A DNA stretch of 64,000 bases from Anaerolineae bacterium. Its GTDB lineage: Bacteria > Chloroflexota > Anaerolineae > Anaerolineales > UBA11579. The notes below the pieces were generated by a model that was not told the origin of the DNA, did no database searches, and saw only the letters and a program-made list of their open reading frames with translations. The stretch is from contig SCUK01000025.1 in assembly GCA_004297445.1 (NCBI GenBank), positions 1,889 through 65,888 on the forward strand. Reading direction: 5' to 3'. This document shows, piece after piece, positions 1-64,000 of the stretch. A program made the position numbers and the translations under genes. Within the stretch, counting starts at the first letter, position 1, and each line of letters starts with the position of its first letter.

Positions 1-3000
1 GCCGCGCCTGCCCGCCCGGAAACAGCCGTGCGAAGATTTCCCGGAACTCGGCCGCCACCGTATCAAATGTCTTCCGAAACTCGCGGTCCATCAACTCGTC
101 AAGTTCGGCAATGACTTCTTTGATGTCCTTCTCCGCCTGGGTCAGGTCGGCCACCTGGCCCGTCATGAATACAAATCGTTCCTTCACCTGGCGGTACTCC
201 GCCTGGGCTTCCGGGTTCACCGCCCCCATGCGTCGCAACTGCATCCGTTGTTGTTTCAACCGGTCTTCCAGGTCCGGCGCGATGACCTGCACCACCGGGA
301 GTCGTTCCACCAGGTCGCCCAGCGGCAGCGGGGTCGGGCCGCTCACCTGTTTTTCGTAGGTGAATTCCACCAACCCGAAGTCGTCTTCAATGCGCCGCCG
401 CAACCCATCCAGGGCTTCCTGCCGACGCGCAAGCTGGATCTGCGCCTGCGCATGGGCGCGTTCCACCGCGTTCAGCGCCTGCCGGCTGCCCATATCGCGG
501 CCTTCCAACTCCGCCTGCTGGCCCTCCGCCGCCCGCAATTCCGTTTCGCCCGGCTCGATCAGTTCCTGCAGCTGCCCGATTTCGCCGCCCAGTCCGCCTT
601 CTGAATCGCGCATATCCGTGGCGGACTGGCGCAGCCGCGTCAATTCTTCCTGCACTTGAGCGTTACCAGCCTGCAGTTCAGTTACCTGGGCCAGCACACG
701 ACCATACACGTCTGAGCGTTCCCGCTGGCTGGCGCGTGCATCCTCCAGGGCGCGGCGGCTCACCGCGGCTTGCGTATCCCAGTGCGCCGCCTGGGCCTGC
801 GGTTCGTCCAGCGTCAGCCCCGCCAGCTCAGCCACCCGGGCGCGCTGTTCGGAGTTCAACTGTTCCATGTCGTGGTCCAGCGCCGCGGCTTCATCGCCCA
901 GGCCCTTAATCTGGCTCGCCGCCTGGTCAAGCTCCTGTTGCAGTGCCGTCTGCCGTCCGCGCTGCCAATCCAGTTGCCGCTGCGCCGCTTCCTGTTGCAA
1001 TTGAGATTCCTGCGCCTTGCCCATTGCCCCGGAGGCGGCCTGCTCAGCGGCTTTCAGTCCACGCTCCGCATCGGCCAGTTCCTGCTCCTGGGTCTTCCGG
1101 CGCCCTTCCAACTCGCGCAGTCCGTTTGTAGCATCTCGCTGAGCGACTGAATTCTTTTCAATTAATTCCTGCAATTCCTGGCGCTGGCGCGGGCGGCTCA
1201 ACGTCGCCGCGCTGGCTTCCGAATCCACCAGGATAGCTCCGCTGGCGGCGAACACTTCCCCGCGCAAAGTCACTGCCCGTGCCGTCACAGGTTGTCCGGC
1301 CAGAGCACGTCGGGCTGCCCCCCGGTCCTTGACCACCAACGCCTGACCCAACAGCAGGTCCACCGCCGGCCGCAGTTCGGGCGGCGCGCTCACCAGCCGG
1401 GCCGCCACCCCCAGACAGCCCTCCACGTTTGGCGCTGTCAAAGGCGTGGGCGGGTTCAGTGTATCCAGCGGCAGGATGGCCGCCCGCGCCGGTTCTGCTT
1501 CCAGAAGCGCCAGGGCGGGCTCGTAGTCACCCTGCACCAGCACCGCATCCACATACTGCCCCAGCGCCGCCGCAATGGCGGTTTCATATTCAGGCGGCAC
1601 TGTCAAATGGCTGCTCAATGCCCCGCGTCCCCCAGCCAATCGCCCGGAGCGTGTGGCCTCCAATAGCGCCTTCGCTCCGCTGGCATACCCTGCAAGGGAT
1701 TCTTCCGCCTGCACCAGCACGTCCAACTGGGCATTCAAGCGCGCCGCTTCGGTCTCCAGCCGCGCGCGCTCGGCCACATCCTGTCGGTGCTGTTCTTCAA
1801 TCTGTTTAAGGGTAACCCGTGCCTGCTCAAGCCGGTTTTGCGCATTGGCTCTCGCGGTTTCTGCCTGCGTCAAAGCAGTCTGTGCCCCGCTCAAGGCCAA
1901 GGTCACCGCCTCCAGCGCCACGGCCGCCGCGCCAACCTCCGCGCTCACATCATGCTGTGCCCCGCCCTGCTTGTCCAGCCGCGCCTGCAATTCCGATTTC
2001 AGCGCTGCCAGTTCAATCTTCCTGGTATTGCCCTGCTCAAGCTTTTTACGGGTCTCGGCCAGTTCGGTTTCCAGGGTTGTCCGCTGCGTCTGCCGTTCCG
2101 CAAGCGTGATTCGTGCTGCGTCCGCCTGCGTCTGTGCTTCGGTGGCGTCTGCCTCCAGGCGCGCCACCCGCACCTCTGCCTCCTGCAGCCGTTCCTTTTC
2201 CAGCGCCAGTTCCTGTTGCCGCTGCGCCAGGTCGGAATCCAGTTGGGTCTGGCGTTCACGCAGCGCCCGCTGGCGTTCATCGGACACCGCCAGCTCCCGC
2301 GAGGTCGACTCGCGGCGCGTATGCAATGCCGCCAGCTCACGGTGCCAGGAGCCCAATCGAGCCCGCAGCCCGCTGATGCGGTCTCGCAGCGTCAGCAAGT
2401 CGTGATCCAGTGCTTCCTGGTTTTCGCGCGCCGCCATCAGAGATTGTTCCTGCTGCCCGGCGTAGGTCACCGCATCCAGGTATTCCTGCTGGCCCAGATG
2501 CCAGTGATAGCCATACCACTCGCGCAGGATGGCCTGTAAATCCGCGCGTACCTGTTCATACTCGCCCGCGCGTTGCGCCTGCCGTTCCAGGCTCTTCACC
2601 CGCGGTGCCAGTTCTGCCAGGATGTCTTCCACCCGTTCCAGGTTGCGCCGGGTGGTTTCCAGCCGCCGCAGGGATTGTTCGCGGCGTTGGCGGTATAGGC
2701 TGATGCCCGCGGCCTCTTCAAACAGGGCGCGCCGGTCTTCCGCTTTCAGCGAGAGCGCCGCATCCACCATCCCCTGCCCGATGACGGTATACGTCCGCTC
2801 GGCCAGGCCGCTCTTGGCCAGCAGTTCGGTCACGTCCCGCAACCTCACTTTCTGGCTGTTAATCATGTATTCGTTCTGGCCGTCGCGGAACGCCCGCCGC
2901 GTGATGGACACCTCCGAGAAATCGATGGGCAGCCAGCCTTCACTGTTATCAAACGTCACCGTTGCGGATGCCATGCTGGCCCGCGGCCGTTTTTCCGACC

Positions 3001-3211
3001 CGGAGAAGATGATGTCGTCCGTCTTGCGGGCGCGCATCAGGCTGTAGGACTGTTCGCCCAGCACCCAGCGCAACGCATCCGCCACATTGGATTTGCCTGA
3101 ACCGTTCGGCCCTACCACGGCCGTCACCTGGTCGGCGAATTCAAACTTGGTCTTGCTGGCAAAGGTCTTGTAGCCCACCAGTTCCAGCGATTTAAGTCGC
3201 GCCGCGCTCAT
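1..3211 (-). CDS. smc: Chromosome segregation protein SMC (runs off the window edge, 3' part missing)
   Basis: Not in ORF track; reverse translation from ATG at 3211 gives MSAARLKSLELVGYKTFASKTKFEFADQVTAVVGPNGSGKSNVADALRWVLGEQ (Walker A), followed by coiled coil; ATGA overlap with rnc stop. Confidence 0.95.
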   Translation of the reverse strand, partial: MSAARLKSLELVGYKTFASKTKFEFADQVTAVVGPNGSGKSNVADALRWVLGEQSYSLMRARKTDDIIFSGSEKRPRASMASATVTFDNSEGWLPIDFSEVSITRRAFRDGQNEYMINSQKVRLRDVTELLAKSGLAERTYTVIGQGMVDAALSLKAEDRRALFEEAAGISLYRQRREQSLRRLETTRRNLERVEDILAELAPRVKSLERQAQRAGEYEQVRADLQAILREWYGYHWHLGQQEYLDAVTYAGQQEQSLMAARENQEALDHDLLTLRDRISGLRARLGSWHRELAALHTRRESTSRELAVSDERQRALRERQTQLDSDLAQRQQELALEKERLQEAEVRVARLEADATEAQTQADAARITLAERQTQRTTLETELAETRKKLEQGNTRKIELAALKSELQARLDKQGGAQHDVSAEVGAAAVALEAVTLALSGAQTALTQAETARANAQNRLEQARVTLKQIEEQHRQDVAERARLETEAARLNAQLDVLVQAEESLAGYASGAKALLEATRSGRLAGGRGALSSHLTVPPEYETAIAAALGQYVDAVLVQGDYEPALALLEAEPARAAILPLDTLNPPTPLTAPNVEGCLGVAARLVSAPPELRPAVDLLLGQALVVKDRGAARRALAGQPVTARAVTLRGEVFAASGAILVDSEASAATLSRPRQRQELQELIEKNSVAQRDATNGLRELEGRRKTQEQELADAERGLKAAEQAASGAMGKAQESQLQQEAAQRQLDWQRGRQTALQQELDQAASQIKGLGDEAAALDHDMEQLNSEQRARVAELAGLTLDEPQAQAAHWDTQAAVSRRALEDARASQRERSDVYGRVLAQVTELQAGNAQVQEELTRLRQSATDMRDSEGGLGGEIGQLQELIEPGETELRAAEGQQAELEGRDMGSRQALNAVERAHAQAQIQLARRQEALDGLRRRIEDDFGLVEFTYEKQVSGPTPLPLGDLVERLPVVQVIAPDLEDRLKQQRMQLRRMGAVNPEAQAEYRQVKERFVFMTGQVADLTQAEKDIKEVIAELDELMDREFRKTFDTVAAEFREIFARLFPGGQAR

Positions 3212-3921
3212 CCGTCTATTTTCTCCAGCGCCATCTGCGCCGCGACCTTGCTGGCCGCCTGTTTACTGCTCCCCTGTCCCTGCCCCAGCACCTCGCCTCC
3301 CACCACGACTTCCACGTCAAACGTCTTTTCGTGGTCTGGTCCGGCTTCCGCCACGATTCGATACAGCGGCGGGCGGTGGCCGTTCGCCTGCGCCCACTCC
3401 TGCAGCAGGCTCTTCGGGTCCCGGTCATGATGATTGATGAGGATGTGGTCGGTCGTATGCTCCAGCAGGGGCGCCATAAACGCCTCGACTGCATACACGC
3501 CTGAGTCAAGATATAGCGCCCCCACCACGGCTTCAAACGCCGCGCACAGCATCGCCAGCCGCACCCGCCCCCCGCCGTCCTCCTCGCCCCGACCGAGCCG
3601 CAGCGCCCGCCCGATATCCACTTCGCGTGCGAACTCCGCCAGCGCTTCGGTGCGCACCAGCGCCGCCCGCAGGCGCGTCATATCGCCTTCAGACATCTCC
3701 GGGAAGCGGTTGTACAGCCACGCCCCCACCACAAAGTCCAGCACCGCATCCCCCAGAAACTCCAGCCGCTCATTATCTTCGAGCGCTTCCGGGTTTTCAT
3801 TCAGGTAAGAACGATGCGTCAACGCACGCGCAAACAGCAGGCGGTCCTGAATTGGCAAATTAAGTCGTTTGGCGAATTCCTGGGGCGTTTCCAGCCCCAG
3901 GTCTCCCGGTTCCGGTTGCAT
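3208..3921 (-). CDS. rnc: Ribonuclease III
   Basis: ALTHRSY...NERLEFLGDAVL signature and C-terminal dsRBD (DPKSLLQE, GPDHEKTF, SKQAA); start taken at MQPEPG. Confidence 0.95.
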   Translation of the reverse strand: MQPEPGDLGLETPQEFAKRLNLPIQDRLLFARALTHRSYLNENPEALEDNERLEFLGDAVLDFVVGAWLYNRFPEMSEGDMTRLRAALVRTEALAEFAREVDIGRALRLGRGEEDGGGRVRLAMLCAAFEAVVGALYLDSGVYAVEAFMAPLLEHTTDHILINHHDRDPKSLLQEWAQANGHRPPLYRIVAEAGPDHEKTFDVEVVVGGEVLGQGQGSSKQAASKVAAQMALEKIDG

Positions 3922-4069
3922 GGTGGTTCCTCCGGCGAACTCAGGGAGCGCCAGCCGCCCCACAGCGGGTCGGGCAGCTGGCGGCCCATCAGTTCCAAAT
4001 CAAGTTGAAGGCCAATTGTATCAGAGCGTCCAGTTCGGAGTCTTAAAGTTTACCCGCCTCGGAAGTTGA

Positions 4070-4816
4070 CTATGGCAGGGCCTTAGTTAGTTCAAGCAAT
4101 TGAGGCTTTACCTTAATCGCTAATTCCTGGACACCATCGATGTCACGTAAGAGCCCATCAATGACACAGCCGAGGGCACGCAACAGTTCATCAGGCGCCA
4201 GTGTCGTCACGAATGCGTTACTGAAAGTACTGTGAATTTCAGATGGCAAGTCATCGAAACCCCTGCCTTGATGCGCAGGAAGGTTACGGCGAAGACAAGC
4301 GAGGTGAAGGGCATAATCACGGGTTGCGCTGATCCAGTATTCAGCCTGCCAGTATCGTCCGCGTTCAATGCAGAAGCGGGCTCTTAATGCATGATGAACT
4401 GCATAGCCAAAGAGTTCCCGAGCCTCCGGAGGAGGTGAAAATGGTTTTTCCACAGAGGCACCGAATAGCATCCTGAATTTCGGTCCGCGAGCTCCAAATG
4501 AAGCCTCTGGCGTGAACGATAAGTCGAACTGTAAACAATCGGGAAGCAAAAATACTCGATATATAGAGGTGCCGCTGGGCAGGTCGAACAATTGAACTGC
4601 ATTGAAATCTCTTATGAGCTTAATTGTCCAGTCTTCCAGCACATCCAGAATGGAATATTCACTCGCCACTGAAAAAGTCAGGTCAAGATCAGACCAGCGA
4701 TCGCCATCACTTAATGCAAGTGAGCCTACTACTGCACCCGCCACGACCCGCGAATCGGTTTCCGCAACTTGGAGGACGTAGTCACGAAGAAATTCGCGAT
4801 CTCTTATGGTGAACAC
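4070..4816 (-). CDS. Pol-beta-type nucleotidyltransferase domain protein
   Basis: GSLALSDGDRWSDLDL matches the GS..DxD NTase motif; helical C-terminal domain; visibly lower GC than neighbours. Confidence 0.75.
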   Translation of the reverse strand: MFTIRDREFLRDYVLQVAETDSRVVAGAVVGSLALSDGDRWSDLDLTFSVASEYSILDVLEDWTIKLIRDFNAVQLFDLPSGTSIYRVFLLPDCLQFDLSFTPEASFGARGPKFRMLFGASVEKPFSPPPEARELFGYAVHHALRARFCIERGRYWQAEYWISATRDYALHLACLRRNLPAHQGRGFDDLPSEIHSTFSNAFVTTLAPDELLRALGCVIDGLLRDIDGVQELAIKVKPQLLELTKALP

Positions 4817-4891
4817 ACAAGACCTCTGCTCAAGTTCTGCACCCCAACGTACGGCTTACAGATCTACTTGGCAGAACTGACGGAAAACGGA

Positions 4892-6124
4892 CTATCTGTA
4901 CCTCCGCACCGCCAACACCGCGTTATGTCCCCCGAATCCAAACGCGTTCGAAATCGCCAGCTTCACCGTCTTTTGCCGCGCCTCGTTCGGCACGTAATCC
5001 AGATCGCATTCCGGGTCCGGCGTCCGGTAGTTAATCGTCGGCGGAATCACGCCTTCGCGCACCACCTGCACGCAGAACACGGTCTCCAGTGCGCCCGTCG
5101 CCCCCATCATGTGACCCGTCATCGACTTGGTGGACGAAATCGGCACCTTGTACGCCTGCTCGCCAAACGCTGCCTTGATGGCCAGCGTCTCGGATTTGTC
5201 GTTCAGCGGCGTTGCCGTCCCATGCGCGTTGATGTAATCCACGTCTTCAATGTTCGCCCCCGCGCTCTCCAGCGCCAGCCGCATTGCCTTCGAGCCGCCC
5301 AGCCCTTCTTCATGTGGGGCGGTTATGTGGAACGCGTCCGCCGTCGAGGCGTAGCCGGCCAGTTCTGCCAGGATCTCCGCCCCGCGCGCCCGTGCATGGC
5401 TCTCGGTTTCCAGCACCAGGATGCCGCAGCCTTCCCCAACCACCAGCCCATCCCGGTCCTTATCAAACGGGGACGGCGCGCCTTCCCCCATCCCGCGCCG
5501 CGAGCACGCCCCCAGCCGGTCAAACGACGCCACCCCCACCGGCGATATCGTGCTTTCGCTTGCTCCTGCGACCGCCGCGTCAATCATCCCTGCCCGCAGC
5601 ATCATCCACGCCATCCCGATGCCGTCCTGCCCGGACGCACACGCCGACGCCACCGAGAATGAAGGTCCCTTCGCCCCGTGGTCAATACCCACCAGCCCGG
5701 AAGCGCCGTTCGACATCAGCATTGGAATCAGGAACGGGCTGACCTTGCGCGGCCCTTCCCTTAACAGGTCCCGGTGATTTTCCTCCAGCGAGGTCAGCCC
5801 CCCGATTGCCGATGAGATGACCACCCCCACCCGCGCGGCATTCTCTTCCGTGATTTCCAATCCAGAGTGCTTCAGCGCTTCCTGCACCGCCGCCGCTGAA
5901 AACAGTTCGTAGCGATCTCGTCGCCGCGCCTCGCGCGCCGGCAGATAGTCTTCCGGATTGAAATTCTTGACCTCCGCCGCCACCTTCACAAGGAAATCGC
6001 TGGCGTCAAAATATGTTATCGGTGCAACGCCTGATACTCCCTCTTTCGCGTTTTTCCACGCCGTCGCAACATCATTGCCAATTGGGGAGACCGCTCCCAG
6101 CCCGGTGATTACTATTTTTTCCAT
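4892..6124 (-). CDS. fabF: Beta-ketoacyl-ACP synthase II
   Basis: IVITGLG, SACASG (Cys), INAHGTAT, KSMTGH, SNAFGFGGHN; GGAG RBS before ATG 6124. Confidence 0.95.
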   Translation of the reverse strand: MEKIVITGLGAVSPIGNDVATAWKNAKEGVSGVAPITYFDASDFLVKVAAEVKNFNPEDYLPAREARRRDRYELFSAAAVQEALKHSGLEITEENAARVGVVISSAIGGLTSLEENHRDLLREGPRKVSPFLIPMLMSNGASGLVGIDHGAKGPSFSVASACASGQDGIGMAWMMLRAGMIDAAVAGASESTISPVGVASFDRLGACSRRGMGEGAPSPFDKDRDGLVVGEGCGILVLETESHARARGAEILAELAGYASTADAFHITAPHEEGLGGSKAMRLALESAGANIEDVDYINAHGTATPLNDKSETLAIKAAFGEQAYKVPISSTKSMTGHMMGATGALETVFCVQVVREGVIPPTINYRTPDPECDLDYVPNEARQKTVKLAISNAFGFGGHNAVLAVRRYR

Positions 6125-6163
6125 AAGACACTCCAAAAGAATTTACTACGAGGTGCTGCCGGT

Positions 6164-7252
6164 CTATGCCGCTTTCAACCCGTGCCCCGTCAGTATCGCC
6201 ACCACCGGGTCATGCGCCTGGTCAATCACCAGGCCCAGCCCCTTCCAGACCAGCGCGGAGGTCGGCTCTACATAAAACCCCAAACGCGCCAATTCGTCAC
6301 GCCCCGGCAGAATATCCTCTTCCGGGATAGCCAGAAAGTGAATTGGCTGCGTCTGGCCCAGCCGCAACAGAGCGTCGCCCCGCACCGGTTGCCGCACCCG
6401 CACCCCTTCAGCCACCGTCCCGCCTTCGGTAATAAAACCCAGTCCCGCCGTCCCGTGGTTCGTCAACGCCCACAGCGGCGCGCACGCCATCGCCTGCACC
6501 CCCACCAGCGAGGGAGCGGCCGCGATCACGCCTGCCGCCTCTAACGCATTGAACCCATACGCCAGCCCAAGCAGCAGGCTGCCATGCCCTGCGGGCGCCA
6601 GCACTGCCCCCGGTGCGCCGCCCAGGTTCTCCACCAGTTCATACGCCAGCGTCGCCAGCCCGGCCAGCCCGTGCGGCAGGTAGGCGTGGCTGGCATAATG
6701 CGCCCCGGCCTCCACCGCCCGCCCCACCGCCTTCGCTGCTTCAGACCGCGGCCCCGGCACCGCCATCACCTCCGCCCCATACCGTTCGATCTGCGCCCGC
6801 TTTGGCCCGGAGGCGTAATCCGGGACGAACACCTGCGCCCGGATGCCCGCCCGTGCCGCATACGCCGCAAACGACGCGCCCGCATTCCCGGACGAATCTT
6901 CCACCGCTTCCGTAATCCCTCTGGACGCCAAGTAACTGACCTCCACCGCCGTCAGCCGGTCCTTGAATGACCCCGTCGGGTTCTGCCCTTCCACTTTAAA
7001 ATGCACCGTTCGCCCAAACGCCCGCGCCGCCACCAGCGGCGTATTGCCTTCCCCCAGAGTCACTTCCGGCGCACCTGCATCCAACCCAAAGGAATGCCGG
7101 TATCGCCAGACTCCCGGCTTGCCCGCCTCCACCGCCGCCGGGTCAAACGCCAGCCCGCCCGCGACGTCAAATACGCCCCCGCACGCCGGGCAGCGGTGCG
7201 CAAACCCCTCCGGCATCCCCCGCCCGCAGTTGGTACAAACATAACTCGTCAT
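6164..7252 (-). CDS. Threonine synthase-like PLP (fold type II) enzyme with N-terminal Zn ribbon
   Basis: CTNCG..CPACGG, LGEGNTPL, NPTGSFKDR, EDSSGNAGAS, VEPTSA, LTGHGLK; ATG 1 nt after moaE stop. Confidence 0.85.
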   Translation of the reverse strand: MTSYVCTNCGRGMPEGFAHRCPACGGVFDVAGGLAFDPAAVEAGKPGVWRYRHSFGLDAGAPEVTLGEGNTPLVAARAFGRTVHFKVEGQNPTGSFKDRLTAVEVSYLASRGITEAVEDSSGNAGASFAAYAARAGIRAQVFVPDYASGPKRAQIERYGAEVMAVPGPRSEAAKAVGRAVEAGAHYASHAYLPHGLAGLATLAYELVENLGGAPGAVLAPAGHGSLLLGLAYGFNALEAAGVIAAAPSLVGVQAMACAPLWALTNHGTAGLGFITEGGTVAEGVRVRQPVRGDALLRLGQTQPIHFLAIPEEDILPGRDELARLGFYVEPTSALVWKGLGLVIDQAHDPVVAILTGHGLKAA

Positions 7253-7253
7253 A

Positions 7254-7955
7254 TCACCGGTCGCCCTCCGTCGGCACATACCCGCCCTCAACCCACGCCT
7301 GCCCGTCCGGCCCCACTTCCTTCTTCCACACTGGCACGATTTCCTTCAACCGGTCAATGCCATAGCGCGCCGCCTCGAACACCCCCGTGTCCCGGTGCCC
7401 CGCCGAGCAGGCGATTAACACCGTCGGCGTGCCCGGCATCAGCCGCCCCACCCGCTGTACGATGGCGATTCCCTCCACGCTCGGCCAGCGCGCCCGGATT
7501 TCGTCCGCCACCTGTTTCATCTTTTCCTCCGCCATCGGCGCATAGGCTTCGTACTCAAGAAATTCAGTCTCATGCCCCTCGCCCCGCGTCGTCTCCGCCC
7601 GCACCATCCCGCTGAAAAAGCATGCCGCCCCGGTCGTCGGCAAGGTGATTGCGGCCAGCAGTTCGTTCATATCCAGTTCATCGTCGGTGATACGAAATAT
7701 CTCCGGGAACCCGCTCCCCCCGCTCACCGGCGGAAACAGCGCGATTTCCGCCCCCGCCGGAATCACTTCCCCGTCAAATGCATACTCTTTGTTCACCGCT
7801 ACCAGCACCGTCGCACCTGCCAGCGCCGGATAGCGCACTCCCAGCAGACGCTTGAAGTCCGCCACCGTCGTCCCCTCCGGCAGTGTCATCGTCGTCTCCT
7901 TCGTCCCCGCCTTCTCGCGGAACGTCGCAAAAAACAGCACCTTCACTTCATTCAT
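7254..7955 (-). CDS. moaD/moaE: Molybdopterin synthase MoaD-MoaE fusion
   Basis: VKVLFFA...VAVN...[10 protein letters not shown] (MoaD) fused to [26 protein letters not shown] (MoaE). Confidence 0.92.
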
Positions 7956-8442
7956 GTTCAACCGTAACATCCCCGCTCTGCCCGCCGCGCTTCTCCACCA
8001 GCCGGATATTCTGAATCCGCATCGTCTTCTCTGCTGCCTTTGCCATGTCGTAGATCGTCAACGCCGCCACGCTCACCGCCGTCAGCGCCTCCATTTCCAC
8101 CCCCGTCTTCCCGGTCGTCTTCGCCGTCGCCGTGATGCGCACCCCCGGTAGCGCCTCATCCAGCTCAAACTCCACCGACACATGGTTCAGAGCCAGCGCG
8201 TGGCAGAACGGGATTAATTCCGCCGTGCGCTTCGCCCCCGCAATCCCCGCCACCTGCGCCACCGTCAGCACATCGCCTTTCTTCAACGCCCCGGCGCGCA
8301 CCAGCCGCAGCGTCTCGGCCAGCATCACCACCTCCCCGCAGGCGGTTGCCGTCCGTTCGGTATCCGGCTTCGCCCCCACGTCCACCATCCGCGCCTTCCC
8401 CTGGGCATCAATATGCGAGAGTTCCGGTTTTTTATCCGTCAT
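7948..8442 (-). CDS. moaC: Cyclic pyranopterin monophosphate synthase
   Basis: [40 protein letters not shown]. Confidence 0.95.
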
Positions 8443-8548
8443 GCGGGCATTATAAAGCGTCCCACCACCAGCCCCAACCACAATGAGCGAATCAAACAAC
8501 TTTCTGCCCAAGCGGGGAGACCCCCCCATCCCTTATAATCCCCTCGCC

Positions 8549-9463
8549 ATGCCTGACGCAAAAAACTGGCTCGCCGCACTCGCCCGCACGCGCCAATCCG
8601 CCTTTGGCCGCATCGCCACACTCTTCGGCGCCACCGAACTCACCGATTCCGCATGGGACGACCTTGAAGCCCTCCTCCTCCAGGCTGACCTCGGCCTCGA
8701 AACGGCCACCGCCCTGCTGAACGACCTCCGGACCCAATCCGCCCAGTTCGGCTGGACCAAGACCGCCCAACTCAAAGACGGCCTCCGCGCCTCTCTGGCC
8801 GCCCGACTCCTCCCCCCGCCGCCCATCACCTGGAATCCGGACGGCCCTACCGTCATCCTCATCGTCGGCGTCAACGGCTCCGGCAAAACCACCACGGCCG
8901 CAAAACTCGGCGCCCGCTATCAGGCCGAGGGCCGCAAAATCCTTCTCGCCGCCGCAGACACCTACCGCGCCGCCGCCATCGAGCAACTCCAGACCTGGGG
9001 CCAGCGCCTTAACCTGCGGGTCATCGCGGGCCAGCCGGATGGCGACCCTGGCGCCGTCGCCTACGATGCCGTTGCTTCCGCCATCTCCCGCCGCGAAGAC
9101 ATCCTCCTGATAGACACCGCCGGTCGCCTCCACACCCGCTTTAACCTCATGGAAGAACTGGAGAAAGTTCACCGTGTCGTCGCCAAATCCCTGCCCGGCG
9201 CGCCCCACCACACCTGGCTGGTGCTGGACGCCACTACCGGCCAGAACGCCCTCCAGCAGGCCCGCGCCTTCAAGGAAGCCGTCGCCGTCACAGGTGTCAT
9301 CCTCGCCAAGCTGGACTCGTCCGCCCGCGGCGGCATGGCCTTCGCCATTCATAGCGCCCTCGGCCTCCCCATCCTGTTCGCCGGTCTCGGCGAAGCCCCC
9401 GAAGACCTCACCCCCTTCGACCCCGCCGCCTTCATCCAATCCATCCTCGCAGACTTCGGTTAA
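8549..9463 (+). CDS. ftsY: SRP receptor FtsY (short NG form)
   Basis: [37 protein letters not shown]. Confidence 0.95.
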
Positions 9464-9470
9464 AATACAC

Positions 9471-9529
9471 TGTCGTGAAGCGATACTCGAGAGTCGAAAA
9501 GATAGATTCTTCGCTCGCTCAGAATGACA
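9471..9529. repeat. Degenerate short palindromic interspersed repeat (GATTCTTCGCT.CGCTCAGAATGACA type)
   Basis: 9505-9529 GATTCTTCGCTCGCTCAGAATGACA with a partial left arm TGTCG at 9471. Confidence 0.5.
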
Positions 9530-9612
9530 ATTGAAGCATGGCCTCCAATAATGTCAACAGAACCTGATTACCGATTACGAATTACCCTCTTTGAAAGTGA
9601 GGCGCCGACCCC

Positions 9613-10714
9613 ATGCAAGACCTGATTGACCGCATCCAGACCTGCGAAGAAAAAATCCAGGCCCTCCTGGTGGGCCTTTGACCTCCCCCGCCAGGAAGCA
9701 GACCTGAACGCCTTCGAAACTGAGTCGCAACAACCCGGTTTTTGGGATAACCCCACCCACGCCCAGGGCGTGATGAAAAAACTGGCCCGGCTGCAAAAAG
9801 AAGTTAGCGCCTGGCGCTCCCTGCAAACCCGCCTGCGCGAAGCCCGCGAACTGTCCGAACTGGATGACGACAGCATCCGCGCCGACCTCGAAACCGAAAT
9901 CGCCGACCTCGAAAAAGAAACCGACCAGCGCGAACTCAAGGCCATGCTTGCCGGCGATTACGACTCTGGCGATGCCCTCCTCAGCATCAACGCCGGCGCT
10001 GGCGGCACCGACTCGCAGGACTGGTCCGCCATGCTCCTCCGCATGTACCTCCGCTGGGCGGAAGACAGCGGCTACAAAGTGGATGTCCTCGACCAGACCG
10101 CCGGTGAAGAAGCCGGCATCAAATCCGTCACGCTTGCCATCAGCGGCGAATATGCTTACGGCTACCTGAAATCCGAAAAGGGCGTCCACCGCCTCGTGCG
10201 CATCTCCCCGTTCGACAGCAACGCTCGCCGCCACACCTCCTTCACCCAGGTTGAGATTCTCCCCCAGGTCGAGTCGGACGAAGAAATCGAACTTAACATG
10301 AACGACGTCAAGATCGAGTCCTTCCGCGCCGGCGGCGCTGGCGGCCAGAACGTGCAGAAAAACGACACCGCCATCCGCGTTACCCACATCCCCACCGGCC
10401 TGGTCGCCTCCTGCCAGAACGAACGCAGCCAGACCCAGAACCGCGAAAACGCCCTGCGCGTCCTCAAAGCCCGCCTGCTGGAACTCAAGCGTGAACAGGA
10501 AGAAGCCGAAATCGCCAAACTCAAGGGCCAGCTGATGAAAAACGAGTGGGGCAGCCAGATTCGCTCCTACGTCCTCCACCCCTACCAGATGGTTAAAGAC
10601 CACCGCACCGAACATGAAGTCGGCAACGCCGCCGGCGTCCTGGATGGCGACCTCGATGGCTTTATCCAGGCCTACCTGCGCATGAACGTCGGCAAGTCCA
10701 CCGGTGCATCCTAA
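9613..10714 (+). CDS. prfB: Peptide chain release factor 2 with programmed +1 frameshift
   Basis: ATG 9613 MQDLIDRIQTCEEKIQALLVGL then CTT TGA C at 9676-9682; +1 frame carries SPF and GGQ motifs. Confidence 0.96.
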
Positions 10715-10822
10715 GCATCGGGGGGCAATGTTTGGGATTGGTCGCTTAACCCATGTTGGCGAAAGAGCTTCAGAACACCGGCACGGCAGCACCCCGGCAC
10801 GTTTTCTTATTGTTTGCGCATC

Positions 10823-10851
10823 TTGACACAAATGCCCCACTTGGCTATAAT
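10823..10851 (+). promoter_or_regulatory. Consensus sigma70 promoter for rpmF
   Basis: TTGACA (10823-28), 17 nt, TATAAT (10846-51). Confidence 0.85.
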
Positions 10852-10918
10852 CCTCCAGTCCGTCAAACGGCGGGCTTTGTGTCTTGAAACCGCAATCATT
10901 AAACAAGGAACGTAGAAA

Positions 10919-11104
10919 ATGACGCCTCTTCCAAAACGAAAACTTAGCAAAGGCCGCCGCGACCGCCGCCGCGCCCATGACGCCCTTAAATCCCGCAACC
11001 TCGTGGCCTGCCCCAACTGCAACGAGATGCGCCTTCCGCACTGCATGTGCCCCACCTGCGGGTACTACAAAGGCCGCGAGATTAAGGCCATCGAACGCAA
11101 GTAA
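10919..11104 (+). CDS. rpmF: 50S ribosomal protein L32 (Zn-ribbon form)
   Basis: PKRKLSKGRRDRRRAH...CPNC...HCMCPTCGYY. Confidence 0.96.
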   Translation: MTPLPKRKLSKGRRDRRRAHDALKSRNLVACPNCNEMRLPHCMCPTCGYYKGREIKAIERK

Positions 11105-11108
11105 CCAG

Positions 11109-11137
11109 AGACCCGCAGAAATGCGGGTCTTTCATTT
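11109..11137 (+). terminator. Intrinsic terminator after rpmF
   Basis: AGACCCGCA-GAAA-TGCGGGTCT followed by TTCATTT. Confidence 0.7.
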
Positions 11138-11185
11138 AACGGCAATGCGCATCCCCCAACCGCCGCTCGTGTTATAACCGTCATT

Positions 11186-12139
11186 ATGAATCTGGACCCA
11201 AAAACCACCGCGTTTGTTTTCCCCGGACAGGGCTCGCAAAAAGTCGGTATGGGCAAGGAACTGGCCGCCCAATTCCCCCCAGCCCGAGAGGCCTTTGAGC
11301 AGGCGGACTCAATCCTCGGCCGCTCCCTTTCCTCCCTGAGCTGGGGCGGCCCGGAAGAGTCGCTCAACGAGACCACCAACACCCAACCCGCCCTTTTCGT
11401 CCATTCCATCGCCGCGCTGCGGGTCTTCCAATCGGAGTTTCCGGATTTCCAGCCGGCCTTCATGGCCGGGCATTCGCTGGGCGAACTCAGCGCTCTGGCC
11501 GCCGCTGCCGCCCTATCTTTTGAGGCCGGTTTACGCCTCGTCCAGCGCCGCGGCGAACTCATGAAGCGTGCCGGCGAAACCTCCCCCGGCGGCATGGCCG
11601 CAATCCTCGGGCTGGACATCGCCCAGGTGGATGCGATTTGCACATCGGCCAGCCAGGGCACTGAAACTGTCCAGGTCGCCAACGATAACTGCCCCGGCCA
11701 GATTGTCATCTCCGGCTATGCGCCAGCCGTAGACCGCGCCATAGAAGCTGCCAAAACCGCCGGTGCCCGCCGCGCCATGCCACTCGCCGTCAGTATCGCC
11801 GCCCACTCCAGCCTCATGGCCTCGGCCCAGGCAGACTTTTCAACCGCCGTTCAAGCCAGCGGCATCCGGAATCCCGCCGTCCCCGTCATTGGCAATGTTC
11901 ACGCCAAGCCGCTCGCTTCCGTGAACGATATCCAGGCAGACCTCGCGGCCCAACTCACCAGCCGCGTTCGCTGGACCGAAACCATCGAATACCTCAAAGC
12001 CCAGGGTGTCACCGCCTATGTAGAAATCGGCACGGGCAACGTCCTCGGTGGCCTCATCAAACGCATACACGCAGAGTCCAGTCGCTATGCCTTCGGTGAA
12101 CCCGCGGATATCGAATCTCTCCAGAAACCGGTCGAATAG
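11186..12139 (+). CDS. fabD: Malonyl-CoA:ACP transacylase
   Basis: FPGQGSQ, TQPAL, GHSLGE, ANDN.PGQ, VSIAAHS. Confidence 0.95.
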   Translation: MNLDPKTTAFVFPGQGSQKVGMGKELAAQFPPAREAFEQADSILGRSLSSLSWGGPEESLNETTNTQPALFVHSIAALRVFQSEFPDFQPAFMAGHSLGELSALAAAAALSFEAGLRLVQRRGELMKRAGETSPGGMAAILGLDIAQVDAICTSASQGTETVQVANDNCPGQIVISGYAPAVDRAIEAAKTAGARRAMPLAVSIAAHSSLMASAQADFSTAVQASGIRNPAVPVIGNVHAKPLASVNDIQADLAAQLTSRVRWTETIEYLKAQGVTAYVEIGTGNVLGGLIKRIHAESSRYAFGEPADIESLQKPVE

Positions 12140-12252
12140 CCATCCACAGGCAAAATCGTCCGAATTTACCCGGATCGGGTAGTCATTTGTCACTGAGATG
12201 CCATGGGGGACAGTTGGTATAATACCCATAACTCGAATGTTGAGGTGATTGC

Positions 12253-13005
12253 ATGTCCCAATCGTTGGAAGGCCGGGTGGCGGTTGTCACCGGCGGCTCC
12301 CGCGGCATCGGCAAGGCCATTGCGCTGTTACTGGCAGAACGCGGCGCAAATGTCCTCGTTAACTATGTCAGTTCATCAAAAGCCGCCGATGAGGTTGTAA
12401 GCGCCATTGAGAAATTGGGGCGCAAGGTTCTGGCTGTACAGGCCAATGTCGCCGAAGTGGAGGCTGCCAACAACCTGGTCAAGGCCGCCATTGACACCTT
12501 TGGGCAAATCGACATTCTGGTCAACAACGCCGGTATCACCCGGGACATGCTGATCATGATGATGTCAGAAGCCGATTGGGATGATGTGATTGATACCAAC
12601 CTCAAGGGTACGTTTAACTGCTCCAAGGCCGCCGTCCGCTCCATGATGCGCAAACGCTACGGTCGCATTATCAATATTTCATCTGTCTCTGGCCAGATAG
12701 GCAATGCCGGGCAGACCAACTACTCCGCTTCCAAAGCCGGGCAGATTGGCTTCACCAAGGCCCTCGCCCGCGAAGTAGCCGCGCGCAACATCACAGTCAA
12801 CGCCATTGCCGCCGGCTATGTGGATACAGAGATTTGGGCCAATGTGCCCCAGGAAGCTCAAGCCGCCATGCAGGGGATGATTCCGCTTGGTCGAGTTGGA
12901 CTTCCCGAAGACATCGCCTACGCCGTAGCTTTCCTCGCCAGCGAAGAAGCTGCCTACATCACCGGCCAGGTATTGGCCGTGGATGGCGGCATGGCGATGT
13001 TCTAG
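12253..13005 (+). CDS. fabG: 3-oxoacyl-ACP reductase
   Basis: TGGSRGIG, NNAGITRD, YSASK, VDGG. Confidence 0.95.
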   Translation: MSQSLEGRVAVVTGGSRGIGKAIALLLAERGANVLVNYVSSSKAADEVVSAIEKLGRKVLAVQANVAEVEAANNLVKAAIDTFGQIDILVNNAGITRDMLIMMMSEADWDDVIDTNLKGTFNCSKAAVRSMMRKRYGRIINISSVSGQIGNAGQTNYSASKAGQIGFTKALAREVAARNITVNAIAAGYVDTEIWANVPQEAQAAMQGMIPLGRVGLPEDIAYAVAFLASEEAAYITGQVLAVDGGMAMF

Positions 13006-13028
13006 GACGAAACAGGATACAAACTCGA

Positions 13029-13388
13029 ATGACCATCTCTGAAAGTACACGCCCGCCCGGCAAAACCACCATCGCCCCGGATGTCCTGTTGGACATTGCC
13101 CGCCTGACCACCCTGGGGATTACCGGAGTCAGCCAACTAGCCACTTCGCAGGCAATGGCGCGGCTTTTCCAGGGCGGGCATCAAAGCAGCGGGGTGCGCG
13201 TGTTAATCGATGACAACCGTGTTGATGTCGATATTCGCGTCATACTCTTTCCAGACCACAACTTGCGGCAGGTCAGCCGCGATATCCAGAACAGCGTGGC
13301 CCGCGCCATCAACGATATGGTCGGCATGGAAATCGGCCGGGTCAACATCCACATCGAAGATATCGACTACGGAATCCAGGAGTCCTGA
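13029..13388 (+). CDS. Asp23/Gls24 family protein
   Basis: GKTTIAPDVL..IA...VNIHIEDI pattern; usual position upstream of nusB. Confidence 0.85.
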   Translation: MTISESTRPPGKTTIAPDVLLDIARLTTLGITGVSQLATSQAMARLFQGGHQSSGVRVLIDDNRVDVDIRVILFPDHNLRQVSRDIQNSVARAINDMVGMEIGRVNIHIEDIDYGIQES

Positions 13389-13398
13389 ACCCGCCGCT

Positions 13399-13887
13399 AT
13401 GAAATCCCGTACCAAGGCACGCAGCGTTGCCTTGCAGGCACTTTACGAAATCGATCTAACCGAACATGCTGTTGGCCAGGTTCTGCAGGAACGCCTGGCC
13501 GACACGCCTCTGGAAGACCGGCTGGATGAGTTCACGCGTGCCATCGTGGTCGGGGTCTTCCCCTTGCGCGAAATCCTGGATCATCATCTGGCAGAACACG
13601 CGCCGGAATGGCCCATCGATCAAATCTCCATCATTGACCGCAATCTATTGAGAATTGCCCTCTGGGAGTTTGCCGTTAGCAACGAGACCCCGGTTAAGGT
13701 AGCCATCAATGAGGCTGTAGAGCTGGCAAAGGTATACGGTACCGATAGTTCGCCGCGCTTCGTGAATGGCGTCCTGGGCAGTCTTGCCGCAAAGGAACAC
13801 GAATTGCGTCAGGACTTGCTCGATGCCATTGCCAAACTACCACAGACCACGGACCGGGTAGATCTGCCGCCCGATATGGGAGAGTGA
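13399..13887 (+). CDS. nusB: Transcription antitermination factor NusB
   Basis: RTKARSVALQALY, IDRNLLRIA, INEAVELAK.YG, FVNGVL. Confidence 0.95.
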   Translation: MKSRTKARSVALQALYEIDLTEHAVGQVLQERLADTPLEDRLDEFTRAIVVGVFPLREILDHHLAEHAPEWPIDQISIIDRNLLRIALWEFAVSNETPVKVAINEAVELAKVYGTDSSPRFVNGVLGSLAAKEHELRQDLLDAIAKLPQTTDRVDLPPDMGE

Positions 13888-13888
13888 T

Positions 13889-14284
13889 ATGGATTTTCTA
13901 GGAGTTGGTGTTCCTGAAATCCTGGTTATTGTCGTCCTCGCGCTCATCATTATCGGACCGCGCGAGATGGTGAAGGTGAGTCGTACGATTGGCGAGTTCC
14001 TCCGCAAAGTGATGACCAGTGATGCCTGGCGTGCGGTACAACGCGCTTCTCAGGAAATGCGTACGTTGCCGAATCGATTGGCGCGCGAGTCCGGGCTTCA
14101 GGACATCCAGCGGGAACTCGGCGACACCAACCGGGCAATGAAACCCATCAGTTCACCCACCCCAACCAATCAAGCCGCAGGTTTCGGGGAAGAGGTCAAG
14201 TTGGACGCGTGGGTCAACAAACCTGAAAACAATCCTCCAGTGGACTCAAACAACTCCGGGATAGCTGAGACTAAAGAAGGCTGA
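13889..14284 (+). CDS. tatB: TatA/TatB family translocase subunit
   Basis: FLGVGVPEILVIVVLALIIIGP N-terminal helix, amphipathic helix, adjacent to tatC. Confidence 0.8.
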   Translation: MDFLGVGVPEILVIVVLALIIIGPREMVKVSRTIGEFLRKVMTSDAWRAVQRASQEMRTLPNRLARESGLQDIQRELGDTNRAMKPISSPTPTNQAAGFGEEVKLDAWVNKPENNPPVDSNNSGIAETKEG

Positions 14285-14285
14285 C

Positions 14286-15197
14286 GTGAAGCGTTTTCGA
14301 ACATGGGTATGGCGAGTGCTGACCGCCCCCTTCCGCTGGCTGGGGCGCGGGCTTCGGTTTCTGGCGCTCCGCTCACCCCTTCGGGAATTCTTCATTCCTG
14401 AAGAAGAAGATACCCCGATTCTGGATACCATCAGCCGCGCCGCCCAACAACCCGGCGACTTCCTTTCCGGCCTGATCGTTCACCTGGACGCGCTTCGCAA
14501 GCACCTGCTTCGGATAGTCCTGGCTCTTGTCTTCACTTCATCAATTGCACTTGTCTTCATGAACCAGATTCTGGGCTGGCTGGCCGCGCCCATCGGCGGA
14601 ATCGGGTCGCTTCAGGCGATTGAAGTCACGGAACCGGTTAGCGTCGTCATGCGCGTGGCCTTACTGATTGGCTTTACCGCCGCCCTCCCCTACATCGTCT
14701 TTGAGGTACTGCGGTTCATGGCCCCCGGCCTGTCAATGCGGGCACGCTGGTTCGGCCTGGCGGCCATCCCCGTCGTCACGCTCTTTTTCCTGGGCGGTAT
14801 GGCCTTTACCTATTACTATATGCTGGACCCCGCTCTGGATGTGTTGCTGAACTTCTTCGGCATTACCACCGTCGCCCGACCTGCCTCTTACATAAAGTTT
14901 GTCACCGGCCTGATGTTCTGGATCGGCATCTGCTTTGAATTCCCGATCGTTTCCTATGTCCTATCTGCAATGGGTATTCTGAAAGCCCGCATGCTACGGG
15001 AAAACTGGCGTGTGGCATTCATCTTGCTCACCGTATTGGCAGCGATGATTACGCCAACGGTCGACCCGTTGAACATGATGATCGTCCTACTTCCTCTATG
15101 GATACTTTACGGCTTAAGCATCTTCATGGCAGCGCTCGGTGGGTTGGGCCACACGCGCCGCCAACAACGGCTGGGCAATCCGGAACTCCAATCCTGA
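14286..15197 (+). CDS. tatC: Twin-arginine translocase TatC
   Basis: HLDALRKHL, F.APGL, FEFP, AMITPT.DP; multiple TM helices. Confidence 0.92.
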   Translation: MKRFRTWVWRVLTAPFRWLGRGLRFLALRSPLREFFIPEEEDTPILDTISRAAQQPGDFLSGLIVHLDALRKHLLRIVLALVFTSSIALVFMNQILGWLAAPIGGIGSLQAIEVTEPVSVVMRVALLIGFTAALPYIVFEVLRFMAPGLSMRARWFGLAAIPVVTLFFLGGMAFTYYYMLDPALDVLLNFFGITTVARPASYIKFVTGLMFWIGICFEFPIVSYVLSAMGILKARMLRENWRVAFILLTVLAAMITPTVDPLNMMIVLLPLWILYGLSIFMAALGGLGHTRRQQRLGNPELQS

Positions 15198-15205
15198 ACC
15201 GGCTC

Positions 15206-17704
15206 ATGTCAAAGGGGAACCAGACTTCCGCTTCACTCAAATCCCTGGCAATACTCTGGGTCACTCTCGCCCTTTTTCTTCAAGCATGTGGGGTGCAGCT
15301 CGCTGCAGCCCCCGGCCCCGAGACATCCGATTCGGGCGATGCCCAACCCGCCCCCGCAGAAGATAACGATTCGGTCCAGGTTACGGATATCTTTATCTGG
15401 GTACAAGTTCCCGCCAATTCCCCGGCCGGTCATGCCATCTACATCGAAGTTGTCGATGAAGTAACCGGTCTGCCGTTCAATGCGGAGCGCACAGAACTCC
15501 GCTCGGTCGATGCCACTCACTATGGGGTCGCAATGCGAGTCCCAGTGGGGACAGTCCTTAAATACCGCTACCTCCGAATCGATGCCGGCGGAGGGGTAAC
15601 GCCCGAAACCACCCTGCCGGGTGAGCCGGTCCGCTATCGCGTGTTTCTGGTAGACGGGCCGGGTGAAGTACATGACCTCGTCGCTCGCTGGGCAGATACA
15701 GCCTCAGATGATTTATCCGGGCGCATCACCGGCATCGCCCTCGACGTCGATACCCTGGAACCAATTCCCAACCTGCTGGTCTTTGCTGCGGGCCAGCAAA
15801 CCCTCACCCTTTCGGATGGCTCCTTTAGATTTCACAACATTCCGCCAGGAGTACACCTTATCTCAGCCATCAGCATGGATGGCTCTTACCAGACTTATAA
15901 ACAGAATGCAAAAGTGGCTGCCGAGGCCACGACTCCTGCAACTCTTCAATTACAGGCGGCTGAATTGGTAAGAGTGTCCTTCGTTGTCGACGTTCCGGAA
16001 AGCATGTTGCCAGCCACGCCGCTGCGGCTTGCAGGCAACCTGGCCCAATTAGGGAATTCCTTCGCCGAGCTTGGCGGCGGCATCAGCGGTTTCGCTGGCA
16101 CCATGCCGGTTCTAGAACAAACGGATGACCACGAGTATTCCATCACCCTGATGCTTCCCGCCCAGGTAGAGATCTTATACAAATACACGCTGGGGGATGG
16201 ATTCTGGAACGCGGAACATGCCGCGGATCTGGATTTTTTGGTAAGGCGTCTCTACATCCCCCGTTCCCAGGGCAATCTGCGCGTGGAAGACCGCATTCTG
16301 ACCTTCCAGGCAGGCAGCGGTGCACCGGCATGGTTTGACGCCAACCTGACAGCCTTTATGCCTCCCGGAGACACGCTTTCAATCCAGTTCAAATTAAGCG
16401 AATGGATGTCCCCAATCCCCATGTGGCCGGTCGCGGAATCCCGATGGGCGTTTCAAATAATAAGCCCCACCCAGATTGGCGGCGACCTGGTCTATCGCTA
16501 CTGCCGCAGCAACCTCTGCGGCGAAGACTATACGATTTCGACCGAATTGGACCCCGCGACGCGAGTTACAGCAATTGGGGGCGAAGAGACCAGTGTGCAG
16601 GTAGACCATATCGCGAACTGGCAGGAAATGAGCGCCCCAGCATTCGCCGTCACGGTGCTGGACAATCCTGTGGTTTCCCGTGGTCAGGACTTCATTGCCG
16701 GCATCATGTTTTCGCCTGGCTACAGCCCGCTATGGGCGGAGCGTACCGACAACGCGCTCACCGAAATAAGCCGGCTCAACGCCAATACACTGGTGCTCCG
16801 CCCGACCTGGGGTGCAAGCAACGACGGTCTCCCCGCGTTTCAGCCTGAAATAGGGCGCGATGCAGATTGGAGCTATCTGGTCCTCCAGATTCGAGCTGCC
16901 CACGACAAAGGGTTGCGGGTAGCTATTGCGCCGCAACTCCGCTTTAACCCTGTGGGCCCAAAGTGGTGGAGCCAGACTCCGAGAGATGGAGAATGGTGGG
17001 GAAATTGGTGGGAGCAATGCCGGGCGTTTGTCTTACATTTCGCCGACCTCGCCGAGCAGGAACAGGCGGAATTCCTTATGCTCGATGGAAGTCAGGTCGC
17101 CGAGGCGCTGCCGGGTGCCTTTCCGGATTCCCCGGCAGACGCAAATGCCCGCTGGCTTGAGCTCATCGAAGATGTTCGAACTCGCTACACCGGGCAACTC
17201 GCCTGGAACCTGCCATTCGATGCAGTAGATCAGGTGCCAGCATTCCTATCCTCTCTGGATATGCTTTCTGTGGAGTGGGGAGCCTCGCTGGGAACCTGGG
17301 AAGGCACGACGCTGGCCGAGATGCAATCCCGATCTCAGGTATTGCTTGAAGACGAGGTACGGCCGCTTAAGGAGCGGTTTGAGCTTCCGGTCGTCCTGCT
17401 CATTTCTTACCCCTCCGCCGAAGGGGGACTCACCGGCTGCGTGGCAGGCAATGACGGATGCGTTCCTCTGCACCTCCTCGAACCCGGCCAACCGCCCCCG
17501 GATTTCGTGACGCTTGACCTCGTCGAGCAGATGGAAGTCTACAACGCGCTACTGGCGGCTGTAAATGAAACACCGTGGCTGGACGGCGTGATAAGTGAGG
17601 GATTTTTCCCGCCCTCCGGCCTTTTGGATAAATCAACTTCCATACATGGCAAACCCGCGGCAGAAGTCCTGCGCTATTGGTTCGGCCGGTTGCTGGGGCA
17701 ATAG
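15206..17704 (+). CDS. Lipoprotein with CBM20-like modules, a carboxypeptidase-regulatory-like domain and a C-terminal GH113-like TIM barrel
   Basis: Lipobox FLQAC; LKYRY, LAGN..QLGN, YKYTLG (CBM20-like); IRAAHDKGLRVAIAPQ, W.ELIEDVR.RYTG.L, GKPAAEVL. Confidence 0.6.
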   Translation: MSKGNQTSASLKSLAILWVTLALFLQACGVQLAAAPGPETSDSGDAQPAPAEDNDSVQVTDIFIWVQVPANSPAGHAIYIEVVDEVTGLPFNAERTELRSVDATHYGVAMRVPVGTVLKYRYLRIDAGGGVTPETTLPGEPVRYRVFLVDGPGEVHDLVARWADTASDDLSGRITGIALDVDTLEPIPNLLVFAAGQQTLTLSDGSFRFHNIPPGVHLISAISMDGSYQTYKQNAKVAAEATTPATLQLQAAELVRVSFVVDVPESMLPATPLRLAGNLAQLGNSFAELGGGISGFAGTMPVLEQTDDHEYSITLMLPAQVEILYKYTLGDGFWNAEHAADLDFLVRRLYIPRSQGNLRVEDRILTFQAGSGAPAWFDANLTAFMPPGDTLSIQFKLSEWMSPIPMWPVAESRWAFQIISPTQIGGDLVYRYCRSNLCGEDYTISTELDPATRVTAIGGEETSVQVDHIANWQEMSAPAFAVTVLDNPVVSRGQDFIAGIMFSPGYSPLWAERTDNALTEISRLNANTLVLRPTWGASNDGLPAFQPEIGRDADWSYLVLQIRAAHDKGLRVAIAPQLRFNPVGPKWWSQTPRDGEWWGNWWEQCRAFVLHFADLAEQEQAEFLMLDGSQVAEALPGAFPDSPADANARWLELIEDVRTRYTGQLAWNLPFDAVDQVPAFLSSLDMLSVEWGASLGTWEGTTLAEMQSRSQVLLEDEVRPLKERFELPVVLLISYPSAEGGLTGCVAGNDGCVPLHLLEPGQPPPDFVTLDLVEQMEVYNALLAAVNETPWLDGVISEGFFPPSGLLDKSTSIHGKPAAEVLRYWFGRLLGQ

Positions 17705-17753
17705 ACACAGTTTTATCGTCAGGAATTCATGCTGTTGGGGGCAAACCAACCGG

Positions 17754-18010
17754 TATGCTATAATTGACTTAATGTGACAACTCCGTCGCCTAAAGGCAGA
17801 CGGCTTCTTGGGCAACGCATGATGCAACCATCTACGTTATCGCCCAACGGCTGTGTCCCAGCCGAAAAGTGTTTTGGCTATCAGCCTGACCTGTCGCCGC
17901 CTGTCCCTTATAGACTTGTACGGCATAGCCAGCACTTTATCACTCAACAGATTTTACGTCACAAGAGATTCGCTGTGACAACCTTATACCTATTCGTTTG
18001 TAAAAGTGCT
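17754..18010 (-). ncRNA. Putative TnpB omega/reRNA-like RNA (scaffold plus ~20-nt flanking guide)
   Basis: TG-A-TATAGT at 18025-18017 on minus strand; 5' long hairpin; tnpB 3'-end-like remnant NTFRLGHSRWAIT* (17873-17832); right-end hairpin and TCAC. Confidence 0.45.
17756..17764 (+). promoter_or_regulatory. Extended -10 promoter, probably the native promoter of the DUF948-YtxH pair
   Basis: TGCTATAAT, 9 nt before the element boundary at 17774. Confidence 0.65.
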
Positions 18011-18080
18011 AGTCTAACTATATCACCAACGGAGGCAAGCGGCTTCCCCTGTCGCCTGAAGACGACAGTCCCCGCCGCTA
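17774..18080 (-). mobile_element. Non-autonomous IS200/IS605-family derivative (MITE/PATE-like), no tnpA or intact tnpB
   Basis: Minus strand starts GCGGCGGGGACTGTCGTCTTCAGGCGACAGGGGAAGCCGC (left-end hairpin) and ends CCCAAGAAGCCGTCTGCCTTTAGGCGACGGAGTTGTCAC (right-end hairpin + TCAC); left boundary uncertain by a few nt. Confidence 0.72.
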
Positions 18081-18086
18081 ATTTTT

Positions 18087-18521
18087 ATGGAAAAAAGTAG
18101 TGCGCCCATGCTTTCGTCAGAAGAATTGCGCAAACAGCGCTTGTTGACGCTTGGCCTTTCAGTCAGCGCAATCTTGTTCGTTGGGCTGCTGGTTGCCGCA
18201 GTCTGGGGCATGCTGGCAAATCCGGAGTTCACCGCAACTCTCAAAGATATCACCGTGATCGCGGTCGCGGTGATGCTGGTCCTGATTGCTTTCACCCTCG
18301 TTATCCTGGTGATTCAGTTGGCCCGGTTGGCCAACATGGTTCAAAATGAGGTACGCCCGCTGCTGGACTCTGCCAACGACGCGGTGAACACCGTGCGCGG
18401 GACAGCGGAGTTTCTTAGCGAGAACCTGAGTGAGCCGGTAATAAAATTGAATAGCTATCTGTCCGGTGTCCGCAAATTGCTTGACACCTTTGATGTATTG
18501 AAGAAGCCGTTTCAGAAATAG
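18087..18521 (+). CDS. DUF948-like membrane protein
   Basis: Two TM helices then amphipathic/coiled segment; paired with YtxH. Confidence 0.65.
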   Translation: MEKSSAPMLSSEELRKQRLLTLGLSVSAILFVGLLVAAVWGMLANPEFTATLKDITVIAVAVMLVLIAFTLVILVIQLARLANMVQNEVRPLLDSANDAVNTVRGTAEFLSENLSEPVIKLNSYLSGVRKLLDTFDVLKKPFQK

Positions 18522-18536
18522 CAAAGGAGAAAAACC

Positions 18537-18938
18537 ATGTCTGAACGCGACGGAGATTTAGGAAGTTTCTTGTCAGGTTTTGTGATTGGCGGGCTGATTG
18601 GCGCCGCGGTTGCCTTGCTGATGGCTCCGCAGTCTGGCGAAGAAACCCGCGAGATGCTGATGGAAAAGGGCACCGAACTGCGCGACAAGACCGTGCATGC
18701 CGCCGAAGATGCTTACCATCGGGCAGAGGCAGCGGCAACTGAAGCGCGCGCCCGCGCCGACGAGCTGGCAAAGATCGCCCGCCAGCGCGCCGATGAGTTC
18801 AAAGCCCGCGGGCAGGTGGTCCTTGAAGAACAGAAGACCCGCCTGGAAAACGTGATAGAAGCCGCAAAGGCCCCGGCGAAGAAGGATGGCGGCAAGAAGG
18901 CAGCCGCCCCCGATGCCCCCGCAGAAGGCACAAGCTAG
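18537..18938 (+). CDS. YtxH domain protein
   Basis: FLSGFVIGGLIGAAVALLMAPQSGEETR signature; AAGGAG RBS. Confidence 0.9.
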   Translation: MSERDGDLGSFLSGFVIGGLIGAAVALLMAPQSGEETREMLMEKGTELRDKTVHAAEDAYHRAEAAATEARARADELAKIARQRADEFKARGQVVLEEQKTRLENVIEAAKAPAKKDGGKKAAAPDAPAEGTS

Positions 18939-18946
18939 AACATAAG

Positions 18947-18980
18947 AAAACAAGTCGCCCCGAATGGGGCGACTTGTTTT
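18947..18980. terminator. Bidirectional intrinsic terminator
   Basis: AAAACAAGTCGCCCC-GAAT-GGGGCGACTTGTTTT between convergent genes. Confidence 0.85.
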
Positions 18981-18982
18981 CT

Positions 18983-20569
18983 TTAGAGTTGAATTGCCTT
19001 TCCAGTCACTGCCATAACACCGGGCAGTTCGTTCACCAAATCGCCCGCCATCACCGCCGCGGTACTGCCCAGCCGTTGGGCAGCCGCCAGCCCGGCCTGC
19101 CCATGGAGCCAGGCTCCGGCAGAAGCCGCTTCGAACGGCGGCATTCGCTGCGCCAACAGGCCGGTGATGATTCCAGCCAGCACATCCCCCGTGCCTGCCC
19201 GGGCCAGCGCCGGCGTTGCAACCGGAATGACGGTGGTACGCCCATCCGGAGCCGCTATGAGTGTGAACGCCCCTTTCAAGACTACGACGCAGTTCCACTC
19301 CAGAGCATAGCGTTCCGCCGCGCCCAGGCGATCCAGCTGAATCTCCTCTGCAGTCAGTCCTGTCAAATCCGCCATCTCTCCCGGATGAGGCGTCAGGATA
19401 GTGCCATTCGGCAATCGCTTGCCCCACGAATTCATGCCCGCTAATAGCCTGAGCGCCTCAGCATCCAGCACCAGGGGAGGCAAAGAAGACTCTGCCAGTA
19501 GTCCTGTTAGAAACGCTGCAGTCGCCGGGGTTCTTCCAAGCCCAGGGCCGACCAGCAACCCAGTAACCCGTTCCAGCGCCGCCAGCAACGTCGCGACAGC
19601 ATCAGGCGACAGATAGTGATCCTTATGGGGCAAAGGCAACCAGGTGGCTTCGGGAAAGTGTCCGGCCAGCGGAAGTTGGAGAGGCTCAGGGACGGCCAAC
19701 GTCACCCACCCCGCCCCGCTGCGAAACGCCGCTTTGCCTGCCAATAATGGCGCACCGGCATAATTACGCGAGCCGCCAACGATCATCGCCCGGCCAAACG
19801 TCCCTTTGTGTGAATCAAGTGGGCGATTCGGGAGCATTTCCCCTGCCATACTGGCAGTCATCACCCTTCGGGTCAGGCTTGCCAACGGTTCAAATCCGTC
19901 AGGCAACCCTATGCTCACGACCTCAAGGCGACCGACATAGCCAAATGCAGGGAGAGTCAACAATCCGCGCTTAACGGCAGCCATGCACACCGTAAGGTCA
20001 GCCACAAGCGTCTCCGGTGCAGCTTCGCCAGAGTCGCAGTCCACACCAGATGGGCAATCGACCGCCACAACGATTGGCTTTGTGGAAGCACTTTGCAGTG
20101 CGCCTTTTACACTCTGCAGGATTTGGGGCATTGGGTCTCTTAGCGGCAGCCGAGTGCCAGTCCCGAGCAGGCCATCCAACAACAGTCCGCAGCGCTCGAC
20201 TTCTTCTTCCAGTTCTTCGAAACCCTGTTCAAGTTCCAGCGAAAGTATCTTGCCGCCGGCGGTTCGAAGGCGATTCACCAGCGCATCGTCCGCGGCGCGC
20301 CCGGTTATGCAGGCTGCGGTTTGCCAGCCTGACACTGCCAACCATTCCAGTGCGATGAGTGTGTCGCCCCCATTGTTGCCTTTACCCACGAGGCCCACGC
20401 AACTCTTATTCCCGATTTGGCTATACGCATCGGATACGCATTCTGCCAGTGACCTGCCAGCTTTCTCCATCATCTGCGCGTAGCTCAACACACCCGCATC
20501 CGCGGCCCGTTCTACGGCCACCATTTCGGCCACGCTGACACATCGGGGGTGATGCACAAGTTCGGACAT
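18983..20569 (-). CDS. nnr: Bifunctional NAD(P)H-hydrate epimerase/dehydratase
   Basis: GKGNNGGD, DGLLGTG, VDCPSG, HKGTFG, LTPHPGE, AGTGDVL. Confidence 0.93.
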   Translation of the reverse strand: MSELVHHPRCVSVAEMVAVERAADAGVLSYAQMMEKAGRSLAECVSDAYSQIGNKSCVGLVGKGNNGGDTLIALEWLAVSGWQTAACITGRAADDALVNRLRTAGGKILSLELEQGFEELEEEVERCGLLLDGLLGTGTRLPLRDPMPQILQSVKGALQSASTKPIVVAVDCPSGVDCDSGEAAPETLVADLTVCMAAVKRGLLTLPAFGYVGRLEVVSIGLPDGFEPLASLTRRVMTASMAGEMLPNRPLDSHKGTFGRAMIVGGSRNYAGAPLLAGKAAFRSGAGWVTLAVPEPLQLPLAGHFPEATWLPLPHKDHYLSPDAVATLLAALERVTGLLVGPGLGRTPATAAFLTGLLAESSLPPLVLDAEALRLLAGMNSWGKRLPNGTILTPHPGEMADLTGLTAEEIQLDRLGAAERYALEWNCVVVLKGAFTLIAAPDGRTTVIPVATPALARAGTGDVLAGIITGLLAQRMPPFEAASAGAWLHGQAGLAAAQRLGSTAAVMAGDLVNELPGVMAVTGKAIQL

Positions 20570-20620
20570 GGCTCTCCGCTCACATGGTAGCCGAACGCCA
20601 ACAAGAGGACAAGTGCTGGC

Positions 20621-21604
20621 TCAAGTTGCCCTTGCCCGGTACCAGGCAACGGTATTCTTTAGCCCCTCCTCGATCGGCGTTGGCCTAAATCCGAGTTCCG
20701 AGCGCGCCTTGTCACTATTCACATCCCAGTCATTGAAGATGTAGTGCCGCAGGTTCAGCGGATAGAACGGTTCTCGCCGGCTCAATTTGGCGCTGGCCTC
20801 CATCAATATCGCCAGGAAGATCATAAGACGGCGAGGAGCCGGGAACCGCCAGGCGGGAATACCCAGCAATCGACTCACCATGCCGTTCACCGTGTTGTGC
20901 GAAATGGATCGATCACACACATTGTATATCTCCCCGGCGCGCCCAAGCGTAAGTGCTGACTGGGCTACCTCGGCAACATCCGGAACATAGGCCGAAAACG
21001 TAAGCCGCCGCCCTCCTTCTACTTTCACCCGCCAGCCCCTCATTGGCTCCTCAACGAACAGCCGGTTGAATCCGTACCGGCTACCCGGCCCATAATACGC
21101 GCCCGGCCGCAGAATAATCGCCGGCAACCCGCCGGCGGCTGCACGACTCAGGATTCCATGTTCTGCCGCCAGTTTGCTGCGCTGGTAGGCATCCTGGGGC
21201 TGGCATGGCGTGGTTTCTGTAATCACGCTGCCAGGCTTTGGGTCTCCGACCACCACAATGGTGGAAATGTGCACCAGCCGTTCAACCTGTGCCGCCTGGG
21301 CAGCTTCTGCCACATTAAAGGTCCCGTCAACATTGATATGGTCAAAATCCTGCGGCTGCCCCCAGAACCGGAAGAGACCTGCAGCATGAATCACGAAACG
21401 GCAACCGCTCATCGCCCGAAGTACGCTGTCCCAATTTGTGACATCCCCTTCAGAAATCTCGTACGTCATCCCTGCCAGAGAGGATAGATTGGCAGAAGGA
21501 CGAATCAATAACCGAACGGTGTGCCCTGATTCGGTTAGTTTTCGCACCAGGTGTTGCCCCAGAAAGCCGGTGCCTCCGGTGATCAAAACACGATTGCCGC
21601 TCAC
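20621..21604 (-). CDS. NAD-dependent epimerase/dehydratase (extended SDR, HpnA/3-beta-HSD-like)
   Basis: TGGTGFLG, HAAG, YQRSK, LRPG..YGP. Confidence 0.85.
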   Translation of the reverse strand: MSGNRVLITGGTGFLGQHLVRKLTESGHTVRLLIRPSANLSSLAGMTYEISEGDVTNWDSVLRAMSGCRFVIHAAGLFRFWGQPQDFDHINVDGTFNVAEAAQAAQVERLVHISTIVVVGDPKPGSVITETTPCQPQDAYQRSKLAAEHGILSRAAAGGLPAIILRPGAYYGPGSRYGFNRLFVEEPMRGWRVKVEGGRRLTFSAYVPDVAEVAQSALTLGRAGEIYNVCDRSISHNTVNGMVSRLLGIPAWRFPAPRRLMIFLAILMEASAKLSRREPFYPLNLRHYIFNDWDVNSDKARSELGFRPTPIEEGLKNTVAWYRARAT

Positions 21605-23415
21605 AACGGCTCAAGCGTCCATTTCAGGCCAAGCTCAACCAGTTTCGCTGCGGAGGGACGCCCGGTCTCCCAATCCCAGCCCCGGGCAGCGTAATAAGCA
21701 AGCAGCATTTCCTCGAAGGGGACTATATAGCCTGCAGAACCGCCATCAGGCATCGGTTCAAGGAAGGCCTTGGGAAGTGTGTCATTGGCGCGCGAGAGGC
21801 CCAGCCGGTTATTGATCAGGCGTTTGAGATTCCAGCCGCGCTCGCCGCACAGCATCATCTGCTCGAGCGTCCAATCCAACCCGCAGGCGGCATTGATGAG
21901 ATTCAACACGGTCTCCGGCGGCACATTTCCAAAGTAACAGATTACCAGGCTGTTGAATATCGTGCGCCAATCCTGATGCTTGGCAACGTTGGCGGCTTTT
22001 TCGGCACCCGCTTGTCGTTCATAAAACTCCATTCCCAACGTGTCTTCTACCTGGCCGATGTCAACCAGAAAGTAATCCGACTGGTTGTGACATGCCCCGC
22101 GCGGGGAAGTAGCATACACCAGCGCCATCCCGGATGCGCCACGCGGGTCATGGTAAGCCACTTCCAATCCATTGACCTGCACGGCCCGGTCTTCGGCGGC
22201 GTGGCGCCGACCCAACGCACGTGCCCCTTCGGCCAGGTGGGCGCCAAAACCTTCCCTCGCCGGAATCATGTGCAGTAAGCGTTCGACAATGTCATGATTT
22301 CCCCATTCAAGCGCAAGACCGCCCGTATCCTCTCTCGTCAGGATTCCCAGTTCAAACAGTGTGAATGCCAGCCCGAGCGTATTGCTCACGCTGATGCTGT
22401 CCATCCCATACGTATCGCAGATTTCGCCCATTCGGGTGACAAACGCGGCGTCATCAATCCACAGGTTGGAGCCAAAACCCATTAAGGTTTCATATTCTGG
22501 GCCTTTGCGTTTGTGTTTTTCGCCCGGCAACTGCACCACCCGGCCGCAGGCTACCACACAGGCGTGACAGGCGGAATACCCTACCAGGATGGTTTCGCTG
22601 ATGGTTGCTCCCGATATCCTTTCCACCCCTTCCATCACCCCGCTTTGAAAATGTTTCTTCGGCATTTCGCCGAGATAGTCGAAATAATCGGCCGCCGAGG
22701 CGGATCCAAGCTCGCGCAGGGTTAGCGTAAAATTGTCGGTTTTCAGGGCCCGGTTCGCCGCCGAACGCAGCGGGTCGTAGCCTTCGGCATCCGCTACAGG
22801 GATGGGATGCGATCCACGCACTGCAATCGCCTTCACCAGCTTGCTTCCCAGCACCGCGCCCATGCCGGTGCGTCCAGCCACCCGGCCGTGGTCAGCAAGC
22901 AGCAGAGCGGCAGGCAGCAGGTTTTCGCCGGCCAAACCAATCCCCAGAACGCGCGCCGCGCGCCCCTTGATTTCGGCATTGACTGAGTCTTGTACTGTAT
23001 ACGTATCCTGCCCCCAGAGATGGTCCGCCGGCCGAATATCCACTTCGCCGTCATCCACAAACAGGTAAACCGGGCCCTCGGACTTTCCCGTCAACAGCAA
23101 GCCATCAAAACCGGTCTTGCGCAGTTCCACTCCCCAAAATCCGCCGCAATTGCTTTCTCCCCACAGCCCGGTGGCCGGGCTCTTGGCGCATACTACGAAG
23201 CGTCCGACGGTTGGGCCGGACGTGCCGGAAAGCGGCCCGTTCAGAAACAACAGTGGGGCTTCAGGTGAAAGTGGGTCCAGCTCAAGGGTGATGGCATCAA
23301 AGAGGATGCGCGCGGCCAGTGATGCCCCGCCCAGATAATCGCGCTGCCAGTCCGAAGGGATTTCAATGACCCCGGTTTCCCCCGTTGTGAGGTCAATCGT
23401 GAGGATGGGCTGCAT
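21601..23415 (-). CDS. Aldehyde:ferredoxin oxidoreductase family (W/Mo-pterin)
   Basis: KSPATG, SNCGG.WG, AGRTGMGAV.GSK..KAI, CHACVVAC, GPEYET, RGACH. Confidence 0.92.
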   Translation of the reverse strand: MQPILTIDLTTGETGVIEIPSDWQRDYLGGASLAARILFDAITLELDPLSPEAPLLFLNGPLSGTSGPTVGRFVVCAKSPATGLWGESNCGGFWGVELRKTGFDGLLLTGKSEGPVYLFVDDGEVDIRPADHLWGQDTYTVQDSVNAEIKGRAARVLGIGLAGENLLPAALLLADHGRVAGRTGMGAVLGSKLVKAIAVRGSHPIPVADAEGYDPLRSAANRALKTDNFTLTLRELGSASAADYFDYLGEMPKKHFQSGVMEGVERISGATISETILVGYSACHACVVACGRVVQLPGEKHKRKGPEYETLMGFGSNLWIDDAAFVTRMGEICDTYGMDSISVSNTLGLAFTLFELGILTREDTGGLALEWGNHDIVERLLHMIPAREGFGAHLAEGARALGRRHAAEDRAVQVNGLEVAYHDPRGASGMALVYATSPRGACHNQSDYFLVDIGQVEDTLGMEFYERQAGAEKAANVAKHQDWRTIFNSLVICYFGNVPPETVLNLINAACGLDWTLEQMMLCGERGWNLKRLINNRLGLSRANDTLPKAFLEPMPDGGSAGYIVPFEEMLLAYYAARGWDWETGRPSAAKLVELGLKWTLEPL

Positions 23416-23420
23416 GATGT

Positions 23421-23834
23421 TCAGTCGCCGAGGACTTTGTCGGTTACGTCCTGAACACAACGCACGAATTCCAGAACAGTCGGCACATTGCGCATCATAT
23501 ACGGCATGCTTCCCTTCACGCCCAGTTTGCGCGTCAGCATCGCCTGCATTGGATCCAGCTTTCCTTTCAGTACTTTGACGATATTCTCATAGGAAGCGGT
23601 CAGGTCAAAGGCCGCTTCGGTCGGGTCGCCGGCCGGCACCATTCGAATTGACCGGCATTTCCCGTGCCACAGGTCGAGATAGAAACAAAGCGGTTCCACC
23701 AGCGCCCCTGTTGGTTCAATGTGAAAGATCAGGTCTCCTTCCCAGTTTCGGGCGATGTGCGCGTACTTCTCATCCTGGTTGATGTAATCCTTGAGCTCAA
23801 TGAGCCATTCTTCGCTGGGAAATATGCTGGGCAT
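23421..23834 (-). CDS. SCP2 sterol/lipid-binding domain protein
   Basis: FPSEEW...LDPMQAMLTRKL.VKG.M; AGGAG RBS. Confidence 0.85.
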   Translation of the reverse strand: MPSIFPSEEWLIELKDYINQDEKYAHIARNWEGDLIFHIEPTGALVEPLCFYLDLWHGKCRSIRMVPAGDPTEAAFDLTASYENIVKVLKGKLDPMQAMLTRKLGVKGSMPYMMRNVPTVLEFVRCVQDVTDKVLGD

Positions 23835-23905
23835 GGGTTTCTCCTGATGACTACAGCAATTATACGCGATGCGGGCAATGGGCCCGGCCATCCTCCTGCA
23901 AATCC

Positions 23906-23952
23906 TTGACACGGAAACAAATCCTGTTATAGTTCAATAGATATTGAACTAT
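23906..23952 (+). promoter_or_regulatory. ars promoter with ArsR-type inverted-repeat operator
   Basis: TTGACA 23906, TATAGT 23928; 11-2-11 palindrome ATAGTTCAATA-GA-TATTGAACTAT 23929-23952. Confidence 0.85.
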
Positions 23953-23953
23953 T

Positions 23954-24799
23954 ATGTCGAGCAGAAAATCCCCTTCCTCCCTGGCAGACCTCGCTTCAAT
24001 CCTCAAAGTGCTGGCCGATTCCCAACGCCTGCAGATTCTCAACCTCATCATCGAAGGCACGCACACCAGCCGCGCCCTGTCCGCGGCAACCGGCCTCTCA
24101 AAGAATTTGCTCTCCCATCATCTTAAGACGCTCAAGGACGCCGGATTGGTCAAAGTGGACCGCGATCCCCTCGACCAGCGCTGGCAGTACCACACCCCTG
24201 ATTCGCATCGTCTCACCGAAGTGCAATTTCTTCTCTCCCATTTTCTTCACCCCGCACGCATCCAACCCCGTAGCGGCATTTACGGCCCTCACGGCCAACC
24301 AGCCCCTTACCAGCCCCCGCGCCACATCCAGTTTGACAAGGAGTTCGGCATGACCAGTACAAAGATAAAGATGATATTCCTCTGCAGTGGCAATTCTGCC
24401 CGCAGCCAGATGGCCGAAGCATTTCTGCGCCATCACGCTGGGGACGATTTCGAGGTGTACAGCGCCGGCACGGAACCAAAGGGGATGAACCCGTACACCG
24501 TGCGCGCCATGGACGAATTGGGCATCGATATGAGCGGCCATCATTCCAAGAGCGTGCGTGAATTTCTCGGCCATATGAACTTTGGTTACGTCATCACTGT
24601 GTGTGATGATGCCGAAGAAAATTGCCCGGCGGTCTTCCTCTCCCAGGGTCAGCACCTCCACTGGAGCTTTGAAGACCCGGCCAAAGCCGCAGGCTCCGAC
24701 GAGGAAGTCCTCGCCAAATTCAGGGGCGTACGCGACCAGATTAATAACCGTATCCAGGCCTGGCTTACTGAATTGGAAACCATCGCCTCACTCAATTAG
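23954..24799 (+). CDS. arsR-arsC: ArsR-family regulator fused to thioredoxin-type arsenate reductase ArsC
   Basis: LKVLADSQRLQIL..LSHHLKTLKDAGLV wHTH; FLCSGNSARSQMAE (CX5R), VITVCDDAEENCP, HWSFEDP. Confidence 0.88.
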   Translation: MSSRKSPSSLADLASILKVLADSQRLQILNLIIEGTHTSRALSAATGLSKNLLSHHLKTLKDAGLVKVDRDPLDQRWQYHTPDSHRLTEVQFLLSHFLHPARIQPRSGIYGPHGQPAPYQPPRHIQFDKEFGMTSTKIKMIFLCSGNSARSQMAEAFLRHHAGDDFEVYSAGTEPKGMNPYTVRAMDELGIDMSGHHSKSVREFLGHMNFGYVITVCDDAEENCPAVFLSQGQHLHWSFEDPAKAAGSDEEVLAKFRGVRDQINNRIQAWLTELETIASLN

Positions 24800-24881
24800 G
24801 GGACAGTTGTCATCTCGCCATTTCTCAACTCGGGAATAGAATCCGAACGATACTTCCTTCACAGCCAGAGGAACCTGTCCC

Positions 24882-25943
24882 ATGCCCTCTTCTACCGCCA
24901 GACTTTCCTTCCTTGACCGCTACCTCACCCTCTGGATTTTCCTCGCCATGGGGCTCGGAGTCCTCGTCGGATACATGATGCCGGTCACCGTTTCAGCATT
25001 TAATGAAGCGGTCAGCATCGGCACCACCAACATTCCCATTGCCGTCGGTCTCATTGTCATGATGTACCCACCCCTGGCAAAAGTTCACTACGAAAGCCTC
25101 GGTGACGTCTTCCGCAACCGCCGCGTCCTCGCGCTGAGCCTCATCCAGAATTGGTTGATTGGCCCGATCCTCATGTTTGCGCTCGCTGTCATTTTTCTGC
25201 GCGGTTACCCGGAATACATGGCCGGGCTGATCATGATTGGTTTGGCGCGTTGCATCGCCATGGTCATCGTCTGGAACGAACTTGCCAAAGGCGATAGTGA
25301 ATACGCCGCCGGCCTTGTAGCGTTCAACAGCATCTTTCAGGTATTCTTCTACAGCCTTTACGCCTATGTCTTCGTCACGCTGTTGCCGAGCGTGTTCGGG
25401 CTGGAAGGCAGCTTGGTCCAAATCACCATCAGCGAAATTGCTCAAAGCGTCTTCATCTACCTTGGCATTCCCTTTCTCGCTGGTTTTCTGACCCGCCTCG
25501 TCCTACTGCGCGTAAAGGGCAAGGACTGGTACGAAAAAGTGTTTATCCCGCGCATAAGTCCGCTTACCCTCATCGCCCTACTATTCACGATCATTGTGAT
25601 GTTCAGCCTGAAGGGCAACCTGATTGTCACTATCCCTGGCGACGTGGTAAGAATTGCCATTCCATTAATTATCTATTTCGTAGTGATGTTCCTGGTCAGC
25701 TTCTGGATGGGCAGAAAAGTTGGCGCGGACTATTCAAAGACCGCCACGCTGGCTTTCACCGCCGCCAGTAACAACTTTGAACTCGCCATCGCGGTATCAG
25801 TCGCCGTGTTCGGCCTGCACTCTGGCGCCGCCTTTGCCGCCGTGATCGGTCCGCTGGTAGAAGTTCCGGTCATGATCTGGCTAGTGAATATCGCCCTGCG
25901 GTTCCAGAAAAAGTACTTCGCCCCACCCGTTCCGGCACAATAA
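24882..25943 (+). CDS. acr3: ACR3 arsenite efflux transporter
   Basis: [44 protein letters not shown]. Confidence 0.95.
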
Positions 25944-25961
25944 CATTCATCAGGAAATACA

Positions 25962-25989
25962 AAACGCCCGGCTATAATGCCGGGCGTTG
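25962..25989. terminator. Hairpin between convergent acr3 and tRNA
   Basis: AACGCCCGG ... CCGGGCGTT inverted repeat. Confidence 0.6.
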
Positions 25990-26000
25990 CTATCCTTTAG

Positions 26001-26082
26001 TGCGCTGGGAGGGAATCGAACCCTCACGCCTTGCGGCACATGGCCCTCAACCATGCCTGTCTGCCAGTTCCAGCACCAGCGC
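26001..26082 (-). tRNA. tRNA-Leu (anticodon GAG), CCA not encoded
   Basis: GCGCTGG acceptor / CCAGCGC-A, anticodon arm CATGG-TTGAGGG-CCATG, long variable arm, GGTTCGATTCC T-loop; upstream TTGACA/TATAAT on minus strand. Confidence 0.95.
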
Positions 26083-26197
26083 CAATAGGTTAACAGGCGT
26101 ATTATAATCGTCAAGTAGCCCATGTCAAGAATGGCCCACACACATGGCTTCAGGGTTTGGCCCCACACCTGAACGATTCAACCTTGAGGAGAGGCCC

Positions 26198-27190
26198 ATG
26201 ACTGCCCGCATTATCCTGGACGCTATGGGAAGCGACACCCACCCCGCGCCGGAAGTGGAAGCCGCCATTGAAGCGGCCCGCTTGTTTGGCGACGAGATCA
26301 TCCTCGCCGGCGACGAAGCGCGCCTCAAACCGTTGCTTAAAGGCGCTGCCGGGGTACGCATCGTCCACGCCCCGGATGTCTTCGAAATGACCGATAAGAT
26401 TTCGCCGGGCGCACTGCGCAAGGTGCAAAGCTCAATGGGCGTCGCGGTTGACCTGCTCAAGGCTGGCGAAGCAGACGCCTTCGTCACCGCCGGCAACACC
26501 GGTGGTGCCATGGCTATCTCGCTGGCCCGGTTGGGGCGTATGCGCGGCGTGAAGCGGCCCGCCCTGAGTGCCCTCTTCCCCGTCAAGGGCGGGCATTGCG
26601 TTGTGGCCGATGTCGGCGCGAACACGGAATGCCGCCCCGAATACCTCGTTCAATTCGCCAGAATGGGCGCCGTCTATGCGCAACTGGCATTGGGTAAATC
26701 CAACCCGCGCGTCGGCTTGCTGGCCAACGGTGAAGAGGAAATGAAAGGCAATGACCTCGTCAAGGAAACGCACCCACTACTCAAGGCCAGCGGGCTGAAT
26801 TTCATTGGCAATGTTGAAGGCAAGGAGCTGTTCGGCGGCCAGGCCGATGTGGTGGTGACGGACGGCTTCACCGGCAACATTCTGCTTAAATCAAGCGAAG
26901 CAGTGGCAAAACTACTCATCGACACCCTGCGCGCTGAGTTGATGGGCAGCCTCCGCACCAAACTCGGCGCGCTCCTGGCACGCCCCGCTTTTAATGCCCT
27001 GCGCAAACTGCTGGATCCGGCCGAAATCGGGGCGGTACCACTACTGGGACTGGACGGGCTGGTCTTCGTGGGTCACGGCCGTTCCGATGCGCGCGCTCTG
27101 GTGAGCGCCATCCATACCGCCCGCGTTGCCGTAGAAGCAAACCTCATGGATTCCCTGCGCCGGGCAATGGGCACGGAAACCAGCGACTAA
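26198..27190 (+). CDS. plsX: Phosphate acyltransferase PlsX
   Basis: LDAMGSD, AGNTGG, RPAL, DVGAN, FIGNVEG, VTDGFTGN, HGRS. Confidence 0.95.
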   Translation: MTARIILDAMGSDTHPAPEVEAAIEAARLFGDEIILAGDEARLKPLLKGAAGVRIVHAPDVFEMTDKISPGALRKVQSSMGVAVDLLKAGEADAFVTAGNTGGAMAISLARLGRMRGVKRPALSALFPVKGGHCVVADVGANTECRPEYLVQFARMGAVYAQLALGKSNPRVGLLANGEEEMKGNDLVKETHPLLKASGLNFIGNVEGKELFGGQADVVVTDGFTGNILLKSSEAVAKLLIDTLRAELMGSLRTKLGALLARPAFNALRKLLDPAEIGAVPLLGLDGLVFVGHGRSDARALVSAIHTARVAVEANLMDSLRRAMGTETSD

Positions 27191-27216
27191 CCCAACTTGA
27201 AAAGAGACCTTATCGA

Positions 27217-28476
27217 ATGAATAGACCGGACTATCAACGGCCAAACGTGGTCATCACCGGCATGGGCGTAATTAGCGTGCTGGGCAATACGATTGGCGAA
27301 TTCTGGAACAATCTAATCGAAGGCAAGTCGGGCATCAGCCGCATCACCGCTTTTGATGCCAGCGGCTTCCCCTGCCAGATTGCCGGTGAAATCCGAGACT
27401 TCGACCCCGGCCAATACATGGAAATCAAAGAGGCACGTCGCATGCCGCGCTCCAGCCAGATGGCTCTGGCAGCCGCCATCCAGGCCGTGCGGGACGCCGG
27501 TCTGCCGGACACGATGCCGGAACCGGAGCGCGCCGGGGTCATGTTTGGCACGGCCATGGGTGGCGTCGATTTTATTGATGACGGCATTACCGGGATTCGG
27601 GCCAAAGGCTACAAAGGCATTTCCCCGTTCACCGCCGGAGGCGCAATCCCCAATTTCCCTGCCTTCATGGTGAGCAAGGAGTTTCAGTGCCTTGGCCCCA
27701 ACAACACCACCACCACGGCCTGCGCGGCCGGCACCCAGGCCGTGGGTGAAGGTGCGGAACTGATACGCCGCGGCGCAGCCGACCTGGTCATTGTTGGCGG
27801 CACCGAAGCCTTCATCCGCGATTTTGGCGTGGGCGGCTTCGCCGCAATGCGGGCGTTGCCGACGTCGTACAACGATGACCCCGAACATGCCTCACGGCCA
27901 TTCGACGCCAAACGCGAAGGGTTCATCCTGTCGGAAGGCGCTGCCGCGTTGGTGCTGGAAAGCGAAGAACACGCCAAAGCCCGCGGGGCGCGCGTGCTGG
28001 CCCGCCTGTTGGGTCAGGCCAGCAGCAGCGATGGCTACCATGTGGCCGCGCCCGACCCCGACAACAAAGGCAAGACCCGGGCGATGCGCTGGGCGCTGGA
28101 CGATGCCAGCCTGTCGCCTGACAGTATCGACTACATCAACGCCCACGGCACGAGTACAGAGCAAAACGACGCCTCGGAAACACAGGCCATAAAGACTGTG
28201 TTTGGCGACCACGCCTACAAGCTGGCCATCAGCAGTACAAAATCCATGATGGGCCATGCCATGGGCGCATCCGGCGCCCTCGAGACGGTCATTTGTGTAT
28301 TGGCCATCCAGCATGGCATGATTCCGCCAACCATCAACCTCGATACTCCAGACCCAGAATGTGACCTGGATTACACGCCCAACACACCGCGCAAACGGCC
28401 GATCAAGACCGCCCTCAGCAATTCATTTGGGCTGGGTGGTCAGAATGCAGTCGTCATTGTGGGCTCGTATGACTGA
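27217..28476 (+). CDS. fabF: Beta-ketoacyl-ACP synthase II (second paralog)
   Basis: VVITGMG, TACAAG, INAHGTST, KSMMGH, SNSFGLGG. Confidence 0.92.
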   Translation: MNRPDYQRPNVVITGMGVISVLGNTIGEFWNNLIEGKSGISRITAFDASGFPCQIAGEIRDFDPGQYMEIKEARRMPRSSQMALAAAIQAVRDAGLPDTMPEPERAGVMFGTAMGGVDFIDDGITGIRAKGYKGISPFTAGGAIPNFPAFMVSKEFQCLGPNNTTTTACAAGTQAVGEGAELIRRGAADLVIVGGTEAFIRDFGVGGFAAMRALPTSYNDDPEHASRPFDAKREGFILSEGAAALVLESEEHAKARGARVLARLLGQASSSDGYHVAAPDPDNKGKTRAMRWALDDASLSPDSIDYINAHGTSTEQNDASETQAIKTVFGDHAYKLAISSTKSMMGHAMGASGALETVICVLAIQHGMIPPTINLDTPDPECDLDYTPNTPRKRPIKTALSNSFGLGGQNAVVIVGSYD

Positions 28477-28494
28477 CGTCGCGCCACGAATTTG

Positions 28495-29187
28495 ATGAAA
28501 ATCTATAACAACGACGCCCTCATCAAGCGCAACAAGCAAATTGGCATGGTCTCCGCGCTCCTTGCGCCAGTGCTCATGCTGGTCGGCGCCCAATTCATCA
28601 CCACCTCCCGCGAAGGCCTGCTGATCTCGCTGGCGTTAATTGTGGTGGCCTTCATCCTATTTCAGATTGGCATCGCCCTCAGAAAATTCGGCCAGGGCGG
28701 CGAAATCCGCTTCGCCGAAGCCCTGAAAAAACTGGACAACACATATTCGCTGTTCAATTTCGTCAGTCCTGCCGGGCATCTGCTTGTCGGACCAACCGGC
28801 ATCTGGATCCTCATCCCACGTTTCGTGCGCGGCACCCTGACCTACAACCCGAAACGCCGACGCTGGGTCGTCTTGCGCAAGAGCACACTGAACAAGGTCC
28901 TGGGGCCCTTGTTTGGAAGCATTGGCCGGCCGGAATTTGACCTCGCCAATGATGCCGAAGCGCTTGACCTTTTCCTGCAAAAGCACTGGGAACACGAAGC
29001 GAGTCCGCACATTCAGGGCGCCATCGTGGTAATGAACGACGAAGGCGATGTGGATGCTAAAGATGCACCCGTTCCCGCGGTTCATTTGGGCAAACTTCGT
29101 GCTTACATTCGCCAACACGAAGGCAAATCACAAATGAGTTCCGGGACACTTAAGCAATTTACCGACTTACTAATCCCCTCTGAGTGA
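28495..29187 (+). CDS. Membrane protein with degenerate NERD-like domain
   Basis: Two N-terminal TM helices; GE.RF..AL..L, GHLLVGPTGIWIL resembles the NERD core. Confidence 0.55.
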   Translation: MKIYNNDALIKRNKQIGMVSALLAPVLMLVGAQFITTSREGLLISLALIVVAFILFQIGIALRKFGQGGEIRFAEALKKLDNTYSLFNFVSPAGHLLVGPTGIWILIPRFVRGTLTYNPKRRRWVVLRKSTLNKVLGPLFGSIGRPEFDLANDAEALDLFLQKHWEHEASPHIQGAIVVMNDEGDVDAKDAPVPAVHLGKLRAYIRQHEGKSQMSSGTLKQFTDLLIPSE

Positions 29188-29199
29188 ACCTCGCGGCCA

Positions 29200-30846
29200 A
29201 TGCTCACCGCGCAACTCCATAAAGTCACCGTCCGACACAGCAGCCGCACCCTGTTCAAAGACCTGCTCTGGGACATCCACGATGACCGCGTCGTTGGTTT
29301 GATCGGCCCAAATGGCGCAGGCAAAAGCACTCTCCTGCGCCTGCTCACCGGCGAACTTTCACCGGATGATGGCAAAGTCATCACCCACAATTCTGCCCGT
29401 ATTGCCTACCTGCCCCAGGAACCAGACCTTAACGCCGATGCGATTTTGCTGGACGAAGTAAGCGCTGCGGCGGTGGAGTTGCACCACACCGAGCTCGCGC
29501 TGGCGCAAATGGAAGCCGACCTGGGCAACCCATTGACGTATGGCGATGAAAAAGCGCTCGCCCGCACCCTCGCCGAACAGGAAAAACTCCTCGCCCGGCT
29601 TGAGCGGCTCGGCGGTCTGAACTTCACCAGCCGCCTTGAAAGCACCCTGCTTGGGCTTGGTTTTTCCCGCGCGGACTTTTCACTCCCCATCTCCGCGTTA
29701 AGCGGCGGCCAGAAAAAACTGGCGGGATTGGCCAAACTCCTCATCACCCAACCGACTCTCCTTTTACTGGACGAGCCGGACAACCACCTTGACCTCGATG
29801 GCAAGTCCTTCCTTGAGCAGTTCATCCGCAGTTTCAAGGGTGGCGTCGTCATCATCTCGCATGACCGCTACTTGCTCGACCTCGTCGTGGATGAGATTGT
29901 CGAGCTCGAAGATGGTCGACTGACTGAATTTACCGGAACATATTCCGAATATGCCTACGAAAAAGAAATCCGTTTGCAGCGCCAGCAGCAAATGTTCCAG
30001 GTACAGCAGAAAGAAATCCGCCGGCTTGAACAGGCCGCCAACCGGTTGCTGACCTGGGGCCGCGTGTATGACAACGAAGACCTCGTCAAACGCGGAAAGT
30101 CGATTCTCAAGCGCATTGACCGGATTGAGCGAATTGACAAACCTGTACTGGAACGCCAGGCCATGCAACTCGACCTGGGCGGCTGGCGCGGCAGCAACAA
30201 GGTCCTTGAATTGACCTCGATAGTCAAAGCCTTTGACGGGGAACCCGTACTACAAGGGCTGAATCTGCTGGTGTGGCATGGGGAACGCACCGCCATTGTG
30301 GGGCCAAACGGGGCGGGCAAATCGGTTCTCTTCCGTCTGCTGCAGGGCCAGGAAACTGCCGACACCGGTGAACTCCGGGTCGGACCCAGCGTCAAGTTCG
30401 GTCATTACACCCAGGAACACGAAAGTTTGGACTACAACCGCACATTGGTCGACACCATTCGCTATGCAAAGGCGCTGACTGAAGACGCCGCCGTGGCTTT
30501 CCTCGGCAAATTCCTGTTCAGTTACGAACAGTCGCGGAGGCTCGTGCGCGACCTTTCCGGCGGGGAGCGCAGCCGCCTGCAACTTGCCCTGTTGATGCTC
30601 TCGCAGGCGAACTGCCTGCTGCTCGACGAACCGACCAACAACCTGGACATTCGTTCGGCCGAAGTGCTGGAGAACGCCATTGAAGAATTTGAGGGGACTG
30701 TACTGATCATTTCGCATGACCGCTATTTCCTGGACCGGGTGGCCAATCGGGTCGTTGAGTTACGGGACGGCGCGGCAGTTGAACACAGCGAAGGCTTTGC
30801 AGCCTATCTCGAAAACGTGTACGGCATTAAGCTATCGAAGGGCTGA
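29200..30846 (+). CDS. ABC-F family ATP-binding protein
   Basis: Two GPNGAGKS/T, LSGGQ and LSGGE, LLLDEP.N, ISHDRY; no TM segments. Confidence 0.93.
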   Translation: MLTAQLHKVTVRHSSRTLFKDLLWDIHDDRVVGLIGPNGAGKSTLLRLLTGELSPDDGKVITHNSARIAYLPQEPDLNADAILLDEVSAAAVELHHTELALAQMEADLGNPLTYGDEKALARTLAEQEKLLARLERLGGLNFTSRLESTLLGLGFSRADFSLPISALSGGQKKLAGLAKLLITQPTLLLLDEPDNHLDLDGKSFLEQFIRSFKGGVVIISHDRYLLDLVVDEIVELEDGRLTEFTGTYSEYAYEKEIRLQRQQQMFQVQQKEIRRLEQAANRLLTWGRVYDNEDLVKRGKSILKRIDRIERIDKPVLERQAMQLDLGGWRGSNKVLELTSIVKAFDGEPVLQGLNLLVWHGERTAIVGPNGAGKSVLFRLLQGQETADTGELRVGPSVKFGHYTQEHESLDYNRTLVDTIRYAKALTEDAAVAFLGKFLFSYEQSRRLVRDLSGGERSRLQLALLMLSQANCLLLDEPTNNLDIRSAEVLENAIEEFEGTVLIISHDRYFLDRVANRVVELRDGAAVEHSEGFAAYLENVYGIKLSKG

Positions 30847-30897
30847 ACGCCAACGGGCTGAACTCGGCAATACCCCTATCCGATGCGCTGATTACGA

Positions 30898-30925
30898 AAG
30901 AGGCCTCCCAAGTGGGAGGCCTCTT
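30898..30925. terminator. Hairpin terminator between convergent genes
   Basis: AAGAGGCCTCCC-AAGT-GGGAGGCCTCTT. Confidence 0.75.
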
Positions 30926-30951
30926 ATTACAGGTAACTTGTAGCGTTTTTC

Positions 30952-31992
30952 TCAGCCCTTCAGGAACGCTTCAAGGGCATCCTTGCTGATGCGCCAGGCC
31001 TTGCCGAGTTTCTTGCCCTTCAGGTCGCCGGCTTCCAATGCCGCAATGATGTCTTCCTCGGAAACCTTCAGCGCTAGCGCAGCCTCGGATGGAGTCATGA
31101 CATCCGGCAGTCCAGCAGCTGCCGCGGCGGCCTGCTGGCCACCCATCACGCCGCCCTGCAGGGCCTGCCCCATCACCTGGCCAATGCCCAACCCGGCGCC
31201 AATACCAGCCGTCAAGCCGGCTCCGCCGCCCTCGTTCTGAGCCGCGTCGCGCATCGCATCCGCCGCCTGAAGTTGGGTGTAGGTCGCCATGTCCAGCAGC
31301 CCCATCGAGCGCAGGTCTTCGGCGCTCGTCTTGGAAGGTGAAAGGTTGGCGATGACAAAAGACTTGAGCTGCAAACCACGCGCCTCAAAATCATCCTGCA
31401 CTTTGGCCCGCACCCCGGCGCCCAGTTCTTCCTGCATCGCCAGGATATCCTGCACCGTGTTGTACTTGCCCTTCATCTCTCCCAGCATATCGCTGAGCGA
31501 ACGCAGCAGGCGACTCTTCAGGTCATTCTCAATATCGTCTGTGCGGTACGAGCCCTGCTGGCCCACCACCTGGGTCACGAATTGCTGCGGGTCCTTGACT
31601 TCATACGCGTAGGTGCCAAAACCCTGCAAGAGCAGCCAGCCCAGGCCAATGCCCGGCGTCTGCATCGGAATCGGCTGCGGCGTGCCCCACTTGCGGTCAA
31701 GAAACTCGCGCATGGAGACGTAGTAGACCTCTGCCGTGAACGGCGTGCGGTCATTAAACGCCTTGCCGATGAAATCGACTACCTTGGGGATATTGGCTGT
31801 GGCAATCGTGTGCCGGCCGGCGGTGAACACATCCAGCGCCTGGCCATCGCGGAAGAAGACTGCCCGCTGGCTTTCGCGAACGATCACCTGTGAACCGATG
31901 CGGAAGTCGCCGGAACCGCTTTCAGGGAACCGGTGAACAAGCTCTTCGCGCATCTCATTCGGATATTCAATTACATCAAAGATTCTGGCCAT
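30952..31992 (-). CDS. SPFH/Band-7 (YdjI-like) protein with C-terminal excisionase-like HTH
   Basis: GSQVIVRESQRAVFFRDG, KWGTPQP; tail MTPSEAALALKVSE...G.LKG.K.GKAWRI. Confidence 0.82.
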   Translation of the reverse strand: MARIFDVIEYPNEMREELVHRFPESGSGDFRIGSQVIVRESQRAVFFRDGQALDVFTAGRHTIATANIPKVVDFIGKAFNDRTPFTAEVYYVSMREFLDRKWGTPQPIPMQTPGIGLGWLLLQGFGTYAYEVKDPQQFVTQVVGQQGSYRTDDIENDLKSRLLRSLSDMLGEMKGKYNTVQDILAMQEELGAGVRAKVQDDFEARGLQLKSFVIANLSPSKTSAEDLRSMGLLDMATYTQLQAADAMRDAAQNEGGGAGLTAGIGAGLGIGQVMGQALQGGVMGGQQAAAAAAGLPDVMTPSEAALALKVSEEDIIAALEAGDLKGKKLGKAWRISKDALEAFLKG

Positions 31993-32024
31993 GATAGTGA
32001 CTCCTCGTGTGAACTACTGACGGG

Positions 32025-32543
32025 CTACTGAACGCCCTTGACGACTTCATCGCGCTGGTCAAAGGTGCTGACCAGGTCTCGAGCCATCGACACCAGATGG
32101 CGCACTGCCGCCGGCAGCCCATCCGTACCTACGGAAGACTGCACGTTGTCAATGGCGCTGCCAATGCCGTCGGCCATGTCCAGCAGCGCGGCGTCAAACT
32201 CGTATATCTTCGCGAGTTCTTCCTCATTCACCTTCACCGCATCAAAGAAGGAGGAATACCCGCGCGCCGCATTCTGAATCTTGTCAATGAATGTTTGAAT
32301 CTTGGTCGCCGCAGTTTCGAGGTCGTCCAGCACAGCCAATTCGCCCGCGCTGGCAAATTCCTGCTGCAGTTCGCTCACCCGTTTCCACTGGTCGTGGAAT
32401 TTAAGAGCGATCGTCTCTCGCAACAGGGCATCGGCCGCCCGCCGGTTCTGCCGTTCAATGAATCCGTTGAAGCCGGGCACTTTGCTCAACAGTTTCTTCA
32501 GCGGGTCCTGGTCCGCTGTGACCTGATCCATCAAATCACTCAT
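32025..32543 (-). CDS. Conserved all-helical hypothetical protein
   Basis: ORF with AGGAGG RBS; VPGF.G..ERQNRRAADALLRE motif; upstream TGTATAAT. Confidence 0.7.
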   Translation of the reverse strand: MSDLMDQVTADQDPLKKLLSKVPGFNGFIERQNRRAADALLRETIALKFHDQWKRVSELQQEFASAGELAVLDDLETAATKIQTFIDKIQNAARGYSSFFDAVKVNEEELAKIYEFDAALLDMADGIGSAIDNVQSSVGTDGLPAAVRHLVSMARDLVSTFDQRDEVVKGVQ

Positions 32544-32773
32544 GATACGTCCTCCTGGGAACTTGAAAAGTCGAACGCGCCGGACATGGGCTTCAAGATT
32601 CGCCTCCATTATACATGAGGAGGCTACTATTAGTTACCAGACGTTGTGCGCGCATAGCATTCAATACGATACACCAATCCTTCGGTTGCAGCCATAATAC
32701 TTTCTATGAGACTGGTAAAATTATCCGAAAGCCCCTAACTGTATCGCCGCCAGGCAGGCAAGCGAGGAAACCG

Positions 32774-34198
32774 ATGAACCAACAGGAATTTAACGGGCTG
32801 AACGCCCTGGTAGAGAACAGTCTCCAACTCCACGATGACCATGTTCATGTTACCGATGAGCCCAAACTTCGCACCCACATCCGGAAGCTGGCCAGGGCAG
32901 CAGCCCTGGAAACCGGCAAGACCGCTGCCCTGGCCCGCTGGCTGATTCGGCAGACCGCCGGGTCGCTCGGCATTCATCCGGCCAGCATTCATGACCTCTA
33001 CATGGCCCGGGGTCGGGGCGAGGTACCGGCAAATTTCACCGTCCCGGCAATGAACCTCCGCATCCTCACGTTTGATGCCGCCTCCGCCATCTTCCGCAAC
33101 ACTCTCAAGATAAATGCGGGCGCTTTCATTTTTGAAATCGCCCGGTCGGAGATTTCCTATTCCTCCCAGCGCCCTTCTGAATACTCCGCCAGCATCCTGG
33201 CCGCAGCTATTGCCGAAGGTTACCGCGGACCGGTATTCATTCAGGGCGACCACTTCCAAATTTCGGCCAATCGGTACAAGGCAAATGCGGAAACGGAAGT
33301 CCAGGGAGTCAAAGACCTGACTGCGGAAGCCATTGCCGCGGGCTTCTTTAATATTGATGTAGATACATCCACACTCGTGGATCTTGACCAACCCACGGTA
33401 CCGGAACAACAGGCGCTGAACAGCCGTCTGTCTGCCGAAATGACTGCTTACATCCGCTCGCTGGAGCCGGGCAGTATTACGGTCTCAGTGGGTGGTGAAA
33501 TTGGCGAGGTGGGCGGCCGCAACTCGAACGAAGCCGAACTGCGCGCCTACACCGAAGGCTATAACACAATGCTGGCTAACCTCGCCCCGGGCAAACCCGG
33601 CTTGAGCAAAATCAGCATCCAGACCGGAACCTCCCACGGTGGCGTGGTGCTGGCCGACGGCTCGATCGCTGAGGTCAGTGTGGACTTTGCCACGATGCTA
33701 TCTCTCAGCCGCATCGCCCGCCTTGAATATGGTATGGCCGGCGCCGTTCAACACGGCGCTTCCACCCTGCCGCAAGACGCTTTTGGGAAGTTCGTAGAAC
33801 ACGAAGCCTGCGAAGTCCACCTGGCGACTAATTTTCAGAACATCTTCTTCGACCTTGCGCCAAAGACGCTTCTAAATGAAATGTACGCTTTTCTTGACCA
33901 GAACCACGCCAACGAGAAGAAAGAGGGCATGACCGCTGAACAGTTCTATTACAAGACGCGTAAGAATGCCATCGGCGTATTCAAGGCGCATCAATGGGAC
34001 CTGCCCGCCGAAGATCTCGCAAAGATTACCCAGGCCTGGGACTCGCAGTTCGCAATGCTTTTTGAACGCCTGAATATCAAGGACACCAAGCCGCATGTCC
34101 GGCACGTCCTGGTGGCGCCAGTTGCGCCGGATTTGAAGGCCTACCTCGCTGCCGCCGGTGTCACTGGCGACTCAAACACCTCTGACCTCTCAGACTGA
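32774..34198 (+). CDS. Class II (metal) fructose-bisphosphate aldolase-family protein
   Basis: VPAMN, QGDH, GGEIGEVG, GTSHG, VQHGAS, HLAT. Confidence 0.82.
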   Translation: MNQQEFNGLNALVENSLQLHDDHVHVTDEPKLRTHIRKLARAAALETGKTAALARWLIRQTAGSLGIHPASIHDLYMARGRGEVPANFTVPAMNLRILTFDAASAIFRNTLKINAGAFIFEIARSEISYSSQRPSEYSASILAAAIAEGYRGPVFIQGDHFQISANRYKANAETEVQGVKDLTAEAIAAGFFNIDVDTSTLVDLDQPTVPEQQALNSRLSAEMTAYIRSLEPGSITVSVGGEIGEVGGRNSNEAELRAYTEGYNTMLANLAPGKPGLSKISIQTGTSHGGVVLADGSIAEVSVDFATMLSLSRIARLEYGMAGAVQHGASTLPQDAFGKFVEHEACEVHLATNFQNIFFDLAPKTLLNEMYAFLDQNHANEKKEGMTAEQFYYKTRKNAIGVFKAHQWDLPAEDLAKITQAWDSQFAMLFERLNIKDTKPHVRHVLVAPVAPDLKAYLAAAGVTGDSNTSDLSD

Positions 34199-34701
34199 TG
34201 CCGGCCAGCGACCAGGGAGTATTTCCCGACCGATACCAGATCATCCCGCGCGTCTTGGTCTTCGCTATCGATGATGGGCGCGTCCTCTTGCTCAAAGGCG
34301 CGCCTGCGAAACGCCTTTGGGCCAATCAAAACAATGGCGTGGGTGGGCACATTGAACAAGGCGAAAGCGTGATGGCCGCCGCCCGCCGCGAATTTCAAGA
34401 AGAAACCGGGCTGGAACTTTCTTCGGCGCATCTTGCAGCAGTGGTGATGATTGATACTGGCGAACCAATCGGGATTAGCATGCACGTCTTCCAGGCCACG
34501 GCTCAGCCAGGGGAGCTCAAGCCGAGCGCAGAAGGAACTCTGGAATGGGTGCCATTTGAAGAGATCTTCAACCGTCCACTTGTTGAGGACCTGCCCAAAT
34601 TGCTCCCGATAGTACTAAATTGGCATCCGGGCGAGCCACCAATTTTCGCAAAATACTCGTATAATAAATCACAAGAATTACACATTCTATGGAACGAATA
34701 A
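34198..34701 (+). CDS. NUDIX hydrolase (MutT-like)
   Basis: GGHIEQGESVMAAARREFQEETGL Nudix box. Confidence 0.92.
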   Translation: MPASDQGVFPDRYQIIPRVLVFAIDDGRVLLLKGAPAKRLWANQNNGVGGHIEQGESVMAAARREFQEETGLELSSAHLAAVVMIDTGEPIGISMHVFQATAQPGELKPSAEGTLEWVPFEEIFNRPLVEDLPKLLPIVLNWHPGEPPIFAKYSYNKSQELHILWNE

Positions 34702-34727
34702 ACCAGGTAGTACCAAAAGGTGGGATC

Positions 34728-35078
34728 ATGGAACCGACGACCAAACCATCGGCGGGCGCATATCTGTTGTTTAACGCTCAGGTCATCCCAATTCACAAAG
34801 ACATCACCACGCTGGGCAGGCTCCTCGAAAACGATGTGGTCCTCAACGACCCTGGAGTTTCCCGATTCCATGCCGAGATTCATTGGATTGACGGGCAATA
34901 CACATTAGTAGACAAAGACTCGACAGGGGGAACGTTTCTGAACAACAAAAAGGTTTCCCGCGCCGTCCTTTATTCCGGTGACTTGATTTCGCTCGCTGGC
35001 CTGCCAGTCATGTTCGTGGTGGACAGCGCCAAACTAAGCAAACAAACCGAGGATACAACCGGCGGGCTCGACAAGTAG
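34728..35078 (+). CDS. Stand-alone FHA domain protein
   Basis: LGR..ENDVVL.DPGVSRFHA, DKDSTGGTFLN. Confidence 0.9.
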   Translation: MEPTTKPSAGAYLLFNAQVIPIHKDITTLGRLLENDVVLNDPGVSRFHAEIHWIDGQYTLVDKDSTGGTFLNNKKVSRAVLYSGDLISLAGLPVMFVVDSAKLSKQTEDTTGGLDK

Positions 35079-35098
35079 TCAGGACGACTTCAAATAGC

Positions 35099-35129
35099 AA
35101 AACGAGGCGCTTGCGGCGCCTCGTTTTTT
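35099..35129. terminator. Bidirectional intrinsic terminator
   Basis: AAAACGAGGCGC-TTGCG-GCGCCTCGTTTTTT. Confidence 0.85.
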
Positions 35130-35144
35130 GTAAGTGAATTCGTC

Positions 35145-36011
35145 CTATTCCGCCAGGATCTCGGCGATTTGTTCCGGGTGGTCAGCGACGCGGATACCGG
35201 CCTTTTCCAGCGCCTTCACCTTTTCCGCTGCGGTGCCCTCGCCGCCCTCCACGATCGCACCGGCATGCCCCATACGCTTCCCAGGAGGCGCGGTCTTCCC
35301 CGCGATAAATCCGACGACTTGCTTGGTCATGTTCTTGCTGACAAAGTCAGCCGCCTTCTCCTCGTCCGTTCCGCCGATCTCCCCAATCAGGACGACGCGT
35401 TCAGTCTGGGGATCCGCCTGAAACAAGCGCAGGCAATCAATGAAGTTGGTCCCGTTCACCGGGTCCCCGCCAATGCCCACGCAGGTGCTTGCCCCCATGC
35501 CGCGTTCCTTGAGCGCATACAACACTTCATAGGTCAACGTACCCGAGCGCGATACCACACCAATATTGCCGGGAATGGCGATATCGCCGGGGATAATTCC
35601 GACCTTGGCCTCTCCCGGTGTCAGCAAACCAGGGCAGTTCGGCCCCAATAACCGGATGGCTTTCTGATCATAATAGGCTCTGACGACCATCATGTCCTGC
35701 ACCGGGATGTGTTCTGTCAGACACACAACGAAATCCACTCCGGAATCGGCGGCTTCCAACATGGCATCTTTAGCGCCCTTGGCTGGCACAAAGATAATGC
35801 TGGTATTCGCGCCGGTGGCTTCCACCGCCACCTTCACCGAGTCAAACACCGGTACTTTGCCATCCAGAACCCACTCGCCGCCCTTCCCGGGGCGGGTTCC
35901 AGCAACTACCTGCGTGCCATAATTTAGCATCTGCTCGGTGTGAAACAACCCCTCGCGCCCGGTAATGCCCTGCACCACCAGGCGGGTGCTCTTGTCTGCG
36001 AGGATACTCAT
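35145..36011 (-). CDS. sucD: Succinyl-CoA ligase alpha subunit
   Basis: [34 protein letters not shown]. Confidence 0.96.
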
Positions 36012-37153
36012 GAGGACAATTCTCCCTTGGCAGCAGCCACGGCTTTTTGCGCCGCCTCTGCTAGCGATTCAGCAGTAATCATGTCAGCCCCGGCCAGCAT
36101 CGCCCGACCTTCCGCCGCGTTGGTGCCGGCCAACCGGACAATCAAGGGCACGCTCGGCTTGACCTCTTTCAGGGCCGCCAGGATACCTTCGGCCACTACA
36201 TCCCCGCGGGTAATGCCGCCAAAGATGTTGAACAGCACCGCTTTTACATTCGGGTCTTTGAGGATGATGCGGATGGCCGCCGCGACCTTCTCGGCCGTCG
36301 CGCCGCCGCCAATGTCCAGGAAGTTCGCCGGTTCGCCGCCAAAATGCTTGATGATGTCCATCGTCGCCATCGCCAGCCCGGCACCGTTCACCATGCAGCC
36401 GATTTCACCTTCCAGCTTGATGTACGTCAGGCCAAATTTATTAGCCTCTGTCTCGCTTTCGGCTTCCACGTCCAGGTCACGCTTCTCGGCCAGTTCGGTC
36501 TGCCGGTACAGCGCGTTGTCATCGATGATCATCTTGCCGTCAATCGCCGCCAAATGGCCGTTAGCCTGAATGATGAGAGGGTTAATTTCCGCCAGAGTGG
36601 CATCTGATTTCCGGTAAGCGTTCCATAACCCCTGACACACCACGTTGAACTCTGCCCACTGCTCTTTGGGCAACTCGATGCCGAGGGCCAGGTCCAAAAT
36701 CTGGTAATCCTGCAAACCCAGCAGGGGGTCAATATGAACCTTGATGATTTTTTCCGGCGTCTTGGCCGCAACCTCTTCAATGTCCACGCCCCCTGCCGCC
36801 GAGCCCATTAACACCGGGCGGCGCGCGCCGCGGTCATTGGTGATACCCAGATAGATTTCGGACTGGATGTCGGCCGCCGGGTCCACCAGCACCTTGCGCA
36901 CCGGCAGGCCCTTTATTGTCATCGTCAGGATTTCGCCGGCCACCTTCTCGGCTTCCTCGGCGTCCTTTGCCAGCTTGATTCCGCCGGCCTTGCCGCGCCC
37001 GCCCACCAGCACCTGGGACTTCACCACCACCCGCCCCCCCAATTCGTTGGCGATTTCCCGCGCTTCCGCCGGGGTCGAGGCCACCCGTCCCTTGGGAACG
37101 GGGATGCCGTACTGGGCAAATATCTGTTTGGATTGGTATTCGTGGAGTTTCAT
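36008..37153 (-). CDS. sucC: Succinyl-CoA ligase beta subunit
   Basis: [39 protein letters not shown]. Confidence 0.96.
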
Positions 37154-37260
37154 GCACCCATCTCAATGTGGATTTTGGCCGCGTACGGCCAATCAGTTAC
37201 ACAGGCGGCACGATTATACCACCCGCCCTTTAGCCCCCCGCAGGGACGCAGGCCAGGCCA

Positions 37261-37311
37261 AATATTCGGACAAAATTGATACTTGAAATGCGAAAATTAT
37301 GTCCCTATAAT
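37261..37311 (+). promoter_or_regulatory. Promoter of paralog 1 with upstream AATATTCGGAC motif
   Basis: AATATTCGGAC 37261; TTGAAA 37283, 17 nt, TATAAT 37306. Confidence 0.7.
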
Positions 37312-37368
37312 GGATAAGGCCCAAACTGCATCAAATTCGTTCTCAAGATAAGAAGGAGGAACAACGCC

Positions 37369-38232
37369 ATGAAATCCGGATTCGCGTTTAAGGGTTTGCG
37401 AACCTTGGCTGCAGCGGTCCTGCTTTCTACATTTACTCTCTCCACCGCCCTGGCCGGCGATGATGCCCAGACGATTTGCGAAGGAAACGGCGGCTATTGG
37501 GAAGCAAATCCGGACGCCTCCTCTGGTACATGCCGGTACTCGCCGGATGACCTGCCAAACGATTGTCCTGAACCACTCGTGCGAACGGAATTTTGGGTCT
37601 CCGATACCCTTGATTCTTTTGTTTGCGATGACATCCCCCCATCCAGTGTCCATGACGAAGTTATCTGCGCACTTATTGGCGGGACCTGGGATGAGAGCGG
37701 TGACCCGTGGACCTGTACTGTGACCCACACCGCGTTCGGCGACTGTCCGGGGACGACGATTTACCAATATGAAACCGGCACTGCTGACTACCTCGGCTAT
37801 GAGTGCGTAGGCGGTGAGGGTGGCAACGGCGGTGGCGGGCAACCCACCACTGTTCTGCGCAACCCCGGTTACAGCAAGCACGGCGGCAAGATTAAGGACG
37901 ATTCTGCCGGCAGCACCCATCTCGGCGGCAGCAAGAACGGCTCGTTCTACTACAACGAAGGCACCTGCACAGAAGGCTGCATCTTCACACCCAACCTGCC
38001 CGCCGGCGCAGCCGCCAGCCTGCCCTCGGATGCCGTCGCCACCCTCTACATCCGCCTCGCCGATGGCGGCACCGGTTCCTACACAGTTTGCTTTGATGCC
38101 ACCGGCATCTCCAGCCCGGTCATCTATCAGGTTATCAGCGGCGTATGGGTCGCGATCCCCACCTTCTCGTCCGGCGGCCAGATTTGCGCCACTGCCAGCG
38201 GGGACGGCGCTTTCGCCCTGGGCGGCAGTTAG
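37369..38232 (+). CDS. Secreted 12-Cys protein, tandem paralog 1
   Basis: AAGGAGG RBS; signal peptide ending ALA; two CxxxGGxW units; conserved C-terminal domain ending GDGAFAL. Confidence 0.85.
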   Translation: MKSGFAFKGLRTLAAAVLLSTFTLSTALAGDDAQTICEGNGGYWEANPDASSGTCRYSPDDLPNDCPEPLVRTEFWVSDTLDSFVCDDIPPSSVHDEVICALIGGTWDESGDPWTCTVTHTAFGDCPGTTIYQYETGTADYLGYECVGGEGGNGGGGQPTTVLRNPGYSKHGGKIKDDSAGSTHLGGSKNGSFYYNEGTCTEGCIFTPNLPAGAAASLPSDAVATLYIRLADGGTGSYTVCFDATGISSPVIYQVISGVWVAIPTFSSGGQICATASGDGAFALGGS

Positions 38233-38236
38233 CGCC
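37822..38236 (+). repeat. 415-bp direct repeat, copy 1 (copy 2 at 38903-39317)
   Basis: Manual alignment shows about 15 mismatches and no indels. Confidence 0.92.
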
Positions 38237-38270
38237 AAACAGCATCGAGAACAGAACACTTGGAGGTCCC

Positions 38271-38305
38271 GAGACCCCCGATTTCTTAGAGAAATCGGGG
38301 GTCTC
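38271..38305. repeat. Perfect palindrome (REP-like or terminator)
   Basis: GAGACCCCCGATTTCT-TAG-AGAAATCGGGGGTCTC; shares its core with 54905-54937. Confidence 0.75.
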
Positions 38306-38331
38306 TTTCTTTCACGGAGAAACGCCGACCC

Positions 38332-38381
38332 AATATTCGGACTAATTTGGTGATTGAACTTTGAATAAAGCCTTTTATAAT
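38332..38381 (+). promoter_or_regulatory. Promoter of paralog 2 with the same upstream motif
   Basis: AATATTCGGAC 38332; TTGAAC 38354, 16 nt, TATAAT 38376. Confidence 0.7.
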
Positions 38382-38437
38382 TGAACAATAAAGGTTGTGC
38401 CAATTATTCACTACCCCAACTATGAGGAGAAATACCC

Positions 38438-39313
38438 ATGAATACCTTGACCACCCGTATGGGAATACGGGCGTTACTTACGGCCATCCTCCTCACCGGC
38501 CTACTGGCAACAGCGGCCCTTGCCGGGGATGATGCCCAGACGATTTGCGAAGGGAATGGCGGCAGTTGGGTTTCATCTCCCGACGCCTCCAACGGGGTAT
38601 GCGTCTACTCGCCGGATGACCCGCCATACGATTGTGTCGAGCCATTCTTGCACGAAGAAGTTTGGACCGCCGATTCCTTTGATTTTGAACAATGCGTTGA
38701 CTTCCGTCCATTTGATGTCAATCAGGTCGATACCTGCGCTTGGATTGGCGGGACCTGGGACCAGAGCGGTGACCCATGGACCTGCACAGTGACCCACACC
38801 GCGTTCGGCGACTGTCCGGGGACGACCATATACCTGTATCAAACGTCCACCAGCGATTACATCGGCTTTGAATGTGCCGGCGACGGCACGGGAGATGGCG
38901 GCGGCAACGGCGGTGGCGGGCAACCCACCACTGTTCTGCGCAACCCCGGCTACAGCAAGCACGGCGGCAAGATTAAGGACGATTCTGCCGGCAGCACCCA
39001 TCTCGGCGGCAGCAAGAACGGCTCGTTCTACTACAGCGAAGGCACCTGCACAGAAGGCTGCATCTTTACCCCCAACCTGCCCGCCGGCGCGGCCGCCACT
39101 CTGCCGGCTGATGCCGTCGCCACCCTCTACATTCGCCTCGCCGATGGCGGCACCGGTTCCTACACAGTCTGCTTTGATGCCACCGGAATCTCCAGCCCGG
39201 TCATCTATCAGGTTATCAGCGGCGTATGGGTCGCGATCCCCACCTTCTCGTCCGGCGGCCAGATTTGCGCCACCGCCAGCGGGGACGGCGCTTTCGCCCT
39301 CGGCGGCAGTTAG
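38438..39313 (+). CDS. Secreted 12-Cys protein, tandem paralog 2
   Basis: GAGGAG RBS; signal peptide; same Cys framework as paralog 1. Confidence 0.85.
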   Translation: MNTLTTRMGIRALLTAILLTGLLATAALAGDDAQTICEGNGGSWVSSPDASNGVCVYSPDDPPYDCVEPFLHEEVWTADSFDFEQCVDFRPFDVNQVDTCAWIGGTWDQSGDPWTCTVTHTAFGDCPGTTIYLYQTSTSDYIGFECAGDGTGDGGGNGGGGQPTTVLRNPGYSKHGGKIKDDSAGSTHLGGSKNGSFYYSEGTCTEGCIFTPNLPAGAAATLPADAVATLYIRLADGGTGSYTVCFDATGISSPVIYQVISGVWVAIPTFSSGGQICATASGDGAFALGGS

Positions 39314-39317
39314 CGCC
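38903..39317 (+). repeat. 415-bp direct repeat, copy 2
   Basis: Near-identical to 37822-38236. Confidence 0.92.
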
Positions 39318-39337
39318 CCATAATCAAATTTATCACC

Positions 39338-39374
39338 TTGAAAGGCGTGGCTGCAATCTGGCCACGCCTTTCAA
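39338..39374 (+). terminator. Hairpin after paralog 2
   Basis: TTGAAAGGCGTGGC-TGCAATCTG-GCCACGCCTTTCAA. Confidence 0.7.
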
Positions 39375-39505
39375 TTCTGGTAGGTAATACGATTGACACG
39401 TCCCACGGTCAGGCTCTAGAATAGCGCATTCGCAGCGAGGCAAATCATTGGTCCAATACGCCTCACATGGCACCTGCGGTCCCATTCGGGAGGAGGATTC
39501 ATACT

Positions 39506-40402
39506 ATGTTTTCGATTACCATCAGGCGCGGCCTGCTGGCAGTGTTTACTGCCCTGCTCGTCGTTGCCACCACCGCCACCGTCGCGAGCACCGTTGTCAA
39601 TGCCAGCGAAATGTGTACCGGTAACGGCGGGCGCTGGAAAGGCGGCGGGACATCCGGCACCTGCTACTTTAATCTGAATAGCCCGTACACCTTGGACAGT
39701 TGCAGCCCAGGCGAGGTACTCCGAACGGACTGGGTGGATAACGCCCTGGACTCAACCAGCTGCCTATACTACGCGAATCACACGAGCGGGGCACATTCCG
39801 AAAGCGAGTGCTGGTTCATTGGCGGCACATGGGAGTCCGAACCCGGAGTTAGCGCCACCTGTACTGTCACCCACACCATGATTGGCGATTGTCCGGGAAC
39901 AACCATCTACAGTTTTAATCTCGCTTCTCCGTACCCCTATGAGAAGACGATTACATGTTCGGCCCTGGAAACAGAAGAAGAAACCAAGGGTGGGGGTTAC
40001 ACTGCCCCACCCAAGCCCCGCATCCCCGGGCATGGAAATTTCGGCAATGGCATCACAAGTGATGGGAGCGGCAGCGCCAATCTGGGCGGCGGGAAAAACG
40101 GCTTGTTCTACTACAACGAAGGCACCTGTGCCGGTTCATGCAGCGTCGGCGCAAACATACCGAAGGGCGCAAAGAATTCCAAGCCCTCCGGCACCCAGGC
40201 CACCCTGTATGTCCGCATGGTGGACTCGGACGGCAACCCTTCCAACGGGTCTTACTCCGTTTGCTTTGATCCCGGCAAGCTGGATGCGCCGGTCATCTAT
40301 CGCTTTGTCAGCGGCGCCTGGGTCGCCCAGCCCGTTTACAATTCCGGTGGGCTGGTGTGTACGACCGCCAGCGGAGATGGCGCTTTCGCCCTCGCGAAAT
40401 AA
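39506..40402 (+). CDS. Secreted 12-Cys protein, tandem paralog 3 (more divergent)
   Basis: AGGAGG RBS; TTGACA 39393 / TAGAAT 39417; CTVTHT..GDCPGTTIY and ASGDGAFAL shared with paralogs. Confidence 0.85.
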   Translation: MFSITIRRGLLAVFTALLVVATTATVASTVVNASEMCTGNGGRWKGGGTSGTCYFNLNSPYTLDSCSPGEVLRTDWVDNALDSTSCLYYANHTSGAHSESECWFIGGTWESEPGVSATCTVTHTMIGDCPGTTIYSFNLASPYPYEKTITCSALETEEETKGGGYTAPPKPRIPGHGNFGNGITSDGSGSANLGGGKNGLFYYNEGTCAGSCSVGANIPKGAKNSKPSGTQATLYVRMVDSDGNPSNGSYSVCFDPGKLDAPVIYRFVSGAWVAQPVYNSGGLVCTTASGDGAFALAK

Positions 40403-40423
40403 GCTTTCCCAAATCTGAAACAA

Positions 40424-40454
40424 AGAGGCCCGGAAAATCCGGGCCTCTGCTTTT
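40424..40454. terminator. Hairpin between convergent genes
   Basis: AGAGGCCCGGA-AAA-TCCGGGCCTCT then GCTTTT. Confidence 0.7.
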
Positions 40455-40474
40455 ATGGATTAAACCCCGGGCAA

Positions 40475-43400
40475 TCAGGGCAAAACGTAATGCAGCAGCC
40501 TGCCGCCCTCGCTATCCACGACCCACAAGCCACCGCGGCCATCGGAAGCTATCCCCAGAGGGATGCCGATAATTTCCCCGCCGCTGTCGGCATCGCCCCA
40601 ATACCGCAGGATAGACCCATCGGGTGTAAACGCTAGGATGCGCGAAAGCTCCGGGTCGGTCACATAAACGTTGCCATCGCTCCCCACAGTCAAATAAGGC
40701 TTGTTGAACAGAGATTGGCCAAACCAACCGCTGATATCCCACAGCCCCACCGGCACGTACTGGTCATTCTCGTCCAGCCGGAAAGCCTGCACCCGCTGGT
40801 TCCAGGTGTCCGCCACATACACTGTCCCATCTGCAGAAACCGCCACCCCCACCGGTTCATCCAGCTGGCCGGGCGCAAATCCAATCTCGCCAAATTGGGT
40901 AACGAACAGCCCATCCGGCGTAAACACCGTCACGCGCTTATTGCCCGTATTGGTCACAAATACGTTTCCATCCGGCCCCACCGCAATCCCACGTGGCCCC
41001 CACATGGCATACGGGTCATCCACCTGGTCAAAGTAACCCCAGGAGTTTACGAACTCGCCTTCATAGGTGAACACCTGCACCCGATGATTCCACGTATCGG
41101 ACACATAAACGAACCGGCCATCCGGGGATACCGCCACGCCCCACGGCTCGTTCAAAAGGCCCTCGGGGGCTATTCCAGAACTATCAAACGAGCCAAATCC
41201 GCCGAAAACGTTGGCGATTTGCCCGTCCACCAGGTGAACAATACGGTGATTCAACGCATCGGCCACGAAGAGGCTTCCATCCGGCGCCACGGCTACGGCG
41301 CGCGGGCCGTTAAACAACAGGCTTCCATCGCCGGCAGTCTGGATAATCTGGTCCGGCGAAATCGGTGTTTGTCGCCCTTCATAGGGATCCACAATCAGCG
41401 TATCAGCCGTGGGCCCGCCCACCACCCCATAGTCCCACAGGGTCGCCGCCACATCTTTGCGAACGTACAGCCGCATGCGGTCGCCGGGGCTCCAGTTCGC
41501 CAGGCTGAGGTCGCGGTTCGTCACCAGGGCGTACTCGCTGAAATCGCGGTTCAGCCACACCTTAAAGATACTGGCGCGCAAGTCAGGGTTAGTAAAAGCG
41601 TCCTGCACGCGGGGCCAGTCCAGGTCAAAGTAATCCTGATTCGGCCACCACATACGGATGTATTCAAACTGGTAGTAGCCTTGCGCCACAATCGGTTCGA
41701 TTTTCGCCCAGTTGTTGTCACCCACGATGAGGACGGGTAGATTGCGAAGGTCGCGAGTTGGGGTCTGCCCAAAGTAGCGCGCCTGCGTGTAATTGCGCAG
41801 GTACCAGGTGAACGGCCAGGAAACATCGTCATCATAGCCCACCTGTATCGCCAGCCCATCCGTCGTCCGCATGGAGATGTCCTCGAGGCGTTCCAACACA
41901 TCTTTCACCCCGCGAGCCGAGTGGGCATAAACCAGGTATTCCGTGGCACGGTCATAGTTCACGTAAGATGCAAGAAAGGCTGCCCGCGCCGTCTGCAGAG
42001 CCAGGAGGGCAAAGAACGTGAGGCCAAAGACTCCAAGCGCCTGCCGCACATCCCATTCATCAAGCAACTTGTAGACGCCCCAACCGCTGAGACAGGCCAT
42101 GAGGAAAGCGAACAGGAATCGGCTCGTTGCACGCAACGCCAGCAGGTCCTGACCGCTGAAAGGCAGCGGCGTATCCAGCCACGATGCCACCGCCGCCCCC
42201 AGACTGACGAAAAACAAAGCCAGCAGCAGAAGCAGCAACCAGCCGCGGCGGCTGGCAAAAGACTTCCAGTCTATGCGCTCAATCAGCAAGCCAATCACCC
42301 AGCCTGTGAGCAGCAACATCGGCAGCGTAATGTGAACGGTTAACCAGGGCATGCGTTCGCCGGCAATGGTGAATGCAGCGTAGGCAGTAATCGTCCAGAA
42401 GCCGAGCAGCAAAAGCATGATGGTCCGGCTCTGCCCCTCGGTCAGATTTTGGTCTTCGTCGGGCTCGTCCGTGTGTTCAAGACTTCGGGCTCTCCGCCAA
42501 CTCCATACCGTTCCCAATGCCCCGGCCACCAGGGAGCCAATGAACGGCAGGAACTCATAGATGGGAACTTGAATCAGGATGTAGTAGTACCAGGGCTGGT
42601 TACCGCGCTTCACGCCTTGCTGTTCCAGCCAGTAACCCAGCGATCCAACCAGGCCGGTCCAAAACCCCTCCCCATTGGTGAACAAAGTGGTGTAAAACAC
42701 GGCGAAAATGCCGTAGAAGATAGCCGCATTTATCAGCCATATTCGCTGGTTCCACCATAGACCCATCGCCAAGGAAATCAGTCCCAACGGCACCAGGAAT
42801 ACGAAGATTCGCAAGAGGCTGGCATTGGAAGAATAGTCCATAGGATTCCAGCCGACGGCACGAACAGGGAAAGCCGCCAGGTGTGGAAGTACCAGCGTGA
42901 ACACCAGCAGCAACAGCCCAAAGGAGCGCATCTGCCGCAGCCGGTCCAGCCCGTAGCCCCGTGCCAGAAAAATGAGAGATATGACGCCAGATAATACCGC
43001 CCCACCAAAGAAGTACACAACGATTGGATTGGCCGGCGCGATGGCGGCTGTTTCCCCTTCTGTCGGTTCCGCCGGGGCCGCCACTTCTGTGCCCGAAATC
43101 GTTCCCAGATTGCGGCTTAACAACCCGTAGAAGCCGGCCGCCACGACCAGCGCAAAAGCGATAGTGAGAAACAGATTGAACAAGCGCCTGTCCGGGATAT
43201 TCACCCATCGCCGGCGGTTCACCTGTACGAGAAACAGCAAGCCGAGGAAAAGGAGCAGTTGCGCCGTATAGATGAAGGAGGTTTCTTTTACGGTGAAATG
43301 CAGGACTGTCCCCAGCGTAACGATATAGGTGTACCGCAAGTCACCGGTGTCCAGATACCTTAACGTGGCCCAGATAACCATTAGCCCGAATAAGACGACA

Positions 43401-43861
43401 AACGATTCGTTGCGCACATAACGGCCGTAATACAGCATATACGGCGAAATGACGAACAGAAAGGCCGCCACAAGCGCCCCGATACGCCCCAAATAACGCC
43501 GGAATCCCCACCATACAAAGCCGACCGAGGCGATGCTGAAAAGGACAGCCGGGATGCGGGCAGTGAAATCGCTGTCTCCCAAAAGCCAATAGGTGAAGGC
43601 CAGCATGTGGAATTGCAGCGGGCCGTGCATCAGCGGCGTATGTGAATACCCCGAACCACGATACAACCCCCACGAATAGTAGGTGTGCAGGCTTTCATCA
43701 TGGCTCATGACCCGCGATTCAAGGTCATAGAAGCGTGTGCCTACGGCCACCACCATGATCAGGATGACAAGGATGATTTCCCAATTGAACGTAATGCCTT
43801 GCAGGAACGGGCGGTCAAGCCAGGATTCCTTTTTCTCTACAACTGCGGTCTTTGCACTCAT
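40475..43861 (-). CDS. TIGR03663-like GT-C/PMT-type membrane glycosyltransferase fused to NHL beta-propeller
   Basis: RFYDL..R..SHDESLH, PLMHGP, RYVRNE, VKET; many TM helices; repeated P.GVAV..DG.VYV.DTWN.RVQ. Confidence 0.8.
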   Translation of the reverse strand: MSAKTAVVEKKESWLDRPFLQGITFNWEIILVILIMVVAVGTRFYDLESRVMSHDESLHTYYSWGLYRGSGYSHTPLMHGPLQFHMLAFTYWLLGDSDFTARIPAVLFSIASVGFVWWGFRRYLGRIGALVAAFLFVISPYMLYYGRYVRNESFVVLFGLMVIWATLRYLDTGDLRYTYIVTLGTVLHFTVKETSFIYTAQLLLFLGLLFLVQVNRRRWVNIPDRRLFNLFLTIAFALVVAAGFYGLLSRNLGTISGTEVAAPAEPTEGETAAIAPANPIVVYFFGGAVLSGVISLIFLARGYGLDRLRQMRSFGLLLLVFTLVLPHLAAFPVRAVGWNPMDYSSNASLLRIFVFLVPLGLISLAMGLWWNQRIWLINAAIFYGIFAVFYTTLFTNGEGFWTGLVGSLGYWLEQQGVKRGNQPWYYYILIQVPIYEFLPFIGSLVAGALGTVWSWRRARSLEHTDEPDEDQNLTEGQSRTIMLLLLGFWTITAYAAFTIAGERMPWLTVHITLPMLLLTGWVIGLLIERIDWKSFASRRGWLLLLLLALFFVSLGAAVASWLDTPLPFSGQDLLALRATSRFLFAFLMACLSGWGVYKLLDEWDVRQALGVFGLTFFALLALQTARAAFLASYVNYDRATEYLVYAHSARGVKDVLERLEDISMRTTDGLAIQVGYDDDVSWPFTWYLRNYTQARYFGQTPTRDLRNLPVLIVGDNNWAKIEPIVAQGYYQFEYIRMWWPNQDYFDLDWPRVQDAFTNPDLRASIFKVWLNRDFSEYALVTNRDLSLANWSPGDRMRLYVRKDVAATLWDYGVVGGPTADTLIVDPYEGRQTPISPDQIIQTAGDGSLLFNGPRAVAVAPDGSLFVADALNHRIVHLVDGQIANVFGGFGSFDSSGIAPEGLLNEPWGVAVSPDGRFVYVSDTWNHRVQVFTYEGEFVNSWGYFDQVDDPYAMWGPRGIAVGPDGNVFVTNTGNKRVTVFTPDGLFVTQFGEIGFAPGQLDEPVGVAVSADGTVYVADTWNQRVQAFRLDENDQYVPVGLWDISGWFGQSLFNKPYLTVGSDGNVYVTDPELSRILAFTPDGSILRYWGDADSGGEIIGIPLGIASDGRGGLWVVDSEGGRLLHYVLP

Positions 43862-44037
43862 GCGTGCTCCTGAATGTAGAATGCCGGAAGTGTAAGCGAT
43901 AATTTCGAGTTTGGGGTTGGCCAGCCCTCATTTTAAGGGAGGACTAACGAAGGCGCAACACCAGCCACCCGAGAATAGGGTTCATGAAACCAAACTAATC
44001 CAGGTTATTCAAGAGTTGAAGCGTCCGGAAGCCTGAT

Positions 44038-44916
44038 TCACTTCTGGCGGGGTTTTCCAGGCTCGGTTCGCTTGCGGGAGGTCAACGATTCTTTGACTTT
44101 GCCAATCCGAGGCGTAGTACGCCTCGGGCGGTTCTTGGATTCCCCAAGGGTCTTCCGCGGCCGCGGCTTTCCCGTTCCGGTGGCTGCCTTCGTGGGAGCA
44201 GGTTTTTCGCCCTTCAGTTCCGCCACTTCCTGTAGGGAAAGATGCCGCCACTTCCCGGCCTGTAAACCGCCCAGCCGCAAGGTGTGCAATCGCACCCTCG
44301 TCAACCGCACCACCGGCAACCCCAATTGACCGCATATTTCCCGAATCTGGCGTTTGCGTCCTTCGGTCATCACTACCCGCACCACCGCCCCTTTCCCCTG
44401 ATTGCGCTCCACCCGCACCTCGGCCGGTAAGGTCGTGTGCCCGTCCTCCAGCACAACTCCGCGTTGCCACGCCGTCAGTTGTTTTGCATCCGGTCGTTTG
44501 GCGAGCAGCACCCGATATTCTTTTTCATGGCCATAGCGCGGGTGCGTCAGGCGGTTCGCCAGGTCGCCGTCATTGGTAAGTAAGACCAGTCCCTCGCTTT
44601 CAAGGTCCAGACGACCCACCGGGTAAACCCTGGCGGTTGTCTCAACGAGGTCCAACACCGTCCTGCGTCCTTCTTCAGACTTGGCAGCCGTCAGGACATA
44701 ACGCGGTTTGTTCAGCAGGATATATTCAAGCGGTTCAGTTTGAGCCAGCACCCGACCATCCAGGCGCACATCATCCACCGCAAGGTCCGCCTTATCCCCC
44801 AGCTTCGCAACCTTGCCGTTGACCTTGACCCGTCCGGCTTCAATGAAAGTCTCGCACTCGCGACGCGAGCCGTGCCCGGCCTGGGCAAGCAGTTTCTGAA
44901 TTCGTTCTACGGCCAT
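44038..44916 (-). CDS. rluB: RsuA/RluB-family pseudouridine synthase with basic C-terminal tail
   Basis: ERIQKLLA..G.GSRR S4 domain, LNKP, YPVGRLD, EGRKRQIR. Confidence 0.88.
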   Translation of the reverse strand: MAVERIQKLLAQAGHGSRRECETFIEAGRVKVNGKVAKLGDKADLAVDDVRLDGRVLAQTEPLEYILLNKPRYVLTAAKSEEGRRTVLDLVETTARVYPVGRLDLESEGLVLLTNDGDLANRLTHPRYGHEKEYRVLLAKRPDAKQLTAWQRGVVLEDGHTTLPAEVRVERNQGKGAVVRVVMTEGRKRQIREICGQLGLPVVRLTRVRLHTLRLGGLQAGKWRHLSLQEVAELKGEKPAPTKAATGTGKPRPRKTLGESKNRPRRTTPRIGKVKESLTSRKRTEPGKPRQK

Positions 44917-44917
44917 C

Positions 44918-45523
44918 TTATTCCTCAGCCACAGGGTCTTCGGTCAGCGGCAACTCCGTCTGCTCCCCGGTCAATACAGGGACTTCGGGCGGATCCAGTG
45001 GAGGCAATTCCTTCAATGAAGAAAGCCCGAAATGTTGCAGGAAATCAGGTGTGGTGGCGTAGAGAATCGGCCGGCCTGGTCCTTCTGAGCGGCCACCCTC
45101 CTCAATCAATCCCTTGCTGAGCAAACTCTTCATCACCCCATCGCTATTCACGCCGCGAATGGAATCAATCTGGGGGCGGGTTACTGGCTGCTGGTAAGCG
45201 ATGATGGCCAGCGTTTCCAATGCCGCCTGGCTCAGCCGCGCGGTTGCATCCAGGCTGAGAAATTTTTCCACCAGTGGGGCATGTTCCGGTGCCGTAGTAA
45301 GCTGCAGTCGGCCGCGATGCCGCTGCAACCGCAGCCCGCGACCTGCATAGCCTTGCTCCAGTTCCTCCAACGCCTTCTCGATCTCGCGTGGGGTCAGGTC
45401 CAGGGCATCTGCCAGTTGCGAGGGCAACACAGCGCCAGGCGCGACGAATAGCAATGCCTCAAGCCTCGCTTGAAGGCCGGAATCGCTGATTGTTGGGGCG
45501 GAAGAGTCGTTGGGAGTCGGCAT
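44918..45523 (-). CDS. scpB: SMC-Scp complex subunit ScpB
   Basis: LEALLF, LSQAALETLAIIAYQQPVTR, IRGVNS, GRPILY.TT..FL..FGL.SL.ELP. Confidence 0.95.
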   Translation of the reverse strand: MPTPNDSSAPTISDSGLQARLEALLFVAPGAVLPSQLADALDLTPREIEKALEELEQGYAGRGLRLQRHRGRLQLTTAPEHAPLVEKFLSLDATARLSQAALETLAIIAYQQPVTRPQIDSIRGVNSDGVMKSLLSKGLIEEGGRSEGPGRPILYATTPDFLQHFGLSSLKELPPLDPPEVPVLTGEQTELPLTEDPVAEE

Positions 45524-45559
45524 GCTATAATGACGCGAACTTCGCATTAAGGTCGCAAA

Positions 45560-47185
45560 GTGAGATTATACCAGCCCCATTCAGGCCGCCAATTCAGTCA
45601 TCTTTTCATCGTGCTGGCAACCGTATCGTTGCTCCTCGCCGCTTGCCTGGGCCCCCAGGTTCAACAACGTTCAATTTCCATTTCAGTCGAAGCCGATAAT
45701 CAGACACTGACGGTTCAGGTGCCCACGGGCAGCACCGCCCGCCAGGCACTCGAAGCGGCAGGAATCACGTTGAACCTGCTGGACGTCAGCGACCCTGCCC
45801 TGTTCACCGTCCTTCAGGCTGGCGACACCGTACATCTCACTCGCGTCACCGAGGAATTTGTCATCGAGGAAGAGCAACTTGCGTACGAAACGCAAACCCT
45901 GCGCAACGAGAGTCTGCCCGAAGGTGAACGCCGCCTGATTCAACCGGGCGTGAACGGAATCATCGAAAACACCTATCGCATCGTGCACGAGAACGGCGTC
46001 GAAGTATCGCGCACGCTGGTCAAGACCGTTACCATCCAGGCCGCCATCCCTGAAGTGGTGATGGTCGGCAGCCAGGCACCCTTTGCCAGCCTCACCATCA
46101 ACGGCACACTGGCCTACATTTCAGCCGGCAACGCATGGGTAATGGAAGGCAACACGGGTTTTCGCCGGCCCATCGTAACCACCGGCGACCTCGATGGGCG
46201 CATCTTTGAAGTTTCGCCGGATGGACAATGGCTGCTCTTCACCCGCAGTGATGAAGCGGAGGACATCATCAACACACTATGGGTGGCGCGCATTCCGCAA
46301 GGGGAAGAAGAAGCCATCGAGATTGACCTTGGCGTGGAAAACGTGATTCATTTCGCGGATTGGGTGCCGAATTCCGTCAATGGCATCGTCTATTCCTCTG
46401 CGGAATTTGCGACTACCGCGCCGGGCTGGCAGGCCAACAACGACCTCCTGTTTCTAAACTTCAGCCCCAACGGATGGGCGTCGCCACCGCGCACCGCCAT
46501 TGAAGGCAACAGCGGTGGCCGCTACGGCTGGTGGGGCATTCATTTCACCTGGTCCCCGGATGGCGAGCAATTGGCCTTTGCCCGCCCCGATGGCGTAGGA
46601 TTGGTCGATTTCGACGGACGCCGTCTGAATCTACTCTACGAAATCACCCCCCTGCTCACCCGCAGCGATTGGGCCTGGATGCCCAACGTGGCCTGGTCTC
46701 CGGATGGCAGCTACCTGTTCACCGTGCGCCACGCCGCACAACCCGGCCTGGCCGCGGCCGAAGAATCGCCTCTGTTTGACCTGACCGTTATTCCCCTCAT
46801 CGGCGGAGACCCGTTGGCGCTGGCGCTTGAATCCGGCATGTGGGCCTATCCATCGGTTTCGCCGGTATACACGCTGCCCAGCGGCGAGTCCGCTTACCTG
46901 GTGGGTTTCCTGCGGGCCACCAACCCGCTGCAAAGCGACACCAGCGGCTACCGGCTCGTCGTCATGGACCGCGACGGCTCGAACGCCCGCGTGCTTTTCC
47001 CTCCGGATGGCGCCTCCGGGTTGGGCCCGCAGACGGTGCGCTGGTCCCCACCGGAAGAAGAGGGTCTGCCGAGCGGCTACATCGCCGTGCATTATCAGGG
47101 CGACCTGTGGCTCGTGGACGTCAACACCGGTCAAGCCCAGCAACTCACCGCCGATGGCCTAATTACCGGTCTGGATTGGGAATAG
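45560..47185 (+). CDS. Lipoprotein with DUF348/G5 domains and TolB-like beta-propeller
   Basis: Lipobox LAAC; AL.AAGITL..LD; LPEGE..LIQPG.NG (G5); SPDG/WSPDG repeats. Confidence 0.78.
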
Positions 47186-47261
47186 CGCATCTCCCTGTGG
47201 TTTTGAGCCGCGTTATACTTGGCAGTTTGGGCGCCCAATGCGGCGCGGAGAGGTCTTCCTC

Positions 47262-48221
47262 ATGCGCATACTTGTAACCGGCGCAGCCGGTTTCCTTGGC
47301 TCGCACCTGTGCGACCGCTTGCTGGCCGAGGGTCATACCGTCGTCGGGATGGACAATTTCATCACCGGCAAACCGGAAAACCTGGCGCATCTGGCAAACC
47401 ATGAGCGTTTTTCGTTCATCCGGCATGATGTTTCGGCCTACATCTTTGTTCCCGGCCGGCTGGATGGCGTAATGCACCTGGCCTCGCCAGCCAGCCCCAA
47501 CCCGGCTTCACCGATGGGCTACACCAACTTGCCTATTCAAACCATGAAGGCGGGTGCACTGGGCACTCACAACACGCTGGGCGTTGCATTGGCGAATAAG
47601 GCCCGCTATTTGCTGGCTTCCACCAGCGAGATTTATGGCGACCCGCTGCAACACCCGCAGCGTGAGGACTACTGGGGACACGTCAATCCGATTGGCCCGC
47701 GCTCTGTCTATGATGAGGCGAAACGCTTTGCCGAAGCACTAACCATGGCCTACCACCGCTTTCACAGCGTGAACACATCCATCGTCCGCATTTTCAATAC
47801 CTATGGTCCACGCATGCACATCGATGACGGGCGCGTGGTGCCGAATTTCATCAGCCAGGCCCTGAAAGGCGAGGCGCTAACAATCTACGGGGATGGCAGG
47901 CAAACGCGCTCATTCTGTTACGTCGACGACCTGATTGAAGGCATTTACCGACTGATGATGAGCGCCGAGCACAACCCGGTCAACATCGGCAATGATGTGG
48001 AAACCGATATGAACGAATTTGCCGAGATTATCAACCGTCTCACCGGCAATAGCGCCGGCGTTGTACGGCTGGAAGACCGGCGCGGTGAGGGCGATCCCCA
48101 GCGCCGACAGCCCGACATCGCCCGCGCCCGCGCGGTGCTGAACTGGGAGCCGCGAGTGGCGCTGGAAGATGGCCTGGGACGCACCATCCAATTCTTTAAA
48201 GAGGTCCTTGAGAACCGATGA
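47262..48221 (+). CDS. UDP-glucuronate decarboxylase (UXS)-like SDR
   Basis: [44 protein letters not shown]. Confidence 0.9.
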
Positions 48222-48697
48222 TTCTGGTGAAGGATGCGCGTGAGCGCAAACGGTTCTTGAAATTCGCTATCGTGGGGGCTATAGGATTCGGCGTGGACTT
48301 CGCCGTGTTTAATCTGATGCGCAACATCGTTGGACTTGAAGCGGTGCCAGCCAATGTGGTGTCGTTTACCGCAGCAGTGACCAGTAATTTCATCCTAAAC
48401 CGGTACTGGACGTTTCCGGATTCTCGCAGCAAGCCGCTCGCCCAGCAATTGGGGCAATATGCGCTGGTCAACGTGGTCGGGCTTGGCATTCGCACGGCCA
48501 TATTTGCCGTCATTCATCAGCCGTTTGTGGTGCTGTTCGACCACTTTGCTCTGCCCTTCCTGCCGGAGCATTTCCTGGGCGAAAATCTGGCGCTGGCGAC
48601 CGTGGTCGTCATCGTTATGTTTTGGAATTTCTTCATCAATCGCTATTGGACCTACAACGACGTAACAAAAGAAACCGGGAAAGTCGTTGAGTCCTGA
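48218..48697 (+). CDS. GtrA family flippase-like protein
   Basis: [28 protein letters not shown]. Confidence 0.88.
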
Positions 48698-48823
48698 AAC
48701 TTCAGTTCCTGGCGCGCGACATTCAAGCGCGATTGACATATTCTGATAGTTTTCGCTACTGACGGGGGTTTACACTGGGCTTGAACCGTGAAGTCTTAGT
48801 CTCCAAGGAAGGAGAAAAGAACG

Positions 48824-49243
48824 ATGCGTAAATGGCTTAGTGGAATCTTTGCCCTTGTGGCGCTGGTCAACTGCCTGCTGGTAGCGATAATCTTTACGAG
48901 CTACTCGCTTTCTACTGCCAATTCCCTGCTCGAAATCTTTCCTTTTCCCGCCCTGTACCTGTTTGAAATCGCGGTGGTCGGCATACTCGGCCTAATCGCA
49001 GCTGGCAGGGCAAACGCAGCCAACACTGCCGCACTCTGGCCGCTGGCGGGAATCCTGTTGGCCTTCGTTATCCTCGGCGGTTTCTCAATCGGCCCATTCC
49101 TGCTCCCAGCCTTTTTCAGTCTGCCCCTCGCCGCTCTCTTATCGGTCCCGCAGGCGGCCTACCCACCCCTGAAGGGGATGGCCTGGCTGGGTGCCGCGGC
49201 TGTGGTGCAAGCCCTGTGGATGCTGTTGTTTACCCGATTCTAA
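48824..49243 (+). CDS. Hypothetical membrane protein
   Basis: AAGGAG RBS; several hydrophobic helices. Confidence 0.7.
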   Translation: MRKWLSGIFALVALVNCLLVAIIFTSYSLSTANSLLEIFPFPALYLFEIAVVGILGLIAAGRANAANTAALWPLAGILLAFVILGGFSIGPFLLPAFFSLPLAALLSVPQAAYPPLKGMAWLGAAAVVQALWMLLFTRF

Positions 49244-49259
49244 GGTAAGGATTCTCTTC

Positions 49260-50168
49260 ATGAAAGTCGCAATTACCGGCGCTTACAGCTACAGCGGCAA
49301 GTACATCGCCCGAAGACTACTCGATGAAGGGCATCAAGTCATCACCCTGACCGGCCACCCAGATCGGCCGGACCCATTTGATGGGAAAGTCAAGGCGCAT
49401 CCCTTCAATTTCGAACTGCCAGAAGCATTGACCGAAACGCTGCGCGGGGTGGATGTGCTGGTGAATACCTACTGGGTGCGCTATGCACACGGTGGCACAA
49501 CCTATGACCTCGCGGTAGCAAACACGAGAACGCTGATTGCGGCAGCAGTAAAAGCGGGCGTCAGGCGAATGGTACACACCAGTATCCTCAACCCTGACCC
49601 TGAGTCGCGCCTGCCTTATTACGCTGGCAAAGGCAAACTCGAAGCCGACATCAGGTCCAGTGGGTTGGGCTATACCATCCTGCGGCCGACCGTTATTTTT
49701 GGCCGCGAAGACGTGCTTATTAACAACATCACCTGGTTCCTGCGGCATTTCCCGGTTTTCGGCATTCCCGGAGACGGAACGTACAAATTACAGCCTATCT
49801 TCGTAGAAGACCTGGCCGAGCTTGCAGTGGTCGGAGTGCTCAGTCAGGATTCGACTGTGGTGGATGCGATTGGGCCCGAGACCTATACGTTCAACGACCT
49901 GGTGGCAATGTTGAAGAAAACGGTGGACAGCCGCACGCTGGTGATGCACCTGCCCCCCATGATGGCCTACGCGGCCTCACGCCTGGCAGGCTTGCTGGTG
50001 GGCGACATGGTGCTGACCCGCGAAGAAGTGGATGGGCTGCTGGACGACCTGCTGGTGACGAATTCACCCCCGGCAGGAAAGACCAGACTAAGCGAATGGG
50101 CAGCCGCGAACGCCGGTTGGCTTGGCAAGAACTATGCCCATGAAATACGGCGGCACTTTGGCAGGTAA
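49260..50168 (+). CDS. NAD(P)-binding atypical SDR (NDUFA9-like)
   Basis: ITGAYSYSG, YYAGK, ILRPTVIFG, QPIFVEDLA. Confidence 0.82.
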   Translation: MKVAITGAYSYSGKYIARRLLDEGHQVITLTGHPDRPDPFDGKVKAHPFNFELPEALTETLRGVDVLVNTYWVRYAHGGTTYDLAVANTRTLIAAAVKAGVRRMVHTSILNPDPESRLPYYAGKGKLEADIRSSGLGYTILRPTVIFGREDVLINNITWFLRHFPVFGIPGDGTYKLQPIFVEDLAELAVVGVLSQDSTVVDAIGPETYTFNDLVAMLKKTVDSRTLVMHLPPMMAYAASRLAGLLVGDMVLTREEVDGLLDDLLVTNSPPAGKTRLSEWAAANAGWLGKNYAHEIRRHFGR

Positions 50169-50209
50169 GAAAAATAGATCGGTGTAAAAAAACGTCTCCT
50201 GAAAGTCGC

Positions 50210-51553
50210 TCAGGGACATACATCCAGCAACGTGATCTCCGGGTTGGCATAGCCGTAGACCACTGGCCCCAGCGGGATAAGGATTTGCTCAACATGCGAA
50301 GCGGCATACGCCTGTGCGGCCAGACAACCATCCGCCACGCCGCCGGTCAGGAAGCCGTTCATAAATACGTCTGCCATTTCCCGATAGGGGTAGCCTGGGG
50401 TATTTGGTGGGCTGGCGGCGATGAAGGCTTCCAACGCCCGGGCCGCGCCATCCAGGTCACCCAGCATGGCATAAGCCACAATGGACTTGTAACGAGCGTA
50501 ACCGGATAACACGGCGCGTTCACTCGAAGGGTGAATCCAATCAATTAACCCATCATCCTGAATGACTTCCTGATACAGCACCAACGACACGGGGAGATCG
50601 CCGGCACGCAGCGCGGCGTCTGCGTCGTGCAACACATGAACCCGAAAGCTGCTGGCGCCGGGCGCTTCAAACGAGAGCAGCCACTTTTTTGCTTCGCCAT
50701 CAAACGCATAATGGCGGATGTGCGGGCGCTGCGGGCCAGCCGCCACGGAGCCAAAACCTTTGCTGGCCACCTCCAAATCAAAAACCCCGTCAAGGTCGAA
50801 GTCCGTGATCTGCAGGTCTGGGAACGGCAGGTCAGCCGTTGACCCTTCAAGTAGATTTCGATATTGGACGCCGTCCCATCCCAGAATGCGCGCATCTTCA
50901 TAGCAGGTATCTTCGTTGCAGGATGCGCTGCTCACAATCAGCTCGTTCACGCCATCGGCATTGATGTCCTGAATGTGCACAATACGCGGCGCGCCAAAGC
51001 CCTCAGCGGGAAACTCTAATTGAACCAGGCGAAACGCGCCGTCCTCGCAGTTATAGAGCAGCAGCGCCCCGGGCTTCGGGTCAGCAAACACATCCGCCGC
51101 CAGCAAGGAGACAATGGTTTCCATTTCGCCATCGCCGGTCAGGTCGGCCTGCGCCACGGGTCGCGGCGGCGCGGCGGCGTACTGCGCTTCAAGGCCCTCG
51201 GCCAGGTCAGCCGGGAAGCCGCCAGCGTTCAGGTAATTGAGAATAACACCGGGCAGGTCACCAAAGTTGGCTTCCGGAAGCGGGTCAAGGCGACTGCCCG
51301 GCAGGCAGGCGCGGGCTGCTGGAAATGTCGCTGTGGGGCTCGGAGTGCGAGAAGGCTCGCGGGTAGGCAGGGCCAGCGGCGTCGGGGTTCCTGCCACTTC
51401 TTCTGTTTCCTGTGGCGCTGTTGCGCTGGCGGGGGGTACATTAGAAGGAATCGGCGTTGAATCCGGCGTTTCGCGCGCGGTCGGTTGAAATGTACAGGCC
51501 GCCAGAGCGGCGGCCAGGAGAATACTCGGGAGGGTGTTTTTCAGGGAGGGCAT
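50210..51553 (-). CDS. Lipoprotein with Pro/Thr linker and DxDGDG-type Ca-binding repeats
   Basis: Lipobox LAAC; DLTGDG, DINADG, DFDLDG; helical C-terminus. Confidence 0.72.
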   Translation of the reverse strand: MPSLKNTLPSILLAAALAACTFQPTARETPDSTPIPSNVPPASATAPQETEEVAGTPTPLALPTREPSRTPSPTATFPAARACLPGSRLDPLPEANFGDLPGVILNYLNAGGFPADLAEGLEAQYAAAPPRPVAQADLTGDGEMETIVSLLAADVFADPKPGALLLYNCEDGAFRLVQLEFPAEGFGAPRIVHIQDINADGVNELIVSSASCNEDTCYEDARILGWDGVQYRNLLEGSTADLPFPDLQITDFDLDGVFDLEVASKGFGSVAAGPQRPHIRHYAFDGEAKKWLLSFEAPGASSFRVHVLHDADAALRAGDLPVSLVLYQEVIQDDGLIDWIHPSSERAVLSGYARYKSIVAYAMLGDLDGAARALEAFIAASPPNTPGYPYREMADVFMNGFLTGGVADGCLAAQAYAASHVEQILIPLGPVVYGYANPEITLLDVCP

Positions 51554-51641
51554 CACAAATTGCGCACAGGCACAGGACGATTATACTAAGAGTAGCACGT
51601 GTTGGCTTCTATATTCACTGAGCAACTGCCGTTCATGATCG

Positions 51642-53894
51642 ATGCCCGACAAACCTGAACGAAACCCTCTGGCCTTTCGGCCGGGTCGCGAGGCGGCCCA
51701 ACAACCGCCGCTGGCGCGCTACTTACCGCGCGCACCCCTGGGGACCGTCCGAGATTGGTTGCGCGAATCCCTGCCGCCCGGCAGTTGGGTCATTGACCCA
51801 TTTGGCGCGTCACCCCAGGTGGTGGTGGAAGCTGCCCAGGCGGGGTATCGTGTTCTGGTGGCGGCCAACAACCCCATCAATCACTTCCTGATTGAGATGG
51901 CTGCCCAGCCACCAAGCGCCGACGCGCTCAGGAGCGCGCTGGCAGAACTCGCCAACGCCACACGTGCCGGCGAAGACAAAGAACGCATCGAGCCGCACAT
52001 CCGCGGTCTGTATATGACGACCTGCGACGAATGCAGCCGGGAAATCGAGGCGCGTGCATTCGTGTGGGAGAAAGACGGCAAAACCCCGATCAGTCGAATC
52101 TACCAGTGCCCGCATTGCGGCAAAGCCGGTGAATTCCCCGCCACGGCGGAAGATGGGCAGAAAGCCGCGCGGTTTACCGCCGCCGGGCCACACCGCGCCC
52201 GCGCTCTGGAACGGGTAGCGCCCATCGATGACCCGGACAGGGAGCACGCAGAAGAAGCGCTGGATGCCTACCTGCCGCGGGCGGTGTACGCGCTGTTTAC
52301 GTTGATCAACAAACTGGGCAGTCTGCCGCTGCAAGTGGATGCGCAACGCAACCTGGCAGCACTGCTTCTGGCGGCGTGTGACCGGGCCAATACACTCTGG
52401 CCGGTAAGTGGCCACAGCCGGCCACGGCAATTGGGCGTGCCCTCGCGGTTCCGCGAACACAATTTATGGCTGGCGTTGGAAGAGGCCATACCTCTATGGG
52501 CCACGGGGGAACAACCCGTGCCTCTTACCGCCTGGCCGGAAGAGCCGCCAGAGAGCGGAGGCATCTGCCTTTACGATGGAGCGCTACGCAATCTCGCTGA
52601 CCAACTTGGCACAACCGTATTGTCCGGGGTTGTGACCGCATTCCCACGTCCCAATCAAGCCTTTTGGACGCTCTCGGCCCTGTGGGCTGGCTGGTTGTGG
52701 GGGCGCGAGGCGCTGGGTGCATTCGCTGCCGTATTGCGCCGCCGCCGCTATGATTGGGGCTGGCACGCTACCGCCCTGGGCGAGGCCCTTGGTCATCTCG
52801 CATCCCACTTGCCGGAGGATGCTCCGTTCTTCGGGTTGATTACCGAGAGCGAACAGGGCTTTGACCTGGCAGCGATGCTGGCTGCCGAGCGCTCCGGGTT
52901 CCGGCTGGCAGGGCTGGCTCAGCGACCCGGCAGCGGGCAAACTCAAATCCTGTGGCGGCGCGGAGACACCCCCATCCCAACTCAGACGCCCGGCGAAAAT
53001 CCGCAATTGGTGCGGGATGCTGCGATGGATATCCTGAGTCAACGCGGTCAACCGAGCCATTACCTGCACTTGCAGGCAGCCGCCGTAAGCCAGCTGGCCG
53101 AGAACAAGACGCTTTTGTTGGCAGGGATGGATCCTGCCGACCACTTCAATGAAATTCGTTCCACGCTGGAGTTCGGTTTGAATTTCCAACGCGGGTTCTT
53201 GCGTTTTGAAGGCAGCGAACGTTCGCTGGAAGTTGGCCAATGGTGGCCGCGTGAACCTGCAAATACGGCCTCCCCATTGGCGGACAGATTGGAAAAAGCC
53301 ATCGTACAGCGGCTCATCGCCCAACCCGGAGAATCGATTGAGAGGATGGATGCGGCTCTTTGCACCGAGTTTGCGGGACCCCTCACCCCACCGGTAGACA
53401 CACTGCGGGCAATCCTTGAGTCGTATGGCGAGCCTGACAATGAAGGACGGTGGACCCTGAAGCCCGGAGAGGCGCCAAAAACCCGGCGCACCGATTTGGA
53501 GGAAATCCGCAGTATCCTGGTACAGGCAGGTCAATCCCTGGGCTACCAAACGGAAGAGAGCGAACTTCATGTGCGCTGGCAGGATGACTCGCCCGTGGAA
53601 GACTGGCATTTCAGAGTAGCAGCGTCCGCTGTGCTTGGGGAGAGTGTGCTCCAGCCACCGCAATCGGAAAGACAGTTCTTCGTAAGCCCAGGAAGCCGCG
53701 CCCGGCTGCTGTTGCATAAACTCCGGCGCGACCCACGCTTGGCGCAAAAGGCCGAGAAAGATGGATGGCGATTCCTGACGTTCCGCCTTGTGCGGCGGAT
53801 GGGCCAGACTAGAGACCTGACCCGCGCCGGGCTGGCGCGCCTGCTGGCGCTTGACCCGCTCAGCGAGGAAGCCACTCAACTTTCGCTTCTGTAG
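51642..53894 (+). CDS. Degenerate DNA methyltransferase-like protein with Zn ribbon
   Basis: VIDPFGAS (motif I-like), CDEC...CPHC, VVTAFPRP where DPPY would be expected. Confidence 0.5.
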   Translation: MPDKPERNPLAFRPGREAAQQPPLARYLPRAPLGTVRDWLRESLPPGSWVIDPFGASPQVVVEAAQAGYRVLVAANNPINHFLIEMAAQPPSADALRSALAELANATRAGEDKERIEPHIRGLYMTTCDECSREIEARAFVWEKDGKTPISRIYQCPHCGKAGEFPATAEDGQKAARFTAAGPHRARALERVAPIDDPDREHAEEALDAYLPRAVYALFTLINKLGSLPLQVDAQRNLAALLLAACDRANTLWPVSGHSRPRQLGVPSRFREHNLWLALEEAIPLWATGEQPVPLTAWPEEPPESGGICLYDGALRNLADQLGTTVLSGVVTAFPRPNQAFWTLSALWAGWLWGREALGAFAAVLRRRRYDWGWHATALGEALGHLASHLPEDAPFFGLITESEQGFDLAAMLAAERSGFRLAGLAQRPGSGQTQILWRRGDTPIPTQTPGENPQLVRDAAMDILSQRGQPSHYLHLQAAAVSQLAENKTLLLAGMDPADHFNEIRSTLEFGLNFQRGFLRFEGSERSLEVGQWWPREPANTASPLADRLEKAIVQRLIAQPGESIERMDAALCTEFAGPLTPPVDTLRAILESYGEPDNEGRWTLKPGEAPKTRRTDLEEIRSILVQAGQSLGYQTEESELHVRWQDDSPVEDWHFRVAASAVLGESVLQPPQSERQFFVSPGSRARLLLHKLRRDPRLAQKAEKDGWRFLTFRLVRRMGQTRDLTRAGLARLLALDPLSEEATQLSLL

Positions 53895-53981
53895 ATGCAA
53901 CCTTGCGTTTCCCCCTTTTCATTCTCGTCTACCAGTCGTATACTCCGGCCTTATGAAAATTCCTGAAGGAGAGGATCAACG

Positions 53982-54884
53982 ATGAAGAAAATCTTGCAAT
54001 GGCTGGGAATCATTTTGGGAGGACTGGCAGCAATCATCCTGTTGGTAATCATGGCGGCGATGGTAAACACCAACGACCGGATGAACCGCACCTACGATGC
54101 GCCGCAGGTGACTATCACCATCCCGACGGATAAGGCCTCCATCGAGATGGGTGAGCATTTTGCCACAATCCGCGGCTGCCTGTCCTGTCACGGGGAAAAC
54201 CTTGGCGGGACGCTGCTGTTTGATGTTGGGCCGATTGGCACTATCTACTCCGATAATCTGACCGAAGGCGAAAACGGTGTTGCCTCCACCTACACCGACG
54301 CGGAAATAGCACGTGCCATCCGCTACGGGGTACGCCCGGACGGCACGTCGGTACTTGTGATGCCTTCCAATGAGATGACCGGCATCAGCGATGAGGAGCT
54401 TGGCCAGCTGATTGCCTTCATTCGGTCCGTTCCGCCGGTGGATACGGAGCCCGTCACTCAGCGCTTCGCTCCTCTGGGCCGGGTACTGGTGATGTTCAAT
54501 GCCCTGCCATCCGCCACCGCCGAAATCGTGGACTTTGACACGGTGGCGCCCGCCAGCATGCCGCCAGCGGTCACCGCGGAATATGGCGAGTACATCGCCA
54601 TCTCCTGCATCGGTTGCCACAATCCGGCTTACTCTGGCGGCCCCTTGCCGGGTGCGCAGGAAGGGGACCCGCTGGCACGAAACCTCACGCCGGGCGGTTC
54701 GCTGGCGGCCTGGTCGTTGGAGCAGTTCAAAACCGCATTGCGCACAGGCGCCACCCCCAGTGGCTATGTCCTGAACAATGAGTTTATGCCCTGGGGAATT
54801 TATTCAGAGATGACGGACACCGAAGTAGAAGCGATCTGGCAATTCCTACAGTCACTGCCGGCGCGAGAGTTTGGCGAGCAATAG
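53982..54884 (+). CDS. Membrane-anchored di-heme cytochrome c
   Basis: N-terminal TM helix; CLSCH and CIGCH; NLT and MP motifs in both halves. Confidence 0.9.
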   Translation: MKKILQWLGIILGGLAAIILLVIMAAMVNTNDRMNRTYDAPQVTITIPTDKASIEMGEHFATIRGCLSCHGENLGGTLLFDVGPIGTIYSDNLTEGENGVASTYTDAEIARAIRYGVRPDGTSVLVMPSNEMTGISDEELGQLIAFIRSVPPVDTEPVTQRFAPLGRVLVMFNALPSATAEIVDFDTVAPASMPPAVTAEYGEYIAISCIGCHNPAYSGGPLPGAQEGDPLARNLTPGGSLAAWSLEQFKTALRTGATPSGYVLNNEFMPWGIYSEMTDTEVEAIWQFLQSLPAREFGEQ

Positions 54885-54904
54885 ACCTCATCCAACCGCG
54901 ACAA

Positions 54905-54937
54905 AAAAATCCGATTTCTTGAAGAAATCGGATTTTT
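54905..54937. terminator. Palindromic bidirectional terminator / REP-like
   Basis: AAAAATCCGATTTCTT-G-AAGAAATCGGATTTTT between convergent genes. Confidence 0.8.
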
Positions 54938-54947
54938 GTTTTCCATC

Positions 54948-56342
54948 TCACTCGCTTGGCGGTTCAGCGTGAACCGTAACTCGCGTGAGGTCAAGGTCGC
55001 TGGCGAGCAGGTGAGTTTCGATTCGTTCCGTGAGACCATGCGCGTCGGTCAGCGAGGTTTCGGCCGGCAGCGTCAGCGTCACAGCCGCTTGCAGATGACC
55101 GGCAACTGAATCCACCCTGCACTCCGCAATCTGGCCCGCGGCCACATGGCGCAGAAGCAAGGTACGAACCGCATCGGCCATACTTTCGTCGACCTCTTCT
55201 CCGGGCGGCAGAACGCCTTCAGGCATCGGCTCCAGATGGGTAAGAATACGTTCGGCCTCCGGCCAATGCTCGCGCACCCGCGATTCAAAGTTGTCTGCCA
55301 GGGCATGCGCCGCTCCCAGGCTCGTCGCCCCTCTAATCTCCAGGTGCAGTTCGATGGTGTATCGACCATTCAGATCGGTATGAATGTGCAGATCATGAAG
55401 CCCCAGCCCCAACCCATCTGCGATGCCCCGCAGGTCAACGGCCATACGCTCCCAATTGGTGAGTTGCTGGCGAGCGGCCGGTTCGATATGCACAAGTGCA
55501 TCCGACACTTCTGCCAGTTCTTCTTTTAGTCGCCGCTCAACTTCTGATGCCACCGCATGAGCCTGTGCGGTGTTCATCGTGGGATCTACTTTCACGTGCA
55601 AGTCGACGAAGGCTGCGCCCGCCGCGCCACGCGACCGGACACGATGCACGTAACGCACTCCGGGCGAACCCGCGGCAATCGCCTCCACTCGTTGGGGATC
55701 CACAGCCATCTTGTCAGTGAGTGTATCGCTGGTATCACGCAGAATTCCAAAGGCAGCGCGCACGATTAATATCACCACCCCGCCAGCGACCACCGCATCC
55801 AACCAGCCCCACCCCAAACGGACGCCAATCAGAGAGGCAAGTACTGAAAACGTGACAAAAAGATCTGTGGTTGTATGGCGCGCATCCGCCAGCAATATTT
55901 CAGAACCCAGCCGACGGCCCGCGCGTGTCTCGAGGATGACAACCAACCCATTGGCAGGCAAAGTCAGCAGCATCAATCCAACCGCAAATGTGGAAATCTC
56001 CGGCGCAGCGCCGGTGAGGATGCGCTCGAAGATGGCTCGACCGATTTCGTATGCCGCAGCCAGCATCATCGCGCCAATAGCCAGCGCGCCCAGCGTTTCG
56101 TATCGCTGGTAGCCATACGGATGTTGTTCGTCCGCCGGACGGGCAGCGAGGCGAATAGCCGCCAGCCCTATCAGGTTCGAGGACGAGTCCACCATCGAAT
56201 GGAAACCATCGGCCACCACAGACAGTGCACCCGTCGTCACGCCAAGACCGATTTTGAGTGCGGTGACCGCGAGATTCGCGGCGAGTACGGCCCACAACAC
56301 TCGGCGGACTTCACCATAGGCTTCCCCGGCAGGCAGGCTCAT
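54948..56342 (-). CDS. Cation diffusion facilitator with three C-terminal ZT-dimer domains
   Basis: ADGFHSMVD, HPYG..RYE, ADARH..TD; three AH...(V/T)HxEP repeats. Confidence 0.9.
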   Translation of the reverse strand: MSLPAGEAYGEVRRVLWAVLAANLAVTALKIGLGVTTGALSVVADGFHSMVDSSSNLIGLAAIRLAARPADEQHPYGYQRYETLGALAIGAMMLAAAYEIGRAIFERILTGAAPEISTFAVGLMLLTLPANGLVVILETRAGRRLGSEILLADARHTTTDLFVTFSVLASLIGVRLGWGWLDAVVAGGVVILIVRAAFGILRDTSDTLTDKMAVDPQRVEAIAAGSPGVRYVHRVRSRGAAGAAFVDLHVKVDPTMNTAQAHAVASEVERRLKEELAEVSDALVHIEPAARQQLTNWERMAVDLRGIADGLGLGLHDLHIHTDLNGRYTIELHLEIRGATSLGAAHALADNFESRVREHWPEAERILTHLEPMPEGVLPPGEEVDESMADAVRTLLLRHVAAGQIAECRVDSVAGHLQAAVTLTLPAETSLTDAHGLTERIETHLLASDLDLTRVTVHAEPPSE

Positions 56343-59300
56343 GGTGTGGGCGTCGGGGTTGGGGTAGCGCTGGGAGGTTCCGGCGTGGCTGTCGGCTCCT
56401 CCGTATTGGTTGGCGTGGGTGTCTCCGTATCCGGCTCCGGAGTTGGTGTTTCCGTGGGCGTATCCGTGGGAGGAGGCGTGTCGGTGAAAGTCGGCGCGGG
56501 TGGCGGCGTTGGAGTAGGCAGTCGAATCTCCAATCTCACGGTTACTTCGGCTTCGCCGTTGTTCCGGGTGCTGAAAACACGCAGGCGCAGCGTGATTGTC
56601 CCATTGTCGTCATGGTCAAGTTGCAGGTTGAATAGCTGGTCCGGCGTGTTGACCGGGCTGTTTCCATTCGCCAGTTCGTTCCAACGGTCGGGGTCAGCCC
56701 CCTTGCCCCATTCCAATATCCATTCGTCGAAGTCCCCGGTGGCTCCCGCTTTACCTTCAATCCGGAACGAGTCGGTATCTATCACCTGTCCATCCTGCAG
56801 GTTGGTGAACTCCAGGATGGGATGCGAGTCGGACTCCTGACACTCGCGCTCAGGCGCAAAGCGATACGGTTCGTCAAAACCATTGGATTCAGCCCAACTG
56901 CGCCCGGCCGAACTATCCAATATCCACTTCTGACCGAATGGATCAGTGACGTTGATGACAAACTCTTCTTCCGTGAATTCATCGCAGGCGGCGCTGGCAC
57001 GCAGTCCGGTCCAGGTATCGAGGTTAACCCGCATCCACAAGTCCTGCTCTTTGGGCAGCGGCGGCTGCTCGATGAAGAAGAACTCGTTGCGCTGGCCGGG
57101 GCACCACTGAGAGGGTTCGGCGCCGGAAATCGAACAGATGACTTTCTCAATGATTCCGGGTGGACGTACAACCGGGGTGACCGAGCCGCCGGTCAGCGCG
57201 GATTGCATGGCAATCATGACTTCCGCCCAAATTGGCGCCGCGCCAGTAAGGCCGCTGGTGTTAACCATGGGTGTGTAATCCGGGTTGCCCACCCACACAC
57301 CCACTGCGACGTCCGGCGTGTAACCGAGCGTCCAGTTATCGCGAAAGTCATTGGTGGTGCCAGTCTTCGCCGCTACCGGAAATGGGAGATTGAGCGCTGA
57401 ATTTGGGCCGAAGGACGGCGTGCGGGCAGAATTGTCAGACAGGATAGAGGTGATGAGCCAAGCGTGCTCTGGTCTGACGACCGGCTGCGGCGGAGGGCCC
57501 TGATGCTCGTAAACCACTTCGCCGCGGAAGTCCTCGATGCGTGTGATGGCAAATGCCGGCACGTAATAACCGCCGGTTGCATACACCGCATAGGCATTGG
57601 TCATTTCCAGCAGCGTGACCTCGCCGCCTCCGAGGGTAAGCGCCAGTCCGTACTGGTCGCTGGTAAGCGTGGTGATTCCCAATCGTTCGGCCATCTGCAC
57701 CAGACCGCCGTCGGCATAGACCCCCACAAAATTGAGGGTTTTGACGGCGGGGACGTTGTAGGAGTTGGCCAGAGCGGTGCGCACAGTGACCGGCCCGTGA
57801 AAGCGTTCGTCATAGTTCACCGGTTCATACGGCTCGCGCGGGTCTTCGGGCAGACCGGAAGGCGGGAACTCGCTCGGGACATCCCAGATAAGGGTGCTGG
57901 CCGTCCAGCCTTTCTCAAAGGCAGCTGTATAGGTAAAGGGCTTCATGGAGGAACCCGGCTGGCGCGGACTGATCGCCATGTTAATCTGACCGTCGATGGC
58001 ATCGTTGTAGAAATCCGCGGAGCCGACCATGGCCACGATTTCGCCGGTGGCAGGAATGATGACCACCACGGCCCCGGATTGGACGTTGCGGTCCTGCAGG
58101 GTCGCGATCTGGCGCACGACGGCAGCCTGGGCAATATCCTGCAGGGCAGGGTTGAGCGTGGTATGCACGGTGAACCCGGACCGGTAGATGGTCTGCGGGT
58201 CATAGAGGGCTTCCAATTCACGGCGCACATAGTTAACCCAGTGAGGGTAGCGTATCTGGACATCCGGGGAAGGGAATTCGTAATTGGTTAACGCATAGGC
58301 CGCCGTGGCGGCGGCGTTGATATCCACGCAAATGCGCTCCGGGCTGGTGGAGACATAAATACACCCTTGAGATAGGCTGGTTTCCACCATCAACCGCAAC
58401 ACCGTTTGCTGTCGGCCAAAGGCGGCTTCGCGGTCGGTATACACGTCATACACACTGGGCGCCTGCGGCAGACCAGCCAGAAAGGAGGCCTGTTCAAACG
58501 TCAGTTCGCTGGCGCGGGTATCGAAGTAAGTTTCTGCAGCGGCTTCAATTCCATAGGCCTGATTGCCGTAATACACTTCATTCAGATACAGTTCAAGAAT
58601 CTCGTCCTTGCTGTACACGCGGGTTGCTTCGGTGGCCAGGATGGCTTCCTTAACTTTTCGCATATAGGACTGCTCAAAGGCCTCCTCCGCCGGAAGCAGC
58701 AACGTGCGCACCAGCTGCTGGGTGATGGTGGAGGCTCCGGATACCACTTCCCCACCGCGCAGGTTTTGGTAGAACGCGCGGAAGATGGCGAACAAGTTAA
58801 ACCCCGGGTGGTTGTAGAACTCTTCATCTTCGGTGGCGATGGTGGCGGCAATCATGTAGGGCGAGATATCTTCCAACGGCACATACGTGCGGCGGCCGGC
58901 AGATGGGTCGATGATTTCATAGAGTAGGTTGCCATCACGGTCCAGGATGCGGGTGGTCTCAAACTGGCTGGTGCGCTCGCGCAAATCATCCACGCTCGGC
59001 AACGTGCGGGCAATGTTGTAATACTGAATCAGCATGAAAAGGACAGCCGAAGCAAAGAGCAGCACGCTCGCAAAAACCGTGAGGATGCTGAGCCGCAACA
59101 AACAACCCCATGAACTCCAGCCGCGGCCGCCGCGCGCTGGCGGGGCGGGCGGGCGGTTTCCAAGTGGCGGCGCACTGCGCCGCGTGACACGGATACCGCC
59201 GGTGGCAGGACCTGGCTGATGCGGAGGTTCGACCGGCCGTGGCGGGGGTACAAAAGCGCGCTCAGAAACTTGCGTCGCGCCAATATCTGATTCAGTCGCA

Positions 59301-59599
59301 CGCCGCGGGAGGGGCATTCCCTGGGTATCGACTCGGGGTGGTGTAATCGGAGGAGTATTCCCCAGCCGGGGTGGCACCGGTGTACCCGATGGGCTGATTT
59401 CCGTCAGGATGGTTTCTGCTTCGTCAGGGGGGACAAATCTCGATTTATCAGCCAAAGTCGGCTCAGTATCCCCGCTGGGAGATGGCGCCGGGTCTTCCGG
59501 CGACGGGCTGCCGGTCAGGCGGCGAAAACGTTCGCCAGGACCATCTTCAGGTGGCTCGATGGAATCCGAATCCGTGGGGTTGCTCTTGTCCTCTTCCAT
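56339..59599 (-). CDS. Class A penicillin-binding protein (transglycosylase/transpeptidase)
   Basis: EDEEFYNHPG, GASTITQQ, RKVKE, PGSSMK, SYN, KTGT; Pro-rich N-terminus and PT-rich C-terminus. Confidence 0.93.
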   Translation of the reverse strand: MEEDKSNPTDSDSIEPPEDGPGERFRRLTGSPSPEDPAPSPSGDTEPTLADKSRFVPPDEAETILTEISPSGTPVPPRLGNTPPITPPRVDTQGMPLPRRATESDIGATQVSERAFVPPPRPVEPPHQPGPATGGIRVTRRSAPPLGNRPPAPPARGGRGWSSWGCLLRLSILTVFASVLLFASAVLFMLIQYYNIARTLPSVDDLRERTSQFETTRILDRDGNLLYEIIDPSAGRRTYVPLEDISPYMIAATIATEDEEFYNHPGFNLFAIFRAFYQNLRGGEVVSGASTITQQLVRTLLLPAEEAFEQSYMRKVKEAILATEATRVYSKDEILELYLNEVYYGNQAYGIEAAAETYFDTRASELTFEQASFLAGLPQAPSVYDVYTDREAAFGRQQTVLRLMVETSLSQGCIYVSTSPERICVDINAAATAAYALTNYEFPSPDVQIRYPHWVNYVRRELEALYDPQTIYRSGFTVHTTLNPALQDIAQAAVVRQIATLQDRNVQSGAVVVIIPATGEIVAMVGSADFYNDAIDGQINMAISPRQPGSSMKPFTYTAAFEKGWTASTLIWDVPSEFPPSGLPEDPREPYEPVNYDERFHGPVTVRTALANSYNVPAVKTLNFVGVYADGGLVQMAERLGITTLTSDQYGLALTLGGGEVTLLEMTNAYAVYATGGYYVPAFAITRIEDFRGEVVYEHQGPPPQPVVRPEHAWLITSILSDNSARTPSFGPNSALNLPFPVAAKTGTTNDFRDNWTLGYTPDVAVGVWVGNPDYTPMVNTSGLTGAAPIWAEVMIAMQSALTGGSVTPVVRPPGIIEKVICSISGAEPSQWCPGQRNEFFFIEQPPLPKEQDLWMRVNLDTWTGLRASAACDEFTEEEFVINVTDPFGQKWILDSSAGRSWAESNGFDEPYRFAPERECQESDSHPILEFTNLQDGQVIDTDSFRIEGKAGATGDFDEWILEWGKGADPDRWNELANGNSPVNTPDQLFNLQLDHDDNGTITLRLRVFSTRNNGEAEVTVRLEIRLPTPTPPPAPTFTDTPPPTDTPTETPTPEPDTETPTPTNTEEPTATPEPPSATPTPTPTP

Positions 59600-59682
59600 A
59601 GCACTAATAAACCATATCCGCCCCGTCCGCGTATCCCGCCGGCGGAGCAATTTCGCCTCAGCCTTTTGGGGGACGCCACCCC

Positions 59683-60156
59683 TCAGGCCTCCGGTCGCAT
59701 GTTAATCAGCGCGGTCCAGGTACCTTTCATGATAGTTTCGTCATTCTGATTCTTCACATCCAGTTCCAGAACTATGGAACCCGCCTTGAGCCGTGGCAAA
59801 GCCTTGGTTTCTTTGACTTCGAGCACAACATGAATCGTATCGCCGATGAATAACGGCTTGATGAATTTCCAGTCATTAATCTCGCGGAACGCCATGATGG
59901 TGCCTTCCATCAGCCCGGTCTGAACCGCCAGGCCGGAAGCAATGCTCAACCCGAGGATGCCGTGCGCCACGCGTTGGCCAAATGGTGTACCTGCGCTGAA
60001 TTGGGCGTCGGTGTGAATTTGGTTGAAGTCGCCCGAAAGACCGGCAAAGGTAACGATATCCGTTTCGGTCAGAGTTCGACCAACCGAGGTAATCTGCATA
60101 CCGGTTTGGATTTCTTCAAAATATTTGCCGCGGTAGGTGGGGGTGGATGGCGACAT
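59683..60156 (-). CDS. MaoC family dehydratase
   Basis: YFEE, FAGLSGDFNQIH, RVAHG, F.KP.FIGDTI; AGGAG RBS. Confidence 0.9.
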   Translation of the reverse strand: MSPSTPTYRGKYFEEIQTGMQITSVGRTLTETDIVTFAGLSGDFNQIHTDAQFSAGTPFGQRVAHGILGLSIASGLAVQTGLMEGTIMAFREINDWKFIKPLFIGDTIHVVLEVKETKALPRLKAGSIVLELDVKNQNDETIMKGTWTALINMRPEA

Positions 60157-60234
60157 TTGGCTCCTCCGGGAGTTGAATTGAGAAGATTCTAGCATACGTT
60201 ACAGAAGACGCCATGCACGCGATACAATTCCCCA

Positions 60235-62625
60235 ATGCGCACCTGGAACCTCAAGGCCGGCGACCCACTGTGCCTTTCCCTGACCACTGACTGGCGTTTC
60301 ACCGCCATCCACTACGCTGACGACCCCAGCTGGGAAATAACGCTGGGACGCGGCGACCCTGCCGGCATTACCTTAAGCGGCACATTTGGATTGCGCGCCA
60401 ACGGGATGCGAATGCTGCCTCGCTTCACCGAGGGGCCGCGCACAGTGAGCGCTATCGCTGAATTCGATAAGGCGCCGCGCTTGACCGCCTTTGCGCCCAA
60501 CCGGCTTAAGCTGGCCTGTGCGCCCTTCCCCGGCCTTGACGTGATACTCGAATATTGGGCGGCCGGCCCACTCCTGTTAGCAGGACGCGTACAGATTGCC
60601 AACAACGGGGTTACCCGCCGCAGCATGCGGCTGGACTGGGTGGCAATCCTCAACCCGACAGGTGATGATGGGCAGATGATGTCCCCGATTCGGCGCGAGG
60701 CAGCTCATGTGCTGCAGGGGCGGACCGCAGGCCTGTGGCCGGTGCTGTTTTTCACCGGCGGCCCGGTCGGCAGCCGCAGTCCCTACCCGGCTTTAAGCCA
60801 GGAGTTGGATCTGCTGCCCGGCGCGGTGCGCCGATTCACCTGGGCCCTGACCTCGATGGATGACCCCGAAGAAGGCTTCCGGTTGGCGCGGCAAACGGCA
60901 GCCCGCAACTGGGAAGCCGAGATGGCGCGCATCGAAATGATGAATAATTCATCGCTGGACATCACCACCGGCGACCCTGACTGGGATGCCGCTTTTGCCC
61001 TTGGCCAGACACAAGCCCGCCGCCTGTTGATTACAGGCACATCGCACCTGCCCAATCCTTCCATAGTAAGTACGCGCCAACCCGACCAGGGCTATTCGAC
61101 GCGCGGTGATGGCAGTGATTACAACCATCTCTGGAACGGACAGAGCGCGCTGGAAGCATGGTTTCTGCTCCAGAATCTTCTGCCCGGCCAGGCGGACACC
61201 GCTAAAGGGCTGCTGCGAAACTTCCTTGCAGCGCAGGACGCTGGCGGAAAAATCGATGGCAAGCCCGGTCTGGCGGGGCAGCGCAATCGCCTTGCCGCCA
61301 CCCCCCTGCTTGCTGACCTGGCCTGGCGAATCTACGAAGTGTCCGAAGATACATTATTCCTGCGCGAAGTATTCCCCCGTCTGATGGATAGCCTGGAAAC
61401 ATGGTTCAACGAACAGCAGGATCGCGATGGCGACGGCATTCCGGAATGGGACCATCCGGCCCAGACCGGCTTTGACGACAATCCCGCTTTTTCCCACTGG
61501 CACAACTGGGCACAGGGCGCCGACATTCGCACGTTTGAGAGCCCGGATCTGTGCGCGCTACTGGTCAACGAGTGCGAACGCCTTAAAGCGATTGCCGCCG
61601 TACTTGAACGGCCGGAACCGGCCGCAGCGCTGGACGCCCTGGCAGACAACCTACGCGCCGCGCTCAGCAAATCCTGGGACATCCGTGCCTCCACCTACAA
61701 AGCGTGGGACCGCGACAGCCATAACGCCCAGAAAGGCGAAACGCTGGGCAGCCGCAAGGGGTCTGGCCAGGTTTTGCTGGATCTCGTGTTTGACCTGCCT
61801 CAGCGTCTGTTGCTGCGGGCAGATTTGCCAAAGCCCGGCCCGTTGGGCGCAGAAGCGTACGTCCATGGACGGCTGCCCAGCGGCCAGCACCGCGTGGAGA
61901 AACTGGACCGTGGGGCATTTCACTGGCTGCCGGGTCATGGGGCTGCCACCCTGGACCTGCTTCTGGCGGAAGTAGAGCATATACAGGTGGAGAACCTGCC
62001 GGAGAATGCCACCTTCAAAGTCATGGTGGTAGACCACCGGGCAGAAAACCACACCCAGTTCCTGCCGTTCTGGGCCGGCATTCCGAACAAGAAACAGGCG
62101 GCCGCGTTCGTGAAACGCCACCTGCTCGACGCAAGAAACTATGCGCGCCAGTTTGGTCTGCCAGCCCTGCCAAGACCGCCCAAGAAGTCCGGCGCGGAAA
62201 CCCTGGGGGCCGTATGGCTGCCTTGGAATATCATGGCTGCAGAAGGATTGCTCCGCTACGGCTACCGCAAGGAAGCGGCTGAACTGGTAAGCCGCCTGAT
62301 GGCCGGCATCGTCCAGAATCTTAAGCGCGAAGGTGCATTCCGAAGGCATATTCACGCGGACGACGGGCGCGGTCTGGGCGAGCGTGACCACCTGCTGGGC
62401 CTTCCTCCGCTTGACCTGTTCCTCAAAGTGCTGGGCGTGCGGATTGTGTCACCGTGGAAAGTATTGGTTACTGACCTCAACCCGTTCCCCTGGCCGGTGC
62501 GCATCCAGTACAGGGGCCTGATGGTGGATTGCCGGCCCGCGGAGACCATCATCACGTTTCCGGATGGCCAGTCTGCCAGTGTAGAAGAATCCGGCGCGCA
62601 TTGGGTAAGCGTGGACACCTTATGA
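60235..62625 (+). CDS. MGH1/GH63-like (alpha/alpha)6 glycoside hydrolase
   Basis: PLLA.LAWRIY, DRDGDGIPEW, QTGFDDNP, ESPDL.ALL, VWLP.N...EGL.RYG. Confidence 0.68.
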   Translation: MRTWNLKAGDPLCLSLTTDWRFTAIHYADDPSWEITLGRGDPAGITLSGTFGLRANGMRMLPRFTEGPRTVSAIAEFDKAPRLTAFAPNRLKLACAPFPGLDVILEYWAAGPLLLAGRVQIANNGVTRRSMRLDWVAILNPTGDDGQMMSPIRREAAHVLQGRTAGLWPVLFFTGGPVGSRSPYPALSQELDLLPGAVRRFTWALTSMDDPEEGFRLARQTAARNWEAEMARIEMMNNSSLDITTGDPDWDAAFALGQTQARRLLITGTSHLPNPSIVSTRQPDQGYSTRGDGSDYNHLWNGQSALEAWFLLQNLLPGQADTAKGLLRNFLAAQDAGGKIDGKPGLAGQRNRLAATPLLADLAWRIYEVSEDTLFLREVFPRLMDSLETWFNEQQDRDGDGIPEWDHPAQTGFDDNPAFSHWHNWAQGADIRTFESPDLCALLVNECERLKAIAAVLERPEPAAALDALADNLRAALSKSWDIRASTYKAWDRDSHNAQKGETLGSRKGSGQVLLDLVFDLPQRLLLRADLPKPGPLGAEAYVHGRLPSGQHRVEKLDRGAFHWLPGHGAATLDLLLAEVEHIQVENLPENATFKVMVVDHRAENHTQFLPFWAGIPNKKQAAAFVKRHLLDARNYARQFGLPALPRPPKKSGAETLGAVWLPWNIMAAEGLLRYGYRKEAAELVSRLMAGIVQNLKREGAFRRHIHADDGRGLGERDHLLGLPPLDLFLKVLGVRIVSPWKVLVTDLNPFPWPVRIQYRGLMVDCRPAETIITFPDGQSASVEESGAHWVSVDTL

Positions 62626-62729
62626 CGCACGATGCCCGAAAAGACTTGCTCGACATCACCCATTAGCAGGATGCAAAGATTGGGGGGATTCAGATAAACT
62701 CGGATTCAGGACGAACTCGAGAGGATAGT

Positions 62730-63962
62730 ATGAACAAGCCAATTCCAGCGATCTTTTCCATCATTGCTTTGTCACTGGCCGCCCTGGCCTGCAGCATCGG
62801 CAGCACGGCCAGTGACTCGCCAACCGACCCCAATGCCGTTGCCACTTCTGTCGCTGCTACCGTGCAGGTGGAACTTGCGGGCGGAATTCCAACCAGCAGC
62901 GCACCGACCGTCTCACCTGATGATGCCGCTGCGGATCTCCTTCCCCATGCCGTTTACTTCCTAAGCGACACCAGTGGCACCATGCAACTGTGGCGGCTGG
63001 AGCGCGACAGCATCACCCTCCAACAGCTCACTTTCGAAGCCACTCCGGTGGATGACTTCGCCATCTCTCCTGTCACAGAGGAAATCGCTTATCTGACCAA
63101 CAACCAGATAATCACAATCCGCATTGATGGCAGAGAACGCGCCTTAATAGTGGATGGCGGACCGGTAGCCGAGACCGAGCAATACTATCGTTACGAGAAG
63201 ATCTATTCGTTGGCATGGTCCCCGAATGGGCGCACGCTGGCCTACAGCCGCGGCGGGCTTGCGCTTTACTCCGTCCTGAAAGGCACCAGCCGCGTGGTTC
63301 TGGTTAATGAAACCAATGATGTCGGCGGCGGAATTCTTATCGCCGAAAAACTCTATTTTCCGGAACGCTGGTCGCCGGATGGAAGCAAATTACTGGTGAC
63401 GCAAGCTTTTTACGAAGGAAGTACGCTGGGTGTGTGGGATATGGCCACTGAAAGCTATGCCCAGTTGCAGAGCGATTTCATGGCCTGCTGCTTCACCTCC
63501 TGGTCCCCGGACAGCCGCACCATCTGGGTCGCCAGCCCGTACATCGGCCTGATTGACCCCGGGCTGTGGCGCTTTGATGCCAGCAGCGGCATCCAGACCG
63601 AATTACTGGCCGCCCAGGCCGCCGATGGCACATTCAACTTTGCCAGTTTCCCGTTTGAGGTTGGCACAGACCTGCTGTACTTCTTCGCCAATACGCCCAC
63701 CTTCCCGGACGGCAATGTGCCACTGACACTGGTGCGCGCTCCGCTGGGTGACATTAATTCCCGTACCGCGTTGCGGCCGGAAACCTGGATTCTGAACGAT
63801 GCTTTATGGGCGCCGGATGGCAGCCTGGTACTCGGCATCCAACCCACGCCCACGGAGTTCGGCACCAGCTACCCGGCCGGCACGCTGGTGTTGATTCCGG
63901 CGGATGGTTCGCCCAGTCGGCCGCTGGCTTCTTCCGCTTACAATCCCGCATGGGGGCCGTAA
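62730..63962 (+). CDS. Lipoprotein with TolB-like beta-propeller
   Basis: Lipobox ALAC; WSPNG, WSPDG, WSPDS, WAPDG repeats. Confidence 0.8.
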   Translation: MNKPIPAIFSIIALSLAALACSIGSTASDSPTDPNAVATSVAATVQVELAGGIPTSSAPTVSPDDAAADLLPHAVYFLSDTSGTMQLWRLERDSITLQQLTFEATPVDDFAISPVTEEIAYLTNNQIITIRIDGRERALIVDGGPVAETEQYYRYEKIYSLAWSPNGRTLAYSRGGLALYSVLKGTSRVVLVNETNDVGGGILIAEKLYFPERWSPDGSKLLVTQAFYEGSTLGVWDMATESYAQLQSDFMACCFTSWSPDSRTIWVASPYIGLIDPGLWRFDASSGIQTELLAAQAADGTFNFASFPFEVGTDLLYFFANTPTFPDGNVPLTLVRAPLGDINSRTALRPETWILNDALWAPDGSLVLGIQPTPTEFGTSYPAGTLVLIPADGSPSRPLASSAYNPAWGP

Positions 63963-64000
63963 GATATGTTGGGCTGTAATGAGATTCTCGAAAATTTCAG

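What the first reader, a model, noticed from the sequence alone, without database searches (positions are those of the whole stretch)
17754..18080. Orphan IS605-type element that looks like a stand-alone TnpB omega-RNA cassette
Seen on the minus strand: a left-end-type hairpin (18078-18039), an extended -10 TG-A-TATAGT (18025-18017), an 80-nt imperfect hairpin beginning at the predicted start site (AGCACTTT...AAAGTGCT enclosing GTCACA...TGTGAC, 18010-17931), a short reading NTFRLGHSRWAIT* resembling a TnpB C-terminal tail, then GAAGCCGTCTGCCTTTAGGCGACGGAGTTG-TCAC. Established: IS200/IS605 TnpB reRNAs overlap the tnpB 3' end and right end, and the guide is the DNA flanking the right end. Inference: tnpA and tnpB are gone, but promoter and scaffold remain, so this may be a mobilisable trans-acting guide-RNA module with guide AUUAAGUCAAUUAUAGCAUA.
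Basis: partly seen in the sequence, partly recalled or inferred. Interest (0 to 1): 0.85.

Follow-up and report, generated by a model that had tools for sequence, protein, structure and literature searches.

The report
Gene-less IS605 remnant keeping guide RNA
A 313-base, gene-less derivative of an IS200/IS605 transposon sits between a gene's promoter and its start codon and still carries an intact copy of the guide-RNA scaffold used by TnpB nucleases encoded elsewhere in the genome, a kind of element that has already been described in other bacteria.

Summary
Window 17774-18086 (minus strand, 313 bp) is a non-autonomous IS200/IS605 derivative (a PATE). Its left end matches left ends that precede tnpA or tnpA-tnpB in this genome (C31) and in a relative (G026). 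Its last 95 nt are the tnpB 3' tail plus the right end, ending in TCAC.

Exact empty sites in two metagenome runs fix the borders. The target motif is CCAT, which here is the ATGG start of the downstream 144-aa gene.

A covariance model built without the window from 14 tnpB-linked right ends scores 17774-17868 at 92 bits (E about 1e-12). All four stems and a pseudoknot are intact, in the same nested order as the 116-nt ISDra2 omega-RNA core.

Two intact 379-aa TnpB genes (C5, C31) and one tnpA (C31) are present in trans. That module is not detectably tnpB-derived.

Transcription, TnpB binding and mobility are untested, because no RNA data were available. PATEs carrying omega RNAs and stand-alone omega RNAs acting in trans are already in print, so this is a new member of a known kind.

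The parts
17774..18086 (-). Whole non-autonomous IS200/IS605 element (PATE), 313 bp, left end at 18086 and right end at 17774
   Evidence: Two X5 contigs read ...CTATAATTGACTTAAT|ATGGAAAAAAG. An X3 23.8-kb contig skips 17768-18085 with 5 substitute letters. Flanks diverge immediately after TCAC in all 17 aligned right ends.
18087..18090 (-). Target / transposon-adjacent motif CCAT abutting the left end; on the + strand it is ATGG, the start of the 144-aa ORF
   Evidence: CCAT precedes the left end in all 8 copies aligned and in all 16 of the 57 metagenome loci that were printed.
18017..18086 (-). Left end: AAAAAT start, subterminal hairpin (18078-18039) and the -10-like TGATATAGT (18025-18017)
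   Evidence: 84-88% identical to four G026 left ends, three followed by a tnpA match and one of these also by the start of tnpB. Aligns with the C31 left end, whose GATAGAAT lies just upstream of the tnpA ATG. The promoter role is inferred only.
17941..18009 (-). Conserved 5' module: 12-nt box (18009-17998) plus a two-tier hairpin (17994-17946) flanked by GGTT and GTAAAAT
   Evidence: Significantly similar to the middles of PATE-sized elements L090 (z 4.7, 0/300) and L101 (z 3.6, 2/300). The same fold appears in 5 of 5 sequences folded singly. Not similar to tnpB tails.
17869..17940 (-). Linker with an extra stem (GGCTAT...ATAGCC); its 3' end (from about 17879) begins the degenerate tnpB C-terminal reading
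   Evidence: Fold. The blastx match covers 17879-17790. L090, L101 and L095 have only about 21 nt here.
17774..17868 (-). Omega-RNA core scaffold: stem A with the pseudoknot loop, outer stem C enclosing stem B, and the right-end hairpin (17803-17783), then the tail AGTTGTCAC
   Evidence: Model R1, built without the window: 92.2 bits, E 1e-12 in the genome and 2.4e-14 in the window, model positions 1-94. Covariation is shown.
17758..17773 (-). Predicted 16-nt guide (flank 3' of the right end); overlaps the -10 box (TGcTATAAT, + strand 17756-17764) of the 144-aa gene
   Evidence: Position follows the established omega-RNA rule (PMC10097598 passages). The 16-mer is unique in the genome at 0-1 mismatch, and no CCAT+seed site exists elsewhere.

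Best explanation
Window 17774-18086 (minus strand) is a palindrome-associated transposable element. It is a gene-less member of an IS200/IS605 lineage whose full elements carry a Y1 transposase TnpA and a 379-aa TnpB.

It consists of five parts:
- a left end with the TnpA-type hairpin and a -10-like box at the place where the full C31 element has a -10-like box just upstream of its tnpA start codon;
- a conserved non-coding 5' module;
- a linker;
- a complete 95-nt omega-RNA core, which is the decayed last 30 codons of tnpB plus the right-end hairpin;
- the right-end terminus TCAC.

It was inserted 3' of a CCAT motif that is the ATGG start of a 144-aa membrane-protein gene. That gene is now separated from its promoter.

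The most likely mechanism has three steps, all inferred and none shown:
1. An RNA starting in the left end or 5' module runs through the scaffold into the flank.
2. One of the two intact TnpB proteins encoded elsewhere (C5, C31) binds and trims it, leaving a roughly 16-nt guide, AUUAAGUCAAUUAUAG.
3. That complex cuts only the empty allele (CCAT followed by the guide match), so the element is restored by recombination after TnpA-mediated excision.

My odds: PATE identity about 0.9; still a working trans-acting omega RNA about 0.4.
For: Ends
- The right-end region aligns with those of C5, C31 and 14 related loci. All end GTCAC, with unrelated flanks after it.
- The left end aligns with C31 and six G026 copies. 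Three of those are followed by a tnpA match (L015 also by the start of tnpB).

Insertion
- Exact empty sites occur in X5 and X3.
- The spacer between the same two genes is about 70-80 bp in G002 and G003.

Scaffold
- RNAalifold on 15 sequences gives 25 pairs, 16 with compensatory changes.
- With the pseudoknot added, 95.7% of cells are paired against 31-43% when slid. 17 of 28 pairs change on both sides, and 0 of 500 shuffles reach this.
- C5 shows GAU/AUC where the window has GAC/GUC in the pseudoknot.
- R1, built without the window, finds 3 hits in the genome: C31 96.4, window 92.2 and C5 78.1 bits.
- The topology matches the ISDra2 omega RNA. That RNA has a 116-nt functional scaffold in which stem 2 encloses stem 3, a terminal hairpin, and positions -5 to -3 paired to the stem-1 loop (PMC10097598 passages).

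Partners in trans
- C5 and C31 TnpB carry the HTH_OrfB_IS605, OrfB_IS605 and Cas12f1-like_TNB domains.
- C5 TnpB matches the ISDra2 TnpB structures at E 1e-43 over residues 4-355.
- GVDLG/GVDMG, EDL and DRDVNA are present in both proteins.
- C31 has a 130-aa Y1_Tnp.

Family
- 57 metagenome loci carry the left-end hairpin, and 19 of them have an R1 hit.
- In 9 of those 19 the left-end hairpin and the R1 hit lie 296-362 bp apart, which is PATE-sized. The other 10 lie 1.3-1.7 kb apart (my subtraction).
- The middles of win, L090, L101, L095 and L096 are linked by significant similarity.

Literature.
Against: - No RNA evidence exists. No RNA run was available, so transcription, 5' end and processing are unknown.
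- The TGATATAGT box lacks a -35 element and was not called by the promoter scan.
- The element is single-copy in this 89%-complete genome.
- The nearest omega-RNA module linked to a tnpB in the genome is only 82% (C5) or 66% (C31) identical, so recognition by those TnpBs is not assured.
- The only same-family tnpA (C31) has left- and right-end hairpins of different sequence, so mobilisation in this cell is uncertain.
- Structure conservation in the core could have been inherited from a time when it was still part of a full element.
- The empty sites in X3 and X5 do not distinguish never inserted from precisely excised.
Confidence: 0.75

Rival explanations
1. Inert wreck. An internally deleted IS605 copy that is no longer transcribed, bound or moved. 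Its intact-looking scaffold is inherited and has simply not yet decayed.
For: - Single copy in the genome.
- An in-frame stop in the tnpB remnant.
- No tnpA with a matching hairpin in the assembly.
- The promoter is not called by the scan.
Against: - All 26 modelled pairs are formed, and the score is higher than for the tnpB-linked C5 copy.
- The non-coding 5' module is shared with other PATE-sized elements and keeps its two stems through different sequences, 5 of 5. This argues for selection on gene-less elements of this family.
- PATE-sized left-end-to-omega units recur: 9 of the 19 loci with both a left end and a module.
Confidence: 0.3
2. Host-recruited regulatory insert. The element now serves as the 5' leader or antisense regulator of the 144-aa gene, since it separates the gene's -10 box from its ATG and the predicted guide lies over that -10 box.
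For: - Position between TGcTATAAT (17756-17764) and the ATG at 18087.
- Left ends of related copies also abut the ATG of real genes in G026: a multihaem cytochrome and a Trm112-like protein.
Against: - The CCAT target alone explains landing on ATGG.
- Close relatives have the gene without the insert.
- No outward promoter was found.
- Nothing here tests expression.
Confidence: 0.05
3. The 5' module is the real functional unit. It would be an internal promoter (TTGnnn-N16-19-TAAAAT) or a boxA-like Nus-factor site that drives or protects transcription of the omega RNA in gene-less elements.
For: - GGTT and GTAAAAT flank the inner hairpin in the window, L090 and L101, with close variants in L096 (GTAAAAA) and L095 (GGCT, GTAAGAC).
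- The scan calls GTCACA-17-TAAAAT at 17979-17951.
- L101 and L095 carry a perfect match to the boxA consensus GYTCTTTAANA printed in PMC5725501.
- In 546 kb of the 57 loci (both strands), that consensus occurs only at these sites.
Against: - The window's own box matches only 9 of 11. The genome has 2151 sites matching the consensus with exactly 2 mismatches, the window's level.
- The match was noticed after the fact.
- Covarying stems are not expected of a promoter spacer.
- The organism's own rRNA leader box is only 8 of 11.
Confidence: 0.15

Closest known systems
PATEs (palindrome-associated transposable elements) of IS200/IS605, as noted for Geobacillus stearothermophilus in Meers et al. 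2023 (bioRxiv 10.1101/2023.03.14.532601; passages seen)
   Same: Left and right ends with subterminal hairpins, no protein-coding gene, and an omega-RNA region that would need a TnpB encoded in another element.
   Different: A different IS lineage (Chloroflexota/Anaerolineae-type, TAM CCAT, right end TCAC). It carries a conserved 5' module that is not detectably derived from tnpB. Nothing here is experimentally tested.
Stand-alone omega RNAs of OMEGA systems (introduction of Altae-Tran et al. 2023, PMC10691335, citing their reference 1; passage seen)
   Same: Mobilised guide-RNA units that lack an effector or transposase but sit in genomes that also hold effector-containing loci.
   Different: I saw only the summary sentence, not the primary data.
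ISDra2 TnpB omega RNA (Nakagawa et al. 2023, PMC10097598; passages seen)
   Same: The scaffold overlaps the tnpB 3' end and the right end. The order of helices is the same: stem with pseudoknot loop, outer stem enclosing an inner stem, terminal hairpin, 3' pseudoknot strand, then the guide. The functional core is about 100-116 nt.
   Different: No detectable sequence similarity (Rfam scan empty). 95 nt instead of 116. TAM CCAT instead of TTGAT.

Membership tests
IS200/IS605 non-autonomous element (PATE) | Left and right ends with subterminal hairpins related to those of an element encoding a Y1 (HUH) TnpA | tested here: met
   Alignments with the C31 tnpA-tnpB element and the G026 copies. C31 TnpA matches Y1_Tnp at E 3e-34.
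IS200/IS605 non-autonomous element (PATE) | Insertion 3' of a short conserved target motif, with no target duplication and no terminal inverted repeats | tested here: met
   Empty site ...TTAAT|ATGG... with no duplicated bases. CCAT lies 5' of every left end examined.
IS200/IS605 non-autonomous element (PATE) | No protein-coding gene inside | tested here: met
   Only a 30-residue tnpB tail with an internal stop is detectable. Length is 313 bp.
IS200/IS605 non-autonomous element (PATE) | Mobility in trans (several copies, or presence/absence polymorphism) | tested here: inconclusive
   Single copy in the genome. Presence/absence polymorphism against X3 and X5. Related PATE-sized elements sit in other metagenomes with other flanks.
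TnpB omega RNA | Encoded at the tnpB 3' end plus the right end, with the guide in the flank | tested here: met
   17774-17868 is homologous to the 3' ends of the C5 and C31 tnpB genes plus their right ends.
TnpB omega RNA | Conserved secondary structure with covariation, including a pseudoknot next to the guide | tested here: met
   The pseudoknot itself rests on 3 pairs and one compensatory case, so that part is weaker.
TnpB omega RNA | Transcribed, and bound or processed by TnpB | not testable with these tools
   No RNA run was listed for this DNA.
TnpB omega RNA | Guides TAM-dependent DNA cleavage | not testable with these tools
   Needs a biochemical or plasmid-interference assay.
Rfam families | Match to any curated RNA family | tested here: not met
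   0 matches at E up to 10 over 17300-18500.

The most novel reading that the evidence does not exclude
Gene-less elements of this lineage form a self-propagating family of guide-RNA genes. They have acquired their own expression module, not derived from tnpB, between the left-end promoter and the omega-RNA core. That module is a boxA-like Nus-factor site followed by a covarying two-tier hairpin. It would protect or shape an untranslated omega-RNA precursor once the tnpB reading frame, and with it translation, is gone.
Probability: 0.12. Interest if true: 0.7.

Novelty: new member of a known kind. Interest (0 to 1): 0.4.

Why it matters
This is a clean natural example of an omega-RNA gene uncoupled from its nuclease. 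It has base-exact borders, a defined TAM (CCAT), a defined guide, the matching empty allele seen in related populations, and two candidate TnpB partners in the same genome. That makes trans-use of guide RNAs by TnpB directly testable in a Chloroflexota lineage.

The shared, covarying 5' module of the gene-less elements is the one part I did not find described in the passages read. I ran no literature search for such a module. It may show what a guide-RNA gene needs once it no longer rides inside an mRNA. The rest is ordinary transposon decay.

Tried and rejected
Searches that found nothing
- Rfam scan of 17300-18500 at E up to 10: nothing.
- DNA search with the middle (17869-18040) in 400 genomes of the phylum: only chance matches of 19-24 nt.
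- Exact 22-mer from the inner hairpin in metagenome contigs: 0.
- Pattern joining the GTAAAAT box to stem A in 400 phylum genomes: 0.

Origin of the middle
- I first read the middle as a colinear remnant of the last 240 nt or so of tnpB, because a MAFFT alignment suggested it. I rejected that reading.
- blastn found nothing at E up to 0.1.
- Local alignment scores against the tnpB tails of L088, C5 and C31 were no better than shuffles: z 0.2-1.4, with 59-201 of 500 shuffles as high.

Other points
- From the congeners G002 and G003 I first placed the insertion point two bases off. The X5 contigs corrected it.
- A general preference of the family for start codons is not supported for the AGAATT-type left ends. 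Flank ORFs there were 2-37 aa at the six left-end-type sites of the ten the pattern matched.
- RNA evidence: no RNA holder was listed, so expression was not examined.
- A MAFFT alignment of the 5' modules (A3, A4) put gaps in the stems. I therefore did not use it for pair counting or for a second model. I relied on single-sequence folds instead.
Supplementary files of papers were not opened, so the PATE figures and tables of Meers et al. and the primary data behind the stand-alone omega-RNA statement were not seen.
- The structure prediction, fold search, complex prediction, protein-atlas and large protein-search tools were not used.

Full report
**What is there.** The finding lies in a 382-bp gap between two + strand ORFs. 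One encodes an 868-aa protein with a GH113-like domain (15098-17704). The other encodes a 144-aa protein with no Pfam family (18087-18521). The 80-nt hairpin at 18010-17931 folds at -22 kcal/mol, and 0 of 200 shuffles are as stable. The 257-nt stretch 18010-17754 folds at -89 kcal/mol with z -3.8.

**It is the remnant of an IS200/IS605 element.** In the organism's own assembly (3.25 Mb, 84 contigs, 89% complete) the region is single-copy. However, 17780-17868 matches two other places, at 83% and 76% identity. Both are the 3' ends of 379-aa tnpB genes. The one on contig C31 is preceded by a 130-aa tnpA. The one on C5 is preceded only by a tnpA tail fused to a fragment of another tnpB. Pfam confirms Y1_Tnp for the TnpA, and HTH_OrfB_IS605, OrfB_IS605 and Cas12f1-like_TNB for both TnpBs. 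C5 TnpB matches the solved ISDra2 TnpB at E 1e-43.

That match has a TAG where the gene has a tryptophan codon. The right-end region of the window aligns with those of C5, C31 and 14 related loci from Anaerolineae/Chloroflexota assemblies. All end in GTCAC, and their flanks become unrelated at the next base.

The left end aligns with the C31 left end. It is 84-88% identical to four copies in G026, a genome of the same family but another genus, and two further short G026 copies match the hairpin. Three of the G026 copies are followed by a tnpA match, one of them also by the start of tnpB.

**Exact borders and target.** Contigs of two metagenome runs carry the empty site.
- In X5, one 151-nt contig ends at 17773 and continues with ATGGAAAAAAG.
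- A second X5 contig starts with CTATAATTGACTTAA and continues from 18086.
- In X3, a 23.8-kb contig that is about 92% identical skips 17768-18085, with five substitute letters.

The element is therefore 17774-18086, 313 bp, with no duplicated target bases. On the minus strand it follows CCAT. The same four bases precede all 8 left ends aligned and all 16 metagenome copies printed.

CCAT on the minus strand is ATGG on the + strand, which is the start of the 144-aa ORF. The element therefore sits between that gene's TGcTATAAT box (17756-17764) and its ATG. Two same-genus genomes (G002, G003) keep the two genes adjacent, with only about 70-80 bp between them. The empty sites cannot distinguish never inserted from precisely excised.

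**The omega-RNA core is intact.** An alignment of the last roughly 95 nt of 15 elements gives a consensus fold of 25 pairs, 16 of which have compensatory changes. I then added a three-pair pseudoknot between the loop of the first stem and the three bases before the terminal AC.
- 95.7% of cells are paired, against 31-43% when partners are slid.
- 17 of 28 pairs change on both sides.
- None of 500 shuffles reaches the observed values on four of five measures.

The pseudoknot itself rests on little: three pairs and one compensatory case (C5).

A covariance model built from the 14 sequences other than the window finds three hits in the genome: C31 at 96.4 bits, the window at 92.2 bits (17774-17868, whole model) and C5 at 78.1 bits. 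It gives a single hit in the 64-kb window.

The order of helices is the one described for the ISDra2 omega RNA:
- a stem whose loop pairs with positions -5 to -3;
- an outer stem enclosing an inner one;
- the transposon-end hairpin.

For ISDra2, 116 nt of scaffold suffice for cleavage and the 5' 115 nt are dispensable (PMC10097598, passages read). The window thus keeps everything that, by that analogy, TnpB needs.

The predicted 16-nt guide is unique in the genome. No other CCAT+seed site exists. This fits a homing guide aimed only at the empty allele.

**The middle is a family trait, not junk and not tnpB.** The 148 nt between the left end and the core have 45% G+C, against 59% for the window. 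They have no match in 400 genomes of the phylum.

A scan of metagenome contigs with the left-end hairpin gave 57 loci, and the core model hit 19 of them. In 9 of the 19 the distance from the left-end hairpin to the right end is 296-362 bp, that is PATE-sized. In the other 10 it is 1.3-1.7 kb. This is my subtraction of the coordinates. Three of the nine (L095, L099, L110) are the same sequence with the same flanks.

The window's middle is significantly similar to those of L090 (z 4.7, 0 of 300 shuffles) and L101 (z 3.6, 2 of 300). These in turn link to L095 and L096. The window is not similar to the L093 group (z -1.0).

Folded singly, all five sequences give the same two-tier hairpin with different stem sequences: a seven-pair outer stem and an eight-pair inner stem. 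The loops are flanked by GGTT and GTAAAAT. The single-sequence z-scores are weak (-0.6 to -2.0), so the argument rests on the shared architecture.

I tested whether the module derives from the tnpB coding region, as one alignment suggested. It does not, detectably.

**What the 5' module does is open.** Its 5' box is, in L101 and L095, a perfect match to the boxA consensus printed in PMC5725501. In the 57 loci that consensus occurs nowhere else. However, the window's own box matches only 9 of 11 positions. Matches at that level (exactly two mismatches) occur at 2151 sites in the genome, and I noticed the resemblance after the fact. GGTTG...TAAAAT could also be read as a promoter.

**Relatives and other gene-less forms.** In 100 relatives the core model found 11 hits outside this genome.
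- Four had a long tnpB match next to them.
- Two (L057, L058) had only a tnpB tail cut off by the contig end.
- Two (L055, L056) lay at the very start of their contigs, with no upstream sequence to judge.
- Three (L052, L053, L059) had no TnpB match in the 3-kb locus.

L059 is a roughly 150-nt element in which the first 12 nt of the left end are joined directly to a tnpB tail, the core and the right end. G026 also has about 50-nt elements made of the left-end start, one hairpin and the right-end tail.

**Comparison with what is known.** Meers et al. 2023 (Discussion passage read) state that PATE elements often encode omega RNAs that would need TnpB proteins from other IS elements. Altae-Tran et al. 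2023 (introduction passage read) state that stand-alone, evidently mobilised omega RNAs occur beside effector loci and were shown to work in trans. It belongs to a different IS lineage and has an unusually well-defined anatomy.

**What is shown and what is inferred.**
- Shown: identity of the ends, the borders, the target motif, presence/absence polymorphism, an intact covarying scaffold, candidate TnpB and TnpA genes in trans, and membership of a family of gene-less elements with a shared 5' module.
- Inferred: transcription from the left end or the 5' module, processing and use by TnpB, cleavage of the empty allele, and mobilisation by TnpA.

Noticed in passing
window 17756-17764 and 18087-18521 (+): The insertion separates the 144-aa gene's extended -10 box from its ATG by 313 bp. 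In the empty allele the ATG lies 9 nt after the box, so the mRNA was probably leaderless or nearly so. How the gene is expressed now is unknown.
   Followed up: partly
L015:630-2063 (+), L016:223-438 (+), L014:1059-1505 (-): In G026, left ends of the same type abut the ATG of real genes in antisense orientation: a multihaem cytochrome c (Cytochrome_cB, E 5e-56) and a Trm112-like protein. Including the window, 4 of 8 AAAAAT-type left-end sites abut an ORF of 72 aa or more, as the CCAT = ATGG target would allow. AGAATT-type copies show no such pattern.
   Followed up: partly
L017 about 1492-1542 and L018 about 1489-1525: Elements of about 50 nt in G026 consisting only of the left-end start, one hairpin and the right-end tail ...GTCGTCAC. 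These are the smallest derivatives of this IS lineage seen here.
   Followed up: no
L059 about 1445-1594: A roughly 150-nt element in G026 in which CCAT|AAAAATCTCCAA is joined directly to a tnpB tail (RDVNAARNV-like), the omega core and the right end. It has no left-end hairpin, so it is probably immobile, yet the core still scores 58 bits.
   Followed up: partly
L002 2651-3064 (-) = contig C5: Upstream of the C5 tnpB lies a 137-aa chimeric ORF. Its start looks like the N-terminus of another TnpB and its end is a tnpA C-terminus. The C5 element has therefore lost its transposase by rearrangement.
   Followed up: no
L101 4261-4272 (-), L095 5979-5990 (+): Perfect match to the gamma-proteobacterial boxA consensus (PMC5725501) at the start of the conserved 5' module of gene-less elements. 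In L090, L101 and L095 it is preceded by what looks by eye like a hairpin-forming stretch. That order, as I recall it, is the one in rRNA leaders.
   Followed up: partly
window 17983-17975 (-): The 9-mer GTTGTCACA inside the 5' hairpin is identical to the right-end terminus plus the first flank base (17781-17773). This may be chance, or a second potential TnpA cleavage site.
   Followed up: no
L117 about 3110-3135 (-) = contig C63: The organism's single assembled 16S gene has two promoter-like sites upstream and a boxA-like stretch (GAACCTTAACAA) in the leader, matching 8 of 11 positions of the published consensus.
   Followed up: no
L027-L038 right-end hairpins: In the Phototrophicaceae genome the right-end hairpin carries one to three nested extra hairpins (CGAACC...GGTTCG units) inserted in its loop. 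The omega-RNA terminal stem therefore tolerates large insertions.
   Followed up: no
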